Source: Candidatus Woesearchaeota archaeon (GTDB taxonomy: Archaea > Nanobdellota > Nanobdellia > Woesearchaeales > UBA10216). Taken from it: a stretch of DNA of 46,718 nucleotides. The notes beneath the pieces were generated by a model. That model was not told where the DNA came from, did no database searches, and saw only the letters and a list, made by a program, of their open reading frames with translations. Where the stretch lies: positions 1 to 46,718 of the forward strand of contig JAGVYT010000043.1 in NCBI GenBank assembly GCA_018303115.1, in the 5' to 3' direction. Position numbers and translations under genes: made by a program. Of the stretch, positions 1 through 46,718 are shown one piece after another. Position 1 is the first letter of the stretch; each line of letters begins with the position of its first letter.

Positions 1-585
1 TCCTCCTGTCAGGAACTCCACGTAACTTTCTCCAGTCAGCCGCATTTTATTATTTGCATAGGCGTAAAAGTCCCTGAGCTCTGTAGCCTGAAAGTCCTCG
101 CTTATTAACACCTCTGAGCATGCAAAACAGGCTGCTTCAACTCCTCCGTCAGGGACCTCCTTATACACCTTGTCGCTGGCATCGCCGAAACTGCGCCAGC
201 ACTTTGTCATCTCGCCCAAAACAAAATCCTTGAGCAGCCTTTCCCTTTCTTCCGGCTCATTATCCTCTATTTTAGGTATTTCCTTGTCCACATCATCTGC
301 GCTTACCACGTCTTCACTTATATAAGCATACCTCTTAGAGCAGTCTATGCGGAAAGGGTTGGGGGCTCTTGCAGTAAACAAAGTGAATTTCCATGCTTTC
401 ACCCCATAGCTTATGTCCATGCTTGCGGCAACAATGCTAAGCCTGCATTTTTCAACATCCGTGGAAGCCTTAGCAATCTTTGTAACATTGATGAAGGGGT
501 TTATAATGATTAAAATCGCCACAGTGGCCAACATAAGGCCCGCAAGTTCAGTCTTTGTTATGCCTTTTTTATCGAAAAACCTCAT
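1..585 (-). CDS. hypothetical protein, N-terminal part only (gene runs off the left edge); type IV pilin-like (class III) signal peptide
   Basis: Not in the supplied track because no stop lies inside the window. My own reverse-complement translation from the ATG at 585-583 reads MRFFDKKGITKTELAGLMLATVAILIIINPFINVTKIAKASTDVEKCRLS... and stays open to base 1. The nearest upstream in-frame stop is at 696-694 with no earlier ATG. KKG/ITKTE followed by a hydrophobic helix resembles a prepilin-peptidase site (Gly-1, Glu+5). Confidence 0.55.
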   Translation of the reverse strand, partial: MRFFDKKGITKTELAGLMLATVAILIIINPFINVTKIAKASTDVEKCRLSIVAASMDISYGVKAWKFTLFTARAPNPFRIDCSKRYAYISEDVVSADDVDKEIPKIEDNEPEERERLLKDFVLGEMTKCWRSFGDASDKVYKEVPDGGVEAACFACSEVLISEDFQATELRDFYAYANNKMRLTGESYVEFLTGG

Positions 586-837
586 AGCGCTCAGCTTCTT
601 CCCATAATTCCTGTCAACAAAACAATAATCACTATTATCGCCACCGCAATAAGAGCCATAACCATGACATTCATCTCTGCAAAGCCTGCACTCTTACATC
701 TAAACACGCCCTTAAAACGCAAAATTACTTATATAATGTTTGTGGTGAGCGTAATAAGCTCACCCTCTCTTGATGTCTTATACTGGGTGTTAAGCCAAGT
801 TTCTAACTGCACACCCGCTGGTTGTGGTCTACGACTT

Positions 838-876
838 CACTTTCCCCTCCCACGCAAGTTAAGGGAGGGGAAAGTG
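838..876. repeat. perfect 14-bp pyrimidine/purine hairpin (family copy 1): CACTTTCCCCTCCC-11 nt-GGGAGGGGAAAGTG
   Basis: Arms 838-851 and 863-876 are exact reverse complements. The hairpin is enclosed by an outer helix GTGTTAAGCCAA (787-798) / TTGGCTTAACAT (933-944) that covers the ATG at 943. Related hairpins lie at 5844-5881 and 6067-6124. Confidence 0.6.
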
Positions 877-942
877 AACCAAGGCATAGCTTTGGCACAG
901 CTAGCGAGGCGGTTGAGTGCGCGCTTAACAAATTGGCTTAAC

Positions 943-2952
943 ATGTTCGGAAGAATTAAAAAACGAGCCAGACTCCTTGTCATTATGGGCATCGGGAAGA
1001 CTTTAGACGATTTAATCGCAAAGATAAAAATCCCCCCTAAACTTATGGGCGTGGCAAGCGTGCCTTTAACATCTGTTCTAATTTACTCTATAGCAGATTA
1101 TTCTTTAAACCAACCAGCAGGAGACATTAGGCTTCCAGCTCTGGCTGTTTGTATATCATTATTAGGTGCCGTCGGAATAACAATCCACCTTGACCAAATA
1201 AAAGCTTTTACAGAACTTGGCATCCAGGAAGACGATTTTAAAAAATATGACGGGACAGTTACCCCTGCTCCTGAAAAAGATAAAAATCTCGTGCAGAGAA
1301 TATGGGATTCATGGCTGCTGCACCCCAAGATATCAGGCTTTGCTATCGGCACAACACCAACTGCTTTTTATTTTTATAAAGCCTTATCTTCCGGGTATTT
1401 GGACCTTATGGCTATGGCCCAGAGAAGATACGACACCGCACTTTCTCTAGGAAGTTATGGGCTTTTATGTTATTTTAGCTATTTCACTGTGAAAGCCCTA
1501 TCCAGAATGGTAAGCACAAGCGCTGCACCCCTATTTTTCGGACTGTTCCCTGCAATACTATCTCTTAATACCAGAGCAAAAATCAGAGCGCTTGAGCGGT
1601 TATCCAAAAAAACACCTAATAAAGGCTACCACTTCGATTTAGCCAGATACTACATTGAAGAAAGTGAATTAGACACCGCCTTAGAGATAGCAAAAGAGGC
1701 TGTATCTCTGCCCCGCCTTTCCCTTCCCACTCTAAAATTTTCAGATACTATAAAATTCAAAATAACTTTCGGTTATGCAAGATTTAGGCAAAACAGAGGA
1801 AACATAGCGGTAGGTGTAGCTTTGGCATGGCATTGCAATGAGCTGGGGCGTCCTGAAATAGCAGACAAGATTTTAAGCCAAATGACTGAAGAAGCAGATT
1901 CTGCTGAAGCAAGCGCCGTTGCTGCATGGTGGCTGACTGAAGCGTTTGGAAGGAAAGACGAGGCTGAAGCCCATTGGAATAGCACATTCCAGCACCTTTT
2001 TGATGACCCCTCGGTTGTTGTTAAACCAGTAGGCGAAGGCATAAACCATGTCTACCAGCTTGGCGGAAAGTTCATGAGAGACCTCCTTATGTTCAAAGAG
2101 ATGCCCCCTGAAAAAATAAGGGACGAAAGAAGGGTGATGGCGTTTATGACAGCGCTCCCGAAGGAGCCAATATACTCCCAGCCAAGAGACATAGCCACTT
2201 TCATTTACAGAAACGGCTCCCAAAGGCACGTTCTTGTCCTTCAGCGCTCACAAGGAAAAACATTTCTTGAAAAGGCAAGGCAGGGCTCTGTTCCTTACGA
2301 CGACTTATTAACAGCCATAGATTACAGCTTCTTGCTATACAGAAGCATACCTCCGGACTTCACGTCTGCAAAAAAGGCGGATTTAAAGTGGAAGCTGGCA
2401 AGCATAGTGGAAAACCCGTATTTCGGGCTGCCGCAGGATTTGCAGCAGTCAATAAAGCGCCATGCAGAGCTTATAGCAGAGGATTTAACAGGCTACGATG
2501 TTTTCGCCCTTGACCCCCATATCGGCAACTGGCTTACTGACGGAAAAGTTCTTACAAAACTTGACTGCGAAGGCGGCAGGGACAGCCTGTTCAAAGACCT
2601 GGCAAAGCTACTTACCCACGCTGAGCTTTCATTAAGCGGCAACGAACTTTATTCACTGCAGCAGGAAGCTGCTTTGAGGTGCGCGGGGGTGCCTTTTATA
2701 CCTGCCGATACAGACAGTTTCATGAGGCTGCTGCTGCAAGGCTTGTTTATGCAGAGGCTTTCCTTCTCTTCTGCATGGAGCATTCCCGGAATGGAATACA
2801 TGAGAGACAAGAGGGCGGCAGAGATTGCAGGCACTGCAAGGCTTTTTGACATGCTAAAACGGGGTTACCCGCGCCACTATGCTTTAAACAAACTGAGCTA
2901 CGATGGCCTTGAAAGCGACTTCAAAGGCGTAGAAGAACTGCTAGTTGATTAA
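943..2952 (+). CDS. orphan multi-pass membrane protein with TPR-like middle region and C-terminal protein-kinase-like domain
   Basis: Track ORF 664-2952, trimmed to the internal ATG at 943 (MFGRIKKRARLL...). The 664-942 stretch contains a TATA-like TTATATAA (729-736) and the 838-876 hairpin. Several hydrophobic helices occupy the first ~200 aa. TPR-like LARYYIEESELDTALEIAKEA follows. Kinase-like motifs are read by eye: G-loop GEGINHVY, LMFK, catalytic-loop-like LDPHIGN (D-x4-N) and KLDCEG. Confidence 0.5.
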   Translation: MFGRIKKRARLLVIMGIGKTLDDLIAKIKIPPKLMGVASVPLTSVLIYSIADYSLNQPAGDIRLPALAVCISLLGAVGITIHLDQIKAFTELGIQEDDFKKYDGTVTPAPEKDKNLVQRIWDSWLLHPKISGFAIGTTPTAFYFYKALSSGYLDLMAMAQRRYDTALSLGSYGLLCYFSYFTVKALSRMVSTSAAPLFFGLFPAILSLNTRAKIRALERLSKKTPNKGYHFDLARYYIEESELDTALEIAKEAVSLPRLSLPTLKFSDTIKFKITFGYARFRQNRGNIAVGVALAWHCNELGRPEIADKILSQMTEEADSAEASAVAAWWLTEAFGRKDEAEAHWNSTFQHLFDDPSVVVKPVGEGINHVYQLGGKFMRDLLMFKEMPPEKIRDERRVMAFMTALPKEPIYSQPRDIATFIYRNGSQRHVLVLQRSQGKTFLEKARQGSVPYDDLLTAIDYSFLLYRSIPPDFTSAKKADLKWKLASIVENPYFGLPQDLQQSIKRHAELIAEDLTGYDVFALDPHIGNWLTDGKVLTKLDCEGGRDSLFKDLAKLLTHAELSLSGNELYSLQQEAALRCAGVPFIPADTDSFMRLLLQGLFMQRLSFSSAWSIPGMEYMRDKRAAEIAGTARLFDMLKRGYPRHYALNKLSYDGLESDFKGVEELLVD

Positions 2953-3794
2953 AACGTCATGCTTCTCAATCTCTTCGCGCGCTCCGCAATCGGCGGATGC
3001 GTGCTAAACAGACCGGCAATTCCGCCCCTGAAGGGATTGACTATGAACAAGCTGGAGGTTGCACGGCTTCCAAATCTTAACGGGTTGCTTGTTGCCGAGC
3101 TTTCAAGCTTTTCCAAAGCCCTTGCAAGCGGCTCGCCGTTTTTCAGGGCCTTGGCGCCTGAGCTGTCTGCCAAATACTCGCGGCTTCTGGAAATTGCAAG
3201 CTGAATGATGGCGGCAATTATTGGGGTGATTATTGCCAGGGCAATCAGCGAAAACATGTTTCCCCTGTCCCTGCCCCGCCCTCCGCCGAATATTGCAGCA
3301 AACTGCGCCATCATCGCTAAGTAAGATATTACGCCAGCAATAGTGGCAGCTATTGTTGTAACAAGCATGTCCCTGTTTTTAACATGGCTGACTTCATGGG
3401 CAATAACGCCTTTGAGCTCTTCTTTACTAAGCAATTTCATTATCCCAACTGTGCAAGCGACCACGGCATTTTTAGGATTTCTTCCGGTGGCAAAGGCGTT
3501 TGCAGCTTCTGAAGGAATAATGTAAACAGCAGGCTTTGGAATGCCGGCTTCCTTTGAAACTTCCTCAACTATGTCATGCAGCCCCTTATACTCCTTTTTG
3601 TCTGCGGGTTTAGCCCTATACATTGCCAGAACTATCTTGTGCGAAAACCAAAAAGAGCCGAAGTTCATGATTAAAGCAAACATTATGGCTATTGTAAGCC
3701 CTGTCCTGCCTCCAAGGAGCTGGCCTGCGCCAAGCATCAAGGCAGTAAGCAGTGCAAGAAGCATTACAGTTTTAACTTGATTTATAATGCCCAC
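2949..3794 (-). CDS. htpX: M48 family zinc metalloprotease HtpX
   Basis: HEVSHVKNRD (HExxH) motif, four hydrophobic segments and a typical HtpX C-terminus (FSTHPPIAERA). Confidence 0.9.
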   Translation of the reverse strand: MGIINQVKTVMLLALLTALMLGAGQLLGGRTGLTIAIMFALIMNFGSFWFSHKIVLAMYRAKPADKKEYKGLHDIVEEVSKEAGIPKPAVYIIPSEAANAFATGRNPKNAVVACTVGIMKLLSKEELKGVIAHEVSHVKNRDMLVTTIAATIAGVISYLAMMAQFAAIFGGGRGRDRGNMFSLIALAIITPIIAAIIQLAISRSREYLADSSGAKALKNGEPLARALEKLESSATSNPLRFGSRATSSLFIVNPFRGGIAGLFSTHPPIAERAKRLRSMTF

Positions 3795-3836
3795 AGTATC
3801 CTTGGAATAGGCAGGTGCTTAAATACGTTTTCTTTT

Positions 3837-4550
3837 CTATCTGGAATACAAGCTAGATGAGGATTCTCCACCATCTACTGGCAACAAGGCCCCTGTTATG
3901 AATTGTGCGTCATCTGAAGCCAAAAACAACACGGCTTTTGCTACGTCTTCAGGATAGCCCACGCTGCCCATCGGATTTAATAATGCATAAGCGTTAAACT
4001 CCATTTGAGAAGGAAAGGCGTTCCTTAGTAACGGAGTATCTATAGGACCCGGCAGAACAGCATTAACCCTGATGCCATCCATGGCATATCGCTGAGCCAA
4101 TGCCTTTGTGAGCATGTTTATCGCAGCTTTGGTCATGCAGTAAGCGGGAGACTTCGGCTCCGGCACAATGCCCAACCCTGAAGAAATATTTACTACATTT
4201 CCCCTGCTCTGCTTAAGGAGAGGAATTGCGTGCTTGCACATCAGATAGTAGCCTTTTATGTTTGTGTCCACTATCCGGTCCAATTCTCCTGAAGTCGTCT
4301 CTTCAACGTCTGACTGAATGTAGACACCTGCATTATTGACAAGAACCCCCAACCCGCTTATGTTAGCGAATGCAGCTTTTATTTGCCTTTCTCTGCGAAC
4401 GTCAACCCTGCAAAATTCCACACCATCATAATCGGGTTCTTGAAGGTCAAAAATTATTACTTTTGACCCGATTCCAAGAAAGGCTTTTGCAACAGCCTTT
4501 CCTATCCCGCTTGAGCCGCCAGTTACAAGCACTGTTTTTTCAATGCCCAT
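3837..4550 (-). CDS. short-chain dehydrogenase/reductase (SDR family)
   Basis: TGGSSGIGKA Rossmann motif, NNAG, and catalytic YCMTKAA (YxxxK). Confidence 0.85.
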   Translation of the reverse strand: MGIEKTVLVTGGSSGIGKAVAKAFLGIGSKVIIFDLQEPDYDGVEFCRVDVRRERQIKAAFANISGLGVLVNNAGVYIQSDVEETTSGELDRIVDTNIKGYYLMCKHAIPLLKQSRGNVVNISSGLGIVPEPKSPAYCMTKAAINMLTKALAQRYAMDGIRVNAVLPGPIDTPLLRNAFPSQMEFNAYALLNPMGSVGYPEDVAKAVLFLASDDAQFITGALLPVDGGESSSSLYSR

Positions 4551-4786
4551 CGCTTTTACGGGAATGCAGAGCCTTTTATCAAATTTACGCTGTTATAAGT
4601 AAAGTAACAATATGCTAATTACTATATTGATAAAAATATTATACGAACAGAATTTGGATTGCTTTTTAAGCATTATTATTCTTGAAAACCGCAAAGTATT
4701 TATATATAAATTATATAGATAAGGCAGGAATTGGGGGATAAGAAGAGCTTTTTTAGCTTTTTTTATGCTCAAAAAATGTGATTACA

Positions 4787-5290
4787 ATGAAACTAACAGA
4801 GAAGAGAATCGAGGAAATCCTGACTGAAGCAGTTGGAATAGACGTCCTGAAGATTGTCCGCTTCTTGAAAGGAAAAAGGGACGTTTCAGAGTTCAAGGTA
4901 TCTTCAAAACTCAAGATGGACATACAGGAAGTCAGAAACATTCTTTACAGGCTTCATAACAGCAACCTGGTTACTTACAAGCGCAAGAAAGACAACAAAA
5001 AGGGCTGGTATGTGAGCTACTGGACTTTCAACAAAAGCAAGGTAAAGGAGCTTCTTAAGAAAATAAACACTGAAAAGCTTGAGAAGTTCAGGGAACGCCT
5101 TAATGTTGAAAGCAGCAACCTCAACTCATTTTTCATGTGCCCAAAGACATGCACAAGAATGGACTTTCATAACGCTATTAACTATAGTTTCCGGTGCCCT
5201 GAGTGCGGAGCGCTAATGCAGCAGCAGGACAACGTGAAGACAATAACCTTCCTGAAAGAAAAAATAAGGGAAATCGAGGCAGTCGCTTAA
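4787..5290 (+). CDS. tfe: transcription factor E, alpha subunit (TFE)
   Basis: Winged-helix N-terminus (DVSEFKVSSKLKMDIQEVRNILYRL) plus a zinc ribbon CPKTC...CPECG. The track ORF starts at GTG 4778; ATG 4787 (MKLTEKR) is preferred. Confidence 0.8.
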   Translation: MKLTEKRIEEILTEAVGIDVLKIVRFLKGKRDVSEFKVSSKLKMDIQEVRNILYRLHNSNLVTYKRKKDNKKGWYVSYWTFNKSKVKELLKKINTEKLEKFRERLNVESSNLNSFFMCPKTCTRMDFHNAINYSFRCPECGALMQQQDNVKTITFLKEKIREIEAVA

Positions 5291-5343
5291 TTTTTTAATG
5301 AGCTGAAGATTCTATGCTTAAATGCGACAAGTGCAGCCGCTTA

Positions 5344-5790
5344 TTAACCATCCTCAAAATCCATAAGAACAGGGCTTTCTGCGACAACTGCAAGGCGTGG
5401 ATTGGCTGGGCAAAGCCCGGCTAACCCCTCCACCTGCCTTATTCGGGTATTCCTGAACAAAAATTCGCGGAAGTAATTGTCCACCTCAACGCCAAGAAAC
5501 TGCAGCTGAGTTCTTAGTTTACCGTAAAGCTTTCGCCCTTCCCTATCCAAATCTGTTAAAATAATAACCTCTTTATTTGCAGAAGCAACGCTTTCTATCA
5601 TTTTATACAACGGCCTGTCATTCAAGCAGCAGATGTTTTTCACTCCAAACGACTGCAGCGCCTTTTTGTCCTTAACGCCCTCAACTATTACCAACTTGCC
5701 TGTTTTGCTTAGCTTATTTAGAAACCCCTCTACCGCAATTCTATTCTCCATAATCATTAAGGCGATTTCATTATATTTAATAATTTCCAA
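5344..5790 (-). CDS. small Toprim-domain protein (RNase M5-like)
   Basis: Toprim signatures: VIVEGVKDKKAL (conserved Glu) and VIILTDLDREGRKL (DxD). Divergent from the primase gene. Confidence 0.7.
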   Translation of the reverse strand: MEIIKYNEIALMIMENRIAVEGFLNKLSKTGKLVIVEGVKDKKALQSFGVKNICCLNDRPLYKMIESVASANKEVIILTDLDREGRKLYGKLRTQLQFLGVEVDNYFREFLFRNTRIRQVEGLAGLCPANPRLAVVAESPVLMDFEDG

Positions 5791-5796
5791 TGCAAT

Positions 5797-5928
5797 GGCG
5801 TTGTCCTAAAAGGGCTTTCTCGCATGTTTATCGCTTCCTTTTTACTTTCTCCCTCCTTGCTTTGCAGAGGAGGGGGAAAGTAAGCGAGCATTCGGGGCAA
5901 CAGCGGGAACAGGATTTAGGACAGCGCC
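5797..5928. repeat. structured element: 14-bp outer helix enclosing pyrimidine/purine hairpin (family copy 2)
   Basis: GGCGTTGTCCTAAA (5797-5810) pairs with TTTAGGACAGCGCC (5915-5928, one G-U). The inner hairpin is ACTTTCTCCCTCC (5844-5856) / GGAGGGGGAAAGT (5869-5881), extended by TCGCTT / AAGCGA. Confidence 0.55.
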
Positions 5929-5940
5929 CAATACAATTTA

Positions 5941-6031
5941 TAGAGGACTTTGAATAACCCCCTCATATTTAACTTTTGTTCAAAGTCCTCTAAGACAACT
6001 TTGGCAAAAAGAGGGTTAATTAAAGTTGTCT
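5941..6031. repeat. two adjacent perfect hairpins (14 bp and 10 bp stems)
   Basis: TAGAGGACTTTGAA (5941-5954) / TTCAAAGTCCTCTA (5979-5992). AGACAACTTT (5993-6002) / AAAGTTGTCT (6022-6031). The loops contain partly complementary CCCCCTC and AGAGGGTT. Confidence 0.55.
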
Positions 6032-6066
6032 ATAATGGTAAAGTCAAGTTAAATGTGTTTTGTCTG

Positions 6067-6124
6067 CCCACTGTTATTTTCCCTCTCCTTGCCTAGTCGA
6101 GGAGAGGAGAAAATAAGCAGTGGG
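6067..6124. repeat. long pyrimidine/purine hairpin (family copy 3)
   Basis: CCCACTGTTATTTTCCCTCTCC (6067-6088) pairs with GGAGAGGAGAAAATAAGCAGTGGG (6101-6124) with two single-nt bulges. The loop TTGCCTAGTCGA resembles the loop of copy 2 (TTGCTTTGCAGA). Confidence 0.6.
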
Positions 6125-6211
6125 TTGGGAAAGTAACACCGGTTAGTCGGCTTTACCTCTATTTTACCTCTATAATAAACTATTTAATACTGGCTCTTAT
6201 CCCCACTTTCC

Positions 6212-7578
6212 ATGATTCACCTCAGCAATTCTCTTCAGCATTACAAAAGGCCTGAGATACAGGAAGCAATAGCAGAGCACGCCTCCAACAAGGAGGTTGC
6301 TGCCCGCTTCAACGACCGCTTCGGAAAGAGGCCGGACGTTTTGCAGTATCCGAGTGATGTCCTTGAGATGGCTAGGAAAGGAGCAACTTCCTTCCACTGC
6401 TCAGAAGAGCTTTGGAGCAATCCATTGCAGCTAAAGCCATTGATGAACAGAAAAGAGCTTGACAACTTGCGAGTCGGTTGGGATTTGGTGATTGATATAG
6501 ATTACAAAGATTTTCAATATTCCCAATTAGCTGCGGATCTTATAATAAAGGCGCTACGTCATCATAACATTCATAGCGTTTCAATAAAATTTTCAGGAAA
6601 TAAAGGATTCCATATTGGAATGCCGTTTGAAGCGTTTCCTTCAGAATACAAAGGCATAGATATGAAACTACTTTTTCCAGACGCCACAAAGAGAATTGTC
6701 CTTTATCTTAACGAAAAAATAAAAACCCAACTTACAAAAAAACTTTTAGATGTCGAAGGCGGCAATATTGCTAAAATAGCAGAAAAACTTGGCGTTTCTT
6801 TCAACGTATTGAGCAATGTCGATAAGGTTAAAAAAATAGCAAACTTAATGCACAATTCATTCCTTAATACCGATTTAGGACTTATATCCTCACGACATAT
6901 GTATAGAATGCCTTATTCACTACACGAAAAATCAGGGCTTGTTTCATTACCTATACCTGTTGATGACATAATGGCTTTTGATAAAAATTCGGCAAAACCT
7001 GAGAAATTACAGCTTTCAGATGTAACATTTTTGGATAGGACTAAAGCAGCACCATCGGAAGCCGCTGACTTATTTACGAAAGCTTATGATGCAACGTTTG
7101 AAGTCCCCGTAGCAGATAAGACAGAAAAAGAGTATGAAATCCCCGCAGAGGCAGTGCCTGAAAAGTTCTTCCCGCCATGCATACAAAAGCTGCTGCTTGG
7201 GGTAGAGGACGGGAGGAAAAGAACATTATTCATCCTTACTAATTTCCTCGCAAGCTGCTACAAAAGCTGCTGCTTGGGGTAGAGGACGGGAGGAAAAGAA
7301 CATTATTCATCCTTACTAATTTCCTCGCAAGCTGCGGCTGGGGCTACGAAGCCATGGAAGAAAGACTGAGGGAATGGAACAAGAAAAACCGCGAGCCACT
7401 GCATCAAACATATTTCCTTGGGCAGCTGCGCTACCACAAGCAGCATAAAAAGAAGGTACTGCCGCCAAACTGCCACAACCAGGCATACTACCAGGACTTA
7501 AGAGTTAAATGCGAAGAAAGCATATGCAGCAAATTCAAGAACCCGGTAGGGTATGCGAGAAGGAAGGCCGGCCACTGA
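6212..7578 (+). pseudogene. priS: fused PriS / PriL-CTD-like DNA primase, reading frame broken by a 77-bp tandem duplication (possibly an assembly artefact)
   Basis: ORF 6212-7282 carries PriS motifs: DLVIDIDY, FSGNKGFHIG and SRHMYRMPYSLHEKSGL. ORF 7354-7578 continues a Cys-rich PriL-CTD-like domain (PPC..., LASC, PPNC, VKCEESIC). Deleting one 77-bp copy joins both frames into one 429-codon ORF (...FLASCGWGYEAMEERLREW...). Confidence 0.8.
7182..7335 (+). repeat. exact 77-bp tandem direct duplication (2 copies)
   Basis: 7182-7258 and 7259-7335 are identical base for base (TACAAAAGCTGCTGCTTGGGG...CTCGCAAGCTGC). 77 is not a multiple of 3. Confidence 0.95.
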
Positions 7579-7588
7579 CTACAAAACC

Positions 7589-7596
7589 TTTATAAA
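7589..7596 (+). promoter_or_regulatory. TATA-box candidate for the rpl3 operon (leader of ~200 nt)
   Basis: TTTATAAA lies within the palindromic CTTTATAAAG just after the primase stop. A T5 run (terminator-like) follows at 7605-7609. Confidence 0.35.
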
Positions 7597-7813
7597 GCGC
7601 CCCTTTTTCTCATGTGAGGAAGCGTTCAAGAGGACGCTTCGGCACTGGCAACGGTGCATGTCAAGCCTGAAAAGCAAGCCTTTTTCAGTACTGAGCGCAT
7701 ATGCACTGCTCTGGTTCTAGTAAGGGTTTGCACAAAAAGGCTTTTTGACATTTATTGGTTAACAGCAACTATAGATGCAGTAGTCACGATTCAGCGTTAA
7801 TACGGTTAACAAA

Positions 7814-8803
7814 ATGCCAACAAAAAGAAGCCCGAGGAAGGGAAGCCTGCAATACTGGCCTAGAAAGCACGCTAAAAAGCCCTATCCAAGAATCAGGCAT
7901 TATGCTCCTCTAACCGAATCAAAGCTTGCCGGATTTGCCGGCTATAAAGCAGGCATGACGCATGTTTTTATAGCTGATAACAGAGCACATTCAATGACAA
8001 AGGGCCAGTCCATCATGTTCCCGGTAACAGTGCTGGAATGCCCTCCCTTAAAAGTCGCTTCCATGCGCTTTTACAAAACTTCTTCTTCCGGCTTGAGAAT
8101 CGCTGTCGAAATATTTTCTTCAGACGACAAAAATTTGAGCAAGAAACTGAAGCTACCTAAGAAAGATACTATTAAAAATATTGCTGAAGTAGAAAAGAAC
8201 CTTAGTAGTTATAGTGATATAAGAGTTAATGTTTACACACAACCATACCTTGCCGGTATAAACAAGAAAAGACCGGAAATATTCGAACTTGCCTTGGGAG
8301 GCAAAAACATCAGTGAGAAGCTTAACCACGCAAAATCCATTTTGGGAAAGGAAATACCTGTCAAGGATGTTTTCAAGGAAGGACAGCAGCTGGACATATT
8401 TGCAGTAAGCAAAAGCAAGGGCACGCAAGGCCCTGTCAAGCGTTTCGGAATAGGCCTGAGAAGCCACAAGTCAGAAAAGGGGAGAAGGGGCCCGGCTAAT
8501 GTAGGGCCCTGGACTGGCAACAGGTCGTGGACTGTGAGCCATGCCGGCAGAATGGGCTTCCATAACAGGCTTGAGAAAAACAAATGGCTGCTTAAAATAG
8601 GGGATAAGCCTGAAGAAGTCAATGTTAAAGGAGGGTTCATAAACTACGGCATTGTAAAGGGCGCTTACCTGCTTCTAAAAGGCTCTGTTCCCGGCGCTGC
8701 CAAGCGCCTAATCAGACTTGTAAACTCTTACCATCCAAATCACAAGCTGCCGGAGCAGGCGCCGTCCATAGAGATTGTAAGCCTAAAGTCTCAGCAGGGA
8801 TAA
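7814..8803 (+). CDS. rpl3: 50S ribosomal protein uL3
   Basis: PRKGSLQYWPRKHA... GYKAGMTHV; first gene of the conserved archaeal L3-L4-L23-L2 cluster. Confidence 0.95.
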   Translation: MPTKRSPRKGSLQYWPRKHAKKPYPRIRHYAPLTESKLAGFAGYKAGMTHVFIADNRAHSMTKGQSIMFPVTVLECPPLKVASMRFYKTSSSGLRIAVEIFSSDDKNLSKKLKLPKKDTIKNIAEVEKNLSSYSDIRVNVYTQPYLAGINKKRPEIFELALGGKNISEKLNHAKSILGKEIPVKDVFKEGQQLDIFAVSKSKGTQGPVKRFGIGLRSHKSEKGRRGPANVGPWTGNRSWTVSHAGRMGFHNRLEKNKWLLKIGDKPEEVNVKGGFINYGIVKGAYLLLKGSVPGAAKRLIRLVNSYHPNHKLPEQAPSIEIVSLKSQQG

Positions 8804-8804
8804 A

Positions 8805-9611
8805 ATGAAAATAGAACTGTTTAACCTGGAAAAGGGCTCAGAGGGAAAGGTAGACCTGCCTGTCCAGTTCAACGAGCTTATAAGCCCGAGCCTTATCAGA
8901 CGGGCGGTGGTAGCCTTCCAGCTTAATAAACGCCAGCATTACGGTGCTAACCCGGAAGCCGGCACAAGGGTTTCAGCAAAGGTTTCAAGGAGAAGACGAA
9001 ATTATCGCGGTTCTTATGGAAAAGGAATTTCAAGGGTTCCTAGAAAGGTCCTGTCAAGAAGAGGCAGCCAGTTTTTCTGGCAGGGAGCGCTCGCCCCAGG
9101 AACTGTTAAAGGAAGAAGGGCACATCCCCCAAAAGCATACCAAACATGGTTTAAGAAAATAAACAAGAAGGAAAACAGCAAAGCCATAAGGTCGTCGCTT
9201 GCCGCTTCCATGGAAGCAGGTTTTGTCAAAGGCAGGGGCCATAACTTACCAGAGGACTACCCTTTTGCAGTCAACGATTCATTTGCATCTCTCGACAAAA
9301 CAAAATTGGTAAAGCAAACGTTGGAAAAGCTTGGGTTTAAGCCGGAGCTTAGCCGAACAACAAAAAAAACCCTGAGAGCAGGCCGCGGCAAGGCAAGGGG
9401 AAGGAAATACAGCCGCAAGACAGGCCTTTTAATCGTGGTTTCAGACAAATGCCCGCTTCAGAAGTCCGCAGCCAACATACCCGGGACAGATGTTGTTTTG
9501 GCTGAGCAGCTTAATGCAGAACTTTTAGCCCCCGGAGCAGTTCCTGGAAGGCTGGCACTGTTCACAGCATCTGCCATCAATAAAATAAAAAGCGATAAAC
9601 TGTTCATGTGA
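8805..9611 (+). CDS. rpl4: 50S ribosomal protein uL4
   Basis: SRRRRNYRGSYGKGISRVPRKVLSRRG; synteny. Confidence 0.95.
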   Translation: MKIELFNLEKGSEGKVDLPVQFNELISPSLIRRAVVAFQLNKRQHYGANPEAGTRVSAKVSRRRRNYRGSYGKGISRVPRKVLSRRGSQFFWQGALAPGTVKGRRAHPPKAYQTWFKKINKKENSKAIRSSLAASMEAGFVKGRGHNLPEDYPFAVNDSFASLDKTKLVKQTLEKLGFKPELSRTTKKTLRAGRGKARGRKYSRKTGLLIVVSDKCPLQKSAANIPGTDVVLAEQLNAELLAPGAVPGRLALFTASAINKIKSDKLFM

Positions 9612-9865
9612 TAAAAGTGAAAGTCATAAAATATCCCATATCAACAGAAAAGGGCATCAAGCTAATGGAAACAGAAAACAAGCTAATCTTTGTTGTAGAG
9701 GGCAGTTCAACAAAACAGGAAATAAAAAAGTCAGTGGAATCAATGTTTAACGTCAAAATCGAATCTGTTAATACATTTATCAACCAAGGCAAGAAAAGGG
9801 CTTACGTCAAAATAAGCAAAGACACTCCAGCGATTAACGTAGCAACCAAACTGGGGCTGATATAA
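9608..9865 (+). CDS. rpl23: 50S ribosomal protein uL23
   Basis: IKYPISTEKGIKLMETENKLIFVV. GTG start overlaps the rpl4 stop (GTGA). Confidence 0.93.
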   Translation: MIKVKVIKYPISTEKGIKLMETENKLIFVVEGSSTKQEIKKSVESMFNVKIESVNTFINQGKKRAYVKISKDTPAINVATKLGLI

Positions 9866-9866
9866 G

Positions 9867-10601
9867 ATGGGAAAGAACCTGATAAGCCAGAAGCGCGGAA
9901 AGGGAACGAGCGTTTACAAAGCTCATAGTTTCCGGTATATCGGAACTGTAAAGCACCAAGCTTACTCTGAAAAGGAAAAGAAAGACAGGATAACAGGCAC
10001 GGTAACAGACATAGCACACAGCCCAGGCCATTACGCCCCTATTGCAAAAATAAATTATGAAGGCAGGAAAACACTCGCCATTGCCCCTTTCGGACTAAGA
10101 GTTGGGGACGAGGTGAGCTCAGGAATAAATGCAGAAATAAAAGACGGCAATGTGCTGCCTCTGTCAAGCATTCCGGAAGGAACGCTCATCTTCAACATAG
10201 AATCCCAGCCAGGCGACGGCGGAAAGTTCGTTAGAACATCAGGCGGCTTTGCGAGGGTGCTTTCAAAAATGCAGGATAAAGTCAATGTAATGCTTCCTTC
10301 AAAAAAAGAACACACTTTCAATTCCCAATGCAGGGCAACGCTAGGAGTGATTGCCGGTGGAGGAAGAACCGAAAAGCCGTTTCTGAAGGCAGGAAATATG
10401 GCAAAGAAAAGGGGTGCCAGAGGCAAGCTCTATCCAATAACAAGCGCATTGTCGATGAATGCCGTTTCCCACCCGTTTGGAGGCTCAAGCAGCGCATCAA
10501 AGAACGGGCCAATGATAGCAAGAAAATACGCTCCGGCTGGGGCAAAGGTAGGCTCAATCAGACCAAGACGCACTGGAAGAGGCAAGGGAAGGAAAAGATG
10601 A
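9867..10601 (+). CDS. rpl2: 50S ribosomal protein uL2
   Basis: QKRGKGTSVYKAHSFRY..., SHPFGG motif; synteny. Confidence 0.95.
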   Translation: MGKNLISQKRGKGTSVYKAHSFRYIGTVKHQAYSEKEKKDRITGTVTDIAHSPGHYAPIAKINYEGRKTLAIAPFGLRVGDEVSSGINAEIKDGNVLPLSSIPEGTLIFNIESQPGDGGKFVRTSGGFARVLSKMQDKVNVMLPSKKEHTFNSQCRATLGVIAGGGRTEKPFLKAGNMAKKRGARGKLYPITSALSMNAVSHPFGGSSSASKNGPMIARKYAPAGAKVGSIRPRRTGRGKGRKR

Positions 10602-10978
10602 AAAAAGAGTTCATATTCCGCGGAAAAAATCTTGAAGAGCTGAAGAAGCTGAATGCCAAGGAATTCGCTTTACTTTTGAATTCGCGCCAAAAGAGAAGCC
10701 TGCTGCGCGGTCTTACAGAACAGCAAAAAATACTTCTTGAGAAATTCAAAAGGGATGACAAGAACATCAGAACCCACTGCAGGGACATGATAATATTTGC
10801 CGAAATGGTTGACAAAACAGTGAACGTTTATAACGGAAAGGAGTTCATAAGGTTCGCTGTTATCCCCGAAATGATAGGCCACTATCTTGGCGAATTCGCA
10901 CTTACAAGGAAGAAAGTAACCCACCACGCTCCCGGAATCGGAGCGACAAGGTCAAGCGCGAGCCTGTCGGTGAAGTAA
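10598..10978 (+). CDS. rps19: 30S ribosomal protein uS19
   Basis: Track ORF 10328-10978 trimmed to ATG 10598 (ATGA overlap with the rpl2 stop). NGKEFIRFAVIPEMIGHYLGEFALTRKKVTHHAPGIGATRSS. Confidence 0.93.
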   Translation: MKKEFIFRGKNLEELKKLNAKEFALLLNSRQKRSLLRGLTEQQKILLEKFKRDDKNIRTHCRDMIIFAEMVDKTVNVYNGKEFIRFAVIPEMIGHYLGEFALTRKKVTHHAPGIGATRSSASLSVK

Positions 10979-10979
10979 A

Positions 10980-11492
10980 ATGATGTACTCAACCAGTTTT
11001 GACGAGAAAACAATGGCAAAAGCGCAGGCTGTCTCGCTTCCTGTGTCGCTTAAACAGTCGGTGGAAGTATGCAACTTCATACGCAACAGAAAATATAGCC
11101 AAGCAGTCAGGCTGCTTGAAAGCGTTACATCAATGAAGGTTGCAGTCCCTTATACAAGGTTTAACCGTGGCGGGACAGGGCACAAACCAGGAATCGGCCC
11201 AGGGCGCTATCCTGTCAAGGCTTGCAATTACATCCTCAAACTGCTGAGGTCTGTTAATGCAAACGCCAGCCAAAAAGGCCTTGACACCGACAACCTTGTA
11301 ATAAAAGCAGTTGTTGCCAAACAAGGTGCTAAGGTTCTGAAGTATGGAAGAAAGCGGGGGATAACTGCCAAACGCACGCATATTGAAGTAATCGTGGAAG
11401 AAGTCAAGCAAAAAACAGCAACTTCCAATAAAACTGCCGCTGAAAAGAAAATGCAGAAAATCGGCAAACAAAAAATATCCGGTAAAAAATGA
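10980..11492 (+). CDS. rpl22: 50S ribosomal protein uL22
   Basis: AKAQAVSLPVSLKQSVEVCNFIRNRKYSQAVRLLE; Lys-rich C-terminal tail. Confidence 0.93.
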   Translation: MMYSTSFDEKTMAKAQAVSLPVSLKQSVEVCNFIRNRKYSQAVRLLESVTSMKVAVPYTRFNRGGTGHKPGIGPGRYPVKACNYILKLLRSVNANASQKGLDTDNLVIKAVVAKQGAKVLKYGRKRGITAKRTHIEVIVEEVKQKTATSNKTAAEKKMQKIGKQKISGKK

Positions 11493-12238
11493 TAGAGCGC
11501 GATTTTGTAAAACAGAAAAAAAATGAATTCCAGCTCAAGGAGTTCATTACAGCCACTCTTAAGAATGTTGGCCACAGCTATACTGAGTTGCAGCGCACTC
11601 CACTTGGGGAAAAGGTAATCATCCACACCTCCAAACCAGGTCTTATCGTAGGAAGGAAAGGACAAAACATAAGCAAGCTTACCGAATTGCTAAAGACAAG
11701 GTTCAAACTTGAAAATCCGCAGGTTGAAATAAGCGAGGTTGAGCATCCCGAATTTGTAGCAAACATTGTCGGAGAGAGAATTGCGTCAGCCATTGAGCGT
11801 TTTGGCTCAAACAGGTTCAAGGGAATAATGCACAAAACAATGTCCGATGTGCTCGCGGCCGGCGCAAGGGGGGTTGAAATAAGGCTTTCAGGAAAACTGC
11901 CCGGGGCAAGGGCAAAATCCTGGCGAATTTACGGCGGCTACCTTAAAAAAAGCGGCGATGCTGCTATAACCCACGTAAGCAAGTCATGCACGGTTGCAAA
12001 ACTCAAGTCAGGCGTCATAGGAATACAAGTAAGTATACTGCCTCCCGGCATCACGATGCCAGACACCATCAAATTTATCGAACAAATCAAAGAAACAGAG
12101 AAAAAAACCGAAAAGGCTGAAGAAGAGAAAATGCCTGAAAAGGAAACAGCTGCCGAAGATAAAGAAAAAAAAGAAGCCGCTGATAAAAAACCCAGGAAAA
12201 AGAAAACCGATAGAAAAGAAAAAAATGAAAGCGGTTAA
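11489..12238 (+). CDS. rps3: 30S ribosomal protein uS3
   Basis: KH domain VIIHTSKPGLIVGRKGQNISKL; ~50-aa Lys/Glu-rich C-terminal extension. Confidence 0.95.
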   Translation: MIERDFVKQKKNEFQLKEFITATLKNVGHSYTELQRTPLGEKVIIHTSKPGLIVGRKGQNISKLTELLKTRFKLENPQVEISEVEHPEFVANIVGERIASAIERFGSNRFKGIMHKTMSDVLAAGARGVEIRLSGKLPGARAKSWRIYGGYLKKSGDAAITHVSKSCTVAKLKSGVIGIQVSILPPGITMPDTIKFIEQIKETEKKTEKAEEEKMPEKETAAEDKEKKEAADKKPRKKKTDRKEKNESG

Positions 12239-12431
12239 AGAACTCGTCAATTTGAAGGATGAAGCGCTTGAAAGCAAGCTTCAGGAGCTAGATAAGGAGC
12301 TTATGAAGTTCCGCTCACAGGTTGCTTCAGGAACTGTTCCAAGAAACCCCGGCAGAATCAGGCTCATCAAGAAAACCATAGCAAGAATTAATACTATAAA
12401 ATCGAGGAGGGTTACACAAAGGAATGAATGA
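12225..12431 (+). CDS. rpl29: 50S ribosomal protein uL29
   Basis: LKDEALESKLQELDKELMKFRSQVASG; synteny. Confidence 0.92.
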   Translation: MKAVKELVNLKDEALESKLQELDKELMKFRSQVASGTVPRNPGRIRLIKKTIARINTIKSRRVTQRNE

Positions 12432-12732
12432 AATCTGCAACAAGTGCGGCTTGCCGAGACAGCTCTGTGTTTGTGAAACAATAGCAAAAGAGAGCCAGCG
12501 CATCAAGGTGTATACGGTAACGAAGAAGTTCCAGAAAGTATCGACGGTAATAGAAGGCCTTAATGAGCGCGAGATTGATGTCAGGGACGTTGCACGCAAA
12601 CTTAAGTCAGAATTTGCATGCGGCGGAACTGTAAAGGACGGAAGAATCGAGCTTCAGGGCAACCACAAAGCCAAAATCAAGAATTCGCTGGCAAGCCTCG
12701 GATTCAAAACAGCAACAATCGATGTGAAATAA
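12424..12732 (+). CDS. translation initiation factor aIF1 (SUI1 family)
   Basis: SUI1-like GTVKDGRIELQGNHKAKIKNSLASLGF. This is the usual position between rpl29 and rps17 in archaeal operons. Confidence 0.88.
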   Translation: MNEICNKCGLPRQLCVCETIAKESQRIKVYTVTKKFQKVSTVIEGLNEREIDVRDVARKLKSEFACGGTVKDGRIELQGNHKAKIKNSLASLGFKTATIDVK

Positions 12733-12865
12733 GCAATGCGTCTGCTGTCATAGCGGAAGACACAAATAATTATTGACAAAATAGCTGTGTCTTCCTGATA
12801 TAGCGGCTGACAAGCATGTGCAAAAACTAATGTCAGTCGCTATAGGTTTGAAGACTGGTGATTAA
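12733..12865 (+). other. 133-nt structured spacer occupying the slot where archaeal operons usually carry the RNase P protein Rpp29 (rnp1)
   Basis: Hairpin 1 is GGAAGACACA (12755-12764) / TGTGTCTTCC (12786-12795). Hairpin 2 is TATAGCGGCTGACA (12799-12812) / TGTCAGTCGCTATA (12831-12844, one G-U). No ORF is present. Confidence 0.5.
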
Positions 12866-13162
12866 ATGAAAAGCTGCAACGATAAAAATTGCCCCTTTCA
12901 CGGAAGTTTGAGGGTTAAAAAGCGCACACTCACAGGAGTGGTCAGCTCTACAAAAATGAGGCGTACTGTAGATGTAAAACGAGAGCTGAGAGTAATGCTG
13001 AAAAAATACGACAGGTTTGCAAAGCGATACAGCTCAATAAAAGCCCACCTCCCAGACTGCATAGAAGTCAAAGAAAGCGAAATTGTCACAGTTGCTGCGT
13101 GCAGGCCGCTTAGCAAATCAAAACATTTTGTAGTTATATCAAAAAGAAAGAAGGAGGAGTAA
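12866..13162 (+). CDS. rps17: 30S ribosomal protein uS17
   Basis: CNDKNCPFHGSLRVKKRTLTGVVSSTKMRRTVDV; synteny. Confidence 0.93.
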   Translation: MKSCNDKNCPFHGSLRVKKRTLTGVVSSTKMRRTVDVKRELRVMLKKYDRFAKRYSSIKAHLPDCIEVKESEIVTVAACRPLSKSKHFVVISKRKKEE

Positions 13163-13564
13163 ATGCAACCAGTTCCGGCAAAGTTTCCAAAGGCGCTGAA
13201 TCATGGATCGCTTATTGAAACTTGCGACAATTCAGGAGCAAAGCTGATAAGAATCACTTCAATAATTGGGGCCAAAACAGTAAAAGGCAGAAAACCCGCA
13301 GCTGCTACAGGCGACATGGTGCTGGCTTCTGTTAGAAAAGGCACCCCTGAAATGAGGAAGCAGGTTGTTTTTGCAGTCATTGTAAGGCAAAAGAAGGAGT
13401 TCAGAAGGCTCACGGGAGAGCACATAAAGTTTGAAGATAACGCGGCAGTTATTGTTAAAGATGAGGCAGGCAACCCAAAAGGAACCCTGATTAAGGGCCC
13501 AGTTGCAAAAGAAGTCTGCACGAGATGGCCGCAAATAGCAAAAATAGCCGGCATCATAGTCTAA
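13163..13564 (+). CDS. rpl14: 50S ribosomal protein uL14
   Basis: LIETCDNSGAKLIRITSIIG. SD-like AAGGAGGAG lies just upstream of the ATG. Confidence 0.95.
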   Translation: MQPVPAKFPKALNHGSLIETCDNSGAKLIRITSIIGAKTVKGRKPAAATGDMVLASVRKGTPEMRKQVVFAVIVRQKKEFRRLTGEHIKFEDNAAVIVKDEAGNPKGTLIKGPVAKEVCTRWPQIAKIAGIIV

Positions 13565-13565
13565 C

Positions 13566-13693
13566 GGGGGATATTCAAAATGAAAGCATACTCACTATCG
13601 TTCGTAGCCAAACTCACTGCCGTTCGTAGCTTTCGTCCCGAAAGTTTCATTTTGAAAGCAGGAACAGGGGGATATTCAAAATGAAAGCATACT
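13566..13693 (+). repeat. CGTTCGTAGC-core repeat element flanked by a 27-bp exact duplication of the rpl24 SD/start region
   Basis: GGGGGATATTCAAAATGAAAGCATACT occurs at 13566-13592 and 13667-13693 (period 101). Core copies lie at 13599-13608 and 13621-13630. A CTTTCG-TCC-CGAAAG hairpin lies at 13630-13644. AAAATGAAA (13577-13585) pairs with TTTCATTTT (13645-13653). The micro-ORF 13580-13684 (34 codons) ends in ATGA on the rpl24 start. Confidence 0.8.
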
Positions 13694-14052
13694 TTTCAAA
13701 AAGCTGGAATAGAAGCATACAACCCAGAAAGCAGAGGAAATACCGCTATAATGCCCACTTACATCTAAAACAAAAACTGCTTTCTGCACACTTATCTGCC
13801 GAACTACGAAAGCGTTACGGAAAGAGAAGCATCCCTGTCAAAAAAAATGATACGGTAAAGGTGCTTAAGGGAGGTTTTAAGGGTAAAGTAGGAAAGGTAA
13901 ATTCGGTAAGCATAAAGAAACTCTCTGCTTACATTGACGGTGTCGAATCTTCACGACGCGACGGAACAAAGGTCTTTGTGCCTGTAAAAGCCTCAAACCT
14001 CATGATTATCGAGTTGAACACGGATGACAGCAGGAGAATAAAAAATGAGTAA
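13681..14052 (+). CDS. rpl24: 50S ribosomal protein uL24
   Basis: KOW motif VKKNDTVKVLKGGFKGKVGKV; synteny. Confidence 0.93.
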   Translation: MKAYFSKSWNRSIQPRKQRKYRYNAHLHLKQKLLSAHLSAELRKRYGKRSIPVKKNDTVKVLKGGFKGKVGKVNSVSIKKLSAYIDGVESSRRDGTKVFVPVKASNLMIIELNTDDSRRIKNE

Positions 14053-14719
14053 AAACCACCTTAAAAGACTCGCAGCACCAAGGACGTGGAATATTAACAG
14101 AAAATCATCCAAGCTAATAGTAAGACCTTACGGCTATTTGGAATACGCACTGCCTATCGCGATAATATTAAAAGAGCTCCTAAAGCTTACAAAAAGCAGG
14201 CTTGAAACAAAAAGAGTGGTTAATTCCAAAAAGGTTTTGCTGGACGGCAAAACAGCGAGGAACGACAAACTTCCTGCAGGCATCATGTCCGTGGTTGAAG
14301 TAAAAGGCATAGATTCCTTCAGGGTGCTCCTCAACGCCAATGGCAAAATCTTCCTTAAGAAGCTCGATTCAAAGGAGTCATCAATCAAGCTCTGCAAGAT
14401 AGTTTCAAAAACAACGCTTAAAGGAGGAAAACTACAGTTGGGATTTCACGACGGCAGAACAATTATCGCTGAAAACAAAAATGTCAGCATAAATGACACT
14501 GTTGTATTCAAGCTACCGGAATTTAAGATTGAAAAGTACCTTAAACTGGCAAAAAACGCAAGCGTTTACCTTATTGGAGGCAGCAACATCGGCAGTGTCG
14601 GGGAAGTGGAAAAAGTCTCTGACTCAGTTGTTGTGAAAGTAAAGGGAATTGTTGTAAAAACCGGCAAGGAAAAAGTCTTTGTTATAGGCGAAGGAAGCCC
14701 AATCATTAAAGTAGATTAA
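14045..14719 (+). CDS. rps4e: 30S ribosomal protein eS4
   Basis: MSKNHLKRLAAPRTWNINRK; synteny. Confidence 0.93.
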   Translation: MSKNHLKRLAAPRTWNINRKSSKLIVRPYGYLEYALPIAIILKELLKLTKSRLETKRVVNSKKVLLDGKTARNDKLPAGIMSVVEVKGIDSFRVLLNANGKIFLKKLDSKESSIKLCKIVSKTTLKGGKLQLGFHDGRTIIAENKNVSINDTVVFKLPEFKIEKYLKLAKNASVYLIGGSNIGSVGEVEKVSDSVVVKVKGIVVKTGKEKVFVIGEGSPIIKVD

Positions 14720-14720
14720 A

Positions 14721-15227
14721 ATGAATGCGATGAGAAACATAAGAATAGGAAAAGTAACGCTTAATATCGGAGCAGGCACTAATACTTCCAAGCTTGAAAA
14801 GGGAATTAAGCTAATAAGCCACATTGCGGGAAGGAAGCCTGTTAAAACCTTTACAACCAAGCGCATACCAGCATGGGGCGTTCGCCCAGGCCTGCCTTTG
14901 GGCTGCAAGCTTACCTTGAGGAAAAAAACCGCCATGGAGGTTCTTTCCCGGCTTCTCCGGGCAAAGGAGAACAAACTCAGCTCCAGACAGTTTGACAATT
15001 TAGGGAATTTAGCCTTCGGGATTCACGAATATATAGACATTCCCGAAGCAAAATACGACCCGGAAGTTGGAATCATGGGGCTGGAAGTGTGCGTAACCCT
15101 TGAAAGGCCAGGCTTCAGGGTTAAGAACCGCAGAGTTAAAAAAAATCCCATCTCAAAAAAGCACTTAATAACCAGGGAGGAAGCTATTGATTACCTGAAA
15201 AAAGAGTTCGGTATTACGGTGAACTAA
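14721..15227 (+). CDS. rpl5: 50S ribosomal protein uL5
   Basis: MRNIRIGKVTLNIGAG..., GIHEYIDIPEAKYDPEVGIMG. Confidence 0.95.
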   Translation: MNAMRNIRIGKVTLNIGAGTNTSKLEKGIKLISHIAGRKPVKTFTTKRIPAWGVRPGLPLGCKLTLRKKTAMEVLSRLLRAKENKLSSRQFDNLGNLAFGIHEYIDIPEAKYDPEVGIMGLEVCVTLERPGFRVKNRRVKKNPISKKHLITREEAIDYLKKEFGITVN

Positions 15228-15228
15228 A

Positions 15229-15459
15229 ATGACTGTGTCCTCCTACAAAAAAATGCTGAAACAACTCAAGGAAAAACCCTTCATCATGAAGAGATACCTA
15301 AAGCACAATAAGCCTAAAGAAAGGGAATTCGGAAAGGGGACAAAACAGTGCGAGGAATGCTGGAACACGCGCGGCATGATAAGCAAGTATGGCCTCTTTA
15401 TGTGCAGAAAATGTTTCAGGGAAAATGCCGTGAACTTAGGGTTTAAAAAATTCAGCTGA
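15229..15459 (+). CDS. rps14: 30S ribosomal protein uS14 (zinc-binding type), ~20 aa longer at the N-terminus than usual
   Basis: FGKGTKQCEECWNTRGMISKYGLFMCRKCFRENAVNLGFKK. An internal ATG at 15289 is an alternative start. Confidence 0.9.
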   Translation: MTVSSYKKMLKQLKEKPFIMKRYLKHNKPKEREFGKGTKQCEECWNTRGMISKYGLFMCRKCFRENAVNLGFKKFS

Positions 15460-15462
15460 TTA

Positions 15463-15670
15463 ACATGTCAGAATTTTCCACCAATATGCGGTTGAAGGCG
15501 AGTTTTGCTTGCTATAACGATTTTGCATGGTCGGAAATGTCAGAAACGAAGTTTCTGAGCACTCAAAAATCCGAAGGATTTCTGATGATTCTGATCATGC
15601 TCAAAAACCACTTCATGTGGTTAACAAGGAGGACATTCCCCCAGTCTTCGACTGGTGGTTTTTGACATGT
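15463..15670 (+). mobile_element. MITE-like 196-bp hairpin-rich insertion flanked by 6-bp direct repeat ACATGT at the rps8 start codon
   Basis: ACATGT occurs at 15463-15468 and 15665-15670 (period 202). Removing the insert restores the 12-bp palindrome TTAACATGTTAA, with the rps8 ATG 5 nt after the rps14 stop. Internal hairpins: 15540-15558 (8 bp, GAA loop), 15567-15581 (6 bp, GAA loop), 15606-15622 and 15641-15655 (6 bp, TTC loop). Termini are weakly inverted (CAGAA...CCACCA / TGGTGG...TTTTTG). Confidence 0.45.
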
Positions 15671-16056
15671 TAAACGACCCATTAGCAAACGCGTTGTCGG
15701 CGATATTGAATGCCGAGTCGCGCAGCAAGAAAAGCTGCTCAATAACTCCCGTGTCTGGCATTATTAAAAAAGTACTCGCCATAATGAACAATGGCGACTA
15801 TATTGGCAAGTTTACTGAAACAGAGACATCAAAGGGCATAGTGCTTAATGTGGAGCTGCTTGGCGCAATCAACAAGTGCGGGGCTGTAAAGCCAAGGTAT
15901 GCTGTGAAAAACAACGGTTTCGAAAAATTCGAAAAAAAATTCCTGCCTTCAAAAGATTTTGGTTTTATCGTCGTTTCAACCCCTCAGGGGGTAATGACTC
16001 ACATAGAAGCCAAGCAAAAATCCCTTGGAGGGCGCCTGATAGCGTATTTTTACTGA
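15667..16056 (+). CDS. rps8: 30S ribosomal protein uS8
   Basis: Track ORF 15655-16056 trimmed to ATG 15667 (MLNDPLANALSAILNAE, the canonical uS8 N-terminus). Confidence 0.93.
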   Translation: MLNDPLANALSAILNAESRSKKSCSITPVSGIIKKVLAIMNNGDYIGKFTETETSKGIVLNVELLGAINKCGAVKPRYAVKNNGFEKFEKKFLPSKDFGFIVVSTPQGVMTHIEAKQKSLGGRLIAYFY

Positions 16057-16063
16057 GGTTAAA

Positions 16064-16594
16064 ATGTCCGGAAAACTTGAGGAAAGCATAGAATTGCCTG
16101 AAAACATAACCGCTTCAGCAGAAGGCAGCGTGCTTACTATAAAAGGGCCTAAAGGCGAGGTAACAAGGGATTTTTTTTCAGAGAACGTAGCTGTTTCAGT
16201 TGTTTCAGGAAAAATAAACATCTCAGCGCCCAATGACACAAAGAGAGAACGCAAAATGGCAGGAAGCTTCAAGGCCCATGTTCAAAACATCCTTAAAGGC
16301 GTTGTTGACGGCCATCATTCAAAAATGAAAGTCCTTTCAGGCCATTTCCCTATTACCGTGTCAGTGAATGGCAGAGAATTCTCTGTCAGGAACTATTTTG
16401 GTGAGAAAACCGCCAGAAAGTTTACCCTGCCGGAAGGCGTGAGCGTTAAAGTAAAAGAAAACGAAATTGAGATTGAAAGCTGCGATAAGGAGCTGGTCGG
16501 CTCTGTTACAAGCTCAATAGAGAAGCTTACTAGACGCACAACATTCGACCGCCGAGTATTCCAGGACGGTATAGTGCTTCTCAAGGAGAAATAA
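16064..16594 (+). CDS. rpl6: 50S ribosomal protein uL6
   Basis: ELPENITASAEGSVLTIKGPKGEVTRDF; synteny. Confidence 0.93.
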   Translation: MSGKLEESIELPENITASAEGSVLTIKGPKGEVTRDFFSENVAVSVVSGKINISAPNDTKRERKMAGSFKAHVQNILKGVVDGHHSKMKVLSGHFPITVSVNGREFSVRNYFGEKTARKFTLPEGVSVKVKENEIEIESCDKELVGSVTSSIEKLTRRTTFDRRVFQDGIVLLKEK

Positions 16595-16595
16595 A

Positions 16596-17177
16596 ATGCC
16601 CAAAGAACTCATTAAGCTTAGGAAAGCGAAAAAATCCGGGAAACCAGCTTTTGCTACCCAGGACTCCTGGAAGAGAAAGCGCCTTCCAGCTTCGTGGAGG
16701 AGGCCGCGGGGCATGCATTCAAAGATGCGCCTAAAGCATAAAGGAAACCCAAAGATGCCCTCACAGGGTTATAGGTCCCCTAAACTGGTAAGGTATGCCC
16801 ACCCATCAGGACTTATGCCGGCTGTAATAAATTCAATGAAGCAGCTTGATAGCGTTACGGATGAAGGCGTTGTAATCTCGTCATCTGTAGGCATAAAAAA
16901 GAAGATAGCCCTGATAAAGGCCGCTACAGAAAGAAAGCTCACCGTCCTTAACCTCAATTCCTACTACGCAACTAAAGCAGAAGCAGCCTTTACTGAAAGG
17001 AAGAAGAAAAAAGCTGCTGAAAAAGCCGCCAAAATAACAAAAGAGCCAGAGGAATCCAAAAAGCCAGGAAAGGCTGAAAAAGAAGAGCCGAAGCCAAAGA
17101 AAGACGAAACAGAAGAGGAAAAGAGAAAAACTGCTAACAAGGAAATGGAAAAAATAATCACGAGGCGTGAAAAATGA
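16596..17177 (+). CDS. rpl32e: 50S ribosomal protein eL32 with ~65-aa Lys/Glu-rich C-terminal extension
   Basis: KPAFATQDSWKRKRLPASWRRPRGMHSKMR. Tail: ERKKKKAAEKAAKITKEPEESKKPGKAEKEEPKPKKDETEEEKRK... Confidence 0.92.
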   Translation: MPKELIKLRKAKKSGKPAFATQDSWKRKRLPASWRRPRGMHSKMRLKHKGNPKMPSQGYRSPKLVRYAHPSGLMPAVINSMKQLDSVTDEGVVISSSVGIKKKIALIKAATERKLTVLNLNSYYATKAEAAFTERKKKKAAEKAAKITKEPEESKKPGKAEKEEPKPKKDETEEEKRKTANKEMEKIITRREK

Positions 17178-17623
17178 TGCTGAAATCTCAGAAAAGGATT
17201 GCAGCGCAAGTTTTGAAATGCTCACCCAAAAAAGTAGTCTTTGACATTGAAAAACTCTCTGAGATAAAAGAAGCAATCACAAAACAGGACATAAAAACAC
17301 TTATTTCAGACGGCTCCATAAAAAGGGTAAGGGGCAACGAACAGTCAAGAGCCAGAGCCAGAATAAGAGCAAACCAAAGAGGGAAAGGAAGACAACGGGG
17401 GCACGGCTCAAGAAAGGGAAGGGCTACTGCAAGGCTTCCAAAGAAAAAACGCTGGATTAACGGAATAAGACTGCAACGCGATTTTCTCAGAAAACTGAGA
17501 GACGACAAGTTAATTCCAAAGAAGGCGTATCGAGAACTTTATATGAAGTCCAAAGGCGGCTTTTTCAGAAGCAAACGGCATTTAGAACTTTACATTTCAG
17601 AGCACGGGCTGAAGCAAAAATGA
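17174..17623 (+). CDS. rpl19e: 50S ribosomal protein eL19
   Basis: LKSQKRIAAQVLKCSPKKVVFD..., RGKGRQRGHGSRKG. ATGA overlap with rpl32e. Confidence 0.93.
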   Translation: MMLKSQKRIAAQVLKCSPKKVVFDIEKLSEIKEAITKQDIKTLISDGSIKRVRGNEQSRARARIRANQRGKGRQRGHGSRKGRATARLPKKKRWINGIRLQRDFLRKLRDDKLIPKKAYRELYMKSKGGFFRSKRHLELYISEHGLKQK

Positions 17624-18189
17624 AAAGGATAATTGCTGTCCAGTTCACGAGGAAAAGAAAGCAGGTTACGAACTACAGGAACCGCCTTAAATTACTCATG
17701 TCAGGGAAAGAGCGCCTTGTCATCAGAAAAACCTCGCGCAGCATAATAGTCCAGTTCACCAGGTTTGACGAAAAAGGGGATATGGTCATCACCTCCGCCT
17801 CATCAAGCCAGCTTAAGAAGCACGGATGGCAACTCGGATTGAAAAACATACCGGCAGCCTACCTTACAGGTCTCATGGCAGGCAAGCTCGCTCTGGCCAA
17901 AAACGTGAAACACGCTGTGCTTGACGCAGGAATCAGCACGCCTTCCAGTAAGGGAAGGGTTTATGCCGCCCTTAAGGGGGCTGTTGACGCAGGCGTCAAA
18001 GTCCCGCTTTCTGAAGCTATTTTCCCATCAGAAGAAAGAATATCAGGCATCCACATTTCAAACTATATGAACTCATCAAAATCTGCCAACCAGTTTTCCT
18101 CATATAAAAAAGCCGGCTTGTCGGCTGAAAAGGTAAAAGGGCAGGTCAATTCAGTAAAAGTGAAAATCACAGGTGCCAAAAATGGGTGA
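17620..18189 (+). CDS. rpl18: 50S ribosomal protein uL18
   Basis: FTRKRKQVTNYRNRLKLL..., IIVQF; ATGA overlap. Confidence 0.92.
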   Translation: MKRIIAVQFTRKRKQVTNYRNRLKLLMSGKERLVIRKTSRSIIVQFTRFDEKGDMVITSASSSQLKKHGWQLGLKNIPAAYLTGLMAGKLALAKNVKHAVLDAGISTPSSKGRVYAALKGAVDAGVKVPLSEAIFPSEERISGIHISNYMNSSKSANQFSSYKKAGLSAEKVKGQVNSVKVKITGAKNG

Positions 18190-18958
18190 AGAGGCTCAGG
18201 ACAAGGTTTCAAGCGCTGAAAAGGAAAAAAAGCCGGACAAAGAAAGGACGCTAATCCCCGAAAGGGCTTTTGATGTTGACAACTGGAATCCCAAGACAGA
18301 ACTGGGAATAAAAGTGAAAAACAAGGAAATAACACATATTGACCAGATATTGGACGCTGGCTTGCGCATTCTTGAGCCAGAAATAGTTGATGCGCTTCTG
18401 CCCGATTTAACAGCAGAAATGCTTATGGTAGGCCAGGCCAAAGGCAAATTCGGAGGAGGCCAAAGGCGTACATTCAGGCAAACCCAGAAAAAGACGGCAG
18501 AGGGAAACAAGCCAAGCTTCGGAGCGTTAATAGTCGTAGGCAACAATAACGGCTACATCGGCCTTGGTTACGGCAAGTCAAAAGAAACCGTTCCTGCCAG
18601 GGAAAAGGCGACGAGGAACGCAAAACTCAATATAACAAAGATTCTTCGCGGCTGCGGAAGCTGGCAGTGCTTCTGCAAATCACCGCACAGCATCCCTCTT
18701 GAAGTAACAGGCAAATGCGGCTCAGCTATAATAAAATTAATCCCTGCCCCAAAAGGAGCAGGACTAAGGACAGCTTCGGAATGCAGCAAGCTTCTGGCTG
18801 CAGCAGGCGTAAAAGACGTATGGAGCCAAACCCTTGGGAATACAAGAGCTACAATAAACCTCGTAAGCGCATGTTTTTCAGCTCTTAACAAGCTCAACAG
18901 AACAAAAATCAAGCAAAAGAACAAAGAGGACTTGGGAATTATTGTGGGGGCAAAATGA
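18173..18958 (+). CDS. rps5: 30S ribosomal protein uS5
   Basis: GQRRTFRQTQKKTAEGNKPSFGALIVVGNNNGYIGLGYGKSKE; synteny. Confidence 0.93.
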   Translation: MPKMGEEAQDKVSSAEKEKKPDKERTLIPERAFDVDNWNPKTELGIKVKNKEITHIDQILDAGLRILEPEIVDALLPDLTAEMLMVGQAKGKFGGGQRRTFRQTQKKTAEGNKPSFGALIVVGNNNGYIGLGYGKSKETVPAREKATRNAKLNITKILRGCGSWQCFCKSPHSIPLEVTGKCGSAIIKLIPAPKGAGLRTASECSKLLAAAGVKDVWSQTLGNTRATINLVSACFSALNKLNRTKIKQKNKEDLGIIVGAK

Positions 18959-19296
18959 TTGCAGCAATAAGAGTGCGGGGGAAAATAGGCGTGGACAAGC
19001 CGAAAGAAGACACGCTGCGGATGCTACACCTTTACAAGAAAAACTATTGTGCCGTATTAAAAGAGAATGAAGCGATTAGGGGAATGCTGGCAAAAGTGAA
19101 AGACTATATCACGTGGGGAGATGTGGAAGAGGGAACAGTAAAACTTCTTGAGCAAAAATCAAAAAAGCCTTTTATAAGGCTTAACAGCCCAAGAAAAGGC
19201 TATGGCAGAAAGGGGATAAAGAAAACCTTTTCCAAAGGAGGGGCCCTTGGAGAGAGAAAAGAAGCAATAAATGACCTGATAAAAAGGATGATTTAA
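18955..19296 (+). CDS. rpl30: 50S ribosomal protein uL30
   Basis: MIAAIRVRGKIGVDKPKEDTLRMLHLYKKNYCAV. Confidence 0.9.
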   Translation: MIAAIRVRGKIGVDKPKEDTLRMLHLYKKNYCAVLKENEAIRGMLAKVKDYITWGDVEEGTVKLLEQKSKKPFIRLNSPRKGYGRKGIKKTFSKGGALGERKEAINDLIKRMI

Positions 19297-19297
19297 A

Positions 19298-19786
19298 ATG
19301 GTAGTTAACAGAAGGAAAAAGAATTCAAGGCAACGCGGCTCACACACCTATGGCTGGGGTGCTATGAAAAAACACCGCGGCTCCGGCAACAGGGGAGGGG
19401 CCGGAAAAGCCGGAACTGGCAAGAGGGCGGACAGCAACAAGCCATCCATATGGCACATTAAAAACTATTTTGGCAAGCACGGATTTAAAAGCAGAAAACA
19501 CAGGCTAATGGCAGTGAACGTCGGTTACCTTGAAGAGAACCTTGAAAATCTCATTTCAAAAAAGCTTGCAAAAGAGGATTCTGGGGGTTTTTCAATAAAC
19601 CTGCAGGACATAGGATTCAAGAAACTTCTTGGCAACGGCAGAGTTACAAAAAAACTTACAGTAACCTGCCAAGCCGCATCAAACAAAGCAGTCAAAGCTA
19701 TTGAATCCAAAGGCGGCAAGGTTATTCTGCCAAAAAAGGAGGAAGTTCCTGATGAGGATAAAGTCAATACTTCTGAATCTCCCTGA
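19298..19786 (+). CDS. rpl15: 50S ribosomal protein uL15
   Basis: RGSHTYGWGAMKKHRGSGNRGGAGKAG. Confidence 0.93.
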   Translation: MVVNRRKKNSRQRGSHTYGWGAMKKHRGSGNRGGAGKAGTGKRADSNKPSIWHIKNYFGKHGFKSRKHRLMAVNVGYLEENLENLISKKLAKEDSGGFSINLQDIGFKKLLGNGRVTKKLTVTCQAASNKAVKAIESKGGKVILPKKEEVPDEDKVNTSESP

Positions 19787-21134
19787 AGTCATGGGGCCAA
19801 CTGAAAAGCGGCTTCCATTCAACGCGAAGCTTAAATGGACAGGCATTATCCTGCTGCTCTTCTTCATCCTAGGGCTTGTGCCTCTATTTGGCTTGGGGGC
19901 AAACTCTCTCGCGCAATTCCAGTTCTTATCCCTTATACTGGGTGCAGAGTTCGGCTCAATCATCTCATTAGGCATCGGACCCATAGTAACAGCCTCCATA
20001 CTCCTGCAGCTCCTCAACGGCTCAGGCATTGTGAAATTCGACCTGAACACGCCTGACGGGAAAAAACTTTTCCAAGGGGTACAAAAAGGACTCGCATTTG
20101 CGTTCGTTGTTTTTGAAGCAGGAATTTACGTTTTTGCAGGAGGGCTAGCCCCTGCTGCCGGCTACAGCCCATTCACCCTGATTTTCCAGCTGACACTTGG
20201 AGGCATAATGATTATCTTTATGGACGAAGTTGTAAGCAAGTGGGGATTCGGGCAGGGCGTAAGCCTTTTCATAGCAGCAGGCGTATCAAAGGAAATAATG
20301 GTAAGACTCCTGAGCCCCTTAAGCTCCTCAGGAAACCTCGCATTTACATCAGGCGAGGCTCCAATAGGAGCACTGCTTTCAATATTTTATTTCCTAGCGG
20401 CAGGGGATTTGAGAGAAGTAACTTCCAGCCTTGCAGCAATATTCGCAACTGTCTTTGTTTTTGTCATAGCAGTTTACACGCAGGCAATGAAGGTTGAGGT
20501 GCCGCTTTCATTCGGAAGAATTCGCGGCCACGGGATAAGATGGCCACTTGCGTTTATCTACACAAGCAATATACCTGTCATCCTTACAGCAGCTCTTCTC
20601 GCAAACTTCCAACTCTGGGCGAGGCTCCTTGAAAACAGGGGCATCCCAATCCTTGGGGCATTCGGACCTGGAGGAACAGGCGTTTCAGGGCTTGCCTTAT
20701 GGCTAAGCAGCCCAAACATAATAGGAAACCTAGTGCGGGGCATAGTAGCGCCCATAGATTTTGCAAGAGCAGGCACTTACGCCCTGTTCCTTATGGGGGG
20801 CTCAGTGCTTTTCTCAATATTTTGGGTGAAGACGGCAGGAATGGATGCAAGAAGCCAGGCAAAAAAAATGATGGATTACGGATTGCAGATTCCAGGCTTC
20901 AGAAGGGATGAACGAGTCTTGGAAAGCCTTCTCAACCGCTACATTCCCGCATTAACAGTCATGGGCGCCATCGCAGTGGGTTTTCTGGCAGCTTCAGCAG
21001 ACGTTTCCGGAGCACTCACATCGGGGACAGGGCTTCTGCTAACCGTTATGATAATATACAGGCTTTACGAGGAAATAGCGCAACAGCATGCCCTTGACAT
21101 GAACCCCCTGCTTAAAAAATTCATGGAGAAGTGA
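19752..21134 (+). CDS. secY: preprotein translocase subunit SecY
   Basis: Track ORF 19701-21134 trimmed to ATG 19752 (MRIKSILLNLPEV...). Ten hydrophobic segments; position directly after rpl15. Confidence 0.93.
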   Translation: MRIKSILLNLPEVMGPTEKRLPFNAKLKWTGIILLLFFILGLVPLFGLGANSLAQFQFLSLILGAEFGSIISLGIGPIVTASILLQLLNGSGIVKFDLNTPDGKKLFQGVQKGLAFAFVVFEAGIYVFAGGLAPAAGYSPFTLIFQLTLGGIMIIFMDEVVSKWGFGQGVSLFIAAGVSKEIMVRLLSPLSSSGNLAFTSGEAPIGALLSIFYFLAAGDLREVTSSLAAIFATVFVFVIAVYTQAMKVEVPLSFGRIRGHGIRWPLAFIYTSNIPVILTAALLANFQLWARLLENRGIPILGAFGPGGTGVSGLALWLSSPNIIGNLVRGIVAPIDFARAGTYALFLMGGSVLFSIFWVKTAGMDARSQAKKMMDYGLQIPGFRRDERVLESLLNRYIPALTVMGAIAVGFLAASADVSGALTSGTGLLLTVMIIYRLYEEIAQQHALDMNPLLKKFMEK

Positions 21135-21928
21135 TGCAAATGGTTTTAGAAATACTGGAACTCATTAAAGTGTTACCGCCCCTCTTTGCCATATTCTTAC
21201 TTTCATTTTTTATATCCCTTCTTATCACAATTGTCTACAAATTCACCACAAACCAGAAATTCATGAAAATGCTCCACCACGACATGAAATCCCTTAGGGA
21301 AGAAATAAAAAATATAAAAGACCCGGCACAGGCAGGGGCATTGAACAAGCGCCTTATGGAAAAAACAATGCAGCAAATAATGCACTCCATGAAATCAACA
21401 TTCATAACCATCATTCCTATCTTCATTATTTTCGGCTGGATGAACAGCAACTTGGCCTTTATACAGGCAACGCCGGGAGAGGAATTCACCGCGTCAATGA
21501 CGTTCAACTATGGAACAACAGGCACAGCATCAATACAATCAGACACATTGGAAATTATTGACAACACTACACAGGAAATTTCGGATGGTAAGGCGTCATG
21601 GAAGATAAATGGAGGGGAAGGGAAGCATGAAATCCTCTACACCTTCGGTAACGAAACTTACAAACGGGAAGTTATCCTTACAAAAGAGTGGAAATATGCC
21701 GACCCTTACCTTGAGAAAAAGCGCTCACTTTTGGGAGTAATCAACCTCGGGGACAAGAACCCCATAAAGCCCGAAAGCAAAATAAGAATGGTTGCGGTTG
21801 ACCTCAAGCCCCTGCACCCATTTGGCGGCTTTGAGCTTTTCGGCTGGCAGCCAGGATGGCTCGCAACTTACTTCCTGTTCACTCTAGCCCTTACGTTCCC
21901 AATGAGAAAGCTGATGAGAGTGCATTGA
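21131..21928 (+). CDS. DUF106 / EMC3-Oxa1-like membrane protein with a ~120-aa insertion between TM2 and TM3
   Basis: TM1, then a basic coiled-coil hairpin (KSLREEIKNIKDP...NKRLMEKTMQQIM), then TM2, a large loop and TM3 (GWLATYFLFTLALTFPMRKL). This is the usual archaeal position downstream of secY. Confidence 0.6.
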   Translation: MMQMVLEILELIKVLPPLFAIFLLSFFISLLITIVYKFTTNQKFMKMLHHDMKSLREEIKNIKDPAQAGALNKRLMEKTMQQIMHSMKSTFITIIPIFIIFGWMNSNLAFIQATPGEEFTASMTFNYGTTGTASIQSDTLEIIDNTTQEISDGKASWKINGGEGKHEILYTFGNETYKREVILTKEWKYADPYLEKKRSLLGVINLGDKNPIKPESKIRMVAVDLKPLHPFGGFELFGWQPGWLATYFLFTLALTFPMRKLMRVH

Positions 21929-22257
21929 CTGACTTCTAAAAATGCAGGTTAACTATAACAAATCTTCCACAAAACTCTTAAATGCTTTTATATCTTCTAT
22001 GATCACGCTGGCATCTTCGGTTGTCAACGCCTTTGCATAGTAGTTCACGGCAGCCCCTACTCAAAAAACTGCTTAACGAAATTTGGAAAAGCGTGGTCTG
22101 ACAGAAATTCAAACGCTGCTGCTTCCCTATTTTCAAAAGACTGCAAATATTATATTTCAAAATTATCGCATTTTCGGATGATGCTTGTGTTGCGAATTTT
22201 AAAGTTTCTAGATTCCAAAAAAGCTGCCGATTAAAAGCGACAGCTTTATATATTATC

Positions 22258-22359
22258 GTGGTTAATGAATATGAGCAAAGCTTTCTTGAGCCTGAGCTAA
22301 GGCCCGAATACAAGGCCAAGTTAGCTAAAATCATGAAAGGCAAACACCTTTCAGATTAG
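22258..22359 (+). CDS. candidate truncated antitoxin-like micro-ORF (33 aa, GTG start)
   Basis: Own translation: VVNEYEQSFLEPELRPEYKAKLAKIMKGKHLSD. It lies downstream of TATATATT (22248-22255) and 23 nt upstream of the RelE-like ORF. A +1 shift near the end would read ...LAFEKEAQ, stopping at TGA immediately before the toxin ATG. Confidence 0.2.
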   Translation: MVNEYEQSFLEPELRPEYKAKLAKIMKGKHLSD

Positions 22360-22382
22360 CATTTGAAAAAGAGGCTCAGTGA

Positions 22383-22586
22383 ATGTATTCTGACAGCTAT
22401 AGCGAAGAGATAGTTAAAAAACTGAAGAAGCTAAAAAAGAAAGAGCCGAAGCACTATTTACATTACGATATGAAGGGCATCAAAAGAGTCCACATAGGCC
22501 ACTTTGTCCTTGTTTTTTTGATTAACCACGTAAAGAGGGCGCTCTCTTTTGAAGACTATGACCCTCACGATATAATTTACAGATAA
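22383..22586 (+). CDS. RelE/ParE-family toxin-like protein (short, possibly degenerate)
   Basis: YSDSYSEEIVKKLKKLKKKEP... then MKGIKRVHIGHFVLVFLINHVKRALSFEDYDPHDIIYR, which resembles the RelE/ParE pattern (L.G....R.rvG.yRiiy ... hR..iY). At 67 aa it is shorter than typical members. Confidence 0.45.
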   Translation: MYSDSYSEEIVKKLKKLKKKEPKHYLHYDMKGIKRVHIGHFVLVFLINHVKRALSFEDYDPHDIIYR

Positions 22587-22630
22587 TGCCTTCCGATACG
22601 TTTTTAAACCAGCGGTTGTTGCCAGTTTCT

Positions 22631-22882
22631 ATGGTGTATAAAATATCCAGGTCGAGCCGAAGAGTAAGGAGAAACACGCCTGCGGGCAGGGCTGTTATTC
22701 ATTATGAGCCAAGGAAAAAGTCCAAAGCAACCTGCGCAAAATGCATGTCAAAACTCCACGGAGTTACTCATGGACGGGGCCTGGCTGCCTCAAAGCGCAG
22801 CCCTTCAAGGCCTTTTGGAGGGGTTCTTTGCAGCAAGTGCAGCAGGGCTTCTATTAAGGAAATGGTGAGGGCAAATGCTTGA
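22631..22882 (+). CDS. rpl34e: 50S ribosomal protein eL34
   Basis: Track ORF 22586-22882 trimmed to ATG 22631 (MVYKISRSSRRVRRNTPAGRAVIHYEPRKKSKATCAKC...LCSKC). Confidence 0.88.
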   Translation: MVYKISRSSRRVRRNTPAGRAVIHYEPRKKSKATCAKCMSKLHGVTHGRGLAASKRSPSRPFGGVLCSKCSRASIKEMVRANA

Positions 22883-23213
22883 TGTAGGCAGGCTATGCGT
22901 TAAAACAGCAGGGAGGGAGGCAGGAAAAAAATGCGTGATAGTAGAGCTTGTTGACAAAAATTTTGTTCTCATTGACGGGAATGTCAGAAGAAAGCGATGC
23001 AGCATTTCCCACCTCGAACCTCTGGCCGACACAATAGAACTGAAAAAGGGGTCTTCGCATGAAGAGGTTGTTAGCGCATTCAAGAAGCTCGGCATACTAT
23101 CTGAAGTTTCTAAAGTGAGAAGAAAAGAGAAGGCAAAGGAAGAAACAGCCAAGGAAAAACCAGCCAAGAAAAGGAAGGCTTCAAAAAAGAAATCAGAAGC
23201 GCCTAAGAAATGA
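22875..23213 (+). CDS. rpl14e: 50S ribosomal protein eL14 with Lys-rich tail
   Basis: KOW-like GRLCVKTAGREAGKKCVIVELVDKNFVLIDG; tail RRKEKAKEETAKEKPAKKRKASKKKSEAPKK. Confidence 0.88.
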   Translation: MLDVGRLCVKTAGREAGKKCVIVELVDKNFVLIDGNVRRKRCSISHLEPLADTIELKKGSSHEEVVSAFKKLGILSEVSKVRRKEKAKEETAKEKPAKKRKASKKKSEAPKK

Positions 23214-24876
23214 TATTCTTTATTTCAGTCAAATCAATTTCCAAAACACTAACTGGCATTTCCAGCTCCCAGTTAACAAGGACTTTTGGGGAAATTTCCC
23301 CGATTATTCCGATTTCCTTTCCATAAGCCTTTATCTTAGCACCCCTTCCGTCTATGAACGCCTTTAAGTCGGAAGCTTCCAAGGAATAATTTACGCCAAA
23401 ACTGCCCATTACAGCGTCTAGGCACTGCTTTATTTCAGTGAAATCGGTTTTTGTGTGCGATATTGCAAGCGCAAGAACCTCCATGCCAACTATGCGGTTG
23501 CCCTTTCTAATATTCACTAATCCCTGCTCAAATACCCTCTGTGGAAAATCACGGTGCTTGTTTTTGGAAAGCACCTCCATCATAACTGGGGTGAGCCAGC
23601 TTCTTATCACAGAGAAGGTATCTGACATGATGTTTTCTATTTCAACTAACCCCGTGCCGAAGGTTTCCATTTTCTCTTCCATAACAACCTTGTTGCTTAA
23701 GATAGGGCTTAGTATTTCCTGAAATCCAAGGCCAATAGCAATCTCCCTTGCCTTATCAGCAAACCTGTTCATCTCTGTAGCAGAGCCAATAGTATAGCTT
23801 TCTAATGGAGCACTTTCGATGTTGTCAAACCCATACATTATCGCTATATCCTCTATGATATCAAACTGATGCAGTATATCTGCCCTGTAAGGGGGAATGC
23901 TCACAACGTAATTTTTAAACTCATAACCGGCTTTCATGAGCAGCTGCTTTACATCAGAAGTCTTAATATCCAGTCCAGTAAGCTGTTTTATTTGGTCCCG
24001 GTTAATCCTGATTTTCTCGTTAAAAATATAAGGCGTGCGCACTTTTTTACTGCCGTAGTCAATATTCACCGAGTATATTTTATAACCCCTGTCATAAAGT
24101 GCCTGAGCAAAAATATTTGTCGCAAGATATATGGCTTTTTCATCTGTGCCAGTAACCTCAAATAACAGGTCAGTATCGCCTGTTTCCACCTTTCCGGTAA
24201 AGTTTGAATTTATTATTGGAGGTAAGCTCAGAACATTCTTTTTGTTGTCTATTAGAATCGGATACCTGTTAACACCCTTTAATATCCCCCCGTATTCCCT
24301 GCCTTTAGGGTGTTGTTCAAGAATCTCCGCAGGCGTAAGCGCTTTTGAAAATTCAAGAGGGACAAACTTTATTTCATCAGGGGCTTTAGTAGTGTAATGA
24401 ATCGGAAAGTTTATTCTCTTATAAGAATAAAGACCAATCGAAACCTTCTTGCGTTTTCTCCCATAACTCTCATCCAGCTTTTCCTGCAATTGAATAAGCT
24501 GCTTTAAAAAATACCCCGTAATGGGCTTCCCCTTGAAAACAAAGGATGATATAAAAGGCCTGACTTTTTTAACAGAAGGGTCAACAACAATGCGGTAATT
24601 TCCCCTGTTTATTTTCAACTCCGGAATACCAAGATGCGTTTTGAAAACACCCCTGAAAAGCCTGGCAAGCCCTTCAACACTCCAAAGATAAGGCAGGTTA
24701 GTGTCATCAAAGTCAACCTTTACCTCCCCAGTCTTTTTGTCGTAACCATCAACCTCCCCCTTTGCATAAAGCGTTAGCAACTCACCAAACTCGCTTACAG
24801 GAAGCTTCTTACCAAGCAAGTCCTGAAAATCCTTGTACGAAAAGCTTATTGCAGGCATCTTACAACACTTTTTCAT
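23203..24876 (-). CDS. pheT: phenylalanine--tRNA ligase beta subunit (archaeal type)
   Basis: 557 aa with B3/4- and B5-like regions. Overlaps the pheS stop by 17 bp, so the two are cotranscribed. Confidence 0.9.
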   Translation of the reverse strand: MKKCCKMPAISFSYKDFQDLLGKKLPVSEFGELLTLYAKGEVDGYDKKTGEVKVDFDDTNLPYLWSVEGLARLFRGVFKTHLGIPELKINRGNYRIVVDPSVKKVRPFISSFVFKGKPITGYFLKQLIQLQEKLDESYGRKRKKVSIGLYSYKRINFPIHYTTKAPDEIKFVPLEFSKALTPAEILEQHPKGREYGGILKGVNRYPILIDNKKNVLSLPPIINSNFTGKVETGDTDLLFEVTGTDEKAIYLATNIFAQALYDRGYKIYSVNIDYGSKKVRTPYIFNEKIRINRDQIKQLTGLDIKTSDVKQLLMKAGYEFKNYVVSIPPYRADILHQFDIIEDIAIMYGFDNIESAPLESYTIGSATEMNRFADKAREIAIGLGFQEILSPILSNKVVMEEKMETFGTGLVEIENIMSDTFSVIRSWLTPVMMEVLSKNKHRDFPQRVFEQGLVNIRKGNRIVGMEVLALAISHTKTDFTEIKQCLDAVMGSFGVNYSLEASDLKAFIDGRGAKIKAYGKEIGIIGEISPKVLVNWELEMPVSVLEIDLTEIKNIIS

Positions 24877-26371
24877 TCCTTAAGTATTCCAAATCATGAC
24901 TGTACAACTGCCGTATGTCCTTAAGACCAAGCTTGAACATCGCAACCCTTCCAAGGCCGATACCCCACGCAATTACAGGCTTATCCACACCAAGAGGCTT
25001 CATCATTTCAGGCCTGAATATTCCTGAGCCAGCCAGCTCAATCCAGCCAATTTCAGGATGTTTTGCATAAAGCGCAGCAGAAGGCTCAGTAAAAGGGAAA
25101 TACGACGGAACAACCTTAATCTTGTCTGTTTCGCAGAATTCCTCTGCAAACATCCTTAACAATCCAAACAAATGCCTTAAGTTAAGCCCATCACCAACAA
25201 CAAAACCGCCTATCTGGTCAAAGTCGGCATTGTGAGTGGCATCAATCACGTCATATCTGAAACACCTTACAATATGAAAATACTTGCCAGGAATCTCCAG
25301 CTCTTTTGAGGAAAGAGTCCTTGGAGATATTGAGGTATCATGCGTTCTTAAAATCAACCTTGCAGTTTTCTTAACATCAAAGTCATAACGCCAGCCCTTG
25401 CTCCCAGCAACACCCTTTTCATGCGCATGCTTAACTTTTGCCACTAACTCTTTAGGCAAGTCAGTCGCATACTTTGGTTCCTTAACATAATAAGCGGCAT
25501 GAATGTCCCTTGCAGAATGGTCCTGAGGCATGAATAATGCATCCATATCCCAAAACTCGCTCTCAACAACAGGCCCGTTCATCTCCTTAAAACCAAGTGC
25601 CACAAACTTAGCCCTGACTTCCTCAAGAAACCTTCTGTAAGGCTGCTTTTTACCGAAAAAAATTCTTGGAACCGGCGCTCTCAATTCATAGCCCCTCAGG
25701 TTTGCCTGCTTCCAGCTACCACTCTTAAGCATTTCAGAAGTAAGCCTGTCAACAACCTTTTCCTTAAGCTCGCTGCTGGCAGCTATCCTTTTACCCTTTT
25801 TTGTCAGAAAGGCTGCCACGCTCCTTTTAACGCTTTTTTTTATTATGGATTTTCTTATAGACAGATTCTGCACAGCTTCTTTCTGCTTTTCACTAAGCCT
25901 GCCCAACTCCAAAGGGCATTCCCGCAAAAGCGCCTGCTCAGAAAAACCGCTTTTCAACTCACTCTTCCCCTTCTCTGTTATTTCAAAAACAAGTTCCCGG
26001 CCATTTATCATTCCTATAAGCGCCTTTCTTTTCAGCAAGCCTATGCTCACGTTTGCCTCATCTGCTGAAAGCCCTGTTGTTTTAATCAATTGAGAAAGTG
26101 AAAGTGGCTTGAGGCTGGCTGCATGCAAAAATCGTTTCTCCGGAAGCCCCTTTTCCCTGTAAACCCTGCCATTCTTGTCAAGCTCAACCACTTCAACAAG
26201 CTTTTCCTTAACTTCCACAAGAGCCTTCCCCCTAAGCCACTGCAAAGCCCTCATAACCTCAACTGCCTGCATCCCAGAATTCCTGACAACATCCTCAAAA
26301 CCAGAATATTTTTGAAGCAGCGGAAGAACTTCCCTTTCAAGCCTGTGCAGGCCAGCAATTACACTCTTCAT
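24860..26371 (-). CDS. pheS: phenylalanine--tRNA ligase alpha subunit
   Basis: Class II motifs: FRYDVIDATHNADFDQIGGFV and AWGIGLGRVAMF. N-terminal winged-helix repeats. Confidence 0.93.
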   Translation of the reverse strand: MKSVIAGLHRLEREVLPLLQKYSGFEDVVRNSGMQAVEVMRALQWLRGKALVEVKEKLVEVVELDKNGRVYREKGLPEKRFLHAASLKPLSLSQLIKTTGLSADEANVSIGLLKRKALIGMINGRELVFEITEKGKSELKSGFSEQALLRECPLELGRLSEKQKEAVQNLSIRKSIIKKSVKRSVAAFLTKKGKRIAASSELKEKVVDRLTSEMLKSGSWKQANLRGYELRAPVPRIFFGKKQPYRRFLEEVRAKFVALGFKEMNGPVVESEFWDMDALFMPQDHSARDIHAAYYVKEPKYATDLPKELVAKVKHAHEKGVAGSKGWRYDFDVKKTARLILRTHDTSISPRTLSSKELEIPGKYFHIVRCFRYDVIDATHNADFDQIGGFVVGDGLNLRHLFGLLRMFAEEFCETDKIKVVPSYFPFTEPSAALYAKHPEIGWIELAGSGIFRPEMMKPLGVDKPVIAWGIGLGRVAMFKLGLKDIRQLYSHDLEYLRNEKVL

Positions 26372-26519
26372 GCCCTTCAGTTCCCCATCTTTATATTTAA
26401 AGCTTTTGAGGCACTAATAATTGTGCATAATAACTCCCCAATGATAAACTTTAAATATGAGTATTGTTTGGTAGTGATTGCTTTAAGCAATTGTATTAAA
26501 AAAGGGGGTAGGTAGCACG

Positions 26520-27338
26520 ATGATAATCAAAGAAGAATTTTTAAGCAAATTAAGAACCTATTTCTCATTAAACTTATACGAAGTAAGAATATGGACGGCA
26601 TTGTTATCCCGGGGCGTGGCAACAGCTGGAGAGCTCTCTGACATTGCAAACGTTCCGCGTTCAAGGTCTTACGACGTCCTTGAGAGCCTTGAAAAAAAGG
26701 GCTTTTTGTTAATGAAACTTGGCAAGCCAATAAAGTATGTCGCTGTCCAGCCTGTAGAGGTTGTTGAGCGTGTAAAAAAGCACATGAGAAGCGAAGCTGA
26801 AACAAAGATAAAACGCCTTGAAAACATAAGGAACACTGAAATAATAGGCGAGCTCAAAAACCTGCATTCACAGGGGATAGAGCTTATAGATCCTGCAGAT
26901 TTGTCAGGAAGCATCAAAGGCCGGCACAACCTTTACAACCACCTTGATTTGATGATTAAAAACGCACAAAAATCCGTTACCATATCAACGACTTCACAAG
27001 GCCTTCTCAGAAAGATTGAGGGGTTAAAGCCAACAATGGAGAAAGCCAAGAAAAGGGGGGTTAAAATAAGAATAGCAGCCCCTATTACTAAAGAAGCAAA
27101 ACAATCATTAACAGATGTTTCTGATGTGGCAGACGTGCGCCACTCAGACATGAAAGCAAGATTCTGCATCGTAGACGGAAAGGACATCCTGTTTATGGTG
27201 CTTAACGACAAAGAAGTTCATCCAACATACGACGTTGGCATATGGGTGAACACCCCGTTCTTTGCATCAGCGCTTGAAGACATGTTTGACAGCAGCTGGA
27301 GAACAATGAAATCTGCAGCGGAAGTTGTAAAGAGATAA
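26520..27338 (+). CDS. TrmB-family transcriptional regulator
   Basis: N-terminal wHTH YEVRIWTALLSRGVATAGELSDIANVPRSRSYDVLESLEKKGFL plus a TrmB-type C-terminal domain. Confidence 0.8.
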   Translation: MIIKEEFLSKLRTYFSLNLYEVRIWTALLSRGVATAGELSDIANVPRSRSYDVLESLEKKGFLLMKLGKPIKYVAVQPVEVVERVKKHMRSEAETKIKRLENIRNTEIIGELKNLHSQGIELIDPADLSGSIKGRHNLYNHLDLMIKNAQKSVTISTTSQGLLRKIEGLKPTMEKAKKRGVKIRIAAPITKEAKQSLTDVSDVADVRHSDMKARFCIVDGKDILFMVLNDKEVHPTYDVGIWVNTPFFASALEDMFDSSWRTMKSAAEVVKR

Positions 27339-27344
27339 ACCCCT

Positions 27345-27611
27345 TTAAATCAGGTAAACAATCAGAGTAGCCACTCCCACTGCCATCAGCACACCTGAAA
27401 GCGCCAGTATGAGAATATAACCCGGAACATTTACCTTCAAACTGCTTAAAGAAATTTTTGAAGCTTTTTTCTCTTCATCTTTAGTCTCTGCAACAGAAAG
27501 AGCGTTTTCCACTTCGTAAACAGGATAGCCGTTTTGCACAAGAAGCTGCCTTATCTCCGAAGGATTCTTGCCCTTCTTCATCTGCAACGCCACATACTCC
27601 AAAAGGTCCAT
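27345..27611 (-). CDS. hypothetical tail-anchored small membrane protein
   Basis: Soluble N-terminal ~45 aa and one C-terminal TM helix (GYILILALSGVLMAVGVATLIVYLI). No recognisable family. Confidence 0.5.
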   Translation of the reverse strand: MDLLEYVALQMKKGKNPSEIRQLLVQNGYPVYEVENALSVAETKDEEKKASKISLSSLKVNVPGYILILALSGVLMAVGVATLIVYLI

Positions 27612-27750
27612 ATTACAGCCATTACAGCTTTTAATATTTAAGAGTTGCTTTTTTGGATAAAGCAGAGCAACCGTTACCGCTAATATTCGTCGTAGCAGTA
27701 AATACTACAGCTCTTTGCCGCTTCCACTAAAAAAAGAAAACGAAAACAAC

Positions 27751-28770
27751 TCAATACATCTTGTACCTTAAAAGAATCCCAATCCCCCCAAGCGAGTCAA
27801 GCCTCTGCCCTGCCTCGTTTTCCGAGTTTATAACAACAACCTCGCCCCTGACTGCCTCTGCATTTTTCATAAGGGATTCCGCTTCCACGCGGTTTTTGTA
27901 AATAAAAACATCAGTTACCAGGAATGTTTTAACATTTCCCGACTCAATAGCGCCCTCAACGCCCTTTTTGCCGTAAACAGCCAGCCCATCCCTGCTCACC
28001 TCAGTCATAAGCGCCTCAACAAGCCTGCTTTCTTCTGCAGCACGCTGCAGCTTAAGCGCTTCTTTTAACTCCGGCCTCTTAAGAAGCTCCTCAACCGCGT
28101 TCTTCCCAACGCTGCTACAGCTTGCCATGACAATTTTCTTCTTTATAACTTCGTTATTAATCTCCTCAATAAGCTCTTCCTTCCAGAAGGCAGGACTTGC
28201 CAAAATTATTGATTCCGGCTTATAACGCCCGTCATAATCCTCCAGATTTTTTATAAGCTCCCTATAGAAATTGCCGGTAACCGTCTCAACCCCCTTTTTA
28301 GCCACTTTCCCCTTGATTTCGGCAAGAATCTCATACCCCTGGCTCTTAAGCAGGGCAAAAACCGCCTCCTCACGGTCAAGCACAAGAATCAAAGTCTTAG
28401 CCTGCTTTTTCGTGGCAATCTCCAGCCTCTTCAACTGATATTTCTGCCAGTTTTCCTTTGTTATTCCTGCCGTAGAGCCAATTTCAAGGGCCAGTGTATG
28501 ATAGCTGCCTTTAGGAATGTCATCGTTCTCAACAACAGTTTTCCCGCTGATTCTGAGCATTTTTTCCTTAAATGAAACGTCCTCTGCCCCTATTTCCAGG
28601 AATACTGTCTTTTTAGAAGCCTCTTTTTCAGTAGCCTTTATCTTGCGAGTAGTCCTGGAACTAACCGCATCGCCCTTCTCAATGAGCTGCGAAAGGTGCC
28701 ACAGGTCGTCAAGGCTCTGCACGCCAACCACGACCTTGCCATGCTTAAGGTCCCTCTTCAGTATTTTCAT
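27751..28770 (-). CDS. pelA: mRNA surveillance protein Pelota (aDom34)
   Basis: Track ORF trimmed to ATG 28770 (MKILKRDLKHGKVVVGVQSLDDLWHLSQLIEKGD). eRF1-like domains 2-3. Confidence 0.88.
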   Translation of the reverse strand: MKILKRDLKHGKVVVGVQSLDDLWHLSQLIEKGDAVSSRTTRKIKATEKEASKKTVFLEIGAEDVSFKEKMLRISGKTVVENDDIPKGSYHTLALEIGSTAGITKENWQKYQLKRLEIATKKQAKTLILVLDREEAVFALLKSQGYEILAEIKGKVAKKGVETVTGNFYRELIKNLEDYDGRYKPESIILASPAFWKEELIEEINNEVIKKKIVMASCSSVGKNAVEELLKRPELKEALKLQRAAEESRLVEALMTEVSRDGLAVYGKKGVEGAIESGNVKTFLVTDVFIYKNRVEAESLMKNAEAVRGEVVVINSENEAGQRLDSLGGIGILLRYKMY

Positions 28771-28914
28771 ATTGGAAGAATAAAGTGGCAAGTTTTTTAA
28801 TGCTTTCTTAATATTGCACATTCTCTGCAGAATTTACAAATATTTAAATAGACGGATGCCCTATGCTATTAGTATAATAACGCTACTTTTATTAGTATCT
28901 CACTGACTAACGCA

Positions 28915-29379
28915 ATGCCACAAATGATAGAGCAGGCTAGAGAGGAAATGAAGAGGGCAGACCACCTTCTTTACGTCAGCCTCAAGTATACAAGGACTGT
29001 TGACGTTCTTAAAAGCCTTCTTGACAGGCTTATTAACGCAATTGACGCCATTACCGACAACCTTCTGGACTACGCCCTTGAGAAAAAGATGATTAGCGAG
29101 AAGCCGGAAAATCTTGGCCTGAAAGGAGAGCTTGCAAAAAAGACTTTCAAGGACCAGACAATAACAGAAATGGTTGATTTCGGAATGTCCCTTAAGAAAA
29201 TCAACAGGGCAGAATACAAGAGAAGCAGGGAGTTCAGGAGGCATGTAACAATGACGGCAATCACAGACACCGGCATAGTTGAAATAAATATTGACGTGGT
29301 AAAGGAGCATTATTTTAAGACAAAGTCTTATCTTGAGTATGCTGAAAAGCTGATTTTCGGTGAAACTGAACAAATCTAA
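28915..29379 (+). CDS. hypothetical helical protein
   Basis: 154-aa ORF with coding-like composition and no family recognised by eye. Overlaps the next ORF by 20 bp. Confidence 0.55.
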   Translation: MPQMIEQAREEMKRADHLLYVSLKYTRTVDVLKSLLDRLINAIDAITDNLLDYALEKKMISEKPENLGLKGELAKKTFKDQTITEMVDFGMSLKKINRAEYKRSREFRRHVTMTAITDTGIVEINIDVVKEHYFKTKSYLEYAEKLIFGETEQI

Positions 29380-29818
29380 GCCAATAAAAGTAAAAGAGAA
29401 GGCAAGCCTTAAGCCGTTTAAGTCTGTTAAGGAGCTAGACCTTATTCTTTACTGGAGCACTGTGCTTGTTCTTATCATGGCAAATTTCTTTATGGCAATA
29501 GTAATTATTCCCTTCATCCTCCTTGCCTCAAATTTTCATTTTTATCTTATAATTGCACTCTTAGGGATAGTCTTCGGCTACGTCTTCAGCATGCTTGTCA
29601 ACAACATTGAAAACCTTACCCCACACCACCATTTAATAGCTGTTCTGTTCATTCCGGTATTTGCTGTAATCAACCTAATCATAATCTCCACCTCAACCGG
29701 CGGAATAGCAGCCCTTCTCGGAATAGAGTCCAAGGCAGAACCCCTAAGCGTGAGCCTATTATACGTTGCTTCCTTCATGCTGCCCTATGCCGTATCTCTG
29801 ATTAAGAAAAAGTTTTAG
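29360..29818 (+). CDS. hypothetical membrane protein (about 4 TM helices)
   Basis: Hydrophobic segments LILYWSTVLVLIMANFFMAIVIIPFILL, FYLIIALLGIVFGYVFSML, LIAVLFIPVFAVINLIII and VSLLYVASFMLPYAV. Confidence 0.55.
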   Translation: MKLNKSKPIKVKEKASLKPFKSVKELDLILYWSTVLVLIMANFFMAIVIIPFILLASNFHFYLIIALLGIVFGYVFSMLVNNIENLTPHHHLIAVLFIPVFAVINLIIISTSTGGIAALLGIESKAEPLSVSLLYVASFMLPYAVSLIKKKF

Positions 29819-29832
29819 AGAAACGAGAAACA

Positions 29833-31029
29833 TCAACTGCAGTCCTTCTCTTTCTTGCAGTCCAGCTCAACCTTCAACTCCAGAACATGCAGCGTCTTTT
29901 CAGGAGTTATTCTTATGGAGTTGCTTCCTTCAATCACAAAAGCGTCAATGTTCTTGGAGAAGCTACCCCCCCTTGTATCAACAGATATCCGGTGAGAGTT
30001 AAGCTCTATAACGGCATTTTTCCTCTCGCCGTCATCAATGAACTTCAAGATTACAGAGGCGTTTAATGTGTTGTTCTCTATCCTTTCAAACTGGGTATCG
30101 TTTATGTCAAAGAAATAAACAGGGAATATTGGCTTGCGAAGCTTTGTCTTTACAAATATCTGGTCAATTAAGTAGTTTCCTTCTTCTGAAACAAAGCGCA
30201 ACTCATTCTTGCCTTTCACAAAATCCACAGGGTCTATAAACGTCTTTTCAAGGCTTCCGCAGTCTGGGACTTTTGACGAAAGAAGATTGTTGTTAAGCAA
30301 AACCATAAGCTTTCCAACTTCACTAACCCTGCAGTCAACAAGGTATATTATAAACGCTTCTTCTATATTTTCAACATCAGCCTCCTCTTCGCTGACGAAA
30401 AAGGTATTTACAGCCTCTTTGTTTTCAACTTTCTCTACAGTGGCTGCAACCTGCACGTTCCTTATGTCATAAAAATTGTTTTTCCAGAACTGCCATTTTG
30501 CGGGGGAATCAACTGAAAACTGTATCAGGTTTTCCTCCTTAAGCTCTCCAATAGACAAAGGATCCATGACAGTGTTTACCTCTCCCTTAAAAATTTCGTT
30601 GTCGTTAAAAAGCACGGTCAACCTCCCGTCATAGTCATTCACAAAAAAGGTAAGCCTGCCGTTTTCTGTCTTATCCTTGATATACAAGGGAATTGTCCTT
30701 GAGTCTATGCCTGAGCTTTCAATAAAGACGGAATCCACCTTTTTAATGATGGTATCCTCCTTTTCAGTAAAGAGGTTAAAAGACGGTATGCTGTGTTCAA
30801 ATTCGCGTTCCCTTAGCTTTGTAACAGTGCCAGGCCTTTCTTCAAGAAGCACTCCGATTAACTCTTCCCCCCCGCCTGCCGACACCCCTGAATCTTTTCC
30901 TCCAAGAAGCTCCCCCCTTTCCTCAGAAGGCAAAAGGATTATGAATATAAGTATGAAAGCCCCTACTACGAGAACCAATGAGGCTGCAGCAGCCCCTGAA
31001 GGCTGCGCTTTTTTACCTATCATTACCAC
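29833..31029 (-). CDS. hypothetical secreted / membrane-anchored beta-rich protein
   Basis: N-terminus MVMIGKKAQPSGAAAASLVLVVGAFILIFIILL (basic residues, then a hydrophobic helix; possible class III signal KKA/Q). The remainder has no recognisable motif. Confidence 0.6.
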   Translation of the reverse strand: MVMIGKKAQPSGAAAASLVLVVGAFILIFIILLPSEERGELLGGKDSGVSAGGGEELIGVLLEERPGTVTKLREREFEHSIPSFNLFTEKEDTIIKKVDSVFIESSGIDSRTIPLYIKDKTENGRLTFFVNDYDGRLTVLFNDNEIFKGEVNTVMDPLSIGELKEENLIQFSVDSPAKWQFWKNNFYDIRNVQVAATVEKVENKEAVNTFFVSEEEADVENIEEAFIIYLVDCRVSEVGKLMVLLNNNLLSSKVPDCGSLEKTFIDPVDFVKGKNELRFVSEEGNYLIDQIFVKTKLRKPIFPVYFFDINDTQFERIENNTLNASVILKFIDDGERKNAVIELNSHRISVDTRGGSFSKNIDAFVIEGSNSIRITPEKTLHVLELKVELDCKKEKDCS

Positions 31030-31105
31030 GAATATTTACATCGCTAACATATAAAGTTTTTTCTTTTGCCCTTCCGGTCTTATCGGATCAAAAGCTTTGC
31101 TTTTG

Positions 31106-31195
31106 GGATGTCCGGAAATCTCCTGATTTTCGATACATATCAAAAAAGTCCCGACTTTTTTGGATGTTCGGAAATGCAAAGCATTTCCGATACAT
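31106..31195. promoter_or_regulatory. two tandem copies (period 56) of a GGATGT-hairpin-ATACAT module in the divergent promoter region upstream of the RNase P RNA
   Basis: Copy 1 is 31106-31138 (stem CGGAAATC/GATTTTCG). Copy 2 is 31162-31195 (perfect 9-bp palindrome CGGAAATGC-AAA-GCATTTCCG). The stems differ by compensatory changes. Confidence 0.45.
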
Positions 31196-31202
31196 TTTTA
31201 AA
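31195..31202 (+). promoter_or_regulatory. TATA box of the RNase P RNA gene
   Basis: TTTTTAAA lies about 21-28 nt upstream of the first base of helix P1 (31223). Confidence 0.5.
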
Positions 31203-31222
31203 CCTTCCCTGAACACTATTGA

Positions 31223-31532
31223 ATTGTAGGGCAAGTGCTTAACTCCAGGTTCAAACCTAGGAAAGTCCACCCACCACGCCCGCAAGGGCAAAAGGCCGCT
31301 GCTGAGAGGCAGGTGCTGAAAAGTGCGCTCCAGCGAAGAAACAACACGGCCCTTAGTCAAGGATGAGATGGCGAATCAGGCAGCAATGGCTGAGAGTTAA
31401 CCCATAGACGTTGCTAAGGGATTCGGTGAGACAGCTGACCGGCCGGTGCAAGTCTTAAGACGCTTAGTCGTATGTTAAGGCAAACCTTCCGAAAGGGGTT
31501 TGACAGAAGGTGGCTTATCTTTGCCCTACAAT
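31223..31532 (+). ncRNA. rnpB: RNase P RNA (archaeal, type A-like, ~310 nt)
   Basis: P1 is ATTGTAGGGCAA (31223-31234) / TTGCCCTACAAT (31521-31532). CR-I is AGGAAAGTCC (31259-31268). CR-V is GACAGAAGGTGGCTTA (31502-31517). P4 AAGTCCACC / GGTGG-CTT carries the conserved bulged U. A T-run follows at 31532-31537. Confidence 0.9.
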
Positions 31533-31548
31533 TTTTTAACACATAAAA

Positions 31549-31872
31549 ATGCCCGAACAACTTTTCAGGGAAATACGCTCAATAGAACAAGAAGCTGAAA
31601 AAATTATTTCTGATTCAGAGAAGCAAAGCACTGAAATTATTAAAAAAGCCAATGAGCAGGCTGCCGGGATTCTCTCTGAAAAGGATTCCGAACTTAAAGA
31701 ACTTCGCAATAAAACAATAAAAGATGCGCTTAAAGATGCCTCAAAGCTGAAAGAAAACACGCTGGAAAAAAGTAAAAAAGCCCTTGGCGAGCTGAGGGTC
31801 TTAGCCAGCAAAAGAAAAGAGAAAGCGGTAAGCTTAGTCCTTAAGAGCCTTTCGAAACTGATTGGTGGGTAA
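31549..31872 (+). CDS. atpH: A-type ATP synthase subunit H
   Basis: 107-aa coiled-coil protein (IEQEAEKIISDSEKQSTEIIKKANEQAAG). First gene of the atpHIKECFABD order. Confidence 0.8.
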   Translation: MPEQLFREIRSIEQEAEKIISDSEKQSTEIIKKANEQAAGILSEKDSELKELRNKTIKDALKDASKLKENTLEKSKKALGELRVLASKRKEKAVSLVLKSLSKLIGG

Positions 31873-31873
31873 G

Positions 31874-33742
31874 ATGCTTCAGTCAGAACGCATGAGAAAA
31901 GTAGTAATCACAGTCCCAAAGAGTTTTCTCGACAAAACCATAAACGAGCTTTACAAGCTTAACGCAGTCCACATAATAAACCATTCCAAGAGCGATTTGG
32001 ATATAGGAAACCCCCTTGAAAGCGCCTCCAAAATCTCAGAAGCCCTGATTGCTGCACGCTCCCTTATTTCAAACCTTGGCTTGGCAGGTAGCATGGAGCT
32101 AAACAACGGCTTTAAGGCAATAGGTGTAAAGAGCCTTTCACACCTAACCAAGTCACTAAAAACCCTCCAGAATGAAACAAATTTAAAACTTGAAAAAGCA
32201 AAGCAGATTTCTGATGAAATAAGCTCTATTGAAACCAAAAAAAACATACTCTTCCAACTGGAAAAACTTGGCATTTCAGTCGAGTCATACAGCAATTATT
32301 CCTCCATTACAGTTCTTGCCGGTTATGTGAAAAATCCCGACCTGATGAAAACAGGCCTTCTAAAGGAAACGGACGAATTCGAAATGCACTCTTCAAGCGG
32401 AAGCGGTTTTATTGCTTTGTTCGTGTCCAACTCCTTTAAAGACAAAGCCATTGAGGTTCTTGCAAAACACGAATTTTCAGAATTTGACTTGACACCGGTA
32501 AAAGATATTAAAGGCAAGCCATCAGAAGCCATTTCCGCTTTATTGGCGGAGCATGAGCTGCTGCAGAAATCAAAACTCGCTATACAAAAACAGCTCGCCC
32601 GCATTGGGGCGAAATGGCACGACTTTTTGCTGCTTTCTGAAAAGTTTCTTTCAATAGAACTTGAGAAAGCAGAAGCGCCATTAAGGTTTGCTTCTTCAGA
32701 AAACATTTTTGTTGTTACCGGCTGGGTGCCTGCAAAAAATCTTGTAAAACTTGTCGAAAAGGCCAAGAAAACAACCAAAGGAAACATCGAGATAGAAATA
32801 AAGCAGCCTGCCCATGATGAAGAGGTTCCTGTAAAGCTCTCAAATACAAAGCTGGCAAAACCGTTTGAGTTTCTCATGAATCTTTACGCGCTCCCAAAAT
32901 ACGCTGAAATAGACCCGACACTTTTCCTTTTCATAACCTTCCCCCTCTTCTTTGGAATCATCCTTGGGGATGTCGGGTATGGAATAACTGTTGTTTTGCT
33001 GCTTTTGTATCTTTCCAGAAAATTCCCTTCAGCAAAACCCCTGGCAAGGATTATTATGCCGGCTGCCATCTCCTCAATATTTTTCGGCTTTATATTCGGC
33101 GAGGTTTTCGGCTTTGAGGAGCTTTTCGGCTACAGCATACCGCATCTTATAAGCAGAGTCCATCAGATACAGGAAATGCTGATTATTTCAATTGCCATAG
33201 GGCTGATTCATATCAACCTGGGTCTTTTAACAGGATTTATTAACGAGTTAAACCATGGTCTCAAGAAAGCCATACTTGCAAAAGGAAGCTGGTGGATATT
33301 GCAGCTTAGTATTGGGATAATGGCCGCGTCATCAGAAGGATTGCTGCCTGTTCCAATGTATGCTGGTGGAATTCTGGCAGTTGTCTCGGTGATAATGATT
33401 TACCTTGGCGAGTCTGTGTCTGGACTGACTGAACTGCCGGGATTTTTCAGCAACATACTCTCCTATTCCCGTCTAATGGCCGTAGGACTTGCCTCGGTAG
33501 GCCTTGCCGTAGTTGTGAACGGATTTGTGGAAGAATTCGCAAGTGCAGGCGGAATTATGATTTTTGTAGCCGTAATTGTCGGCGTTATTGGCCACACCCT
33601 TAACATTGCGCTCGGCTTACTTGGAGGTTTCCTCCAGTCCCTCAGGCTTCATTATGTGGAATTTTTCACAAAATTCTTTAAAGGGGGGGCAATTCCCTTC
33701 AAACCGTTCGGTAAAATAACCAAGGAGGCAGCGGAAACGTGA
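31874..33742 (+). CDS. atpI: A-type ATP synthase subunit I (a-subunit)
   Basis: Soluble N-terminal half plus a C-terminal multi-TM domain with LSYSRLMAVGLAS (conserved Arg). The track start (TTG 31862) is trimmed to ATG 31874. Confidence 0.92.
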   Translation: MLQSERMRKVVITVPKSFLDKTINELYKLNAVHIINHSKSDLDIGNPLESASKISEALIAARSLISNLGLAGSMELNNGFKAIGVKSLSHLTKSLKTLQNETNLKLEKAKQISDEISSIETKKNILFQLEKLGISVESYSNYSSITVLAGYVKNPDLMKTGLLKETDEFEMHSSSGSGFIALFVSNSFKDKAIEVLAKHEFSEFDLTPVKDIKGKPSEAISALLAEHELLQKSKLAIQKQLARIGAKWHDFLLLSEKFLSIELEKAEAPLRFASSENIFVVTGWVPAKNLVKLVEKAKKTTKGNIEIEIKQPAHDEEVPVKLSNTKLAKPFEFLMNLYALPKYAEIDPTLFLFITFPLFFGIILGDVGYGITVVLLLLYLSRKFPSAKPLARIIMPAAISSIFFGFIFGEVFGFEELFGYSIPHLISRVHQIQEMLIISIAIGLIHINLGLLTGFINELNHGLKKAILAKGSWWILQLSIGIMAASSEGLLPVPMYAGGILAVVSVIMIYLGESVSGLTELPGFFSNILSYSRLMAVGLASVGLAVVVNGFVEEFASAGGIMIFVAVIVGVIGHTLNIALGLLGGFLQSLRLHYVEFFTKFFKGGAIPFKPFGKITKEAAET

Positions 33743-33781
33743 GTTTTCCGGCCTCACAAAAAAATTCGGAGGTAACATAAA

Positions 33782-34003
33782 ATGGCAGAAGCAGGATTGG
33801 TTGCTATAGGAGCAGGGCTTGCAATAGGCTTAACAGCTATAGGGGCAGGGCTTGCTGAAAAGGAAATAGGAGCAGCGGCTGTGGGAGCGATGGCTGAAAA
33901 GGGCGAGACGTTCGGAAAAGGGCTTATTTTAACAGTAATCCCGGAAACGCTGGTAATATTCGGCTTTGTCATGGCTTTCCTGATATTGGCGCTGGCTGAA
34001 TAA
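33782..34003 (+). CDS. atpK: A-type ATP synthase subunit K (c-ring proteolipid, single hairpin)
   Basis: Gly-rich TM1 GLVAIGAGLAIGLTAIGAG. TM2 carries the carboxylate (VIPETLVIFGFV). GGAGGT SD lies 9 nt upstream. Confidence 0.9.
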   Translation: MAEAGLVAIGAGLAIGLTAIGAGLAEKEIGAAAVGAMAEKGETFGKGLILTVIPETLVIFGFVMAFLILALAE

Positions 34004-34008
34004 AGAGA

Positions 34009-34563
34009 ATGGGACTCGAAAAGGTTAAGGAAAAGGTGCTTGAAGAGGCAAGACAGAAAGCCAAGTCCAGAGTTGACTATGCCAACGCAGAGGCAAATGG
34101 CATAGCCAAGTCCTTTTCAGTGCAGGCTAAAGAAAAAGAGGCTGTTTTTAAGAAGCAACTCGAATCCGAAGTGGGGCTTATCAATAAACGCGAAGCCGCT
34201 TCTGCGAGACTTGAGTCAAAAAAGCTATACCTCTCCTTCAGGAAAGAATTTATTGACGAAAGCTTCTCACTTGTGCATGAAAAGCTCTCAAAACTTCCTG
34301 ATTCTGCACGGGCGGCGCACATAAAAAAGCTTCTTGAGAAAGCCGGGTCGGAGATAGACGTATCTGTTGTGCAATGCAATAAAAAAGACTGCAAATTCGT
34401 AAGCAATTTCAAAGTAATAGAGGCTGACATCCTAGGGGGCATTATAGCAGAGTCAGCCGACGGAACATTAAGGGTTGATTACAGCTATGAAACCCTGCTT
34501 GCGCAACTGAAAGACTCGCTTTTACCAGAGCTAAATGAAACGCTATTCAGCAAGAAAAAATGA
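34009..34563 (+). CDS. atpE: A-type ATP synthase subunit E
   Basis: Long N-terminal helix plus a globular C-terminus; operon position. Confidence 0.85.
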   Translation: MGLEKVKEKVLEEARQKAKSRVDYANAEANGIAKSFSVQAKEKEAVFKKQLESEVGLINKREAASARLESKKLYLSFRKEFIDESFSLVHEKLSKLPDSARAAHIKKLLEKAGSEIDVSVVQCNKKDCKFVSNFKVIEADILGGIIAESADGTLRVDYSYETLLAQLKDSLLPELNETLFSKKK

Positions 34564-35594
34564 AACAATTAACTTTAGGCAAATACCCGTATACGTATGC
34601 AAGAGTCAGCGTTATGCGCTCTTTCCTTCTTGCCAAAGACGACTATCATAAGCTTCTGAAGATGAGCCTCAACGAGATAATAAGCTTTCTCCAGAACTCA
34701 GACTACAAAAGGGCTATAGACGAGTTTGGTGTAAAATATTCAGGCGTTGAGCTTATGGAAATGGCGCTTAACAAACACCTGGTAAACACGTGGAACAAAT
34801 TAAAGAGCATATCCACGAAAGAACTCGGCATTTTAATTGACAAATACCTTGAGAGAGCAGACCTGTGGAACATAAAAACAGTGCTCAGAGGGCTTCATAC
34901 AGGCACAAGCCAGGAAGTTGTCGCTTCAATGCTTATTCCTGCAGGTCAGCTATCCTCGCAGAAACTTGAAGCCCTTATCAAATCAGACTCCATAGAGGAT
35001 TTCCTTAAAAAACTCGGTGTCATCAGGATAAAATTTGAATCTCTGGGCAGCGCTTTTGAAGCCTTCAAATCAAAAAACACAATTGTTGGCATCGAGAACT
35101 TTTTTGACCGCGAATACTACAACAGACTGTCCAAATTCTCAAAATCCATTCCTTCAGAAGGCAAACTTTTTAAACAATTCCTCGAAGCTGAAATTGAAAA
35201 CGTCAACATAATCAATATCCTGCGCCTGAAACGCGCTGGAATGGACAAACGCGAGGCACAAGCCTATATCATAGGGAAGCCGTCGGCTCTTGTTAAAAAA
35301 ATAATAGCTGCTGAAAATAAGGAAGAAACGGCAAAGCTTCTCTCACAGAAAGTGTCAGAGCAGGCGCTGAGAAATTTCACAAACAATAACAGCATTGTTG
35401 GTGTTGAAATTGATTTTGGGAAGAATTTATTGAACAAAACAAGGCTGCTGCTTCATCAGCATCCACTGACTGTTGACGTCATACTCGGTTACATGTTTGC
35501 AAAGGAAATAGAAGTGAAAAACCTCAAAATGCTTTTGAAGTCAAGGCAGCTAAGCCTTAGCGACGAATTTATAGAACAACAAATACTGATTTAA
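34560..35594 (+). CDS. atpC: A-type ATP synthase subunit C
   Basis: YPYTYARVSVMRSFLL N-terminus typical of subunit C (d-like); operon position; ATGA overlap. Confidence 0.88.
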   Translation: MKQLTLGKYPYTYARVSVMRSFLLAKDDYHKLLKMSLNEIISFLQNSDYKRAIDEFGVKYSGVELMEMALNKHLVNTWNKLKSISTKELGILIDKYLERADLWNIKTVLRGLHTGTSQEVVASMLIPAGQLSSQKLEALIKSDSIEDFLKKLGVIRIKFESLGSAFEAFKSKNTIVGIENFFDREYYNRLSKFSKSIPSEGKLFKQFLEAEIENVNIINILRLKRAGMDKREAQAYIIGKPSALVKKIIAAENKEETAKLLSQKVSEQALRNFTNNNSIVGVEIDFGKNLLNKTRLLLHQHPLTVDVILGYMFAKEIEVKNLKMLLKSRQLSLSDEFIEQQILI

Positions 35595-35599
35595 ACAAG

Positions 35600-35887
35600 A
35601 TGGAAATCGCTGTTATAGGCAGGGAAGACTTTTGCCTTGGATTCAGACTGGCGGGCATAAAGAAAATAATTGAAACAGAAAAACCACAGGAAGCAATTTC
35701 AGCAGTAAAGCAGGATGCGTCAGTCGGAGTGGTTGTTTTCGATGAAAACCTGCTTGAAAGATTGGATGCTGATGAAAAAGAGGCATTAGAAGACTCGTTA
35801 AAGCCAATATACATAACATTGTCAACCAGAGCGTCAGAGGATACACTTAAAAAGATGATTAGAAAATCCATAGGTGTTGAGCTATGA
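35600..35887 (+). CDS. atpF: A-type ATP synthase subunit F
   Basis: MEIAVIGREDFCLGFRLAGI, the typical subunit F start. Confidence 0.88.
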   Translation: MEIAVIGREDFCLGFRLAGIKKIIETEKPQEAISAVKQDASVGVVVFDENLLERLDADEKEALEDSLKPIYITLSTRASEDTLKKMIRKSIGVEL

Positions 35888-37614
35888 AAACAGGAAAGAT
35901 TTACAGGATTGCAGGGCCGGTTGCTGTTGCAGAACTGGATGCGAGGATGTTTGACATAGCCCTTGTAGGCGATGAAAAGCTTCTTGGGGAAGTCATTCAG
36001 ATTAACGGCAACAGGTGCACTATTCAGATTTACGAAGACACCACAGGCCTAAAGCCCGGAATTCCGGTCGTCAATACAGAAGAGCCGCTTAACATTGAAC
36101 TAGGGCCAGGCTTACTAACTTCCATTTACGACGGAATTCAAAGGCCCCTGCCCCGTCTTAAAGAGCAGATGGGAGACTTCGTCAGGAGAGGAGCGACCGC
36201 TACCGGCATTGAGCGCAGGAAGGAATGGGAATTTAAAGCAACAGCAAAAAAAGGGGACGACATAACAGGCGGTTCTGTCATAGGAGAGGTTATGGAAGGG
36301 CAGATGCTCCATAAAATAATGGCCCCTCCGAATACAAAAGGAAAAATAACTGAAATAAGCTCAGGCTCTTTTACTGTCGATGAAGTCGTTTGCAAACTTG
36401 ACTCCGGGGATAAGATAAAACTGATGCATAAATGGCCTGTCAGAAAGCCAAGACCAACCTCCAAGAAGCTAATTCCAAACATCCCCCTTATTACCGGCCA
36501 GAGAATATTTGATGCCCTGTTCCCCCTTGCAAAAGGAGGAGTAGCAGCAATACCAGGAGGCTTCGGAACCGGCAAAACTGTAGCGCAACAGACGCTTGCA
36601 AAATGGAGCGATGCTGAAGTGATAGTCTACGTAGGCTGCGGGGAGCGCGGCAATGAGATGACTGAAGTCCTTACCGAATTCCCAAAGCTGACAGACCCGC
36701 GCTCAGGAAAGCCCCTGCTTAACAGGACTATTCTCATCGCAAACACATCCAACATGCCAGTGGCTGCTCGTGAGGCCTCAATCTACTGCGGCATGACCAT
36801 GGCAGAGTATTACCGCGACATGGGCTATAATGTGGCTGTGATGGCAGATTCCACCTCCAGATGGGCAGAGGCAATGCGGGAAATCTCTTCGCGCCTGGAA
36901 GAGCTTCCAGGGGAGGAGGGCTACCCGGCATACCTTTCAACAAGGCTCGCAGACTTTTACGAAAGAGCAGGCCGCTACAAAAACCTTAACAATACAGAGG
37001 GCTCCATTTCAGTTATCGGGGCGGTATCCCCTGCAGGGGGGGACTTCTCAGAACCCGTAACACAAGGCACGCTGAGAGTTGTCAAGTGCTTCTGGGCTCT
37101 TGACTCAAAACTTGCCCAAAGAAGGCACTTCCCTGCAATTAACTGGCTTACCTCTTATTCGCTTTACTTAAGCTCTCTTGAGCAGTGGTTCTCTGAGAAC
37201 GTAGCAGAAGACTGGAGAAGCGCTGTTGATAAAATTATGTCTATCCTGCAGGAGGAAGAAAAGCTTCTGGAAATAGTGCAGCTAGTCGGCTCTGACGCAT
37301 TGCCCGAGAGAGAGCAGGTAACCCTTCAAATTGCCAAACTCGCAAGGGAAATGTTCCTTCAGCAGAACGCCTTCCATGCAGTTGACACTTACTCAGAGCC
37401 GAAGAAAACCTATTCGTTTATGAAAACAATCCTGAAATACGGCGATTTGGCTTACAACGCGTTAGGCAGGGGCTCAAAAGTATCTGAGATAATATCAATA
37501 AAGTCAAAAGAAAAACTTTCAGATGTAAAATTTGAAAAGGACTATGAGAAGCTTCTTAATTCTATTGTTAAGGAAATGGAGTCTGAATTCAGCAGGCTGA
37601 AGGTGCAAAAATGA
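35884..37614 (+). CDS. atpA: A-type ATP synthase catalytic subunit A
   Basis: Walker A GGFGTGKT, the non-homologous region typical of A subunits, and MADSTSRWAEAMREIS. No intein. Confidence 0.96.
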   Translation: MKTGKIYRIAGPVAVAELDARMFDIALVGDEKLLGEVIQINGNRCTIQIYEDTTGLKPGIPVVNTEEPLNIELGPGLLTSIYDGIQRPLPRLKEQMGDFVRRGATATGIERRKEWEFKATAKKGDDITGGSVIGEVMEGQMLHKIMAPPNTKGKITEISSGSFTVDEVVCKLDSGDKIKLMHKWPVRKPRPTSKKLIPNIPLITGQRIFDALFPLAKGGVAAIPGGFGTGKTVAQQTLAKWSDAEVIVYVGCGERGNEMTEVLTEFPKLTDPRSGKPLLNRTILIANTSNMPVAAREASIYCGMTMAEYYRDMGYNVAVMADSTSRWAEAMREISSRLEELPGEEGYPAYLSTRLADFYERAGRYKNLNNTEGSISVIGAVSPAGGDFSEPVTQGTLRVVKCFWALDSKLAQRRHFPAINWLTSYSLYLSSLEQWFSENVAEDWRSAVDKIMSILQEEEKLLEIVQLVGSDALPEREQVTLQIAKLAREMFLQQNAFHAVDTYSEPKKTYSFMKTILKYGDLAYNALGRGSKVSEIISIKSKEKLSDVKFEKDYEKLLNSIVKEMESEFSRLKVQK

Positions 37615-37789
37615 AAGCATGCTCACTGGCGTTCGTAGCCAAACTCACTGCCGTTCGTAGCTTTCGTTCCGAAAGCAGACTCGCTGGCGTTCGTAGCTTT
37701 CGTTCCGAAAGTTTCATTTTTGGGTGTTCAAAATGAAAGCATGCTCACTGGCGTTCGTAGCTTTCATTTTGAGGTGTTCAAAATGAAAG
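37602..37789 (+). repeat. two tandem modules of the CGTTCGTAGC-core repeat element inserted at the atpA-stop/atpB-start junction
   Basis: The initiation-region motif GGTG(C/TTC)AAAATGAAAG occurs three times (37602-37617, 37723-37739, 37773-37789). Core copies lie at 37630-39, 37652-61, 37688-97 and 37752-61. GCTTTCG-TTC-CGAAAGC hairpins lie at 37660-37676 and 37696-37712. A perfect 11-bp stem joins AAAATGAAAGC (37730-40) and GCTTTCATTTT (37760-70). Micro-ORFs 37611-37736 and 37733-37786 are chained by ATGA overlaps. Confidence 0.8.
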
Positions 37790-39150
37790 AGTACAAAACC
37801 ATAAGCAGGGTTGCAGGGCCCCTTGTTTTTGTAAAGAAAACAGAGCCTGTTTCATATGCAGACATGGTAAAGGTGCTTCTCCCAAACGGGGAGGAAAAAA
37901 ACGCGCAGGTTCTGGACACTAGCGACGACCTTGTTGTAGTCCAGGTTTTCGAAGGCACTTCCGGAATAGACCTCAACACAAGGGTCAAGTTTCTCAACCA
38001 GCCGATGAGGCTCCATGTATCAGAGGAAATTCTTGGCAGAATCCTTTCAGGCTCCGGGAAGCCCATAGACGGCGGCCCTGAGATGGTTGCCGACAAGATA
38101 ATGGACATAGCCGGAGCAGCGATAAACCCCTACTCAAGAAGCAACCCCGAGGACTTCATACAAACAGGCATCTCAACCATAGATGCAATGAACACGTTAG
38201 TCAGAGGCCAAAAACTGCCTATTTTTTCAGCTTCCGGCCTTCCCCACAACGAAATCGCATTGCAAATTTCAAGGCAGGCAAAGGTAATCGGAAAGGAGAC
38301 AAACTTTGCGATTGTCTTCGCTGCCATGGGCATAACAAATGAAGAAGCCCAGCGCTTCATACAGGACTTTGAGCAAACAGGGGCTTTAGAGCGCTCTGCA
38401 GTTTTCCTCAACCTCGCAAGCGACCCTGCAGTTGAAAGGCTTCTGACCCCACAGCTGGCGTTAACTGCTGCAGAATACCTGGCATTTGAAAAAGACATGC
38501 ACGTTCTTGTTATCCTGACTGACATGACAAATTACTGCGAAAGCCTGCGGGAGATAGGAAGCGCCCGTGAAGAGATTCCTGGAAGAAGAGGGTATCCTGG
38601 ATACATGTACACCACGCTGGCAAACATATACGAGCGTGCAGGCATGATTAAAGGCAAAAAGGGCTCAATAACCCAGCTTCCAATACTGACAATGATTGGC
38701 GACGACATAACACACCCAATCCCGGATTTGACAGGCTACATTACAGAAGGCCAGATTGTTCTAAGCAGGGAGCTTCACCAGCGCAACATATACCCCCCAA
38801 TTGACGTTCTGCCTTCCCTTTCAAGGCTTATGAACCTAGGAATCGGCTCTGACAAAACCAGGGAAGACCACAAGCAAGTTTCTGACCAGCTCTACGCATT
38901 TTACGCTGAAGGGAGGGACTTGCGCGGCTTGGTTGCCATAGTCGGAGAAGAGTCCCTGTCCGAGCGTGACCGCAGGCTTCTGAAATTCGCTGCCGAGTTT
39001 GAAAGCAAATTTGTCAAGCAAGGCAAAAACGAGGACAGGGGCATCTCAGGCACCCTGGACACCGGGTGGAAACTGCTCTCTGAAATCCCTGAAAGCGAGC
39101 TTTCAAGGGTAAGCCCTGAAATGAGGCGCAAGTATTATGGCAAACGTTAA
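37783..39150 (+). CDS. atpB: A-type ATP synthase subunit B
   Basis: Track ORF 37720-39150 trimmed to ATG 37783 ([17 protein letters not shown], the canonical N-terminus). An in-frame ATG at 37741 inside the repeat is an alternative. Confidence 0.95.
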
Positions 39151-39760
39151 GCCAACGCGCTCCGAACTGCTTCAAGTCAAGAAAAAAATAGCCATTGCCA
39201 GCTCAGGCTACAAGCTTCTAAAGAAAAAACGCGACGGCCTGATACTGGAGTTCTTCAGCGTTCTTAAAAAAGCCAGGAACATACGCCTGGAACTCACAGA
39301 AGAATACGCTTCTGCGCTTAGCAAGATAAACATTGCCCGGGCAATAGATTCTGACATCCAGATAAAGTCAGCGGCAATGTCAATAAAGCAGCAGCCTTTA
39401 GTTGAGCTGGACACTAAAAACATTATGGGCGTGAGAATCCCGTCCATTACTTCAACAGAGGTTAAGAAAAGCATTTTTGAGAGGGGCTATGGAATCCTGT
39501 CTGCAACCTCAAAGATTGACGAGGCGGCAGATTCTTATGAAGCAGTTGTTGAAAAGATAATTGTCGCTGCAGAGATTGAAGTAACTCTTAAACGGCTTCT
39601 AAAGGAAATTGAAAGAACAAAACGCAAGGTCAACGCCCTTGAGCAGCTAACAATCCCAAGACTTAAGGGAGATGCAGTCTACATACGCCTGCGCCTTGAA
39701 GAAATGGAACGCGAGAACTTTTCAAGGCTGAAAATGCTAAAAAAAGAAATAAATTACTGA
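39137..39760 (+). CDS. atpD: A-type ATP synthase subunit D
   Basis: [32 protein letters not shown], the typical subunit D start. Confidence 0.92.
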
Positions 39761-41949
39761 TCCTTATACTCCGAATCCACAACCCTCCTTATTTCAGCGG
39801 CTTTCCTGTCCCCTACCAGCTCGGCTCTCTTAAGCTTGTCCTCCTTTGCATTGATTATCCTTTTGATAGTCTTAAATTGTTTAAGCAACGATTTGGCTAT
39901 CGCAGATTCAACACCAGGCAATGCCGAGACTAAATACTCCTGCTGCTCTTTCAAAGTTAGCGGCTTCGCGCTGTGCAGCCGTATGTCATCATAGCCTTTT
40001 TCCTGCTCCCTCCTTGCTATGGCGATAAGTATTTCAGCAGTCTCCCTGTAATCAGCGGTTTTCAGGAGTGGAATCCCGAAATCAACAGCTATTGTGGCAA
40101 GCATGCCCCTTATGGCGTTGGGATGAACTTTTCTCACAGAATAAATGTCATTGGAGCCCTCAATTATCACCAAAGGCCTTTCATACGCCCTCTTAAGCTC
40201 CTTAAGCTGCTGCAACAACCGCCCATCAATTATTGAGCTCACGAAATCCTCCACAGTTTTTATCTCGACAGCAACCCTGCTGCTGCACAGGTAATCCCCT
40301 ATTGGCAGGGATTTCAGCTCAACCGACACCCCTTTGTCAGAAAGCTCTTTTGCTACAGGCCCTTTTTCACGGTAATCAGCGAAAATTTTCATTGACTTGC
40401 TGTTTTTGTCAACATAATTAATAAGCGTATCCCTTTTTTTATCCAGTTTTATTCTGCTCTTAAGCTCATTAAGTATGCGGTGCATCCTTTTTTCCTTGTG
40501 GTATGCAACCCACCTGAAAGCCTCATCCCTTGTATTCCTCGTAACCAAAACTATCACCCTGCCTTTTTCCTGTCGTCCGGTGCGGCCGCGTCTTTGTATA
40601 GACCTGATAGCAGAAGGTATTGGCTCATAGAATATAACCGTGTCAACCTTTACTATGTCCAACCCTTCCTCCCCGATTGAGGTTGCTACGAGAACATTAA
40701 ACTCGCTGTTTCTAAACCTGTCCAGTATTGCTTTCTGTTCTTTCTGGCTCAGCCCGGTAGCCCCTTTTTTTGCTTGGCCTACAAATATTTCCGATTTAAT
40801 GCCAATCGCGTCAAGGTCTTCCTTTATTTTCAATGCAGAATCCCGGTACTGGCTGAAAACAATTATTTTGGACACCCCTCTTTTTATCTCAGCAGATATT
40901 ATGCCTTTCAACTCTTCCAGCTTCGGATGGTCAACTTTTTCTTCGTATAAAGCTGATGTCTTGGTTATAGATGCCTTGAAGTTCCCGTCTGCCAGAAGAT
41001 TTTTCAGGGCTTTCACTTTACTGGTTTTGCCTTCTTCCTGCAGCCTCTGGAAATACTTGTAAAGCGGGCTTATTCCCTGCGTTTCCAGCAGCTCAAGAGC
41101 GTGGCCTGCCTTCATGGCTTCTGCAAGCAATGAAACTGACCTTAGGAGCATAAAGTCCTTTTCACCCTGTGCAAGCCTCCCATGCAAGGCGCTCTGCAGT
41201 TTCAGAAGCTCACTTTTTGTCAGCCCGAATGTTGTGCTTATGTAGCCGAACTTTTTAACAGCATCAAGCTTTGACTTTATGCATAGCTGAAGGCTTTTTC
41301 CCACATCAGCAAACTTCTCAGGAAGGTCAACTTTTACATACCCCACTTCCATTTCCTGGATGTAAGGCTTAACATCAGAATCTTCCTCTTTTCGAACCTC
41401 TATCTCTTCTATCATAAGGTTGCTGCACACTTCCATAATTTTTTCAACATCACTTCCCGGCGAAGCAGTCATCCCTGCTATGCGGGGGAACTTTGCCTCA
41501 TTGAGGTATTTTTTGGCTATCCACACGTAGCTGTAATCCCCAACAGCCCTGTGTGCTTCATCAAAGCCGATAAGGCTGACGTTTTCCAGGCTTATCTTAC
41601 TGCTTATAATGTCATTCTCAAGGCCCTGCGGAGTGCTGAATATTACTGTCGATGATTCCCAAAGCGTTTTCCTTTTTTCAGGCTTTACAAACCCGGTCAT
41701 TATTGCCATCTGCCTTTCGTCAATCTCAAAATGCCTCCTGAAAACTTCAAAGTACTGGTCTATCAGCGGCTTTGTCGGCCCAATAAGCAGGATTTTGCTC
41801 CCAGGATAGTTCTTAAGCCTGTTGGCTGCCAGCATGAGAAATATGTTGGTTTTGCCAAGCCCTGTGGGAAGAACTATCAGCGTGTTATGTTTTGATGCTG
41901 TGGCAAGTATTGTTTCCTGGTAAAGCCTCGGCTTAAAATCCTTAATCAT
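39754..41949 (-). CDS. hef: Hef-type helicase-nuclease (SF2 helicase + ERCC4/XPF nuclease domain + HhH2)
   Basis: Track ORF trimmed to ATG 41949 (MIKDFKPRLYQETI). Helicase motifs: PTGLGKT, DEAH, SIGEEGLD and QRRGRTGR. C-terminal ERCC4 domain: IGDYLCSSRVAVEIKTVEDFVSSIIDGRLLQQ. Confidence 0.88.
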   Translation of the reverse strand: MIKDFKPRLYQETILATASKHNTLIVLPTGLGKTNIFLMLAANRLKNYPGSKILLIGPTKPLIDQYFEVFRRHFEIDERQMAIMTGFVKPEKRKTLWESSTVIFSTPQGLENDIISSKISLENVSLIGFDEAHRAVGDYSYVWIAKKYLNEAKFPRIAGMTASPGSDVEKIMEVCSNLMIEEIEVRKEEDSDVKPYIQEMEVGYVKVDLPEKFADVGKSLQLCIKSKLDAVKKFGYISTTFGLTKSELLKLQSALHGRLAQGEKDFMLLRSVSLLAEAMKAGHALELLETQGISPLYKYFQRLQEEGKTSKVKALKNLLADGNFKASITKTSALYEEKVDHPKLEELKGIISAEIKRGVSKIIVFSQYRDSALKIKEDLDAIGIKSEIFVGQAKKGATGLSQKEQKAILDRFRNSEFNVLVATSIGEEGLDIVKVDTVIFYEPIPSAIRSIQRRGRTGRQEKGRVIVLVTRNTRDEAFRWVAYHKEKRMHRILNELKSRIKLDKKRDTLINYVDKNSKSMKIFADYREKGPVAKELSDKGVSVELKSLPIGDYLCSSRVAVEIKTVEDFVSSIIDGRLLQQLKELKRAYERPLVIIEGSNDIYSVRKVHPNAIRGMLATIAVDFGIPLLKTADYRETAEILIAIARREQEKGYDDIRLHSAKPLTLKEQQEYLVSALPGVESAIAKSLLKQFKTIKRIINAKEDKLKRAELVGDRKAAEIRRVVDSEYKDQ

Positions 41950-41994
41950 GCGAAAAAACAGAATAAGCGGCAGCATAAATATTTATGCAAAAGC

Positions 41995-42324
41995 CTATTG
42001 CGCCAATTTCAGAACCTTGTTCGTTGCCGCAATTACCGCAATAAACAGCACTGTAATTACCGCCCAGTTTCCTGCCTTGTGCCCAATAACGTAACCAGTC
42101 AAAAAAGCAAAAGCCAGCACATAGTAAGGAAACCTGTTCCCTTCCTTGCTTGTGAATAAAAAATGCCCGAGTATCAACGCTGCAAAAAAAACAACGGCAT
42201 AAGCAACCCATTGGTTAACTATTATGGCAGAGAAAAGAAAGCTGAGTAAAAGAATTGCGACAAATAATAAGGCCATCCAGTTTGTTATAAAGTCAAACCC
42301 CTTCCTGTTAAGGTCTGGAGTCAT
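41995..42324 (-). CDS. hypothetical small membrane protein (3-4 TM)
   Basis: 109 aa, almost entirely hydrophobic helices. Confidence 0.5.
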   Translation of the reverse strand: MTPDLNRKGFDFITNWMALLFVAILLLSFLFSAIIVNQWVAYAVVFFAALILGHFLFTSKEGNRFPYYVLAFAFLTGYVIGHKAGNWAVITVLFIAVIAATNKVLKLAQ

Positions 42325-42373
42325 ATTTTCCTCCCCATAAACCTTATAAACAGGACGAGAGCTCTAATTTAAA

Positions 42374-42643
42374 ATGTTTTTGCTATGGATAATGCCGGTG
42401 CTTGACTTGATAGCCACTGTGTTTATGCTCCTGCTTCATTACGGCATCCTTCAATGGAAAGCTGTTTTCCCATTTGCAATGTACCTTGTGCTAAAAGGCG
42501 TTGCCTTCAGGGATATCGCAAGCATTATGGACATGGTAATCGGGCTTTACATTCTTGGCATGATCGCTTTCGGATTCCACACATTTATAGTTTACATAGC
42601 AGCAGCTTACCTCATACAGAAAGCGCTGTTCGGGTTTTTCTAG
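42374..42643 (+). CDS. hypothetical small membrane protein (3 TM)
   Basis: 89 aa, hydrophobic helices; divergent from the preceding gene. Confidence 0.5.
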   Translation: MFLLWIMPVLDLIATVFMLLLHYGILQWKAVFPFAMYLVLKGVAFRDIASIMDMVIGLYILGMIAFGFHTFIVYIAAAYLIQKALFGFF

Positions 42644-42673
42644 CTACTGATAATACTGCACATTACACTACTG

Positions 42674-43426
42674 CTACCAGTTCCCGAAAATCCTTTCAAT
42701 AACACGGAAGTAAATGAAGGAGTATGCAACCGCTATAACAAAAGCGCCCAGCACAGCCATCCACCATGTTATGCTTGGAAAAAGAAGAAGCACAGCAGCG
42801 CCTATTATGGCAGCCATTGCAAAAGGATACAAGTGCCTTGACGAGTACATCACATGGGCGCCGTCAAGCGGCGGAATAGGAAGCATGTTTGTTATTGAAA
42901 AAAGAACATTAATCAAAACAAACTTTGAAATAAACGCTTCAGGCAGGAAAACAAAGTATTTGAAAACCATGGCGGCAGCAAGGTTTGCCAGAGGGCCTGC
43001 AACTGCAACCTTGCCGTTGTCAAAGTAACCAAGGTAATGCCTGAAATACCCTAGCCTGTGCTTTTCCTTCATGTCAAGGAAGAAGCTGCCATAAGCAAGG
43101 AAGATAACCTTCCCATAAGACATAAACGCCAATATCAAGCCTCCAAGAATGCCGAAAAAAAACGGGCGAAATTCAATCCTGTAGCCAAGGTTTGGGCCTG
43201 CAATCCTGTGGGCAGACTCGTGGATAAGAACAGCTATCGCAACCACTACAAGGCTCATCAGCATATTTGCCAGGTAATTTGCAAGGTTGAACTGTTCGCT
43301 GCCATCGTCAAACCCAACTATTACAGTCAATGCAAGCACGCTCACGCCAAGCCACATAAGCTCCTTTTTGGAGAAAGGGGCGTAGCGCCTTACCTTGTCC
43401 ATCCAGTTGAAAAAGCCGTAGTCCAT
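42674..43426 (-). CDS. site-2 protease family (M50) membrane metalloprotease
   Basis: HESAH (HExxH) in a TM helix and the S2P motif NMLPIPPLDGAHV (NxxPxxxLDG). Confidence 0.85.
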   Translation of the reverse strand: MDYGFFNWMDKVRRYAPFSKKELMWLGVSVLALTVIVGFDDGSEQFNLANYLANMLMSLVVVAIAVLIHESAHRIAGPNLGYRIEFRPFFFGILGGLILAFMSYGKVIFLAYGSFFLDMKEKHRLGYFRHYLGYFDNGKVAVAGPLANLAAAMVFKYFVFLPEAFISKFVLINVLFSITNMLPIPPLDGAHVMYSSRHLYPFAMAAIIGAAVLLLFPSITWWMAVLGAFVIAVAYSFIYFRVIERIFGNW

Positions 43427-43480
43427 ACTGTTTCCCTAATGCACGAAGACGTTTTTAAATGCTTCGGTAAGAAATAAAGA

Positions 43481-44203
43481 TTATCCAAAGCTAAAGCTGT
43501 AAGTCGTTCCTTTCTTAAGCTTTTCCCTGATTAATGCTGCTAGCTCTGCCTCATGACCTGCCCCAACAACCGCAAGAATTTTGCTGTCAGGGTTCTTATT
43601 CATTATGTCAACCAAAACAACAGCCATGTGCTCGTTTCGCTCTTCCACCAGAACCCTGTAAAAATTAGGGTAGCGCATCCTTACCAGCTTAAGAACCTTC
43701 ACTATCCACTTTTCGCTTGGAACCTTTCTTAAATCCATTTTTCTGAATTCTTTCATCTCGCCTGAGAAAGGCCCTCTTAAAACGTCCAGAACAAACCACA
43801 ACCTCTCCTTCCAGCTCAGGTTCTGCGACAGCCTTTTCATGGTTATTTCTATATCCCTGTCTATCAGGGCAATCCTCAATTTTTCCTTTATCGCGGCTTT
43901 TAATGCTGTTCTCATCTCAGAACCGGGGTCAATGCCAACTAATTTCCCAAGTCTTTTCTGAAGAAAACCCGCGATTATGAAAAACAGAAAACCCTTAACA
44001 CCCAATGCCCTTACCATCCTGAGGGAATGCCTTTTTCTTATGTTATGCAAAAGCGCATGAGCGCGTCTCCTGTCGAGCTCAATAGCCACTATTTCCGGCT
44101 TATTCTTTTTTATATAGCCCTCTACCGCGAGAACGCTCTCCCTCGCTATGTGCGAAGTGCCTATAATCACGAGATTCCTTGCGTTCATAACTAAAACATT
44201 CAT
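43481..44203 (-). CDS. TraB/PrgY-family protein
   Basis: IIGTSHIARESV...PEIVAIELDRRR at the N-terminus and VVGAGHEAEL near the C-terminus, typical of the TraB family. Confidence 0.75.
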   Translation of the reverse strand: MNVLVMNARNLVIIGTSHIARESVLAVEGYIKKNKPEIVAIELDRRRAHALLHNIRKRHSLRMVRALGVKGFLFFIIAGFLQKRLGKLVGIDPGSEMRTALKAAIKEKLRIALIDRDIEITMKRLSQNLSWKERLWFVLDVLRGPFSGEMKEFRKMDLRKVPSEKWIVKVLKLVRMRYPNFYRVLVEERNEHMAVVLVDIMNKNPDSKILAVVGAGHEAELAALIREKLKKGTTYSFSFG

Positions 44204-44345
44204 GGATATTTCTATAAAAACTTATTCTGAAACTGTCATCACTAGTTATAGACAATGAAATTTTTGAAATACAACCTGTTCATGAAAAAATTTATATAGA
44301 ACAGATATTGTAACCGGTTTGTAAAATTTTTGGGAGGTAATCCAC

Positions 44346-44633
44346 ATGCTTAAGCTAAAGCGCATAACCGAGACATACAACATGAAGGTTTTCACCGATT
44401 CCGGCGATTACTTCGGGGATGTTGAGGAAGCTATTCTCACAAAGACAAAAGTAACAGCCTGGAGGGTAAAGGCAACAAAAACCTCTGCTTTGAACAAGCT
44501 TCTCGGAAGCGCAAAAGGCGTAATAGTGCCCCACCAGTTCATAAAGTCAGTTGGGGACGTCATAATAATATCAAAATCGGCAATACCAAGCTACGGCGAA
44601 GAAATGCCTGCAACGCAGGCTATGCAGCAATAG
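44346..44633 (+). CDS. PRC-barrel domain protein
   Basis: MKVFTDSGDYFGDVEEAILTKTKVTAWRV...IVPHQFIKSVGDVIII. GGGAGGT SD upstream. Confidence 0.7.
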   Translation: MLKLKRITETYNMKVFTDSGDYFGDVEEAILTKTKVTAWRVKATKTSALNKLLGSAKGVIVPHQFIKSVGDVIIISKSAIPSYGEEMPATQAMQQ

Positions 44634-44741
44634 GCAGCGCTGCTTCTCCAACCCCCTAAATTCTACTGCCGTTAAGGCGGGCTGCTGCCAGTATAGTGCC
44701 GAAACCAAAGTTTTTTAACTTACCCGACTTTCCTGATTTCT

Positions 44742-45047
44742 GTGAAAGGGCTGACAAAAGGAGCGGTAATGGGAAGGCTCAAGAAGGTTAACGACCCTGA
44801 ATTAGGCGTGAGCATTGTAGACCTTGGGCTGGTTTACGATGTCAAAATAGACAATGGAATGGTTGTAGTAAAAATGACTTTAACAAGCCCTGCATGCCCT
44901 GTAGGCCCCTTGATTATCCAGTCCGTTGAAGAAGCTGTCAGAAAAGTCAAACAAGTCAAAGGCGTCACAGTAAACATAGTCTGGGAGCCTCCCTGGAACA
45001 CTGATAAGATATCAGAAGAAACCAAGATGGAACTGGGGATAAATTAA
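44742..45047 (+). CDS. DUF59 (MIP18/SufT-like) Fe-S assembly-associated protein
   Basis: VNDPELGVSIVDLGLVYDVKIDNGMVVVKMTLTSPACPVGPLI. GTG start in the track; ATG 44769 is an alternative. Confidence 0.85.
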   Translation: MKGLTKGAVMGRLKKVNDPELGVSIVDLGLVYDVKIDNGMVVVKMTLTSPACPVGPLIIQSVEEAVRKVKQVKGVTVNIVWEPPWNTDKISEETKMELGIN

Positions 45048-45053
45048 GCTTAT

Positions 45054-45124
45054 GCGGCAGTGATCTAACGGCATGATTCGAGCTTCCCAAGCTTGCTGTC
45101 CGGGTCCAATTCCCGGCTGCCGCA
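45054..45124 (+). tRNA. tRNA-Gly (anticodon CCC), no intron, CCA not encoded
   Basis: Folded by hand. Acceptor GCGGCAG/CTGCCGC plus discriminator A. Anticodon stem CGAGC/GCTTG with loop TTCCCAA. T stem CCGGG/CCCGG. The D stem is weak (ATC/GAT plus a T-T mismatch). The T loop reads TCCAATT rather than TTCRAAT. Confidence 0.75.
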
Positions 45125-45280
45125 TGTCAAGAACACCCGGGCTGAAGCCCAGGGCGTGTTCTTGAGCACGCTCAGAGGCGCTGTATGCTAACTGCCCACT
45201 AAAGTGTCCTCACTTTGTTCGGGACTTGCCTTCGCTACGCTTGGCAAGTAAGTAGATTGCGCATCAGCGCTTCTGATGTT

Positions 45281-45937
45281 TCAAACTTTAAAAGCAGACT
45301 GGCAGATTTTGTTGAGGAAGCAACCAGCACAATTCGGCTTGCGGGCGTGGCACACTGTCCTTCCGTGCCGTATAGTCATCAATGAAAACCTGTCCCAATC
45401 CCTTCTGGGAATAAGCTTCATCATGTCCTGCTCTATCCTGACCGCATCCCTGTTTCTTGTGAGGCCCCATCTTTGCGTCAGCCTGATGCAGTGGGTGTCA
45501 ATGGCTATGCCGTCAATTATCCCGTATGCCCTGCTTAAGACTATGTTGGCTGTCTTCCTAGCAACTCCAGGCAGCTTCAGCATGTCTTCCATGTTGTCTG
45601 GAACTCTCCCATTGAAGTCCTTTTTAATCATCTTAGCAGAGGCAGTAATGTTCTTTGCCTTGTTACGGTAGAATCCGGTGGACCTTACCTCTTTCTCAAA
45701 AATCTTCAAGTCAGCCTTTGCAAAATCATTGACAGTTTTATATTTCTTAAACAAGCTACCGGTAACAATGTTCACTCTTTTGTCTGTGCACTGGGCAGAC
45801 AATATTACTGCAACTAGGAGTTGCATCGGGTTGTCGTGCCTAAGCGCAATCCCGGACTTGGGATAGTTCTTTTTCAGCAACCATGATATTTTAGCTGCGC
45901 GTTCTTTCGCGTCCATTCTACCTTTTCCTCCCGACAA
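45281..45937 (-). CDS. nth: endonuclease III (HhH-GPD DNA glycosylase/lyase)
   Basis: HhH LPGVARKTANIVL, a catalytic-region Asp, and the C-terminal 4Fe-4S motif CHARKPNCAGCFLNKIC (C-x6-C-x2-C-x5-C). Confidence 0.92.
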   Translation of the reverse strand: MSGGKGRMDAKERAAKISWLLKKNYPKSGIALRHDNPMQLLVAVILSAQCTDKRVNIVTGSLFKKYKTVNDFAKADLKIFEKEVRSTGFYRNKAKNITASAKMIKKDFNGRVPDNMEDMLKLPGVARKTANIVLSRAYGIIDGIAIDTHCIRLTQRWGLTRNRDAVRIEQDMMKLIPRRDWDRFSLMTIRHGRTVCHARKPNCAGCFLNKICQSAFKV

Positions 45938-46673
45938 AAATAAACCCTCCTGAACGGAAGTATTTTAGGAAGGAACTTTTTAAAACCTCATCCTGGTCAG
46001 GGCCTTTTAGGTAAAACTCCCTTTCAACCCTCAACCCTGCTCTTCTCATCAAGTTCCTCAACTCGTCAGGCATAAACCAGTGCATGTAAGCCTTATTGAA
46101 AGAGTTGCTGTGGCAGTAAACCACGTCGCCAAGTTCAAACTTGTCCGGACGTAGCAACCTGTTTTTTATTGCCGCCAATATGCTTATTGCATAGCCAAGT
46201 TCTGTAAGTTCAAAAAAGTTGTGAGCATGAATAAACACATAGCCGCCTTTTTTTACAACGCGCGCAAACTCATTCATCGCCTTCTCCCTTTCAACTCTGC
46301 GGTATACCGAGCCGATTGAAGCGCCCATGCATAGGACATAGTCAAAATAGCCGCTTTTTATCGAGGAAAGATTTCTCATGTCATGGTTTGTGAACCTTGC
46401 CTTGCCCCTGCCAACATACTTCCTCGCCGCTTCAATCATATGAGCATTGAAGTCATTGCCCCAAACCTCAAAGCCCCTTTCTGCAAAATACTTCACATGC
46501 CTTCCAGGCCCCATTGCTGCGTCAAGAATCCTGCCCTTTTTTGTTATTATGCTTTCAAGTATAATTGTGTCAATCTTAAACATACCTTCCATCTCTTTCT
46601 CTTCCATAAAGAATTTCTCAGCATAGCTTATGCTTGTCCTTTCCTGGTCGGCTATCGCCTCTATGTCCACCAC
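45918..46673 (-). CDS. class I SAM-dependent methyltransferase
   Basis: Motif I ILDAAMGPGRH with the acidic loop WGNDFN. Overlaps nth by 20 bp. The start (GTG 46673) is uncertain. Confidence 0.8.
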   Translation of the reverse strand: MVDIEAIADQERTSISYAEKFFMEEKEMEGMFKIDTIILESIITKKGRILDAAMGPGRHVKYFAERGFEVWGNDFNAHMIEAARKYVGRGKARFTNHDMRNLSSIKSGYFDYVLCMGASIGSVYRRVEREKAMNEFARVVKKGGYVFIHAHNFFELTELGYAISILAAIKNRLLRPDKFELGDVVYCHSNSFNKAYMHWFMPDELRNLMRRAGLRVEREFYLKGPDQDEVLKSSFLKYFRSGGFIFVGRKR

Positions 46674-46718
46674 GCTTCGCCATGCTGTTACGGCGAGTTT
46701 ATAAATTTTAGCAGCAGT

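Follow-up and report, generated by a model that had tools for sequence, protein, structure and literature searches.

Introduction

Small non-autonomous repeats of prokaryotes, among them MITEs, REP/BIME sequences and the Correia elements of Neisseria, have been reviewed (PMC3184786). The repeat family described here was encountered at the start of the ribosomal protein gene rpl24 in a 46,718-nt stretch of DNA from Candidatus Woesearchaeota archaeon (contig JAGVYT010000043.1, assembly GCA_018303115.1), the whole of which we call the window. Like the repeats named above, it is short, non-coding, multi-copy and hairpin-forming, shows presence/absence polymorphism and may alter the expression of adjacent genes. 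The many dispersed, polymorphic copies that mark a MITE family were found here as well (about 70 copies, with shorter or empty alleles in L068 and L072 and absence from the orthologous site in relatives). It differs in having neither terminal inverted repeats nor a target-site duplication of fixed length, in lying almost only at start codons, always in the orientation of the gene and with a replacement Shine-Dalgarno (SD) sequence and start, and in carrying a 22-nt block that is invariant over many species.

Rickettsia palindromic elements (RPE), as Ogata et al. are said to have described in 2000, are selfish repeats that lie in frame within protein genes of reduced genomes. The present family resembles them as a selfish-looking repeat that compact symbiont genomes tolerate within or at their coding regions, with length changes that respect the reading frame. 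RPE are translated within the host protein, however, whereas here a separate upstream ORF ends in a stop that overlaps a regenerated start, and the host protein is unchanged save for codons 3–4.

Leaders of the ermC or cat type, and attenuators, use hairpins for translational control by a leader peptide. There, as predicted here, a sequestered downstream start becomes accessible when ribosomes translating an upstream ORF pass through one arm of the hairpin; unlike those leaders, a single cassette stands before dozens of unrelated genes and is conserved at the nucleotide rather than the peptide level. An engineered counterpart, the synthetic 'bicistronic design' initiation cassette, is reportedly the work of Mutalik et al. 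in 2013. In archaea, ATGA overlaps mediate termination-reinitiation coupling, as stated in passages of PMC6728339 and PMC10666635. With these systems the element shares a short leader cistron that holds the SD of the second cistron in its 3′ part, a stop-start overlap, and the predicted unwinding by the leader ribosome of structure at the second start. By contrast, the arrangement described here is natural, dispersed and apparently spread by insertion, its coupling is predicted from sequence, and its leader ORF is made by duplication of the host start and carries an invariant core.

Results

Organization of the rpl24 and atpB loci

The rpl14-rpl24 junction of the window contains the following features.

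13163–13564, + strand: rpl14 CDS, the upstream gene (ORF; TAA stop at 13562–13564; an orthologue in L063 has Pfam Ribosomal_L14)
13566–13592, + strand: exact 27-bp direct repeat, copy 1 (element-type SD context GGGGGATATTCAAA plus ATG1-AAAGCATACT; spacer missing in element-free relatives)
13580–13684, + strand: upstream ORF of 34 codons (TGA at 13682–13684 overlaps the rpl24 ATG)
13587–13608, + strand: invariant 22-nt block CATACTCACTATCGTTCGTAGC (family consensus CANACTCACTRNCGTTCGTAGC; third codon positions invariant; kept in orthologous copies)
13609–13644, + strand: nested 36-nt module CAAACTCACTGCCGTTCGTAGCTTTCGTCCCGAAAG (second core at 13613–13630 and hairpin CTTTCG-TCC-CGAAAG at 13630–13644)
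13645–13656, + strand: anti-start TTTCATTTTGAA, the 5′ arm of conserved hairpin P3 (also complementary to the ATG1 region, 13574–13585; covariation in the family)
13657–13674, + strand: loop of hairpin P3 (SD-like GGGGGAT at 13667–13673)
13667–13693, + strand: exact 27-bp direct repeat, copy 2 (allele L068 has a single copy)
13675–13686, + strand: 3′ arm of hairpin P3, TTCAAAATGAAA (includes the real rpl24 start codon, 13681–13683)
13681–14052, + strand: rpl24 CDS, L24e/L26 family (ORF; Pfam Ribosomal_L26/KOW; closest named homologues are Ca. Woesearchaeota L24)

The original prediction for this junction had described an exact 27-bp repeat GGGGGATATTCAAAATGAAAGCATACT of period 101 (13566–13592 and 13667–13693) with core copies and a small hairpin, and a 34-codon upstream ORF (13580–13684) whose TGA (13682–13684) runs over the rpl24 ATG at 13681; all of these features are present. 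The core CTCACTNNCGTTCGTAGC occurs at 13591–13608 and 13613–13630, with four further copies at 37622–37761, so that the window holds six matches against 0.00 expected from 100 shuffles. Complementarity of the anti-start, first delimited as TTTCATTTT, to the upstream start was also recovered, but it extends over 12 nt (13645–13656 with 13574–13585) and is equally perfect with the downstream, real start region (13675–13686). Pairing with the latter gives hairpin P3, with a 12-bp stem (−9 kcal/mol, z = −3.2).

An identical 116-nt rpl14-rpl24 spacer recurs in six contigs that come from different samples and assemblers, which rules out an assembly artefact at this locus. A purely local event at rpl24, be it slippage, a tandem duplication at the gene start or an assembly error, would account for an exact 27-bp repeat with internal short repeats, and some assemblies (L066, L071) do break or have gaps within the element. 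It is nonetheless refuted by the same structure in the six other contigs, the roughly 70 copies elsewhere and the orthologous copy in a different species.

At the atpA/atpB junction two elements stand in tandem.

37611–37732, + strand: composite element e1 (core 37622–37639; nested 36-nt modules 37640–37675 and 37676–37711; anti-start 37712–37720)
37733–37782, + strand: simple short element e2 (ATG 37733; core 37744–37761; anti-start 37761–37772, which pairs with 37778–37789)
37783–39150, + strand: atpB CDS, A/V-type ATPase B subunit (Pfam ATP-synt_ab in L071)

The homology proposed between this insertion and the rpl24 element is borne out by 94% identity between 13577–13644 and 37608–37675. 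The ATG of e1 at 37611 overlaps the atpA TGA and opens an upstream ORF of 41 codons (37611–37736), the TGA of which overlaps the ATG at 37733; that ATG in turn opens the 17-codon upstream ORF of e2 (37733–37786), whose TGA overlaps the atpB ATG at 37783. Both upstream ORFs thus finish in ATGA overlaps, and the distances between successive ATGs (37611, 37733 and 37783) are 122 and 50 nt, both 3n+2. The e2 hairpin is 12 bp long (−12.8 kcal/mol, z = −4.9). Elements lie at the same atpA/atpB junction in L012, L028 and L050, and a composite 95% identical to e1 is present at a different gene in L026. A protein search with the 41-aa peptide of the e1 upstream ORF gave no match.

Distribution and anatomy of the family

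The search for copies beyond the window, which the original prediction had named as a test, yielded about 70 in total, from no fewer than 15 Woesearchaeota/DPANN genomes and from many metagenomes. An exact-pattern scan returned 19 loci in 15 DPANN species genomes, 18 of them at gene starts and in the same orientation as the gene; relaxing the pattern at third codon positions added 41 more real copies, and an nhmmer profile run over 458 kb of loci found no diverged core copies. The original proposal, a dispersed element associated with AAAATGAAAG-type initiation regions, was well founded: it has about 70 copies, and the window's two ATGAAAG genes both carry it. Only rpl24 and atpB start ATGAAAG in the window; five genes starting ATGAAAA are without the element. 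The genes that carry it are often highly expressed (rpl24, rpl14, rpl13, rps9, atpB).

The anatomy is nearly universal. ATG1 is followed by six bases, the block CANACTCACTRNCGTTCGTAGC, the anti-start GCTTTCATTTT, an SD-bearing spacer and TTCAAA-ATGAAAG, the ATG of which (ATG2) is the real start. The basic form is about 65–68 nt long and composite forms are 101–122 nt. Upstream of ATG1 we found a TATA-like box at 26–35 nt (about 12 loci), an SD (about 10) or the stop of the upstream gene (others); these native signals place ATG1 at the site of the native start. An SD-like motif precedes ATG2 in 35/50 copies, as against 14/50 for ATG1.

The ends of the element are direct repeats (ATGAAAG...ATGAAAG), and its sole inverted repeat is internal, between anti-start and start regions. 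These ATG-anchored direct repeats are mostly 7–10 nt long with a range of 3–33 (27 in the window, 33 in L035), and the two copies of one repeat can differ (ACA versus GCA). Neither terminal inverted repeats nor a target-site duplication of fixed length was found among the element copies, and no mobility enzyme or transposase was identified in windows of up to 8 kb around each copy. The viral, phage and plasmid collections contained no real copy, and a virus- or plasmid-borne origin is unsupported. Rfam at gathering thresholds (window, L002 and L009) gave no match at the element, relaxed thresholds at the locus gave nonsense matches only (E above 5), and a full-text literature search for the core sequence and related DPANN repeats retrieved no description. 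The family is apparently undescribed.

History and alleles at the two window loci

An orthologous 65-nt element occupies the rpl14/rpl24 junction of L076, whose L24 is 82% identical. The two elements share 59/65 positions, compared with 62–65% at rpl14/rpl24 third positions, and on this comparison the basic rpl24 element is old and under purifying selection. The suggested origin of the element at the rpl24 of this genome, with later spread to other sites, does not stand: the copy is inherited, as its orthologue at the same junction in L076 attests, and TTCAAAATGAAAGCA, the sequence at issue, is the consensus junction of the family (present in no fewer than 15 DPANN species genomes, plus 41 metagenome contigs). 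Spread by microhomology is possible.

In element-free relatives rpl14 and rpl24 abut or overlap (TAATG, ATGA, or 1–7 nt), so that the duplicated 'rpl24 SD' of the original prediction is probably not native; the start codon is duplicated as supposed. The sequence GGGGGATATTCAAA matches the 3′ end of the L076 element (AAGGAATATTCAAA). On this evidence the exact 27-bp repeat is a young secondary rearrangement at an old insertion and not the original target-site duplication.

Contig L068 lacks the 101 bp at rpl24 and L072 the 122 bp of e1, the remainder being 99.9–100% identical to the window (100% for L072), and L068 provides the 'empty' allele with a 16-nt spacer that had been anticipated. Judged by these contigs, both window loci are indel-polymorphic within the population; the short alleles might conceivably be products of assembly, collapsed over direct repeats. 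The nested 36-nt module is missing from the L076 element, which points to secondary insertion into an older element; the same module is found at 37640–37675, at 37676–37711 and in L026. The rpl24 copy probably began as an old basic element that the module entered later, with the reading frame kept; both the module and the 27-bp repeat, a local rearrangement, are recent.

A conserved hairpin over the real start

Across the family, the anti-start and the real start region form a hairpin of 12–13 bp that encloses the start in its 3′ arm, with 91% of cells paired. Four pairs show compensatory changes, 0/500 shuffles reach the observed covariation score, slid controls score low, and RNAalifold independently predicts the same helix. 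Over 50 copies, 559/600 pairs are Watson-Crick. The anti-start can pair either with ATG1 (8–11 bp, with the core as loop) or with ATG2 (12–13 bp). The ATG1:anti-start helix and a mid hairpin (GCTTTCA/TGAAAGC) pair in many copies, and neither shows significant covariation. The idea that targets are chosen where the anti-start can pair further into the native flank was rejected (166 pairs, compared with 166.9 after permutation).

Among mismatches in the conserved hairpin, C.A outnumbers G.U by 22 to 5. This is the opposite of what a sense-mRNA hairpin would lead one to expect and, on few independent events, hints at a bottom-strand or DNA-level structure, where C.A reads as G.T. It bears on the idea that the element is the remnant of a hairpin-guided single-stranded-DNA transposon of the IS200/IS605 PATE or REP-like kind, moved by an HUH-type enzyme that would recognize hairpin and core on a single DNA strand, and inserted next to TTTCAT/ATGAAA, with the upstream-ORF features as what selection has left. 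Such a transposon would explain the strict orientation, the junction with a fixed short sequence (a hexamer) that recurs at the far end, the conserved hairpin beside a conserved asymmetric 22-nt block, the absence of terminal inverted repeats, and the tandem copies of variable number at atpA/atpB. We nevertheless consider it unlikely: within 8 kb of the copies there is no identified transposase, repeat lengths vary (typically 7–10 nt, also 27 and 33), no guide-target match to the native flank emerged from the permutation, the C.A excess stems from few independent events, and the viral, phage and plasmid collections contained nothing. It concerns the mechanism of mobility and is compatible with the model of expression that we favor.

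Constraint on the core and the upstream ORF

Within the core, third codon positions are almost invariant (TCA 40/41, NCG 40/41, TTC 41/41, GTA 39/41) while the NN positions vary; the unselected flank CA-N-A is likewise invariant (58–59/59). Because third positions are invariant and the NN changes alter the amino acid, conservation of a peptide is rejected, and what is conserved in the core is its nucleotide sequence.

The reading frame opened by ATG1 is constrained in another way. The ATGA overlap is present in 35 of 50–51 non-redundant copies and in all three window upstream ORFs, and the distance from ATG1 to ATG2 is 68 nt in 25 copies and 3n+2 in 38/50. Stops in the variable part number 16 in 548 codons of the upstream-ORF frame, against 56/543 and 61/505 in the other two frames, and in the hairpin loop alone 11/358 against 71/697 (Fisher p = 2e-5), the copies in these statistics not being phylogenetically independent. 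The overlap is missing in 15/50 copies through earlier stops, 1-nt length changes and one in-frame fusion, so strict coupling is not obligatory.

An open frame also bears on programmed translational bypassing, known from T4 gene 60 and the mitochondrial byp elements, in which ribosomes would take off from AUG-AAA at ATG1, land on AUG-AAA at ATG2 and skip the element. By analogy, the ATGAAAG found at either end would fit, as would a potential hairpin right after the take-off site. Bypassing appears very improbable here, as no stop codon follows the putative take-off, the frame is open to the ATGA, which bypassing would not require, and ATG2 has its own SD.

In orthologous sets, ATG1 and the core are identical at 26–29 of 29 nt while CDS third positions are about 36–78% identical (mean around 60%). 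The spacers of three copies from one genome (L007, L015 and L019) are unrelated, and conservation of the core is therefore not explained by recent transposition or by conversion of whole elements. These observations suit a host cis-regulatory leader, an operator or attenuator in which the core is the binding site of a trans-acting protein or RNA coordinating the translation or transcript fate of many housekeeping genes, mobility is only how the regulon was built, and the anti-start is possibly a two-state switch. Its appeal lies in a core that is invariant in old orthologous copies despite diverged spacers and flanking synonymous sites, in the unrelated spacers within one genome, in carriers that are often highly expressed, in the alternative pairings with ATG1 or ATG2, and in a window element that is as a whole more conserved than neutral sites. 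A trans partner was not found, however: the window has no antisense copy of the core, and complementarity of the core to the window's RNase P RNA is no better than in shuffles. There is no Rfam family, the ATG1:anti-start helix is without covariation, either state of the switch still allows translation, and presence/absence polymorphism within a population is unusual for an essential regulator site. We regard such a leader as a serious, if tentative, alternative that is compatible with a cassette preserving expression.

The nested module and a tRNA intron

Transposed tRNA introns, which place the same sequence at unrelated loci, are known from the Thermoproteales. One tRNA gene in L002 has its T-loop (59/60) interrupted by a 43-nt sequence homologous to the nested module, and removal of that sequence gives a perfect tRNA-Val(GAC). 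The precursor folds into the T stem, a UUCG:CGAA helix and a 3-nt AGU bulge, a relaxed hBH motif. Given this fold and the perfect tRNA after deletion, the L002 copy must be spliced, and in this it is like archaeal bulge-helix-bulge (BHB) introns. Transposition of tRNA introns in archaea is treated in portions of PMC4090602.

The L002 copy raises the question of whether the archaeal splicing endonuclease and RtcB ligase excise from mRNA, as they do in tRNAs, either the whole element or just its nested 36-nt module, which would leave a normal mRNA and make the upstream ORF irrelevant. Precedents are the BHB introns in the 5′ UTR of Haloferax HVO_1309 and in cbf5 mRNA (PMC7714728) and the broad specificity of DPANN endonucleases noted in parts of PMC3239211. 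Start-codon elements, in contrast to such introns, lack a consistent BHB: a scan gave only permissive, inconsistent matches, none yielding a sensible mRNA, and the tRNA geometry, applied to the nested module, would take out 38 nt and leave the upstream ORF fused in frame with L24. Stop depletion, 3n+2 spacing, ATGA overlaps and modules of 36 nt, a multiple of 3, would go unexplained if the element were spliced; these reading-frame features argue for retention in mRNA, and splicing at start codons seems to us improbable.

Discussion

Based on these comparisons, it appears probable that the feature at rpl24 belongs to a family of small, orientation-specific cassettes of Woesearchaeota/DPANN that would preserve expression of their host genes through translational coupling. 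The cassette lies within the first 7–9 nt of a gene beginning ATGAAA(G/A)CA and may have spread through homology-guided copy-and-paste. ATG1 retains the native signals, be they a TATA box about 30 nt upstream (for a leaderless mRNA), a native SD or an overlap with the upstream stop, and the 3′ end of the cassette carries a replacement initiation region (SD-like GGAGGT/GGTG, TTCAAA and ATGAAAG). From ATG1, ribosomes may translate a short upstream ORF, of 23 codons in the basic form, that crosses the 22-nt core and the 5′ arm of the 12–13 bp hairpin sequestering ATG2 and stops at the TGA overlapping ATG2. In doing so they would melt the hairpin and reinitiate at ATG2 by termination-reinitiation. 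As translation of the host gene would stay coupled to its original initiation signal, insertion would be tolerated even in the essential rpl14-rpl24 and atpA-atpB operons.

This cassette model gives the most conserved part of the element, the 22-nt core, no role, which counts against it. A role is offered by a more doubtful proposal, that the core with its GAAAG/CTTTC arms acts as the active part of a new kind of archaeal mobile element, akin to mobile BHB mini-introns, which would colonise tRNA T-loops, where it is spliced, and start codons, where the start is rebuilt behind a coupled upstream ORF. Hosts would have co-opted this element, selection keeping each copy because a conserved trans factor (protein, rRNA or sRNA) reads the core, and dozens of housekeeping genes in DPANN archaea would then have in common a single portable cassette for the initiation and control of translation.

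In practical terms, these elements break assemblies, make strain-level indels and mislead start-codon calling, and upstream ORFs that are predicted to be translated lie hidden in Woesearchaeota genomes. A module common to a tRNA intron and mRNA leaders would make archaeal intron mobility directly testable. That one 22-nt sequence is conserved across a whole DPANN lineage in front of housekeeping genes, those for ribosomal proteins and ATP synthase among them, speaks for a trans-acting factor or a mobility machinery still to be discovered. If the expression-preserving cassette is the correct explanation, the family would represent a new lifestyle for selfish DNA in compact genomes, in which essential operons are entered harmlessly through duplication of the start and coupling, and would be nature's equivalent of the engineered bicistronic cassettes.

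Anatomy of the rpl24 element

The feature lies in a ribosomal-protein operon of archaeal order (S3-L29-SUI1-S17-L14-L24-S4e-L5-S14), in a window that also encodes archaeal RNase P RNA; the closest named L24 homologues, at 81% identity and below, come from Candidatus Woesearchaeota, so the source is a DPANN archaeon. Every detail of the original prediction (repeat, cores, hairpin, ORF and homology to the atp locus) was borne out. ATG1 denotes the upstream start, ATG2 the real host-gene start, and the core an invariant 22-nt block.

13566-13592 and 13667-13693: exact 27-bp direct repeat
13580-13684: 34-codon upstream ORF, its own TGA overlapping the rpl24 ATG
13591-13608 and 13613-13630: two cores
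13630-13644: small hairpin
13645-13656: anti-start TTTCATTTTGAA, a 12-nt perfect complement of the upstream start region

The anti-start pairs equally perfectly with the real start region at 13675-13686. Six core matches are present in the window (2 at rpl24 and 4 at the atp locus) against 0 expected, and 13577-13644 is 94% identical across 68 nt to 37608-37675. The atpA/atpB junction carries a tandem pair of elements whose upstream ORFs, of 41 and 17 codons, both finish in ATGA on the following start. An assembly artefact as the source of the rpl24 structure was ruled out by six independent contigs, from other samples and assemblers, with an identical spacer.

Elsewhere in the window, an exact 77-nt tandem duplication (7182-7335) falls within a primase-like ORF (6212-7282); since the length is not divisible by 3, this ORF stops short and the rest of it follows in a different frame (7354-7578). 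Either the duplication is genuine and disruptive or it arose in assembly.

A dispersed family at start codons

The original prediction of a dispersed element was correct in that a family exists, but its scope is far wider than was envisaged. An exact scan with CTCRCTNNCGTTCGTAGCTTTCRTY across 185,579 species genomes returned 19 loci in 15 assemblies, all Woesearchaeota/Nanoarchaeota-type metagenome-assembled genomes, and a relaxed metagenome scan, which left all third codon positions of the upstream ORF unconstrained, returned 42 loci, of which 41 are real. Matches were found neither in viral, phage or plasmid collections nor among Rfam families, and a literature search yielded no description of the family; the finding is real and apparently undescribed. 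A common anatomy was seen in 18/19 genome loci and 41/41 metagenome loci, with host genes that include atpB (four lineages), rpl14, rpl13, rps9, an epimerase and membrane proteins.

Anatomy of the element, 5′ to 3′
1. ATG1 and six bases
2. Block CANACTCACTRNCGTTCGTAGC, 3′ of the six bases
3. Anti-start, (T/C)T(T/C)CATTT...
4. Variable spacer, usually with GGAGGT or GGTG
5. (TTCAAA / TTTGAA / TTAAAA)-ATGAAA(G/A), the real gene start, on the same strand

One core copy (GTG variant; locus L009, 200-260) lacks an ATG and is followed by a hairpin, GCTTTCCGTTAC-TATTC-GTAACGTAAAGC; it occupies a convergent 3′ intergenic region, which shows that start codons are not the module's only setting. Other assemblies end or gap inside the element (the start of contig L066, equivalent to window 13607; an N gap in L071, equivalent to 37730), and DPANN assemblies are broken up at gene starts by this family. 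GTDB records L001, L003, L004, L006, L010-L014, L017 and L018 are titled "uncultured Methanosarcinales archaeon" (TPA_asm) despite the DPANN-specific element; atpB of L012 is 79% identical to that of the window, whose nearest named relatives are Woesearchaeota. These labels are probably wrong.

Constraint on the core

Third codon positions of the core, although free in the search, are near-invariant (TCA 40/41, NCG 40/41, TTC 41/41, GTA 39/41), as is the flank CA-N-A, which lay outside the genome search pattern (58-59 of 59 distinct copies), while the two amino-acid-changing N positions vary; the constraint is therefore on nucleotides and not on the peptide. Across orthologous element-bearing gene sets, ATG1 plus core is identical at 26-29 of 29 nt, with identities of ~15-80% (mean around 40%) in the upstream 40 nt, 50-70% in spacers and ~36-78% (mean around 60%) at CDS third positions. 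Three copies in a single genome (L007, L015, L019) have unrelated spacers, so whole-element homogenisation does not explain the invariant core. That the core stays invariant even in old copies suggests that a protein or an RNA reads it sequence-specifically, or that every locus needs it for some role.

A hairpin over ATG2

When 22 elements of 68-nt spacing were aligned without gaps, the helix between anti-start and ATG2 region was 91% paired, with compensatory changes at four pairs; at one of them, a change at the wobble position of codon 2 in the host gene (AAA to AAG) is matched by T to C. Its covariation score exceeded 500/500 shuffles, slid controls scored low, and RNAalifold predicted the helix independently. 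Over 50 copies, 559/600 pairs are Watson-Crick; oddly, among mismatches C.A outnumber G.U (22 vs 5), and on the bottom strand they would be G.U or G.T pairs. The hairpins predicted in the window have energies of -9 kcal/mol at rpl24 (z = -3.2) and -12.8 kcal/mol at atpB (z = -4.9). For the ATG1:anti-start helix, with the core as loop, 82% of cells are paired and covariation is not significant; a mid hairpin occurs in one subfamily only.

The upstream ORF and the native start

Among 50-51 non-redundant copies, the upstream ORF ends in a TGA overlapping ATG2 in 35; ATG1 and ATG2 are 68 nt apart in 25 copies, and their spacing is 3n+2 in 38. Stops in the variable part are depleted in the upstream-ORF frame (16/548 codons vs 56/543 and 61/505 in the other frames), and 12 elements contain one against a shuffle mean of 32. 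The depletion also holds when the hairpin loop is taken by itself (11/358 vs 71/697, p = 2e-5); as the copies are related, p-values are to be taken as indicative. The lengths of secondary insertions are frequently divisible by three (36, 72, 33 nt). Extra segments of ~53 nt (L053 relative to its orthologue L060) and 33 nt (L037) indicate that the spacer tolerates further insertions. At L015 (884-955) the 69-nt distance lacks a stop, so that the upstream ORF is fused in frame to a nucleotidyltransferase-like gene, whose product gains a 23-aa N-terminal extension.

ATG1 is the native host-gene start. A TTTAAA-type TATA box lies 26-35 nt 5′ of it at ~12 loci, a spacing that implies leaderless mRNAs; an SD lies 9-17 nt 5′ at ~10 loci, and at the remainder ATG1 sits at the upstream gene's stop. 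SD-like motifs at typical spacing precede ATG2 in 35/50 copies vs 14/50 for ATG1. In L076, a related contig, ATG1 keeps the native ATGAAAACA of element-free relatives and ATG2 bears the element-type ATGAAAGCA, beyond which the fourth codon is again the native one; the cassette therefore lies after ~nt 7-9 of the gene, whose first codons it regenerates.

History of the insertions

In relatives with L24 73-81% identical, rpl14 and rpl24 abut or overlap (TAATG, ATGA, or 1-7 nt). L076 (L24 82% identical) has a basic 65-nt element at this junction, the length of the window element minus its 36-nt nested module (second core and small hairpin). The two agree at 59/65 positions, against 62-65% at rpl14 and rpl24 third positions; it follows that the rpl24 element is old and under constraint and that the nested module entered it later, at GTAGC^TTTCAT. 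The exact 27-bp repeat, on the other hand, has to be recent. The upstream half of this repeat (GGGGGATATTCAAA) is like the element's own 3′ end and unlike a native spacer, and contig L068, otherwise 99.9-100% identical to the window, lacks exactly 101 bp and retains a single repeat copy. The L24 N-terminus reads MKAY in the window (13681-13692) vs MKTQ or MKAQ in relatives (L073, L076, L077), codons 3-4 (GCA TAC) being the element's 5′ end sequence; the comparison suggests that the first rpl24 codons were rewritten when the element recombined or was excised in the past.

At atpB, contig L072 has flanks 100% identical to the window yet a simple element alone, and L071 has two simple elements flanking a gap; unless these contigs are collapses, copy content differs within the population. 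A 122-nt composite 95% identical to that of the atp locus precedes another gene in L026.

In L002, a tRNA gene is split at T-loop position 59/60 by 43 nt (1654-1696) that are homologous to the nested module. Removal leaves a perfect tRNA-Val(GAC), and in the precursor the T stem, UUCG:CGAA and a 3-nt AGU bulge form a relaxed BHB; this copy must therefore be spliced. ARAGORN and Rfam missed the gene until the insert was removed. When the start-codon elements were scanned for BHB motifs, no consistent hit emerged, and on this defining test BHB intron identity was rejected save for the tRNA copy.

MITE identity was likewise rejected, as the element has neither terminal inverted repeats nor a fixed target-site duplication. 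Because terminal inverted repeats are absent, repeats vary in length (mostly 7-10 nt, range 3-33), the repeat copies of one element sometimes differ and tandem copies occur, homology- or microhomology-guided copy-and-paste, or start-context recombination, may fit better than a cut-and-paste transposase. Hairpin-guided mobility of single-stranded DNA is conceivable, although the anti-start shows no extended pairing with the native flank. The element is filed among small dispersed non-autonomous repeats, where its target and harmlessness strategy are unprecedented; it resembles Rickettsia palindromic elements in lifestyle, and termination-reinitiation gene pairs and synthetic bicistronic designs in operation.

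A model for expression

Termination-reinitiation is an established mechanism at archaeal gene pairs with ATGA overlap (PMC6728339, PMC10666635). We consider it fairly probable that the element works similarly. Ribosomes would begin at ATG1 via the gene's original signals and read the upstream ORF (17-41 codons), which takes them across the hairpin's 5′ arm; after termination at the UGA of AUGA they would reinitiate at ATG2, aided by the loop SD. A more radical and rather unlikely reading is that an intron-related mobile module was recruited by the host to initiate and control translation across the lineage. By suppressing independent initiation at ATG2, the hairpin would keep output dependent on the native start, a link of importance to the gene pairs rpl14-rpl24 and atpA-atpB.

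Follow-up and report, generated by a model that had tools for sequence, protein, structure and literature searches.

A fixed, partly decayed copy of a modular, hairpin-rich Woesearchaeota repeat between the S14 and S8 ribosomal protein genes

The spacer between the genes of ribosomal proteins S14 and S8 in a Woesearchaeota archaeon was shown to consist of a repeat copy, fixed and in part decayed, from a non-autonomous Woesearchaeota family that is modular and rich in hairpins. The stretch of DNA analysed (hereafter, the window) is 46,718 nt long and corresponds to positions 1 to 46,718, forward strand, of contig JAGVYT010000043.1 (Candidatus Woesearchaeota archaeon, assembly GCA_018303115.1). 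The overall explanation that we favour, with good confidence, is that of a decayed repeat copy that inserted without duplicating its target and left S8 still coupled to S14. The host, placed by means of its S8 protein, is a groundwater Woesearchaeota (DPANN) archaeon, whose closest GTDB or metagenome relative among the matches listed has an S8 that is 81% identical. In addition to the archaeal RNase P RNA and one tRNA, the window encodes a ribosomal-protein operon that runs from L3 to SecY (7.8 to 21 kb of the window) and whose junctions measure from -14 to +7 nt, save for three long spacers: SUI1-S17 (133 nt), L14-L24 (116 nt) and S14-S8 (207 nt). The correct start of S8 is the ATG at 15667, because the first position of the Pfam S8 profile falls at residue 4 of the protein that it opens.

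The interpretation of the spacer as an insertion, put forward in an earlier note made from the sequence alone, was confirmed by the comparison of rps14-rps8 junctions in 155 relatives (77 from GTDB and 78 from metagenomes). Their spacers are mostly 5-20 nt long, with a median of about 9 nt (9-10) as compared to 207 nt here; about 12 relatives have spacers of 50-278 nt, unrelated in sequence to the window insert. An empty site was also found, in a low-depth contig from the same aquifer that is about 89% identical to the window, as measured at its S14 end, and that joins 15462 to 15667 via 'CA', with a spacer of 5 nt. The empty site reconstructed in the earlier note stands: removal of 202 nt restores TGATTAACATGTTAAAC and a spacer of 5 nt, and the spacer of the nearest relative is likewise 5 nt long (TGATAAAAATG). 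Groundwater and sediment samples yielded 18 contigs that encode an identical S8, in assemblies of ENA, JGI and Logan. Those examined were 99-100% identical to the window, the 207-nt spacer was present in all contigs covering the junction, and the sole difference inside the insert among near-identical contigs was a SNP (T15538G) in one of them. Since the spacer is identical across near-identical contigs from independent assemblies, the insert is not an assembly artefact. Fuzzy and covariance-model searches of the S8 neighbourhoods of 156 relatives, 771 kb in total, did not find the right-end domain of the element (see below), and landing in this operon is therefore rare. On the sequences compared, the insertion is specific to this species-level lineage.

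Several features that the earlier note had described were read directly in the sequence of the spacer (Table 1). The hexamer ACATGT occurs at 15463-68 and again at 15665-70; the ATG at 15465 opens an ORF of 66 codons, whose TGA (15663-65) lies 1 nt ahead of the S8 ATG; four short hairpins are present, three of them with GAA or TTC loops; and the termini are inverted, with 15460-73 and 15660-73 forming a 14-nt inverted pair. The RNA fold of 15455-15680 reached -79 kcal/mol on the + strand (z = -5.8 with respect to shuffles), and the - strand gave z = -4.4. In an Rfam search of the spacer, no family reached the gathering score, the only match being to a C/D snoRNA at chance level (E = 0.76).

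Table 1. Positions in the window of the S14 and S8 genes, of the inserted element and of its parts.
Feature	Position	Strand	Basis or remark
S14 gene (76 aa)	15229..15459	+	ORF; Pfam Ribosomal_S14, E = 4e-9; stop TGA 15457-59
Left flank hexamer TTAACA	15460..15465	+	fits the TTWAWA found left of copies; preferred target or outermost part of the element
5' arm of the 14-bp terminal helix	15460..15473	+	pairs with 15660-15673; duplex -15.2 kcal/mol
66-codon bridging ORF (ATG…TGA)	15465..15665	+	without protein-family match
Inserted element TGTCAGAA…TTTTTGACA, 202 nt	15466..15667	+	right end set by the family; limits ambiguous within ACATGT
Left-end domain TGTCAGAA-TTTT and degenerate hairpin CCACCAATA-TGC-GGTTGAAGG	15466..15498	+	comparison with type-1 left ends
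Two internal modules, ATG-TCAGAAAC-GAA-GTTTCTGA-GCAC and TCAAAAATCC-GAA-GGATTTCTGA	15537..15585	+	variable number in other copies
Hairpin TCAGAAAC-GAA-GTTTCTGA	15540-58	+	read in sequence
Hairpin TCAAAAATCC-GAA-GGATTTCTGA	15563-85	+	read in sequence
Right-end domain: ATGCTCAAAAACCAC, variable stretch, CATTCCCCCAGTC-TTC-GACTGGTGG-TTTTTGACA	15597..15668	+	model R1, 67.3 bits, E = 3.3e-12, full length
Hairpin CCAC-TTCAT-GTGG	15608-20	+	read in sequence
Hairpin CCCCCAGTC-TTC-GACTGGTGG	15638-58	+	read in sequence
Right-end hairpin and T5 run	15638..15663	+	one C·U mismatch with respect to consensus CCACCAGTC
3' arm of the terminal helix	15660..15673	+	covers the ORF stop TGA 15663-65 and the S8 ATG 15667-69
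S8 gene (129 aa)	15667..16056	+	Pfam Ribosomal_S8, E = 1e-22; profile position 1 at residue 4

The proposal that the insert belongs to a mobile, multi-copy family was borne out by related elements found in other Woesearchaeota MAGs. Along the region, the depth of metagenome contigs leapt from the 5-18x of this genome to 440-1550x over 15633-15667, and many contigs matched this segment alone and then entered unrelated AT-rich sequence on both sides. A CRISPR repeat was considered for this 35-nt segment and rejected, since each matching contig bears it only once and since it forms the right end of elements that are longer. While an exact 28-mer scan of GTDB genomes gave no match, the right-end 17-mer GACTGGTGGTTTTTGAC matched at least 120 loci, and about 61 of those among the matches listed carry the hairpin context. 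These loci lie almost all in Woesearchaeota or Nanoarchaeia MAGs (at least 35 assemblies), with several loci per MAG, often on separate contigs; DASRUK01, JAGVXP01, JAGVXV01 and CAZBGH01 are examples of MAGs with many copies. As the sampling of the family was anchored on this one exact 17-mer, the conservation of the right end is overstated. In some MAGs that bear copies, S8 is merely 52-60% identical to that of the window, and the family therefore spans deep divergence. MAG DASRUK01 contains four copies with different flanks, which do not differ from one another over 140 nt or more and diverge exactly after …TTTTTGACA; this points to recent mobility and establishes where the element ends on the right.

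Family copies are 80-290 nt long, do not contain a conserved ORF and were intergenic in 41 of the 41 cases examined. The genes around them are oriented (+,+) in 10 cases, (-,-) in 10, (+,-) in 9 and (-,+) in 7; this balance argues against a terminator or promoter role of the family and for a selfish element. Copies did not lie in a consistent orientation downstream of genes, the arrangement looked for in a terminator or a REP-type mRNA stabiliser. A fragment of rRNA or tRNA, or a mimic of the S8 binding site, was rejected as well, being without Rfam support and in view of the dispersed, intergenic position of the copies. The single match in a viral collection was a chance one, located inside a coding region and without the hairpin. 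Nor is a right end that regenerates a start codon a general trait of the family: TG after GACA was not above expectation, and the cases observed do not start genes. Repeat, fuzzy and covariance-model searches did not detect a second right-end domain in the 46.7-kb window, and no transposase was present among the 20 window ORFs scanned against Pfam. In the search for an autonomous copy, the ORFs found between distant end pairs were ordinary genes.

Family copies are built of two conserved ends and a variable interior. The left-end consensus is (A)TGTC(A/G)GAAA(TTTT), after which come a 9-bp hairpin, CCACCAGTC-TNT-GACTGGTGG, and a variable stretch that ends in GAAAATTTCYGA; three left-end subtypes were distinguished, namely TAAA followed by ATGTC(A/G)GAAATTTT, TATA followed by TGTCGAAAATATA, and TTTAAAC followed by ATCGGAATT. 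The internal part consists of zero to several TCRRAAAT…ATTTYYGA hairpin modules, with GCATGC-like linkers between them. The right-end domain comprises TCAAAAACCAC, about 22 variable nt and CATGCCACCAGTC-TNT-GACTGGTGG-TTTTTGACA, and its end is fixed at …GGTGGTTTTTGACA in about 60 copies. Left and right hairpins conform to a common consensus, CCACCAGTC-TNT-GACTGGTGG, on the same strand. In the left hairpin, which played no part in the ascertainment of copies, 94.4% of the cells are paired with respect to 82.4% in shuffles, slid controls collapse, and double compensatory changes were observed in 5 of the 9 pairs. Judging from this covariation, the family hairpins are under constraint. G·T mismatches in the stems outnumber A·C mismatches (21 vs. 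10), a difference too weak to separate constraint on the top strand from constraint on the duplex.

The window copy was compared with this scheme. Its right-end domain was recognised over the full length by a covariance model of that domain (R1), built from 38 other copies with the window copy left out (Table 1). The left end, ATGTCAGAATTTTCCACCA, corresponds to a type-1 left end minus one base, and the hairpin that follows it has decayed, with 5-6 of the 9 pairs remaining. Optional modules of copies L107, L134 and L189 have their counterparts in those at 15540-58 and 15563-85, and a weak model match to an internal module was obtained at 15537-15562. The copy may be composite, because a second ATGTCAGAAAC start is found at 15537. 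The decay of the left hairpin and the mismatch in the right one indicate that it is old or immobilised. A Shine-Dalgarno-like GGTGG, located at 15654-58, lies 8 nt upstream of the S8 ATG.

The earlier note had called the insert MITE-like and had taken the repeated ACATGT as a 6-bp target-site duplication. As far as the first part is concerned, the insert is indeed small, non-coding and multi-copy, with inverted termini; on the other hand, the duplication did not hold when 41 full copies were compared, at lengths of 2-6 nt and at all offsets, with flank-permuted controls, which the flank matches exceeded by at most a few copies. Since the family is without duplication and its right end is fixed, the repeat resolves into left flank ACA plus element TGT, and element ACA plus right flank TGT. 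On sequence grounds, the apparent ACATGT duplication is thus the inverted termini of the element (TGTCA…TGACA) plus flank. The terminal inverted repeats are TGTCAGAA and TTTTGACA, and they reach 14 nt once the palindromic flank is added. The left flanks of the 41 copies read TTTAAA, TTAAAA, TTTATA or TTAATA, and the right flank is unconstrained. The last six bases of the element, TTGACA, fit the same T-T-N-A-N-A pattern as the left flank, and the conserved left hexamer could belong to the element instead of the target. The element would have landed, without duplication, at the centre of the palindrome formed by TTAACA and TGTTAA, in the gap that separates the S14 stop from the start of S8. Mobility of this kind may proceed via recognition of the end hairpins and of the TTWAWA left flank, and we infer by analogy that its closest counterpart would be single-strand HUH/Y1 transposition, as in IS200/IS605 derivatives and REPINs.

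The ORF that bridges the insert had been taken as part of a repeated pattern maintained by selection. Within the family this pattern was not found: an element-spanning ORF is present in 2 of the 19 other copies with a left ATG (L145 and the 89-nt L155), and the ORFs of the 19 copies measure 6-55 codons. Copy lengths show no frame bias, 6 of these 19 copies being in frame. Copy L210 sits 0 and 1 nt from co-directional genes and is without a bridging ORF; in L210, L198 and L094, all squeezed between co-directional genes, every frame is interrupted by stops. Both the ATG and the TGA that delimit the bridging ORF are conserved parts of the family ends. As for the chance of an open frame, which the earlier note had suggested testing, 4.8% of dinucleotide shuffles, at fixed length, stayed open from ATG 15465 to the terminal TGA, to be multiplied by 1/3 for the length class, a result that is suggestive only. 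None of the 7 other stop triplets of the element falls in the frame of the ORF (the three frames contain [1,6,1] stops). These data suggest that the open frame is a trait of the window copy alone; it is mildly improbable under chance and would be consistent with survivorship selection. The bridging ORF is probably a by-product of the element, which may relay ribosomes, and selection to keep translational coupling is an attractive and, from the sequence, plausible hypothesis.

Another element, CGTTCGTAGC, is present in the window at 13566-13680 and 37608-37790. The statement that the insert is not related to it is questionable, as the junction motif GCATGCTCA is common to both; moreover, CATACTCACTnnCGTTCGTAG adjoins the family terminus in copies L133 and L208, and a similar motif is found inside copy L177. 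The long L14-L24 spacer corresponds to an insertion that is missing in contig L002, and the CGTTCGTAGC element is polymorphic, since it is missing in this strain contig. Relay ORFs with ATGA overlaps arise from it at L14-L24 and, in two instances, between the genes of the A and B subunits of the A-ATPase; these ORFs add limited independent support because the copies share descent.

A relay insert can be described as one having an AUG at its upstream end, a stop that abuts the displaced start, and paired ends that place the downstream AUG near the upstream stop. Four junctions of the window fit this description, namely S14-S8, L14-L24 and the two tandem units in atpA-atpB. A more general idea, that in this very compact DPANN genome small mobile elements persist in essential, translationally coupled operons only as 'relay' inserts that keep the flow of ribosomes, is speculative and in our opinion rather unlikely. 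If true, selection would have filtered or reshaped the copies, and this would be a previously undescribed way in which operons tolerate transposon insertion.

The consequences of the insertion for S8 translation were examined with a thermodynamic model. The element would be co-transcribed with the operon and, in the mRNA, its paired ends would lock the S8 AUG together with the upstream GGUGG: the modelled unpaired probability is 0.001 for the AUG and 0.02 for the GGUGG eight bases upstream. When a ribosome footprint at the S14 stop was forced unpaired, these values rose to 0.35-0.39 and 0.25, respectively. Since the footprint raises the unpaired probability of the AUG, S14 translation would partly unmask S8: a ribosome halting at the S14 UGA would melt the 5' arm of the helix, and S8 would stay coupled to S14. 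By an alternative route, ribosomes might restart at AUG 15465, 5 nt downstream of the S14 stop, and read the 66 open codons; a ribosome on the bridging ORF would unwind the whole element and stop 1 nt ahead of the S8 AUG. According to this model S8 is probably still made, by ribosomes leaving S14 that either open the element or read through it. The GGTGG 8 nt upstream could also allow S8 to be initiated independently.

The strongest competing explanation joins a cut-and-paste MITE, flanked by a 6-bp ACATGT target duplication, to a bridging ORF kept open by selection for coupling. It accounts for the ACATGT found on both sides of the insert, for the scarcity of shuffles that remain open (4.8%, times 1/3 for the length class), for the position of 7 of 7 internal stop triplets outside the ORF frame and for the relay ORFs that the other element family of the window forms at three junctions; in addition, the only badly degenerate hairpin of the window copy is the left one. 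However, no signal of target-site duplication emerged from the 41 family copies, and the right boundary is fixed at …GACA. As for selection on the ORF, neither the frame of copy lengths nor the 2 spanning ORFs among the 19 other left-ATG copies speak for it, the co-directional and tightly flanked L210, L198 and L094 do without a bridging ORF, the test was post hoc and concerned a single locus, and the relay ORFs at the three junctions of the other element have a common origin and hence are not independent. We regard this explanation as possible but doubtful. The fold of the spacer, which is very stable (z = -5.8) and better on the + than on the - strand, would agree with a lineage-specific functional RNA, such as an S8 autoregulatory binding site, an attenuator or terminator, a hairpin that stabilises the mRNA, or the gene of a small RNA, as would the hairpin followed by T5 directly before S8 and the fixation of the insert in all sampled strains; such an RNA is nevertheless improbable, given that the same family is dispersed at unrelated intergenic sites in both orientations relative to the neighbouring genes, that it is missing at the S14-S8 junction of 155 relatives and that Rfam returned nothing beyond the chance-level snoRNA (E = 0.76).

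The remaining explanations carry even less weight. The 66-codon ORF might be taken for a true gene of a small protein, given its ATG 5 nt past the S14 stop and its uninterrupted length, but it has no Pfam match, the equivalent frame in other copies is broken after 6-36 codons, the sequence is built of palindromic modules at the DNA level and the one polymorphism seen among strains alters the protein (Met>Arg), so that we consider a gene of this kind highly improbable. An assembly artefact or a chimera at the palindrome is suggested by contig L007, which begins with a fold-back at the terminal palindrome; the spacer is, however, identical in assemblies that ENA, JGI and Logan provide for different samples, and is spanned, at even depth, by contigs of four runs, which makes the probability of an artefact practically negligible.

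The repeat, read as a decayed copy inserted without duplication, is a new family of a known kind, that of small non-autonomous prokaryotic repeats; in the literature, no description of this Woesearchaeota family was found. PATEs are IS200/IS605-derived palindrome-associated elements of bacteria and haloarchaea. Like these elements and like REP sequences and REPINs with RAYT transposases (REPINs: PMC3116915, PMC3337134), the family is small, non-coding, intergenic and high-copy, and it also has same-strand hairpins near both ends, no target-site duplication and, on one side, an asymmetric conserved short sequence, which may here be part of the element. It is, however, longer and more modular than REPINs and is hosted by DPANN archaea, it lacks the GTAG/CGTC tag of bacterial REPs and it has no linked Y1/HUH transposase, so that the likeness to REPINs and PATEs is one of analogy. 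Classical MITEs (Correia of Neisseria, IS630- and IS5-derived elements) resemble it in length (80-290 nt), in the short inverted ends TGTCARAA / TTTTGACA, and in the many copies per genome; they are frequently transcribed together with adjacent genes and can lie in operons, as the window element would be, whereas the Woesearchaeota family is without target-site duplication and its interior is a variable string of hairpin modules. We know of no parent IS with the ends of this family. The BOX elements of Streptococcus pneumoniae are organised as boxA-boxB(n)-boxC. With these and with enterobacterial BIMEs the family shares fixed end modules, variable internal hairpins, a strong predicted RNA structure and the lack of a transposase of its own, but it is not related to them in sequence, it has an archaeal host and its end structure is different.

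Two further comparisons concern the relation of the insert to translation. Rickettsia palindromic elements keep an open reading when they are inserted in genes. The same holds for Coxiella MITEs (PMC5896051). In both cases, as in the window, a palindromic mobile insert can be read by ribosomes without meeting a stop; those elements, however, lie inside coding sequences and add a peptide, whereas the window element lies between cistrons and its ORF belongs to neither protein. The MS2 coat-replicase pair and bacterial and archaeal ribosomal-protein operons are examples of translational coupling through long-range mRNA pairing or through termination-reinitiation. In a similar way, the start of S8 is predicted to be masked by pairing near the upstream stop, and the UGA-N-AUG and UGA-N5-AUG spacings fit reinitiation. 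Differently from coupling of the MS2 type, the masking helix would here derive from the inverted ends of a transposon, and it is a predicted one.

With these results the family is defined by its ends, its modules, the covariation of its hairpins and the lack of target duplication; previously there was only the figure of an automated census of 2024, in which the MITE density of one Woesearchaea genome was about 105 per Mb (PMC11602168). Identical 31-mers of the family break assemblies and inflate depth, which is relevant to the binning of these genomes. The S14-S8 locus represents a natural test case for archaeal translational coupling. DPANN genomes are tiny and gene-dense, and an element fixed between coupled ribosomal-protein cistrons shows that they tolerate selfish DNA.

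The L14-L24 spacer is 15 nt long and lacks the CGTTCGTAGC insert in one strain contig (L002, 3999-4015) that is otherwise 99.9% identical, and this insert is therefore polymorphic. The S14-S8 insert, in contrast, is fixed. The L14-L24 insert carries a 34-codon ORF starting at ATG 13580, whose TGA overlaps the L24 ATG (ATGA). Between the genes of the A and B subunits of the A-type ATPase, the tandem CGTTCGTAGC units form a chain of such ATGA overlaps. The first is between the atpA stop and ATG 37611, which opens a 41-codon ORF; the end of this ORF overlaps ATG 37733, from which a 17-codon ORF runs to an overlap with the atpB ATG.

Features of the window discussed in the text
Feature	Position	Location or remark
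SUI1-S17 spacer, 133 nt	12733-12865	third long junction of the ribosomal-protein operon
CGTTCGTAGC insert, 101 bp	13566-13680	L14-L24 spacer
A-type ATPase A subunit gene (atpA)	35884-37614	
Two CGTTCGTAGC units in tandem	37608-37790	between atpA and atpB
A-type ATPase B subunit gene (atpB)	ATG 37783	
Structured repeat	45124-45280	directly after tRNA-Gly (45053-45125)

Independent and unrelated inserts were also found at the S14-S8 junction of other Woesearchaeota lineages (L083, L042, and L049). The spacer of L083 (2938-3001) contains a Shine-Dalgarno sequence and an ATG that opens an 18-codon ORF, whose TAA overlaps the S8 start (ATGTTAA). Directly 3' of the S14 stop, L042 and L049 both carry a GACCTCTTT…AAAGAGGTC hairpin, which has grown to 171 nt in L049.

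In the aquifer metagenome runs X1, X2, X4, and X5, the summed depth at the right-end core of the hairpin-repeat family (window 15633-15667) was 100-1550x, as compared to 5-18x for the window genome. Contig ends of this genome fall inside the S14-S8 element (L003 and L009), and the hairpin repeat is a likely cause of the fragmentation of Woesearchaeota assemblies. The MEGAHIT contig L007 starts with a fold-back (1-79), in which window 15663-15741 appears as its reverse complement and is linked, at the terminal palindrome, to the sequence that begins at 15460. The fold-back probably arose as an artefact of the assembly or the library, owing to the inverted ends.

The structured repeat that follows tRNA-Gly has the same build pattern, ATGTCAAGAACAC…GTGTTCTTGAGCAC-GCTCAGAGGCGC…GCGCATCAGCGCTTCTGATGT, and matches the family covariance model weakly (E = 0.07). 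The SUI1-S17 spacer contains inverted repeats (TGTCATAGCGG… / …ATGTCAGTCGCTATAGG), with GACTGGTGA immediately preceding the S17 ATG, and is possibly the remnant of a related element. Elsewhere in the window, a primase-like ORF (6212-7282) bears a perfect 77-nt tandem duplication at its 3' end (7182-7335).

In two MAGs (L133 and L208), the motif CATACTCACTnnCGTTCGTAG adjoins the ATGTCAAAAACC terminus of family copies on the right flank, and CTCACTACGTTCGTGAG is present inside the family copy L177. These occurrences suggest that the window's two elements, although apparently different, belong to one superfamily as modules of it.

Follow-up and report, generated by a model that had tools for sequence, protein, structure and literature searches.

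The 172 nt that separate atpA from atpB in this archaeon are a real insertion, variable among assemblies, and are probably made up of members of a family of tiny non-autonomous mobile elements from DPANN (Woesearchaeota-like) archaea, tolerated with the help of a ribosome relay. On the best reading of the evidence, the element is selfish, near neutral and related to tRNA introns, and is not a conserved regulator. Coordinates refer to the window, the whole 46,718-nt stretch of DNA that was analysed.

Organization of the atpA/atpB junction

Three ATGA overlaps follow one another on the same strand (37611-14, 37733-36, and 37783-86), and two micro-ORFs of 41 and 17 codons run between them; this arrangement, described in the first-pass annotation, was upheld by inspection of the sequence and an ORF check. 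The features of the junction are listed below.

35884-37614, + strand: atpA, A/V-type ATPase subunit A (ORF list; Pfam domains of the identical gene in L126)
37606-37617, + strand: X1, native junction sequence CAAAAATGAAAG, with the atpA stop and the original start codon
37611-37736, + strand: micro-ORF1, 41 codons, with ATGA overlaps 5' with atpA and 3' with micro-ORF2
37612-14, + strand: atpA stop TGA, overlapped by ATG 37611
37618-37639, + strand: head A (CATG plus core), without a hairpin of its own, first part of the 122-nt composite module
37640-37675, + strand: 36-nt unit B, head CAAA plus core, then hairpin TTTCGTTCCGAAAG
37676-37711, + strand: 36-nt unit C, variable in copy number (one extra in L126)
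37712-37722, + strand: X' of module 1, TTTCATTTTTG, complementary to X1
37728-37739, + strand: X2 of module 1, doubling as X1 of module 2, TCAAAATGAAAG, with the micro-ORF1 stop and micro-ORF2 start
37733-37786, + strand: micro-ORF2, 17 codons, its terminal TGA overlapping the atpB ATG
37740-37761, + strand: head D (CATG plus core) of the 50-nt simple module, the only module in allele L002
37760-37772, + strand: X' of module 2, GCTTTCATTTTGA, which pairs with either 37728-40 or 37778-89
37771-37789, + strand: element 3' end, consisting of SD GAGGTG, a spacer, and the regenerated atpB start ATGAAAG
37783-39150, + strand: atpB, subunit B, 455 aa

The original start codon in X1 is now the start of micro-ORF1, and in L150 and L151 the same sequence continues straight into atpB. 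As the first-pass annotation had claimed, the core CTCRCTGSCGTTCGTAGC occurs four times (37622, 37644, 37680, and 37744; 0 in 100 shuffles) and the initiation motif AAAATGAAAG three times (37608, 37730, and 37780). The 36-nt tandem unit spans 37643-37711. Perfect inverted repeats were measured at 37606-16 with 37712-22 (11/11 bp), 37728-40 with 37760-72 (13/13 bp), and 37761-72 with 37778-89 (12/12 bp); the earlier proposal that such repeats pair over a start codon was borne out, its 11-bp stem (37730-40 with 37760-70) being slightly short of the 13 bp found. Local hairpins at the insert are more stable than shuffles (z about -5 to -6), including that of unit B (-8.2 kcal/mol, z -6.4) and the X':X2 helix (-12.8 kcal/mol, z -5.1), which has the atpB AUG inside it. 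An SD-like GGGTG precedes X2 of module 1, and SD plus ATGAAAG tails equivalent to the element 3' end were found in L124, L108, L044, L009, and L149. Gene callers mis-start atpB in these contigs: ATG 37741 in head D is in frame with atpB, and the predicted product P0003 bears a 14-aa extension.

In assemblies of the same species, the insert measures 50 nt (L002), 172 nt (the window and L127), or 208 nt (L126). The atpA-atpB junctions of the closest relatives show a direct ATGA overlap, namely in L150 (AtpB 94% identical; ..AAGGTTAAAAAATGAAAGAGTAT), L128-130 (92%), L151 (91%), and L132 (89%), which is the ancestral state that had been proposed. Removal of 37618-37789 would recreate this junction. 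Some of the within-species polymorphism may reflect deletion between direct repeats instead of new insertion.

The element family and its other sites

A second insertion lies at the rpl14/rpl24 junction (13566-13692). Its two cores, at 13591 and 13613 in the ribosomal-protein operon, had been missed in the first pass.

13566-13591, + strand: upstream copy of a 26-nt duplicated initiation region, GGGGGATATTCAAAATGAAAGCATAC
13580-13684, + strand: micro-ORF across the insertion, 34 codons, its TGA overlapping the rpl24 ATG (13681)
13587-13666, + strand: insertion body, with head 13587-608, 36-nt unit 13609-44, X' TTTCATTTTGAA 13645-56, and spacer 13657-66
13667-13692, + strand: downstream copy of the 26-nt duplication, with the true SD and start of rpl24 (CDS 13681-14052)

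The ATGA overlap of micro-ORF and rpl24 occupies 13681-84. The 26-nt region is single-copy in two empty alleles of the same species (L138 and L144), and the rpl region as a whole folds no better than shuffles (z -0.17). These two loci are the only family loci in about 47 kb of this genome. The same 122-nt composite as at atp was found at a third, unrelated gene junction (L124). Together with the three atp allele lengths and the empty rpl alleles, this composite agrees with the first-pass proposal that a small non-autonomous element had inserted or expanded.

Each unit consists of a conserved 22-nt head, CAnn plus CTCACTGnCGTTCGTAGC, followed by a hairpin that differs between copies; the head is single-stranded, and the hairpin is closed by a pair between the last C of the head and the last G of the element. 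Directly upstream of every copy there is a sequence similar to the 3' arm of that copy. For the subfamily in this window, the arm reads SD, spacer, (TTC)AAAATGAAAG, and copies sit directly after ATGAAAG start codons, so that they regenerate the start codon and SD of the gene they invade. Identity between flank and 3' arm extends over ~6 nt (L089), 7-10 nt (atp and L111), or 26 nt (rpl), with no fixed length, and a flanking direct repeat of about 6-26 nt fits no known transposition chemistry.

This architecture is common to about 25 distinct archaeal copies. About 23 informative archaeal loci came from a scan of a genome collection with the pattern CTCRCTGNCGTTCGTAGC, which proved too loose in that most of its 119 matches were single chance ones in GC-rich bacteria (CTCGCTG, without the CAnn prefix). 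About 20 other DPANN-type contigs carry the head with quite different flanks; its contexts in DPANN relatives are tRNA T-loops (position 59/60), one 16S rRNA gene, tandem arrays, and eight other gene starts. That the head recurs, with intron-like geometry, in tRNA and 16S rRNA genes of related archaea could not have been seen in the first pass. A metagenome scan with GAAAGCANNCTCRCTGNCGTTCGTAGC returned 2 contigs only, and a viral scan gave two matches that are both probably due to chance, one of them within a tRNA-Arg anticodon arm.

Removal of the element in silico restores tRNA-Thr(cgt), tRNA-Glu(ttc), and tRNA-Val(gac) with canonical T-loops. These tRNA-type copies share a BHB-type structure composed of the T-stem, a TTCR/YGAA helix, and the bulges AA|C and AG|T, in which 99% of positions are paired and compensatory AU<->GC changes occur. 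The 16S rRNA gene of a relative has a precise 39-nt insertion of the same kind. Judging from this geometry, the tRNA and rRNA copies are presumably spliced out. Gene callers miss the tRNAs that bear T-loop copies.

No inverted copy of the head was found, and the surroundings of the copies contained no gene for a transposase, a reverse transcriptase, or another mobilising function; tnpA is absent from all locus gene tables. The first-pass view that the repeat class is undescribed stood up to the searches made. Rfam at the gathering threshold matched only RNase P RNA and one tRNA across the whole window, and 37540-37850, scanned leniently, yielded nothing beyond miRNA-type matches at chance level, far under threshold. 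BLAST against phage and plasmid collections returned nothing, and the literature on the motif, BHB introns in mRNA, DPANN introns, and MITEs at start codons gave no description of the element. Complementarity of the head to other RNAs of the window, including RNase P RNA and the tRNA, was limited to chance 9-mers. Several candidate identities were set aside. Neither box of a C/D-box sRNA is present, nor is the tandem G-A of a K-turn; GCGTTCGTAGCTT is only vaguely like a tRNA 5' end, too little for a tRNA-derived SINE; the units are too short for a CRISPR-like array; and integron attC or Xer sites gave no match. An 11-nt identity between the core and 16S AAAGCGTTCGTAGCCGG was judged coincidental.

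Proposed translation across the insert and competing explanations

In the proposed relay, the displaced original start codon, still overlapping the atpA stop, would open a micro-ORF that traverses the element; its stop codon, a TGA, overlaps the ATG that follows. Ribosomes would then be handed on by termination-reinitiation from atpA to micro-ORF1, micro-ORF2, and finally atpB; when passing over X', the 5' arm of the hairpin, they would also unfold the 12-bp hairpin in which the atpB AUG lies buried. Survivors in essential, stoichiometric operons would be those with a start-to-start distance of 2 mod 3, or with an equivalent solution. Translation of the micro-ORFs and reinitiation are predicted from the sequence.

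The reading frames at other loci are consistent with such a relay, and with the earlier suggestion that only frame-compatible versions would be tolerated. At 10/10 readable gene-start loci (about 8 independent lineages, partly collected with a pattern requiring GAAAGCA upstream of the head), the micro-ORF from the upstream start copy ends on the real start or 1 nt before it, with a TGA overlapping the true ATG at 9 loci and a TAA 1 nt before the start at L038, where a TTC -> TTA change makes the stop. Start-to-start distances of 50, 65, 65, 68, 68, 101, 122, 122, and 158 are all 2 mod 3, and the spacer sequences are unrelated. At L044, the right frame is reached only over two 67-nt modules. 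Counted as independent spacer lineages, 6/8 are directly in the right frame (binomial P about 0.02) and 8/8 end at the start codon (P about 1e-4 to 1e-3). Given that the 36-nt unit is a multiple of 3, the frame is kept when its copy number changes. In the same operon as one family copy, a different inserted element (15460-15666) follows the same frame logic.

Since atpB keeps its own SD, de novo initiation may suffice, in which case the frame rule could reflect mere avoidance of out-of-frame read-through. Termination-reinitiation coupling collapses at about 20 nt of intergenic distance, and gene overlaps are enriched among genes for subunits of heteromeric complexes (PMC10666635; PMC6728339). 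The relay reading predicts that coupling is passed along successive ATGA overlaps across 170-200 nt.

For the movement of the element, our guess is that it inserts beside a sequence able to pair with X' and that copies are then gained or lost by recombination between the direct repeats that result. A wider proposal, which we put forward tentatively and hold to be possible though not probable, is that this family of ~36-50 nt leads a double life in DPANN archaea. Its copies in tRNA and rRNA genes would be BHB introns removed by splicing, whereas in protein operons the element would land on start codons and restore SD and start from its 3' arm, relay micro-ORFs that maintain termination-reinitiation coupling running across it; its target would be chosen by pairing with X', and it would move via excised intron RNA (possibly circular) or single-stranded DNA. 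Pairing of X' with the sequence just upstream of the insertion point would also explain the self-targeting tandem arrays.

Unlikely, in our estimate, is a selected cis-regulatory device. In that reading, X' would pair alternatively with X1 or X2, and these helices, together with a hairpin/T5 terminator, would attenuate translation or transcription so as to adjust the output of atpB (and atpD) to that of atpA. The X' of module 2 does take part in two mutually exclusive strong helices (-19.2 vs -12.8 kcal/mol), one hiding the micro-ORF2 start and the other the atpB start; X' of module 1 forms a terminator-like hairpin with the preceding hairpin and TTTTT (37695-37722); and the atpA/atpB junction is occupied by elements in four lineages (the window, L108, L044, and L152). 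Presence and copy number nevertheless vary inside one species, with three atp lengths and an rpl site either empty or filled, and the closest relatives have no element at all. Subunits A and B must be supplied 3:3, their genes were ancestrally in tight ATGA coupling, and the same element occurs in unrelated contexts (tRNA, rRNA, and other genes). The stoichiometry attenuator that the first-pass annotation had offered as an alternative has no support.

An improbable alternative is that the insert is a BHB-type intron. It would be cut out of the atp and rpl mRNAs by the tRNA splicing endonuclease, with ligation by RtcB, so that the ATGA overlap is restored and the micro-ORFs are irrelevant. This alternative draws on the elements at tRNA 59/60 and in 16S, which have the same 22-nt head and ...TGAAAG 3' end and form a BHB-type motif, on the exact recovery of the relatives' junction when 37618-37789 are removed, and on the relaxed specificity of splicing endonucleases in some DPANN lineages (PMC3239211, PMC5829648). 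A scan of all 4-bp helix/3-nt bulge geometries, however, gave none with sensible boundaries in the atp or rpl inserts. The sole BHB candidate that restores ATGA (after 37612 / after 37772) was rejected, as it consists of an AAAA/UUUU helix plus four G-U pairs. In addition, both boundaries are preceded by the same 4 nt (TGAA/TGAA), which are not complementary, X1:X' and X':X2 are perfect helices free of bulges, and a strict frame rule across copies would be needless were the insert spliced.

Distinctly improbable, too, is an origin without any mobile element, in which replication slippage or template switching (duplication, inverted copy, and duplication of the initiation region) was followed by tandem expansion. 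The order X, inverted X', X does resemble template-switching products, and the alleles differ by whole repeat units with flanking 26-36-nt direct repeats, as slippage or unequal recombination yields. Local slippage could not repeatedly create the same head sequence, however, and the identical 22-nt head is found in the window at unrelated loci (13587 and 37618), between two other genes in another contig (L124), and, with quite different flanks, in the other DPANN-type contigs counted above.

That the micro-ORFs are genuine small-protein genes, the repeats being their coding sequence, is very improbable. Their start codons are in good context, the used frame is open in all copies, and the peptides have MKAxSLxFVAFIL in common; but the 41-aa micro-ORF product has no homologous protein among 5.8 billion sequences, the peptides diverge wholly past the head and range from 17 to 53 codons within one species, and the conserved stretch is the nucleotide head, equally kept in the untranslatable tRNA and rRNA copies. 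An assembly artefact, to which an N-gap in L001 exactly at the atp insert and the shorter version in L002 might point, is hardly credible, as two independent long contigs (the window and L127) agree fully on the 172-nt form, the 208-nt form comes from a contig of 90 kb (L126), the 122-nt composite is seen again at L124, and L002, L126, and L127 are k=141 assemblies, in which a 141-mer covers the 50-nt allele, though not the full 172/208-nt array.

If the mobile-element reading is confirmed, it would link the mobility of protein-spliced archaeal introns with MITE-type small dispersed repeats, so far separate topics. If the relay is true, a parasite would have a new route to survival in an essential operon, with a replacement start site and a kept phase, spliced neither as RNA nor as protein; if the double life is true, it would amount to a new mode of transposition and damage limitation and give a handle on how archaeal introns spread. 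The conserved 22-nt head is a sequence handle by which all copies can be traced, and occupied and empty alleles in one population are natural before/after pairs.

Comparison with known systems

The BHB introns of Thermoproteales seem to move from one tRNA gene to another (Fujishima et al. 2010, summarised in PMC4090602). In that summary, they are short (about 40-50 nt), non-coding, near-identical inserts in different tRNA genes, a distribution that implies mobility. Members of the present family resemble them at tRNA 59/60 and in 16S, with BHB-type geometry. Unlike them, the family belongs to a DPANN lineage, has a conserved 22-mer as its head, and occurs also at protein-gene starts and in tandem arrays without a possible BHB, the start-codon copies seemingly being handled by translation and not by splicing.

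MITE, Correia/NEMIS, ERIC, BOX, and REP/BIME sequences are small dispersed repeats, and Rickettsia palindromic elements (RPEs) are found inside ORFs, whose frame they preserve. The element is like MITE-type repeats in being tens of nt long, non-autonomous, hairpin-forming, dispersed, strain-variable, and co-transcribed with genes; RPEs are tolerated because they keep the frame, as would be the case for the element. Many dispersed, strain-polymorphic copies were found (the two window loci, L124, and about 20 other contigs, with occupied and empty alleles). Unlike in MITEs, with conserved terminal inverted repeats shared with a parent IS and a target-site duplication of fixed length, the inverted repeats X1/X' and X'/X2 vary by copy and match the local target, only the head end is conserved, and the flanking duplication runs from 6 to 26 nt. 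It further differs from RPEs and MITE-type repeats in that it regenerates SD and start and is crossed by separate, coupled micro-ORFs instead of being fused to a protein. REP/BIME sequences with RAYT have a conserved imperfect palindrome preceded by GTAG, hundreds of copies, and a RAYT gene in the genome; here, GTAG(C) precedes the hairpin, and the palindrome sequence differs between copies. Small dispersed repeats are among the subjects reviewed in PMC3184786.

Termination-reinitiation coupling operates at ATGA/TGATG overlaps (Huber et al. 2019, PMC6728339; 2023, PMC10666635). Like such coupled pairs, the genes studied here encode subunits of a heteromeric complex and show same-strand stop/start overlaps of the 4-nt or 1-nt kind, with three consecutive -4 (ATGA) overlaps on one strand at atp, and relatives have a single canonical overlap. 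Unlike them, the present case would involve a mobile insert that brings along two micro-ORFs (elsewhere one) as a relay. To our knowledge, a relay of this kind, made of non-functional micro-ORFs, is undescribed.

Hairpin-only derivatives of the IS200/IS605-type "peel and paste" elements are known as PATEs, which have hairpins at both ends that are read by a Y1 transposase and insert 3' of a 4-5-nt target without duplication. The element resembles them in its insertion directly 3' of a short target, a subterminal hairpin, and a precise loss that restores the target; its left flank and right end are equivalent, and both could be read by an internal complementary "guide". Here, in contrast, a hairpin is missing from the conserved end, the hairpin that is present varies in sequence, complementarity extends over 9-13 nt vs 4-5 nt, and no TnpA was found in the locus gene tables.

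An intein is present in atpA of the relative L132. Inteins and IStrons follow the strategy proposed for the element described here, in that they enter essential, conserved sites and undo the harm at a later stage than DNA; unlike in those systems, neutralisation here would be achieved by ribosome hand-over and not by protein or RNA splicing.

The atpA/atpB junction and its alleles

The three chained ATGA overlaps, the micro-ORFs and the repeats that the first-pass annotation had described between atpA and atpB were all found in place.

Features of the atpA/atpB junction in the window
35884-37614, forward strand: atpA, ending in a TGA overlapped by the ATG at 37611
ATG 37611 to TGA 37734-36, forward strand: micro-ORF1, 41 codons, its TGA overlapped by the ATG at 37733
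ATG 37733 to TGA 37784-86, forward strand: micro-ORF2, 17 codons, its TGA overlapped by the atpB ATG at 37783

The insert comprises a 122-nt composite (module 1, 37618-37739) and a 50-nt simple module (module 2). The 18-nt core reported for it occurs in four copies and was recovered in 0 of 100 shuffles; the 36-nt tandem unit, the two GCTTTCGTTCCGAAAG hairpins and the three occurrences of AAAATGAAAG are also present. The inverted repeats exist and are all perfect, with their lengths corrected to 11-13 bp. Within 37741-37785, an ATG inside the module 2 head (gCATGctc) is open and in frame with atpB, so gene callers extend AtpB by 14 aa (product P0003, reported in six contigs). This ATG could in principle be a restart site for a ribosome that has finished micro-ORF1 at 37734-36.

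Contigs from other samples that encode an identical AtpB carried three versions of the junction (50, 172 and 208 nt), which are listed together with the junctions of relatives.

atpA/atpB junctions in compared contigs (L-numbers), with AtpB identity to the window
L002, identical: single 50-nt module
L127, identical: 172 nt, identical to the window
L126 (90-kb contig), identical: 208 nt, one additional 36-nt unit
L001 (fourth assembly): scaffold gap at the junction
L150, 94%: ...AAGGTTAAAAAATGAAAGAGTAT, direct ATGA overlap
L128-130 (92%), L151 (91%) and L132 (89%): arrangement as in L150
L131, 6816-6828: 13-nt spacer GAGGTTTTCCAAA, resembling the SD-spacer (3') tail of the element
L133/134 (L133 9988-10000): 13-nt spacer GAAAGTGTTCGAA, resembling the same tail

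Given that several versions were recovered in independent assemblies, the atp block does not stem from an error in a single assembly; its versions differ by whole units. The direct ATGA overlap proposed earlier as the ancestral junction was seen exactly, and empty, in the closest relatives. The 13-nt spacers may be footprints of lost copies, which would have turned the overlap into an SD-led start. Three further contigs (L152, with AtpB 91% identical, L108 and L044) carry element copies of their own at this junction, and such a patchy distribution among relatives indicates repeated gain, repeated loss or both; within-species polymorphisms at element sites can be read as insertion or as deletion. 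The atpA of the 89% relative (L132 7086-10004) encodes 972 aa with an intein (Pfam Intein_splicing), a further selfish element within this operon.

Among named sequences, the closest homologues of AtpB and L24 carry the label Candidatus Woesearchaeota, and the window organism is a Woesearchaeota-like DPANN archaeon. Several MAG records (L007, L009, L108, L110, L152 and others) are labelled 'uncultured Methanosarcinales archaeon', in conflict with their Woesearchaeota homologues; L152 and L110 belong to the same MAG, and these labels look unreliable for records holding close relatives.

Anatomy and distribution of the element

The element is polymorphic and multi-copy, with a conserved head and a hairpin that matches its target. 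All copies compared begin with a 22-nt head, CAnn-CTCACTGnCGTTCGTAGC, followed by a hairpin that varies in sequence and is closed by pairing of the last C of the head with the last G of the element. The sequence just upstream of the head (X1) resembles the 3' arm of the hairpin (X2) over roughly 6 to 26 nt, so that the 5' arm (X') is able to pair with either. Where X1 and X2 differ, X' mostly fits X2 (L009, L070 and the tRNA copies); in module 1 of the window it fits X1. The preferred target resembles the 3' end of the element, which makes existing copies targets as well. Such self-targeting would give rise to the tandem 36-nt units of the window and to the arrays of L091 and L116, whose period is ~38-39 nt. 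Both of these contigs come from MAG CAZBGG01, and their head-plus-hairpin arrays (L091 ~5740-5910, at least four units; L116 ~100-340, at least seven) lie in non-coding DNA with the hairpin base CTTA...TAAG.

A second insertion in the window occupies the rpl14/rpl24 junction (13566-13692; 101 nt, two heads and one 36-nt unit). The rpl24 initiation region, GGGGGATATTCAAAATGAAAGCATAC, is duplicated around it, as two perfect 26-nt copies. This site is empty, with a single 26-mer, in two same-species contigs (L138, L144) and occupied in at least eight others. In the more distantly related L149 (L24 82%), a copy with one module lies at this junction, and in a marine relative (L145-148) the two genes overlap directly (TAATG). 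Elsewhere, a JGI contig (L124) carries the 122-nt composite of window 37618-37739; there it separates two other small genes, and each of its ends has an ATGA. On the minus strand of L111 (~6990-7060), a copy directly follows the 3' end of an opposite-strand tRNA gene, with a 10-nt duplication of the tRNA acceptor 3' strand (CCTAGTGCCC); insertion thus need not be in sense with the adjacent gene.

Other likenesses to the head or core were also recorded. In a contig labelled Paenibacillus (L013 ~6550-6870), a motif resembling the head (AAGCTCACTGGCGTTCGTTAGC and variants) is repeated several times in tandem; either the contig is mis-binned or this is a bacterial repeat unrelated to the element. 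Horticoccus/Opitutaceae genomes (L049, L065, L075, L098) contain a REP-like palindrome, CCACTCGCTGGCGTTCGTAGCCAC, and its inverted partner, and this repeat probably resembles the core by coincidence. An 11-nt identity between the core (GCGTTCGTAGC) and DPANN 16S rRNA (AAAGCGTTCGTAGCCGG; L019 7236, L086 7550) was likewise judged coincidental.

Copies in tRNA and 16S rRNA genes

In seven contigs, labelled Woesearchaeota, Nanoarchaeota/Nanoarchaeia or Methanosarcinales (L007), a head and hairpin of 43-46 nt split a tRNA T-loop between positions 59 and 60. When the element was deleted in silico, ARAGORN found tRNA-Thr(cgt), three tRNA-Glu(ttc) and tRNA-Val(gac), each with a canonical loop (TTCAAAT or TTCGAAT); in the undeleted sequences it found none of these genes. 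The flanks form the T-stem, then a 4-bp helix (TTCR with YGAA) and then 3-nt bulges, AA/C and AG/T. Head CTGnCGTT pairs with downstream AACGn'CAG. Over this structure 99% of cells are paired, versus 23-52% when the partner was slid; the central helix shows compensatory changes (A-U to G-C), as does the variable n (A-U, U-A, G-C). A precise 39-nt insertion, CACG-CTCACTAACGTTCG...TTTACAG, in the helix-23 loop region of a Nanoarchaeota 16S rRNA gene (L086, minus strand, 292-330) has matching geometry (GTAA AA/C ... TTAC AG/T) and is absent from another 16S rRNA gene (L019). A further insertion seems to start downstream in the L086 gene, after GGATTAGATA.

The tRNA and 16S rRNA copies have the anatomy of bulge-helix-bulge (BHB)-type introns, and they are presumably spliced out, since the host RNAs would otherwise be non-functional. 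The atp and rpl sites have no BHB. The 4 nt upstream of both boundaries are identical there (TGAA) rather than complementary, X1:X' and X':X2 form helices without interruption, and an exhaustive scan of both inserts gave no helix-and-bulge arrangement with a sensible excision. From this lack of BHB geometry, the insert most probably stays in the mRNA.

Reading frame, movement and known systems

Bridging-ORF phase is consistent across the copies at gene starts. The set comprised ten loci with a readable upstream end (window atp, window rpl, L002, L126, L124, L108, L044, L009, L038/L125, L079 and L149), with L002 and L126 being alleles of the window atp locus; the L152 copy was left out as its upstream part is N-masked. 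At every locus an ORF from the displaced upstream start, which overlaps the preceding gene's stop (ATGA) at most sites, crosses the element. It ends in a TGA overlapping the real ATG at nine loci and in a TAA 1 nt before the ATG in L038 (67 nt), where TTCAAAATG is changed to TTAAAATG, creating the stop. Start-to-start distances of 50, 65, 65, 68, 68, 101, 122, 122 and 158 nt are all 2 mod 3, with spacers unrelated in sequence. In L044 a single 45-codon ORF runs across two modules of 67 nt (each 1 mod 3) and lands on ATGA. As the 36-nt unit is a multiple of three, copy-number changes are frame-neutral. Among ~8 independent spacer lineages, six are in the right phase (P ~0.02) and 8/8 end at the start codon (P ~1e-4 to 1e-3); with a small, partly pattern-selected sample, these statistics are suggestive, not overwhelming.

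The same logic in an unrelated element supports the bridging-ORF idea independently. A 207-nt insertion separates rps14 from rps8 in the ribosomal operon (15460-15666); relatives L145 and L149 lack it and have 5 nt in its place. Its ends are inverted repeats (TTAACATGTCAGAA / TTTTGACATGTTAA), the start context ACATGT is duplicated, and many hairpins lie inside it. A 66-codon ORF (15465-15665) spans the insertion, opening 5 nt past the rps14 stop and closing 1 nt short of the rps8 ATG. The SUI1-rps17 spacer (12733-12865; 133 nt versus 1 nt in L145), with strong hairpins at 12755-95 and at 12799-12844 as well as a direct repeat (CTGTCATAGCGGAAGACA / CTGATATAGCGGCTGACA), has no bridging ORF and could be another insert or a small RNA. 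An Rfam scan of the whole window returned nothing besides two RNAs.

31225-31530: archaeal RNase P RNA (130 bits)
45054-45124: one intron-less tRNA

Local hairpins of the atp insert are 5-6 standard deviations more stable than shuffles; whole-region folds are only ~2 SD better for atp and no better for rpl. The module 2 X':X2 helix (37761-72 with 37778-89, loop GGUGU; -12.8 kcal/mol) buries the atpB AUG and part of the SD, and a competing helix around the head (37727-40 with 37760-73; -19.2 kcal/mol) buries the micro-ORF2 AUG. A ribosome on micro-ORF2 would have to unwind X', freeing the atpB start exactly at its termination point. In the long alleles only, the hairpin of the last 36-nt unit of module 1 is followed by TCATTTTTGG; together they form, at 37695-37722, a terminator-like hairpin plus T5 inside the atp operon that might cause some transcription termination.

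Coupling by termination-reinitiation is lost at distances of ~20 nt (PMC10666635; PMC6728339), so a relay by the micro-ORFs would be required to pass ribosomes across the atp insert. Selection would have removed wrong-phase copies, and the element is probably selfish rather than regulatory. Any movement model must account for several features: the head is conserved, copies lie 3' of a sequence that resembles their 3' arm, a segment inside the element is complementary to that sequence and to the arm, the flanking repeat varies in length, and the element inserts into itself in tandem. The head/3'-end junction, TGAAAG/CAnn, is identical to that expected in a circularised tRNA-type copy. Candidate routes are insertion, guided by pairing, of a form that is single-stranded or derived from RNA, and microhomology-mediated template switching, and later gain and loss of copies could proceed via the direct repeats.

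The family has no Rfam match. A classic MITE was rejected because copies do not share conserved terminal inverted repeats and the length of the target duplication varies, and a REP because the palindrome is not conserved. A literature search returned no mobile insert that rebuilds a start site and is crossed by ATGA-chained micro-ORFs, an absence that does not prove novelty. Rickettsia palindromic elements are tolerated by staying in frame and are fused into proteins; they share the logic of in-frame tolerance with the present element and differ in that fusion. The nearest precedent is a group of BHB introns of Thermoproteales tRNA genes, which are similar and have been inferred to transpose among those genes by an unknown mechanism (PMC4090602).
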